NCBI GenBank assembly: GCA_029856105.1
Contig: JAHQWH010000018.1
Location: 1 to 10,112 of the forward strand
DNA from: Promethearchaeia archaeon
GTDB taxonomy: Archaea > Asgardarchaeota > Lokiarchaeia > Sigyniarchaeales > SOKP01
Direction of reading: 5' to 3'
Length of the DNA: 10,112 bases
In this document: positions 1 to 10,112 of the stretch, piece by piece
Numbering within the stretch: the first letter of the stretch is position 1
Layout: every line of letters starts with the position of its first letter
Program-made: the position numbers and the translations under genes
Notes under the pieces: model-generated
The model's input: the letters and a program-made list of their open reading frames with translations, nothing else
What the model was told of the DNA's origin: nothing
The model's database searches: none

Positions 1-503
1 CCATTATATCTTTCTCTTGTAATTGGTTCTAAAATAGGGATGAATTTTCCGTTGTTTAATAGTTCAAATATTAATTTTGTTAAAAACGCCCACGTCTTAA
101 TAGAATTACTAAAACGCTTCACACCTCGATCTTGACTGCCAATTATTTCCAATTGAAATAATAATTTTACAGTAGGAGCAATAGGCATGATTTTTCCAAT
201 GAATGACGATACTTCAAAAAATTGTGTGGAAGATTTTTTATCATTATTAGCTTTTAATGAATGTACCGGAACCGCAAAGTTGATCTTACAAGTTAATAGC
301 TTATTTGCAGGAATGGTTGGAAAACTGAGCTTAATAAGCTCAGTGAGTTCCTTTTCTGATGGTTTTGCTGGATTCCACAATAGAAAAAAACTAGAATTTC
401 TAGGAAGTTGTTTTCCTTTAGAAATTAATTCAAACCCACTTAATGGCTCATTCCAATAAGATGCTGGAATATAAATTAATTCGAGTTTATTAACAAGTTT
501 CAT
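1..503 (-). CDS. 5' part of a large gene running off the left edge; probable SNF2/SWI2-family helicase (N-terminal DUF3670-associated type region)
   Basis: Not in the ORF track. ATG at 503-501 with an in-frame TGA two codons upstream and a GGAG about 12 nt upstream. Open for 167 codons to the edge: MKLVNKLELIYIPASYWNEPLSGFEL...SNSIKTWAFLTKLIFELLNNGKFIPILEPITRERYNG. The segment SIKTWAFLTKLIFELLNNGKFIP resembles the 'SLxxW...ALxLxxRGxFLP' helix in N-termini of prokaryotic SNF2 helicases. No helicase motifs lie in the window. The CDS is secure; the product call is moderate. Confidence 0.65.
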   Translation of the reverse strand, partial: MKLVNKLELIYIPASYWNEPLSGFELISKGKQLPRNSSFFLLWNPAKPSEKELTELIKLSFPTIPANKLLTCKINFAVPVHSLKANNDKKSSTQFFEVSSFIGKIMPIAPTVKLLFQLEIIGSQDRGVKRFSNSIKTWAFLTKLIFELLNNGKFIPILEPITRERYN

Positions 504-676
504 GAATCAATAGGGCTCCAAATCAAAGAATAATTAAAGATTTTTGTATATAGATTTTCTAATATTTAATGCTTGTATATTTTAAACCTCGATGTATTTA
601 ATGTAAAATTAGATTAAAATTTATATTATTTTCGTCAAAAATGCCCAAAACTTGTACTAGTAATCGAAATAAATTT

Positions 677-1822
677 TTAAAAATTCAAAGGTTCTGATTT
701 AGTGATAATTTCTACCTTGCCATTCCGAATTAAGACATCATTTTCAAGTCTTTGACCTCCTAACCCCTGTTTGTAAGCTCCTGGTTCTACAGTAAAAACC
801 ATCCCATCTTGAATTGTTTCTTCTTTCCAATGTTTTTTCGAATACTCATCCGTAGGTTTTCGACTTATTGATGGTGAATCGTGTACAGTTAACCCTAAAC
901 CATGACCTAAAGAATAAGGCATACTATATCCACCTTTTTTAAGTATTTGTTCTGCCGTATCATGAATTTTCCATAAAGGTACATCTATATCAATCATTTC
1001 AATTGCTGCTTCATAAGATTTGACTGTTAATTCACGCATTTTAATCTGTTCGTCTGACAATTTGCCGAAACTAATCGGTACAGTAATATCCGAATTGTAT
1101 CCCTGAAATTTAGCTCCAAAATCAATTAGAGCTAACCCTGGTAGACCAAATTTCTGATCACTAGCAAAAGGATATTGGTGAATTTCATGAGCGCGTGATG
1201 AATTTGCAACAAGAGGTTCAAAAGCAACGTCATCACCAGCATAATCTGCTATTCTTTTTCTTACTGTAAACGATAAATCTTTCTCTGTACCATCAGGAGA
1301 ATTTATACAGAAATCTTGGATATCACTAATAATTTTTGTTCCAATTTCCGCTGCTTTTAATAATTTCTTAATCTCAAGTTCAGTTTTAGTTGCCCTCAAT
1401 TTTTGGAAAAATTGCTCAATTTGGATGGGTTCTTCAAAATACGCTACTCCGGGAATTAATGCTTTCATTTTTATAATAAAGCCATAAGTAGTCGTTGAAT
1501 GGACTCCAACCGCAATAGATGCCTTTTTCCAGCGATTCTCAAATAAATCTTTCATTGCTAAAAATATATTGAAGCTAAAATTAGCTGGATTTATAATTTC
1601 ATCAACCTCAGAATGTTTTTCTGCTAAAGGTACATCCCAAGGTATTAAGATCGATTCTCCACTTGAATTTATTAACATCGTTGCGTCGGTAGGATGACCA
1701 GAAAGATATTGCAAGTTAACATTCCGACTGTTTTCGTAATCAGTTATCATTAGAACATCGATTTTCTTTTCTTCTAAAAATTTTAAAATAGATTCGAATT
1801 TTTCTTCTGTAATAGGTTTCAT
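677..1822 (-). CDS. Xaa-Pro aminopeptidase/dipeptidase (peptidase M24B, creatinase-like N-domain plus pita-bread domain)
   Basis: N-domain motif NLQYLSG. Linker LRATKTELEI (LRxxKxxxEI). All five metal ligands are present: LIDFGA (D), YNSDIT (D), LGHGLGL (H), TVEPG (E), RLENDV (E). Preceded by an AGGTGA RBS. Confidence 0.93.
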   Translation of the reverse strand: MKPITEEKFESILKFLEEKKIDVLMITDYENSRNVNLQYLSGHPTDATMLINSSGESILIPWDVPLAEKHSEVDEIINPANFSFNIFLAMKDLFENRWKKASIAVGVHSTTTYGFIIKMKALIPGVAYFEEPIQIEQFFQKLRATKTELEIKKLLKAAEIGTKIISDIQDFCINSPDGTEKDLSFTVRKRIADYAGDDVAFEPLVANSSRAHEIHQYPFASDQKFGLPGLALIDFGAKFQGYNSDITVPISFGKLSDEQIKMRELTVKSYEAAIEMIDIDVPLWKIHDTAEQILKKGGYSMPYSLGHGLGLTVHDSPSISRKPTDEYSKKHWKEETIQDGMVFTVEPGAYKQGLGGQRLENDVLIRNGKVEIITKSEPLNF

Positions 1823-1826
1823 TAGC

Positions 1827-1832
1827 TCACCT
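1827..1832 (-). promoter_or_regulatory. Shine-Dalgarno (AGGTGA) for the M24 peptidase
   Basis: + strand tcacct reads AGGTGA on the minus strand, 4 nt before the ATG at 1822. Matches the archaeal GGAGGTGA consensus. Confidence 0.7.
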
Positions 1833-1860
1833 TGTTTTACTTTGATTATTAATCTAACCT

Positions 1861-1868
1861 AAAAAAAA
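1861..1868 (-). terminator. Candidate archaeal oligo-T terminator (T8) directly after the enolase-superfamily gene
   Basis: A8 on + (T8 on -) immediately follows the TAA stop at 1869. Could be chance in AT-rich DNA. Confidence 0.4.
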
Positions 1869-2954
1869 TTATATTTTTAGAACATTTTCCTCAAACATCT
1901 TTTGATTGATTTCAACACCCAAGCCAGGTTTATCTAACGCTTTAACTTTTCCTTTTTCGCACTTTATTGGTTCTTCAAGTATTTGATACTCGTCTGGAAT
2001 AAATGGAAATTCGCACCAATCGCAACGCGAAGCCATAATAAAATGAAGATTAGCAGCCAGTATATGGCCGAAGCCGAATATATGGGGTATACAGCGCACT
2101 CCTTTTACTTCTGCCATCGCGTCAATCTTTTTCAGTTGTAAATAACCACCACTACGAGTAACGTCGGGTTGCACTATATCGTAGCTTCCCTTTGATAGAA
2201 TATCTTCAAACCTAAAAGTACCCATATCGTTTTCTCCTCCTGCTATTTCCACGGGAGATTTATTGCGTAAAATAGCGAGACCGTTCAAATTATCGGAAGG
2301 TAAAGGTTCCTCTAACCAAGCCACATTGTATTTATCGCAAATATGCGCGACTTTTAACGCATCTCTAACCGTTGTATATCCCGAGTTCACATCCACCATA
2401 ATATCTATATCAGGAAAAGCGTCCCTAACTTCCTTTATGATAGCTTCATCGCTTTTTAAACTCTTTCCAATTCGCAACTTTACAGCCTTGAAGCCGTTTA
2501 AATCAATAGCGGATTGAACAGCTCCAACAGCAGCTTTGGGTTTGTAAGCCCGCGGCATAGACGCATACGCTCTTACTTCTCTTTTCATCCCTCCCAACAA
2601 TCTATATATTGGTTGCTTCGTTGCTTTTCCAATAATGTCCCATAACGCTACTTGGATCGCGCTAGTTGCTTGAGGTATGCCAAACATTATTCGATTGCTC
2701 GAATGATATATTGTATTGTAAATTTCCTCAGTCATAAACGGATCTTTTTTTATTAACAATCGCTTAAGTGCCTCATCGATAAATTGTTTATGAGCTATAT
2801 TGCTTAAATTCCAGTGAGATAAGGCCCAACCGTCTATATCTTCGTCTGTTTTAACGTTAATATATAATCCGGTGGCTTTTATTGCGGGCATTGAACCAAT
2901 TTTTAATTTAAAATCTAATTGTAAAACATGTGTTTTAACATCTGTAATTTGCAT
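1869..2954 (-). CDS. Enolase-superfamily enzyme, mandelate racemase subgroup (probable acid-sugar/hydroxy-acid dehydratase or isomerase)
   Basis: ALWDIIGK...PIYRLLGG capping-domain motif. Mg ligands D188 (MVDVN), E215 (WLEEP), E241 (GGEN). His-Asp dyad D264 (QPD)/H291 (IPH). E315. K159-x-R161 at strand 2. GTGAG RBS at 2964-2960. Confidence 0.92.
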   Translation of the reverse strand: MQITDVKTHVLQLDFKLKIGSMPAIKATGLYINVKTDEDIDGWALSHWNLSNIAHKQFIDEALKRLLIKKDPFMTEEIYNTIYHSSNRIMFGIPQATSAIQVALWDIIGKATKQPIYRLLGGMKREVRAYASMPRAYKPKAAVGAVQSAIDLNGFKAVKLRIGKSLKSDEAIIKEVRDAFPDIDIMVDVNSGYTTVRDALKVAHICDKYNVAWLEEPLPSDNLNGLAILRNKSPVEIAGGENDMGTFRFEDILSKGSYDIVQPDVTRSGGYLQLKKIDAMAEVKGVRCIPHIFGFGHILAANLHFIMASRCDWCEFPFIPDEYQILEEPIKCEKGKVKALDKPGLGVEINQKMFEENVLKI

Positions 2955-3082
2955 AAGAACTCACATCAAAAATGTTATTATAAATATTATTATAAATAAT
3001 ATATATATTTTAATTAAACTTTTAGACAAAGTATTATTTAATTCTATTGTATTACAAATTAATTGCTTAAACGGGTTCACTC
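2955..3082. promoter_or_regulatory. Divergent promoter region between the enolase gene and the uDENN-like gene
   Basis: 128-bp extremely AT-rich gap between head-to-head genes, with several TATA-like words (TTATAAATA twice, ATATATAT). Confidence 0.7.
2975..2998. repeat. Perfect 12-bp tandem duplication TTATTATAAATA x2
   Basis: 2975-2986 and 2987-2998 are identical. Confidence 0.85.
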
Positions 3083-4123
3083 GTGGCTGAATTATTTGGA
3101 TCGTCGTCATCAGAAAAAAATCCTTTCGAGGAATTAACCGTAGTCTATGTCCTATATTTTGACGAAGCTCGTGGTCATATGCCCATATTAATCTACCCGG
3201 ATGACCGATATAAAGACGACAAGACATTTATGCGCCCGATTAAGTATCACCCTATTTGGTTTTTAAGTTTAAACGAATCTGACGCTTTAGATCATATAGA
3301 CTTGGAATTTAAAAACTATACTTTTTTTGGAAAAAAATTTATTGCTCATTCTCAAAGAGAAAAAAGGAGAGCTGGCCTCACAGGAGAAACTCCTGAGAAT
3401 ATCGTGATTATAGTATCGTTACCAAACAAGATCGAACTTTTTGGAGATGATCTCATTAGACATTTAACTCAAGATATAAAAGAAAACTTTGAAAACAAAA
3501 TCTTTGAAATTATTGAATCTGAGATATTGAAAGATGATGTAATTAAAACTCCTAAAACTAAGAAGATTATTGAAGTGGGTGATAAAATTAAGAATCAATT
3601 AAGAGAATTGATTGATAACACGACGGATAACTTTTTTTCTACTGTAATTAAACAAGCTGACGCTAGTTCAATAAGAATGCAAAAAGCGATTGCTTACTTG
3701 GCGTTTAAAGGGATAGATATATCGAATATACATAGCGAAGATTACAAAGGTTCTTTCTCGAGTATTCAATTATTTGACCCTAACAAAAAAGGAGAATTAA
3801 ATTTTATTGACAAGAATCCCTTTATATTACATAAAATTAATATCGTGGAAGATAGCCAAGAATTAGAGATATTAGTCCAAAATAATTCTCTTAATGAAAT
3901 GAAAGGGTTAATTGTAAAAATTACTCATCTGAAAGAATATTTCGAAAAAGAAATTATGATTGAATTGATTGATTCTTGGTACGCTGAAGAGGAATTAGTA
4001 TTTATTTCGCCCATTATTCCCCACATTGACGAATACATCTTCTTTATTATAGATGAAGTAAGTAATGATAAGTTATTATCAAAAAGAATCGATCTAAATC
4101 TTATAAAAAAACAAAATAATTAA
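3083..4123 (+). CDS. Hypothetical protein: putative uDENN/longin-like N-terminal domain, helical linker, C-terminal Ig-like beta-sandwich
   Basis: 346-aa ORF with a GTG start. VVYVLYFDEARGHMPILIYP fits the hhhhFDxxxGxxhxhxYP first hairpin of uDENN/longin domains. FFGKKF...KRRAG...ENIVIIVSLP fits the later hairpin. The C-terminal ~95 aa show seven alternating-hydrophobic strands. No signal peptide or TM helix. The CDS is secure; the domain calls are inferred. Confidence 0.65.
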   Translation: MAELFGSSSSEKNPFEELTVVYVLYFDEARGHMPILIYPDDRYKDDKTFMRPIKYHPIWFLSLNESDALDHIDLEFKNYTFFGKKFIAHSQREKRRAGLTGETPENIVIIVSLPNKIELFGDDLIRHLTQDIKENFENKIFEIIESEILKDDVIKTPKTKKIIEVGDKIKNQLRELIDNTTDNFFSTVIKQADASSIRMQKAIAYLAFKGIDISNIHSEDYKGSFSSIQLFDPNKKGELNFIDKNPFILHKINIVEDSQELEILVQNNSLNEMKGLIVKITHLKEYFEKEIMIELIDSWYAEEELVFISPIIPHIDEYIFFIIDEVSNDKLLSKRIDLNLIKKQNN

Positions 4124-4141
4124 TAAAATGGTGTTAAAAAT

Positions 4142-4621
4142 ATGGCTGACGAATTAATTGATAAAGAAGAAATAATAATCAGAAATTATCGAACATCTGA
4201 TTATAAAGCAACTTTAGAAATTTTAAGAGAGCTCCAAGACCAATTTAACATTGGATTAGACGAAGCAAAATGGAGAGAAACTTCTGGATTAAGACAATTT
4301 AAACCCAATTTGAAACGTATAACCTTGATTGCTGAATTAAAATCTACTGGACAAGTTGTTTCAATGGGAATGTTAGAAGCAGTAAAAAACAACCTAGGAC
4401 AGTACCTTGGCTATCTTAATTCGTGGGCTACCAAGAAAGAATTTATCGGAAGAGGAGTAGGTAAAATCTTAGCGGATAAAGCTATACAAATCTTAAAATC
4501 TTGGGGTTGTGAAGCCGTGAGAATTAATATGGCATATAAAGGCGTAAAAAGATTAATAGACATCTTTGGAAAAGTAGGTTTCGAGCCTATAATTGTCGTC
4601 CTTGAGAAAAAATTTGAGTAA
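4142..4621 (+). CDS. GNAT-family N-acetyltransferase
   Basis: IIIRNYRTSDY start, acetyl-CoA-binding motif A (KEFIGRGVGKIL), LKSWGCEAVRI and the C-terminal KVGF. GGTG RBS at 4130-4133. 18 bp after the previous stop. Confidence 0.9.
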   Translation: MADELIDKEEIIIRNYRTSDYKATLEILRELQDQFNIGLDEAKWRETSGLRQFKPNLKRITLIAELKSTGQVVSMGMLEAVKNNLGQYLGYLNSWATKKEFIGRGVGKILADKAIQILKSWGCEAVRINMAYKGVKRLIDIFGKVGFEPIIVVLEKKFE

Positions 4622-4808
4622 TACTTAGATTTTCTTTATTAGTGGTTCAAACCAAATAACCAAATATTATCATTTTTCTCTCCTAAATAAGCGACCTTTT
4701 TAAATTTAATACTTGTGTTATTTTAAAAAACAAAATATATTTATTCTAAAAAATTGAAAATCACATAACTAATTAATTTAAATCTAAATTATAAAAACAA
4801 AAATATTA

Positions 4809-4813
4809 GAGGT
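4809..4813 (+). promoter_or_regulatory. Shine-Dalgarno (GAGGT) for the HMGS-like/DUF35 gene
   Basis: GAGGT 11 nt before the ATG at 4825. Confidence 0.55.
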
Positions 4814-4824
4814 AAAAATTTAAT

Positions 4825-6261
4825 ATGCCAATTGGTATTAAAAGTTATGGCGCGTATTTACCGCGCTGGTTGCTTCCTCGCGATCTTATTGCTAAAGCAT
4901 GGGATTTTCCTTCTATTCCCGGCTCAAAAGCAGTTGCTAGTGCGGACGAAGATAGTATTACCATGTCGGTTGAAGCAGGGTTAGATTGCTTAGCAGGTAT
5001 CGACCTAAATAGCGTTGATGGACTTTTTTTCGCGTCAACTACTCAAGTCTATACGGAAAAAGATTCAGCTTCTTTAATTGCTACGGTATTGGATTTAAGG
5101 GAAGGTATAATAACAGCAGATTTTACGGATTCATTAAAGTCTGGAACTACTGCCCTAGCTAGAGCTATTGATACAATCAAAGCGAATGATGATATAAAAA
5201 GCATTCTTGTTGTCGCTGCTGATACTCGAGAGCCTGAACCTTCCACCATGTGGGAATACGGTTATGCTGATGGCGCAGCGGCTTTATTAGTAGCAGAAGG
5301 GGACGATTTGCCGCTTGTTATTGACGATTATTATTCGATTTCGGCAAATGTAACAGGACCTTGGAAGCGAACACACGAAGATAAATTTATAAGAACTTTC
5401 GAAGTCAAAATGGACGCTCAATTCTACGTAAAAAGTATTACGAAAGTAATGTCTGAAATTATGAAAAGGAACAATCTAAAACCAGAAGAAGTCGATGTTG
5501 CCGCTTATTATTACAACAACCCTAGAGTTCACGGGAGAATTTCAAAAATGATGAAGTTTCCACAAGGAGCTGCTCAAAACGGTCTATTTTTCCAGTTAGG
5601 CGATTTTGGAACCCCGATGGCATTCATGTTGCTAATGGCTGCTTTAAAACGACCTAAGGAAGATGGAAAAGTAATTTTGGCGGGATATGGAGATGGGGCA
5701 GATGCTATTTTAATGCACATCAAAGACAGAAAAGCCGTAAGAGAACTTTCAAAGAAGCACTTGGGCGTAGCAGGACATCAAAAATCGATGATATCTTTGA
5801 AGAATTACAACGTATTTATTGAAAATAAAGAATTACTTGAAAAAGACCGTTACGTCCGAAAAAGCTCTGCTGTAACCATGTGGCGAGATTCACCCGCTAT
5901 TTATAAATGGTATGGTCTCAAATGTACTAGCTGTGGAACCGTTCAATATCCTACAACAGCGCGTTCATGCGCTACATGTAGAGCAGACGACCAACTTGAA
6001 CTAATTAAACTTGCGCACAAAGGAACCATTTTTACGTATACTTTAGATCATCTAGTTGGAGGGGCTTACTTAGCTACACCCGTCCCTCGATGTGTAGTTG
6101 ATTTAGAGGGTGGAGGACGCGTGTTATTAAACATGACGGAAATCCAAAAACCCGAAGAAAACGTAAAAATTGGTATGGAAGTTGAACTTACTTTTAGAAA
6201 AGAACACGAAGGAGCAGATTTCCATAACTATTATTGGAAATGTCGGCCCTTAAGACATTAG
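4825..6261 (+). CDS. Fusion of an HMG-CoA-synthase-like (thiolase-fold, apparently inactive) domain and a DUF35 Zn-ribbon/OB-fold domain; thiolase partner subunit
   Basis: Archaeal HMGS-type motifs GIKSYGAYLPR, DEDSITMSVEA, ADGAAALL and GYGDGADA. C-terminal CTSC-x11-CATC zinc ribbon (from C367), then the OB-fold GTIFTYT...VVDLEGGGR...VKIGMEVELTFRK...YYWK. Catalytic Glu/Cys/His positions appear replaced. Confidence 0.9.
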   Translation: MPIGIKSYGAYLPRWLLPRDLIAKAWDFPSIPGSKAVASADEDSITMSVEAGLDCLAGIDLNSVDGLFFASTTQVYTEKDSASLIATVLDLREGIITADFTDSLKSGTTALARAIDTIKANDDIKSILVVAADTREPEPSTMWEYGYADGAAALLVAEGDDLPLVIDDYYSISANVTGPWKRTHEDKFIRTFEVKMDAQFYVKSITKVMSEIMKRNNLKPEEVDVAAYYYNNPRVHGRISKMMKFPQGAAQNGLFFQLGDFGTPMAFMLLMAALKRPKEDGKVILAGYGDGADAILMHIKDRKAVRELSKKHLGVAGHQKSMISLKNYNVFIENKELLEKDRYVRKSSAVTMWRDSPAIYKWYGLKCTSCGTVQYPTTARSCATCRADDQLELIKLAHKGTIFTYTLDHLVGGAYLATPVPRCVVDLEGGGRVLLNMTEIQKPEENVKIGMEVELTFRKEHEGADFHNYYWKCRPLRH

Positions 6262-6267
6262 AGGTGA
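6261..6267 (+). promoter_or_regulatory. Shine-Dalgarno (GAGGTGA) for the thiolase, overlapping the upstream stop codon
   Basis: TAGAGGTGAAAAAAAATG: near-perfect archaeal SD sharing the G of the TAG stop, consistent with translational coupling. Confidence 0.85.
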
Positions 6268-6273
6268 AAAAAA

Positions 6274-7464
6274 ATGAGTAAAATAAAAGGAATTAGGGAT
6301 AAAGTAGCCATTATTGGCTGTGACGCTACAAAATATGGCGAACGATGGGATAAAAACCAATACGATTTGCTCTTTGAAGCCTCACGAGATGCGTTTAAAG
6401 ATGCGGGAATTAAAAAGGACGAGGTTGAAGCAGCTTGGGTCGGTATCTACTACTACTTCACCGGGATGTCCGGTGCGACAGTGGAGGATATTCTTCGATT
6501 GGATGGGATTCCAATCACGCGTACAGAGAATTATTGTGCTTCGGGAATGGACGCTTTTAGGAATGCTTGTTTTGGCGTAGCGAGTGGAGCTTACGATGTT
6601 GTTCTTGCTTGTGGTGTGGAAAAATTAATGGACGAAGGCGGAAGCGGTTTACCCGGCTTTAAAATATTTGGACACCCCGTTTTACCGTTACCTTCAGCTC
6701 CTGCTATGTTTTCGATGGCAGCAACTAGATGTTTTCACGAATTTGGCTGGACAAAAGAGGATTTAGCGCGCGTGGCGGTTAAAAACCACGATAACGGGTT
6801 TTACCATCCAAAAGCGCATTTTCGAAGTAAGATCACGATTGATCAAGTAATGAAGGCACCTATGATCGCTGATCCTCTCGGTCGCTTTGACTGTTGCGCC
6901 ATGTCGGACGGAGCTGCCGCGTTAATATTGACTACACCAGAGCTTGCGGAAAGTTATGCTCACGCGGACGATTACATTGTGGTAAAAGCAAACGCTATAT
7001 CGTGTAGAACTAATTTTCCATGGTACATTCCTTCAAATGGCCCTGGAGCGGACTTTACAGCTTTTCCTGCGACCGTTAAAGCAGCCGAATATGCATATAA
7101 AGAAGCGGGTATTACAGATCCAAGAAAGGAAATCGATGCCGCAGAAGTCCACGATTGTTTCACTATAACTGAGTTAATAAATACACAAGACTTGCAATTC
7201 TGCGATCGTGGCATGGCTGCTGAGGAACTAAAAAATGGAACTTTTAATTGGGATGGGGAGACTGCCGTTAATCCTTCTGGTGGACTGAAATCTTTTGGTC
7301 ATCCAATTGGATCAACTGGTTGTAGAATGCTTCAAGAGATTACCAAACAACTTCAAGGACGCGCGGAAGGGAGACAGGTTCCTGACGCTAAGGTAGGCTT
7401 ATGTCATAATCTTGGCGGTGCGTTTAGCGTAGCTTCAGTTACAGTTTTAGGACAAAGAGATTAA
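6274..7464 (+). CDS. Thiolase (acetyl-CoA C-acyltransferase), SCP2/SCP-x type
   Basis: ENYCASG (nucleophile C88), GVEKL, VAVKNHDN, SDGAAAL, EVHDCFT (H293/C295), NPSGGLKSFGHPIGSTG (H343), and HNLGG (H378) in place of CxGGG. Confidence 0.96.
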   Translation: MSKIKGIRDKVAIIGCDATKYGERWDKNQYDLLFEASRDAFKDAGIKKDEVEAAWVGIYYYFTGMSGATVEDILRLDGIPITRTENYCASGMDAFRNACFGVASGAYDVVLACGVEKLMDEGGSGLPGFKIFGHPVLPLPSAPAMFSMAATRCFHEFGWTKEDLARVAVKNHDNGFYHPKAHFRSKITIDQVMKAPMIADPLGRFDCCAMSDGAAALILTTPELAESYAHADDYIVVKANAISCRTNFPWYIPSNGPGADFTAFPATVKAAEYAYKEAGITDPRKEIDAAEVHDCFTITELINTQDLQFCDRGMAAEELKNGTFNWDGETAVNPSGGLKSFGHPIGSTGCRMLQEITKQLQGRAEGRQVPDAKVGLCHNLGGAFSVASVTVLGQRD

Positions 7465-7474
7465 ATTTAAATTA

Positions 7475-7483
7475 TTTTTTTTT
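7475..7483 (+). terminator. Candidate oligo-T terminator (T9) of the thiolase operon
   Basis: T9 run 10 nt after the TAA stop, followed by a further TCTTTT. Confidence 0.6.
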
Positions 7484-7497
7484 ATATATCTTTTAAT

Positions 7498-7522
7498 ATT
7501 TTAGTTATAATATAACTTAAAT
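7498..7522. promoter_or_regulatory. Palindrome ATTT-T-AGTTATA-A-TATAACT-T-AAAT; candidate operator overlapping a TATA-like element
   Basis: Perfect 7-bp arms at 7503-7509 and 7511-7517, extending to 11 of 12 paired positions. Centred 31 bp upstream of the ATG at 7541. Confidence 0.5.
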
Positions 7523-7540
7523 TTAATAATTGATAAGAAA

Positions 7541-7738
7541 ATGTTAATCAAAGAGCTAAAAGAATTACTACAAAATTTTGAGGACGATAAGGATGTCTCT
7601 GTGTTTCTGGAGTTGACACATAATTATGGTATTGTGTACGAAATTGAAAACAGGGGCAATGATAACGGTCATCTGAGTATAGGCATCTCGGACAGTGTAA
7701 ACAATTTGCATAATGTGCTAAAATCAGTAGTAGAATAA
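7541..7738 (+). CDS. Small acidic hypothetical protein (65 aa)
   Basis: ATG-TAA ORF with higher GC than its flanks and protein-like composition. The N-terminus MLIKELKELLQNFEDDKDVSVF has the MxVKELxExLxxxDxDxEV pattern common in small phage-type hypotheticals. No SD. Confidence 0.7.
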   Translation: MLIKELKELLQNFEDDKDVSVFLELTHNYGIVYEIENRGNDNGHLSIGISDSVNNLHNVLKSVVE

Positions 7739-7837
7739 ATTTTTAAGAAATTATTAATCGATTCTAATAAACATTGAAATAATATACGAAATCTTTCATC
7801 TTTTCTTCCAAATAAAACAAAAAAAACAAAAAGGATA

Positions 7838-7993
7838 ATGACAGAGACAGTTATTAAATTAAAAAATGTGAATAAGAAATTTGGGAATCTTACAGCAGTT
7901 AATAATGTACGTTTAGAAATAAAAAAAGGTGAAAATAAAGAAGAATATGTTTTTGAATTTTATAATGAGGAAAAATTAAAAATTAAAAATTAA
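7838..7993 (+). pseudogene. Truncated ABC-transporter ATPase remnant (51 codons)
   Basis: Below the ORF-track cutoff. MTETVIKLKNVNKKFGNLTAVNNVRLEIKKGE matches the N-terminus of 8134..9156 at 17 of 32 residues, then diverges (NKEEYVFEFYNEEKLKIKN*) just before Walker A. Confidence 0.85.
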
Positions 7994-7996
7994 AAA
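7971..7996 (+). repeat. Heptamer tandem repeat (AAAAATT)x3 plus a partial copy
   Basis: Units at 7971-7977, 7978-7984 and 7985-7991, then AAAAA. It supplies the stop of the ABC remnant. Confidence 0.6.
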
Positions 7997-8133
7997 AACT
8001 GATACATTTTCAAATTTCTATTATAATTTTTAGAGTAACAATATAAAACTGATAGGGATAGTAATAAATATTGATGTATATAATTGTTATAGAGGATAAT
8101 TATTCTTATCAAAGTGAAATGGATTAGAAGACA

Positions 8134-9156
8134 ATGAGCGAAACCGTTATAAAATTAGAAAATTTAAGCAAGAAGTATGGTAATTTTATGGCCCTAGATA
8201 CTGTAAGCTTTTCAGTTCGAAAAGGTGAGATTATCGGATTAGTGGGGCCAAATGGTGCAGGAAAGACTACATTGCTTAAACTAATAGCTCGCTTGATTAG
8301 ACCAAATTCCGGAAGCGTTTTTATTAAAAATAATGATTGTAAATTACAGAATATTCAAAAAAATTCAAAAAATTTAATCGAAATGGGCTTTTTAATCGAT
8401 ATTCCTCACTTTTATAACACAACCCCATATTGTTTATTAAGACATATTGCGAACATTAGGAATTATCCAAGGAACAAAATAAAACTTAGAATTGATCATC
8501 TTTTAAAAACCTTCGATTTATATGAATGGAAATATAAGAAGTTAAAAACCTTTTCAAAAGGAATGATACAGAAATTAGGTTTTATGGTTGCGATAATTCA
8601 CGACCCAGAGCTTTTTATTCTTGATGAGCCTCAAACGGGCTTAGATACAAATGCTCGTATAAAAATACGAGAATATCTTAAATCGCTTCAAAATGAGGGG
8701 AAAACCATTCTTTTATCGTCTCATTTATTAACTGAGCTAAGAGAAGTATGTGATAAGATTGCTCTAATAAATCAAGGTGTGTTGATTGGATTTGATACAA
8801 TTGATAATTTGGAGAGAGATTTCAAAACCAAGGAATTAATTTGTGAAATTGGTAATCCAATTCCTATAGAAAGAGTAAATGATTTAATTATTAAACTGAA
8901 TCGCCAATTAGAGCCATTTTTGGAAGCAAAAGTGGATCACTCAAATTTTGAAGGTTTGATCACTTATAATCGCCAGAAAAATTTCTTTACAATTTGCTAT
9001 GATGGTAAACAAACTTCAAGAAGTGAAATTTTAAACATTTTGTCTACAGAATTCGTATCCGATCTTACAATAAGTTCTTTTTACGAACCAAAGATTTCTC
9101 AGTTAGAAAGTCTATATAATCAGATGATAAAAGAAAATAACAAAAAACTAAAATGA
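8134..9156 (+). CDS. ABC-2 type exporter ATP-binding subunit with C-terminal extension
   Basis: Walker A GPNGAGKT, signature variant FSKGM, Walker B/D-loop FILDEPQTGLD, H-loop LSSH. About 100-aa C-terminal domain ending in an LESLY motif. Confidence 0.96.
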   Translation: MSETVIKLENLSKKYGNFMALDTVSFSVRKGEIIGLVGPNGAGKTTLLKLIARLIRPNSGSVFIKNNDCKLQNIQKNSKNLIEMGFLIDIPHFYNTTPYCLLRHIANIRNYPRNKIKLRIDHLLKTFDLYEWKYKKLKTFSKGMIQKLGFMVAIIHDPELFILDEPQTGLDTNARIKIREYLKSLQNEGKTILLSSHLLTELREVCDKIALINQGVLIGFDTIDNLERDFKTKELICEIGNPIPIERVNDLIIKLNRQLEPFLEAKVDHSNFEGLITYNRQKNFFTICYDGKQTSRSEILNILSTEFVSDLTISSFYEPKISQLESLYNQMIKENNKKLK

Positions 9157-9177
9157 GATTAAGTGAGGTTATAATAA

Positions 9178-10002
9178 GTGGAAAAATTAGCTAATATTTG
9201 CGTAAATCTTAAACAAGTTTCACACTCGATATTATTTGAAGTAAAGCTCCAAAAGAAGAAATTTATTATATTTTCAATTATAACGATTATTTTATTCTTT
9301 TTAAATAGTATTGTTTCTTATGTTATTTTTTCATTTATGACCTTACCTTATTCTCAAATTGATTTATATCAAAGTTTAATCTTATCTTTTATGACGATTT
9401 TATTCTTAACTACGGGGTTCTTTTTTTCAGGTATTATTTGTACTGAATATAAAAAGAAAACAGGTTTAACATTGCTTCCTTTAATTGAGAAGCATAATTT
9501 AATTATAGGGAAATATATTGCAAATTACATATTAGTTATAGGAATTACGGCTATTCAATATTTCCTAATAGCGCTTTTAACTTTTTATTTTTATGCTGAG
9601 CCCATACCTCCTTCATTATTTCTTAGTTTTGGATATCTTGCACTATATATCCTAGCTTTAGCTAGCGTTACAACATTTCTAAGCTCTTTTATGCCTTCAG
9701 CAAGTTCAGTGCTTATCATTATTATTGCACTCATTTTATTTGGTTTTTCAATAATCGATGTATTTGTTAAGCCTACTCGTATTGAGCCACTTTACTCGTT
9801 ACCTTACCTTTATAATATTATTAGTAAAATAATTTATCCTGAGTTCTCCACTATGGAAAGATATTATGAATATACACAAGATAATATTACTCATCGAATT
9901 TGGTCATTTCCGTCTGCGGAAGGAGCATTAATAGTTTTAACGTTATATGCGATTGTTTTTTTCCTGTTAGGATATTTATTGTTTAAAAGAAGACAATTAT
10001 AA
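9178..10002 (+). CDS. ABC-2 type exporter permease
   Basis: GTG start with a GAGGT RBS at 9165-9169. About six hydrophobic segments. Cytoplasmic motif GIICTEYKKKTGLTLLPLIEKHNLIIGKY and a C-terminal FKRRQL are typical of ABC-2 permeases. Confidence 0.92.
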   Translation: MEKLANICVNLKQVSHSILFEVKLQKKKFIIFSIITIILFFLNSIVSYVIFSFMTLPYSQIDLYQSLILSFMTILFLTTGFFFSGIICTEYKKKTGLTLLPLIEKHNLIIGKYIANYILVIGITAIQYFLIALLTFYFYAEPIPPSLFLSFGYLALYILALASVTTFLSSFMPSASSVLIIIIALILFGFSIIDVFVKPTRIEPLYSLPYLYNIISKIIYPEFSTMERYYEYTQDNITHRIWSFPSAEGALIVLTLYAIVFFLLGYLLFKRRQL

Positions 10003-10050
10003 GATAAAGTCAATAAGATATAAAGAAAAAAAAATAATTTGGTTTTGAAA

Positions 10051-10112
10051 ATGGTAAATATAAAAAAAAAAAGAAAATTAAAACTTACAGTACTCGTGTT
10101 TTTAGGCATTTT
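10051..10112 (+). CDS. Start of a probable secreted/membrane-anchored protein (signal peptide), running off the right edge
   Basis: ATG at 10051 gives MVNIKKKRKLKLTVLVFLGI...: a basic n-region then a hydrophobic h-region. Only 20 codons are visible. Confidence 0.6.
   Translation, partial: MVNIKKKRKLKLTVLVFLGI

Follow-up and report, generated by a model that had tools for sequence, protein, structure and literature searches.

The window analysed here is the whole of a 10,112-nucleotide stretch of a Lokiarchaeial contig (JAHQWH010000018.1, assembly GCA_029856105.1), and it contains the gene of what we call the longin-tail protein (Table 1). The open reading frame put forward in a first-pass annotation and every motif quoted there are present in the translation. 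The GTG start is right, because the aligned homologues share this starting point and open with M-A-E-L-F. Homologue searches returned 372 sequences at E ≤ 0.01, represented by 91 sequences at 50% identity, nearly all of which share an architecture of ~340 residues, and a match to the family is found in 184 of the 400 genomes searched from the phylum. Thus, this is a real, conserved gene rather than a chance ORF. The annotation had also called for a survey of the taxonomic range, and the searches place the family in Asgard archaea only rather than widely in bacteria.

The N-terminus of the protein is hydrophilic, and its most hydrophobic 19-residue segment (residues 305–323, Kyte-Doolittle 1.7) falls on two confident β strands and includes Pro, His, Asp and Glu. 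The protein therefore lacks a signal peptide and any credible transmembrane (TM) segment, as originally claimed, and appears from its sequence to be cytoplasmic and soluble. A secreted Ig-domain protein was ruled out on the lack of a signal peptide. Neither the protein nor any of 34 relatives was assigned to a family by Pfam and NCBIfam scans, and neither the protein nor the family profile found a match among PDB sequences at E ≤ 10. The name 'nitrogen regulatory protein PII-like', under which one relative is annotated, was set aside, as both the fold and the scans disagree with it.

Only 18 nt, with no terminator-like site, separate the longin-tail gene from the downstream GNAT acetyltransferase gene, with which it is probably co-transcribed. 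The GNAT, which has no PDB relative at E ≤ 0.01, follows the longin-tail gene directly at every locus of the same taxonomic family that has enough downstream DNA, and likewise where a sister family has the complete cluster (locus L036, see below). The divergent layout with the enolase-superfamily gene recurs in most related loci.

Table 1 Features of the longin-tail locus, with positions in the window.
Feature	Position	Strand	Basis and remarks
AT-rich divergent intergenic region	2955..3082		shared with enolase-superfamily gene, 1869-2954 (-)
Longin-stalk-tail protein gene	3083..4123	+	346 aa, GTG start; ORF list, translation, homologues
Longin domain, aa 18-136	3134..3490	+	AlphaFold2 model, pLDDT about 90; structural matches
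β1-β2 hairpin motif F26-D-E-x-x-G31-H32-x-P34 ... P39	3158..3199	+	conservation in 57 members
Basic β4-β5 loop S90-x-R92-x-K94-R95-R96-x-G98, candidate arginine finger	3350..3376	+	conservation; AlphaFold2 model
Helical stalk, aa 140-208	3500..3706	+	AlphaFold2 helices 140-150, 157-191, 197-208; without Pfam family
Flexible linker, aa 217-243	3731..3811	+	pLDDT below 50; length and sequence vary across the family
Ig-like tail domain, aa 247-337, seven strands	3821..4093	+	AlphaFold2 model; conserved residues; generic Ig-like matches
Shine-Dalgarno-like GGTG	4130..4133	+	read from the sequence; 8 nt before GNAT start
GNAT acetyltransferase gene	4142..4621	+	Pfam Acetyltransf_1, E 6e-9; co-oriented with longin-tail gene

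Predicted architecture and conserved motifs

The AlphaFold2 model, built on a 34-sequence alignment (mean pLDDT 83.6), predicts a longin domain, a helical stalk, a disordered linker and an Ig-like tail. The longin region consists of strands 20–27 and 31–38, helices within 41–68, strands 72–76, 79–88 and 105–114, and helix 115–136. This β-β-α-β-β-β-α order is that of longin domains, and the model has the five-stranded antiparallel sheet with order β-β-α-β-β-β-α(-α) that marks the superfamily. About 15 longin- or roadblock-type structures match residues 17–190 at Z 8–10.4. The check between a longin and a GAF or PAS topology that had been proposed came out for the longin order: the 50 best matches in each of the two structural searches include neither a GAF nor a PAS structure.

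The top matches are GATOR1 chains of 362–370 residues, aligned over their residues 6–144, in five entries (Z 9.9–10.4, rmsd 3.1–3.2, 135–136 residues aligned); as the search gives entry titles only, we infer from chain length that this chain is NPRL2. The domain also matches folliculin-complex chains 6nzd_H and 8dhb_J (Z 9.9–10.3), the yeast SEA complex (Z 9.5), Sec22 (9.7), AP-3 sigma (8.9), SRX (8.6), and synbindin, sedlin and BLOC-3 (8.4 each). In the model, then, the longin domain comes closest to the GAP-type longins of GATOR1 and folliculin (Z about 10), with other longins nearly tied: because those of Sec22, VAMP7, AP sigma and SRX score within 1 Z, the GAP class cannot be told apart by fold alone. 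Among named clusters, the nearest by language-model features (score 0.90) has Pfam NPR2 in 19% of its members. None of 34 family members matches the Pfam uDENN, DENN, dDENN, Avl9, SPA or NPR2 models, and for NPR2 (PF06218) and Folliculin (PF11704) this holds at E ≤ 1. A six-frame search of 400 Asgard genomes with PF06218 gave three sub-threshold matches, none in the longin-tail family; with PF11704, this genome gave only sub-threshold matches located elsewhere, and control genomes gave such matches too.

Of the uDENN/longin domain initially proposed, the longin part is thus upheld by topology and best matches, whereas the uDENN part falls away. Residues 140–208 are modelled as three helices, followed by the linker and a β sandwich, with no DENN core and no Pfam match, and a uDENN or DENN protein, or a DENN GEF, was rejected. 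A SNARE reading was dropped for want of a SNARE motif and a TM segment, and β-arrestin 1, the top Foldseek row, is no meaningful global match (rmsd 28.7 over 430 columns).

Conservation was counted over a diverse set of 57 family members from Lokiarchaeia, Jordarchaeia and Heimdallarchaeia. In the β1–β2 hairpin, G31 is kept in 56 of the 57, P39 in 55, H32 in 46 and P34 in 40. GAP-type longins (NPRL2, FLCN, SMCR8) carry a 'GP motif' at the end of the β1–β2 loop, a G-P dipeptide proposed as a GAP signature (PMC12290439). This dipeptide is absent from the longin-tail family, in which the same place reads G-H-x-P, with the glycine kept. A loop of about 16 residues, several of them basic, connects strands 79–88 and 105–114 (S90 48/57, R92 50/57, K94 50/57, R96 47/57, G98 48/57) and, by sheet topology, would sit at the same end of the sheet as the G31 hairpin. 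This R92/R96 loop may be equivalent to the finger-bearing loop of NPRL2 (Arg78) and FLCN (Arg164), and its R-x-G resembles the A-R-G around FLCN Arg164. The loop is lost only in divergent paralogue lineages. Hodarchaeales (L050, L054) and a single genus of this archaeon's own family (L041, L042) have tandem pairs in which one copy keeps the loop and the other is degenerate; both copies in the present genome, the gene and its paralogue, keep the loop. Such pairs would fit a heterodimer of catalytic and non-catalytic longins, for which they are suggestive only.

The tail is modelled with exactly seven strands (247–255, 260–267, 273–284, 287–299, 304–310, 317–324 and 330–337), coinciding with the segments named from the sequence beforehand. 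Its N267 is found in 57 of 57 members, and F287, E288, W299 and E303 are also invariant. Structural matches at Z 9–10 include GH2 Ig-like domains, PDE-delta (Z 10.0), HAP2 domain 3, DUF3244 and the BBS1 GAE domain (Z 9.2), the first four scoring at least as well as the last. The α and β adaptin ears also carry a platform subdomain, which is missing from the tail model. The tail is thus best described, as modelled, as a generic Ig-like sandwich, not demonstrably an adaptin ear: of the Ig-like, appendage-like domain first suggested, the sandwich stands, but the appendage assignment is not specific.

In the same genome, the family profile also matches the C-termini of a 499-residue FrhB/4Fe-4S protein (E 1e-11) and of a 406-residue arrestin-like protein (E 2e-7). 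An N...FFE...W...E signature is common to the longin, FrhB and arrestin tails and, as judged by sequence, the tails of the FrhB-type iron-sulfur flavoprotein and of the arrestin-like protein are the same domain as that of the longin-tail protein.

Gene clusters with a Rag-like GTPase

In other Lokiarchaeia, in Jordarchaeia and in Heimdallarchaeia/Hodarchaeales, the longin-tail gene lies near genes for the FrhB-tail protein, a RagA/Gtr1-like GTPase, the arrestin-tail protein and a CBS protein. At L036, the FrhB-tail, RagA, arrestin-tail, longin-tail, CBS and GNAT genes are contiguous on one strand, and similar clusters are found at L035, L038, L034, L037, L050, L054, L052 and ten Jordarchaeia loci. 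The distance from the longin-tail gene to the Rag-like GTPase gene is 1.4–8.8 kb in the 16 genomes outside the archaeon's own family for which both coordinates are listed, and in one genome the longin-tail protein is fused to four CBS domains. Across about 60 loci, the neighbours are Rag GTPase, CBS, FrhB, hydrogenase/Hdr and GNAT genes, along with V4R sensor domains, and no coat, adaptin or TRAPP genes are among them.

The cluster GTPase is a Rag/Gtr GTPase, and it matches RagA/Gtr1 (E 1e-15 to 1e-17) better than RagC/Gtr2 (E about 1e-6). It scores 86.7 bits against Pfam Gtr1_RagA (cut-off 22), and its HKYD and TSIY motifs are invariant. Its model joins a G domain to a C-terminal roadblock domain (α-β-β-α-β-β-β-α), and the best PDB matches are LokiRagO, Gtr1 and RagA (full-length Foldseek E 6e-15 to 1e-12). 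Identity between the GTPases of Lokiarchaeia, Jordarchaeia and Hodarchaeales is 44–64%.

In the genome studied here, the longin-tail gene and the GTPase are on different contigs. The Gtr1/RagA gene follows 63 bp after the FrhB-tail gene, and the paralogue of the longin-tail gene also adjoins a Rag-like GTPase gene. In the tree, the gene and its paralogue group together (support 100) within the cluster-located genes; in this lineage the longin-tail gene has left the cluster and keeps the GNAT. The longin-tail family and the RagA orthologue have the same distribution over taxonomic families: both are present in f1, f2, f4-f7, f16, f20, f21 and G397 and missing from f3 (0/14) and the other families, where there are only three borderline profile matches (f13/f14, E about 1e-3) and tail-only FrhB matches (f9). 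This co-occurrence overstates the evidence, because related genomes are not independent samples.

A candidate regulator of the GTPase

We consider the longin-tail gene best explained as the form that the longin subunit of a conserved Rag-GTPase module takes in this Lokiarchaeial lineage. The parts of the module would be the FrhB-type flavoprotein-tail protein, the RagA/Gtr1-like GTPase, the arrestin-tail protein, the longin-tail protein and a CBS-pair protein, with the GNAT added in the archaeon's own order. Membership in the module is highly probable, and direct action on the GTPase is fairly likely. The GAP assignment taken by itself is tentative, falling somewhat short of even odds. Overall, we lean slightly towards a regulator of the cluster Rag-like GTPase, most likely a GAP. 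The GTPase-regulator role anticipated by the first-pass annotation now gains support from the linkage of the gene to that of a Rag-type GTPase.

In the mechanism that we envisage, the longin domain would dock on the G domain of the GTPase, probably as a homodimer or with its paralogue, and an arginine of the β4–β5 loop, possibly R92 or R96, would be supplied beside the G31-H-x-P34 hairpin and stimulate GTP hydrolysis. Through the tail, the longin, flavoprotein and arrestin-like proteins may be held to one another or to a partner that they share, the switch could be set by redox state through FrhB and by adenylate or energy state through CBS, and the co-transcribed GNAT may acetylate a module component. 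Against this reading stand the lack of any match to NPR2, folliculin or longin sequence models or to PDB sequences, the near-tied fold scores, the G-H-x-P hairpin, the length of the β4–β5 loop with its several basic residues, and the location of the GTPase on another contig. The majority of longin and roadblock platforms act as GEFs or scaffolds, which counts against the GAP assignment in particular.

NPRL2 of GATOR1, like yeast Npr2 of SEACIT, is the arginine-finger GAP subunit for RagA/Gtr1. The longin-tail protein resembles it in (i) the fold, with top structural scores for GATOR1 and the SEA complex, (ii) a Gly-containing β1–β2 hairpin ending in a conserved Pro, together with an arginine loop between β4 and β5, and (iii) linkage to a GTPase closer to RagA/Gtr1. 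Unlike NPRL2, however, it has no detectable sequence homology, reads G-H-x-P rather than G-P in the hairpin, has a longer arginine loop, and continues after the longin into a helical stalk and Ig-like tail instead of the NPRL2 C-terminal domains; equivalents of DEPDC5 and NPRL3, present in GATOR1, were not identified. Folliculin, in FLCN–FNIP2, is a longin-DENN GAP for RagC/D. Its longin fold is matched almost as well, and the paralogue pairs of the longin-tail family with one copy that lacks the arginine loop resemble FLCN/FNIP. In contrast to folliculin, the longin-tail family is without a DENN domain, has no Pfam Folliculin match above cut-off in this genome, and is linked to a RagA-like rather than a RagC-like GTPase.

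Among the alternatives, the most substantial is a GEF, or a platform specific for one nucleotide state of the Rag-like GTPase, which we regard as unlikely but worth keeping in view. Most longin/roadblock dimers work in this way (Mon1–Ccz1, TRAPP, DENN, Ragulator, MglB-type platforms). Linkage and co-occurrence would serve such a protein equally well, longins of synbindin, sedlin, BLOC-3 and SRX score almost as high as the GAP-type ones, and the strict GP dipeptide is absent. Nevertheless, arginine-finger GAP subunits score best, the conserved arginine-rich loop would lie where NPRL2 and FLCN carry the finger, and the loss of this loop in tandem second copies fits a catalytic/non-catalytic pair. 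Rather less probable is a non-catalytic scaffold whose longin domain would only dimerise while the tail gathers the FrhB-type enzyme and the arrestin-like protein, the GTPase being regulated otherwise. A Lokiarchaeal longin domain has been crystallised as a dimer (title of 8yqg; Z 9.2–9.4), the tail is the element common to three otherwise unrelated proteins, and the present lineage has the gene apart from the GTPase, all of which would suit a scaffold. The most conserved residues of the N-domain (G31, P39, R92, K94, R96, G98), however, cluster in two loops at the same end of the sheet and not on a dimer face, suggesting an active or binding site.

The first-pass annotation had seen in this protein two building blocks of vesicle coats or tethers, that is, a longin domain with an adaptin-ear-like platform acting in membrane traffic. 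AP-3 sigma and Sec22 among the longin matches, and the BBS1 GAE domain among those of the tail, are of the expected type, but unrelated glycosidase Ig-like domains match the tail equally well, SNARE motif and TM segment are lacking, and the gene context suggests a Rag-type signalling switch connected with redox and energy sensing, with no coat, adaptin or TRAPP gene at the roughly 60 loci covered; we judge this explanation very improbable. Least credible of all is an N-domain acting as a small-molecule sensor of the GAF/PAS/profilin-like α/β class. Such folds do resemble longin domains, and CBS and V4R sensor domains are abundant in the neighbourhood, but the 50 best matches of each structural search included longin/roadblock-type entries and none of GAF or PAS, and Pfam GAF and PAS gave no match.

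Regulation of the Rag-like GTPase, as preferred above, could be taken further: the longin-tail protein may be the subunit that supplies the arginine finger in an archaeal precursor of GATOR1/folliculin, switching off the RagA-like GTPase in a tail-held complex to which FrhB, CBS and arrestin proteins contribute redox, energy and cargo inputs or outputs. We put this forward as a conjecture that is doubtful, with perhaps one chance in three in its favour. If it were true, the eukaryotic Rag nutrient switch would descend from a redox- and energy-sensing module of Asgard archaea now seen in Hodarchaeales, Jordarchaeia and Lokiarchaeia.

Relation to described Asgard longins

Asgard longins of 'NPRL2-like' and 'Folliculin/SMCR8-type' have been described already (Liu et al., bioRxiv 10.1101/2020.10.19.343400; PMC12290439), in architectures that include a longin with an NPRL2 C-domain, longin-DENN, fusions to two-component domains and a LAMTOR1-Rab-DENN operon. 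The longin-tail family shares with the published NPRL2-like longins its restriction to Asgard archaea, its GAP-type resemblance, the hairpin motif and a conserved arginine, and, like the two-component fusions, it is linked to prokaryote-type sensor domains. The Lokiarchaeal Roadblock-Longin protein 8yqg is likewise an Asgard longin, aligned over 141–145 residues including part of the helical extension, but has a roadblock N-terminal to the longin, no tail and no sequence match. Supplementary sequence sets aside, we found no mention in these papers of an Ig-like tail, FrhB or arrestin partners, CBS or a Rag-linked cluster, and in the literature on Asgard Rag clusters (arrestin/F420/CBS; LokiRagO) we found no description of this module. 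The claim of an undescribed combination therefore needs narrowing: the longin-stalk-tail architecture and its Rag linkage are new, whereas NPRL2-like Asgard longins in general were already known.

Asgard genomes encode dozens of small GTPases and over a hundred longin and roadblock proteins. In the cultured Lokiarchaeon MK-D1, small GTPase genes are generally not in operons with longin genes, so that gene order is seldom a guide to which regulator belongs to which GTPase (PMC10933270). The longin-tail family is an exception to this layout, pairing one highly conserved RagA-like GTPase with one NPRL2/folliculin-like longin. It makes two questions testable, namely whether longin-based GAP activity preceded eukaryotes and what the ancestral Rag switch sensed, and the shared tail domain names further partners.

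Architecture and fold of the longin-tail protein

Relatives of the longin-tail gene begin, with M-A-E-L-F, at the position equivalent to its GTG codon, so this start is right. All sequence strings quoted in the first-pass annotation are found in the translation. We built an AlphaFold2 model from a 34-sequence alignment (mean pLDDT 83.6). Its N-domain follows the longin order: strands 20–27 and 31–38, helices 41–68, strands 72–76, 79–88 and 105–114, and helix 115–136. Three more helices (140–150, 157–191 and 197–208) and a disordered linker (217–243) precede seven strands at 247–337, which coincide one-for-one with the seven C-terminal strands proposed earlier. The N-terminus is hydrophilic and the sole hydrophobic window (305–323) falls on two confident strands of the model; this is a soluble protein of the cytoplasm. 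The earlier observation holds.

Neither the protein nor its relatives gave a sequence match in Pfam, NCBIfam or the PDB. Using residues 17–189 as the query, we searched 48,161 PDB representatives by a structural method independent of Foldseek. The best matches were a GATOR1 chain (8fw5_B, Z 10.4) and a folliculin-complex chain (6nzd_H, Z 10.3), followed by Sec22 (Z 9.7), the yeast SEA complex (Z 9.5), the Lokiarchaeal Roadblock-Longin domain 8yqg (Z 9.2), and VAMP7, AP-3 sigma, SRX, synbindin, sedlin and BLOC-3 (Z 8.3–8.9). The ranking was reproduced among Foldseek's 1000 best chains, where four further GATOR1 entries matched at Z 9.9–10.2, always via their residues 6–144, and the active FLCN complex at Z 9.9. 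The matched GATOR1 chains are 362–370 residues long; from this length we take them to be NPRL2, the entries themselves giving titles only. With longin structures leading the search, the topology claimed in the first-pass annotation is borne out, and the modelled N-domain can be firmly assigned a longin fold. GAP-type longins are consistently the top matches, by a margin of less than 1 Z unit, making a GAP-type longin our best guess. The nearest named cluster by language-model features (score 0.90) is a Promethearchaeota cluster with Pfam NPR2 in 19% of its members, which serves as a lead rather than a test. The C-domain matched many unrelated Ig-like sandwiches at Z 9–10, among them GH2 glycosidase domains, PDE-delta, HAP2 domain 3, DUF3244 and the BBS1 GAE domain. 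Its proposed Ig-like nature stands, and no match singled out adaptin ears.

A shared tail and the Rag module

Besides the longin-tail gene itself, a search of the window's own genome with the family profile recovered a paralogue of 46% identity (contig C225) and two matches at protein C-termini. The first (E 1e-11) covers the C-terminus of a 499-aa protein that carries 4Fe-4S and FrhB_FdhB domains (FrhB-tail), whose gene is followed after 63 bp by that of a 306-aa Gtr1/RagA GTPase. The second (E 2e-7) covers that of a 406-aa protein in which Arrestin_C is sub-threshold (arrestin-tail). Aligned across four lineages, the three tail types show one signature, namely an invariant Asn past the second strand, (E/D)(F/L)FE and a W...E pair; the tail is thus a private domain of three otherwise unrelated proteins.

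Outside the window's family, the orthologous longin-tail gene is part of a Rag module. In locus L036, from a sister family within the order, the genes for FrhB-tail, RagA-like, arrestin-tail, longin-tail, CBS and GNAT form a contiguous run on one strand; L035 and L038, from two further Lokiarchaeial families, carry longin-tail, CBS, CBS, FrhB-tail, RagA and arrestin-tail. In one of these genomes longin-tail is fused to four CBS domains, which lends support to a functional connection of the longin protein with the CBS sensor. Twelve Jordarchaeia/Freyarchaeia loci run CBS, longin-tail, C25 peptidase, FrhB-tail, RagA, arrestin-tail, all on one strand except L051, where the cluster halves lie on opposite strands 8.8 kb apart; two V4R proteins follow arrestin-tail in L073, the only locus scanned for them. 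Two longin-tail genes occur with CBS and FrhB-tail in Heimdallarchaeota bin6, where RagA is convergent; in Ca. Hodarchaeum mangrovi RagA, again convergent, lies about 7 kb downstream of longin-tail and CBS. The distance from longin-tail to Rag is 1.4–8.8 kb in 16/16 genomes outside the window's family with both coordinates listed. Two contigs are probably misbinned or mislabelled and are not evidence of transfer: L063 (DATKTP010000068.1), labelled 'Candidatus Deferrimicrobium sp.', has an Asgard-type copy 75% identical to the protein in the window, and L077 (JAPDJY010000052.1), labelled 'Thermoproteota archaeon', has a full Jordarchaeia-type cluster.

The cluster RagA orthologues are 44–64% identical across three classes and retain the P-loop, DxxGQ, the Rag-type HKYD and TSIY. 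In the modelled cluster GTPase a roadblock domain comes after the G domain, and its top full-length PDB matches are Lokiarchaeal LokiRagO (8yl2), Gtr1 and RagA. By sequence it is closer to RagA/Gtr1 (E 1e-15 to 1e-17) than to RagC/Gtr2 (about 1e-6).

Within the window's family (>30 loci), a GNAT gene lies directly 3' of longin-tail wherever there is enough downstream DNA. Most loci also have a divergent enolase-superfamily gene upstream, and many have an HMG-CoA synthase–DUF35 gene downstream. The 18-nt spacer before GNAT in the window has GGTG 8 nt ahead of the GNAT start and no terminator-like site, and the two genes are likely co-transcribed. In about two dozen genomes of this family the longin-tail and Rag genes share a contig, 10–64 kb apart, with one outlier at 792 kb; in the window's assembly they are on separate contigs. 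The C225 paralogue, which comes after an HdrA/MvhD–NiFe hydrogenase operon, overlaps at its 3' end, tail-to-tail, a second Gtr1/RagA-like gene (301 aa).

Coordinates of the longin-tail gene, its neighbours and related loci
Feature	Location	Positions	Strand	Remarks
Longin-tail	Window	3083-4123	+	GTG start, 346 codons
HMG-CoA synthase fused to DUF35-type module, then acetyl-CoA acetyltransferase	Window	4825-7464	+	zf-ChsH2 + OB_ChsH2_C (zinc ribbon/OB)
ABC-2 type transporter pair	Window	8134-10002	+	ATPase 340 aa, permease 274 aa
Truncated ORF	Window, left edge	3-503	-	Only weak match to sll1366-type helicase model
FrhB-tail, then RagA-like GTPase	L047, contig C132	494-2976
Arrestin-tail, then 290-aa protein	L048, contig C218	667-2768		290-aa protein without Pfam family
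C225 paralogue locus	L040	2299-8885		Paralogue 59 nt past HdrA/MvhD fusion and NiFe-hydrogenase small and large subunit genes
Longin-tail fused to four CBS domains	L035	6277-8172		Minus strand; 631 aa, one Lokiarchaeial genome
Tandem longin-tail pair	L050	9811-11906		Heimdallarchaeota
Tandem longin-tail pair	L054	7445-9557		Heimdallarchaeota
Tandem longin-tail pairs	L041, L042
Peptidase_C25 gene; V4R genes	L073, Freyarchaeota CP147778.1	10179-12200; 16395-19013		Peptidase_C25 (gingipain-type) between longin-tail and FrhB-tail; two V4R genes after arrestin-tail

Orthology and distribution

A maximum-likelihood tree built from 59 members unites the GNAT-linked type of the window with the C225 type in one clade (support 100). 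Outside it, in about species order, fall the genes located in clusters, from the sister family, Jordarchaeia, other Lokiarchaeia and Heimdallarchaeia. The window's gene is thus co-orthologous to the cluster gene, and the two copies stem from a lineage-specific duplication.

The longin-tail family is found in 184/400 genomes of the phylum and the RagA orthologue in 157/400 (E <= 1e-50). In family f1 they occur in 131/134 and 113/134 genomes, respectively, and in f16 in 22/22 and 19/22. Both are present in all genomes of f2 and f4–f7, in 5/5 of f20, in 6/6 of f21 and in f32 (G397 only); both are absent from all 14 genomes of f3, which belongs to the same order as the window's family. In the remaining families the RagA orthologue is absent, as is longin-tail bar borderline profile matches (E about 1e-3) in two f13 genomes and one f14 genome, and tail-only matches in f9. 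There, G002 lacks a longin-tail gene and its sole match is to the tail of an FrhB-type protein; weak single matches in the other two genomes (E about 1e-11) are probably FrhB-type tails also. Because related genomes are not independent samples, we attach no statistic to the co-distribution, which is coherent at the family level. Among the f3 genomes are single-contig ones of about 4.3 and 6.0 Mb; should these be the cultured Lokiarchaeia, which is a guess, the module would not be open to study in them.

Conserved loops and possible action on the Rag GTPase

We scored site conservation on 57 diverse members from three Asgard classes. Conserved in the β1–β2 hairpin are F26-D27-E28, G31 (56/57), H32, P34 and P39 (55/57), and in the β4–β5 loop S90, R92 (50/57), K94 (50/57), R96 (47/57) and G98 (48/57); H56, W59 and D73-L74-E75 are also strongly conserved. 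A longin sheet has strand order 2-1-5-4-3, which makes the hairpin and the loop neighbours at one sheet end. In the human proteins, NPRL2 Arg78 and FLCN Arg164 presumably lie in the β4–β5 loop likewise. The arginine loop is present in both own-genome copies and degenerate only in divergent paralogue lineages, which include the second tandem copy of the Hodarchaeales loci L050 and L054 and of L041 and L042, from a single genus within the window's family. In these pairs one copy retains the R-x-K-x-R-x-G loop and G-H and its partner lacks both, resembling the catalytic/non-catalytic pairs NPRL2–NPRL3 and FLCN–FNIP. The 'GP motif' of NPRL2, FLCN, SMCR8 and C9orf72 ends the β1–β2 loop, adjoining the arginine finger, and some Asgard longins share this pair (PMC12290439). 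The longin-tail family departs from the strict motif, since His follows the conserved G31 and Pro is displaced by two residues.

Several observations bear on function: (i) a longin fold of the NPRL2/FLCN kind has two conserved loops at one sheet end, one of them arginine-rich; (ii) the tail is common to two proteins encoded around the Rag GTPase; (iii) linkage to that GTPase is conserved and the distributions match; (iv) CBS, FrhB, hydrogenase/Hdr and GNAT are repeated neighbours. We are confident that the longin-tail protein belongs to the Rag module, and it probably acts directly on the Rag-like GTPase; that it is a GAP is a more tentative proposal. It would dock on the Rag G domain and, as the leading reading, act as its GAP via R92 or R96. 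The tail may bring the longin protein, the flavoprotein and the arrestin-like protein together, the Rag switch could take inputs from redox and adenylate state, and the GNAT might modify a module component. Alternatives, each held less likely, are that the protein serves as a GEF or platform, as a scaffold and nothing more, as a coat or tether element, or as a sensor of a ligand.

Asgard NPRL2-like and FLCN-like longins (bioRxiv 10.1101/2020.10.19.343400; PMC12290439) and Asgard Rag GTPases (PMC10933270; PDB 8yl2, 8zla) are already published as classes, and operon links of GTPase and longin genes are generally absent in cultured strain MK-D1 (PMC10933270). The longin-stalk-tail architecture, the tail common to FrhB-type and arrestin-like proteins, and the conserved Rag/CBS/GNAT linkage are not described in the literature searched. 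The window contributes the detached longin–GNAT form, co-orthologous to the cluster gene; the further paralogue that neighbours a different Rag-like GTPase and a hydrogenase operon; the presence or absence of the arginine loop among paralogues; and the family-level co-distribution with RagA.

Elsewhere in the window, an acetyl-CoA acetyltransferase gene starts 12 nt after the HMG-CoA synthase–DUF35 fusion; between them the two genes encode all three components of the archaeal mevalonate-entry complex, two of which are joined in a single polypeptide. GC in this stretch is 0.40–0.43, compared with 0.27–0.30 nearby, in a window that is AT-rich (27–43% GC).
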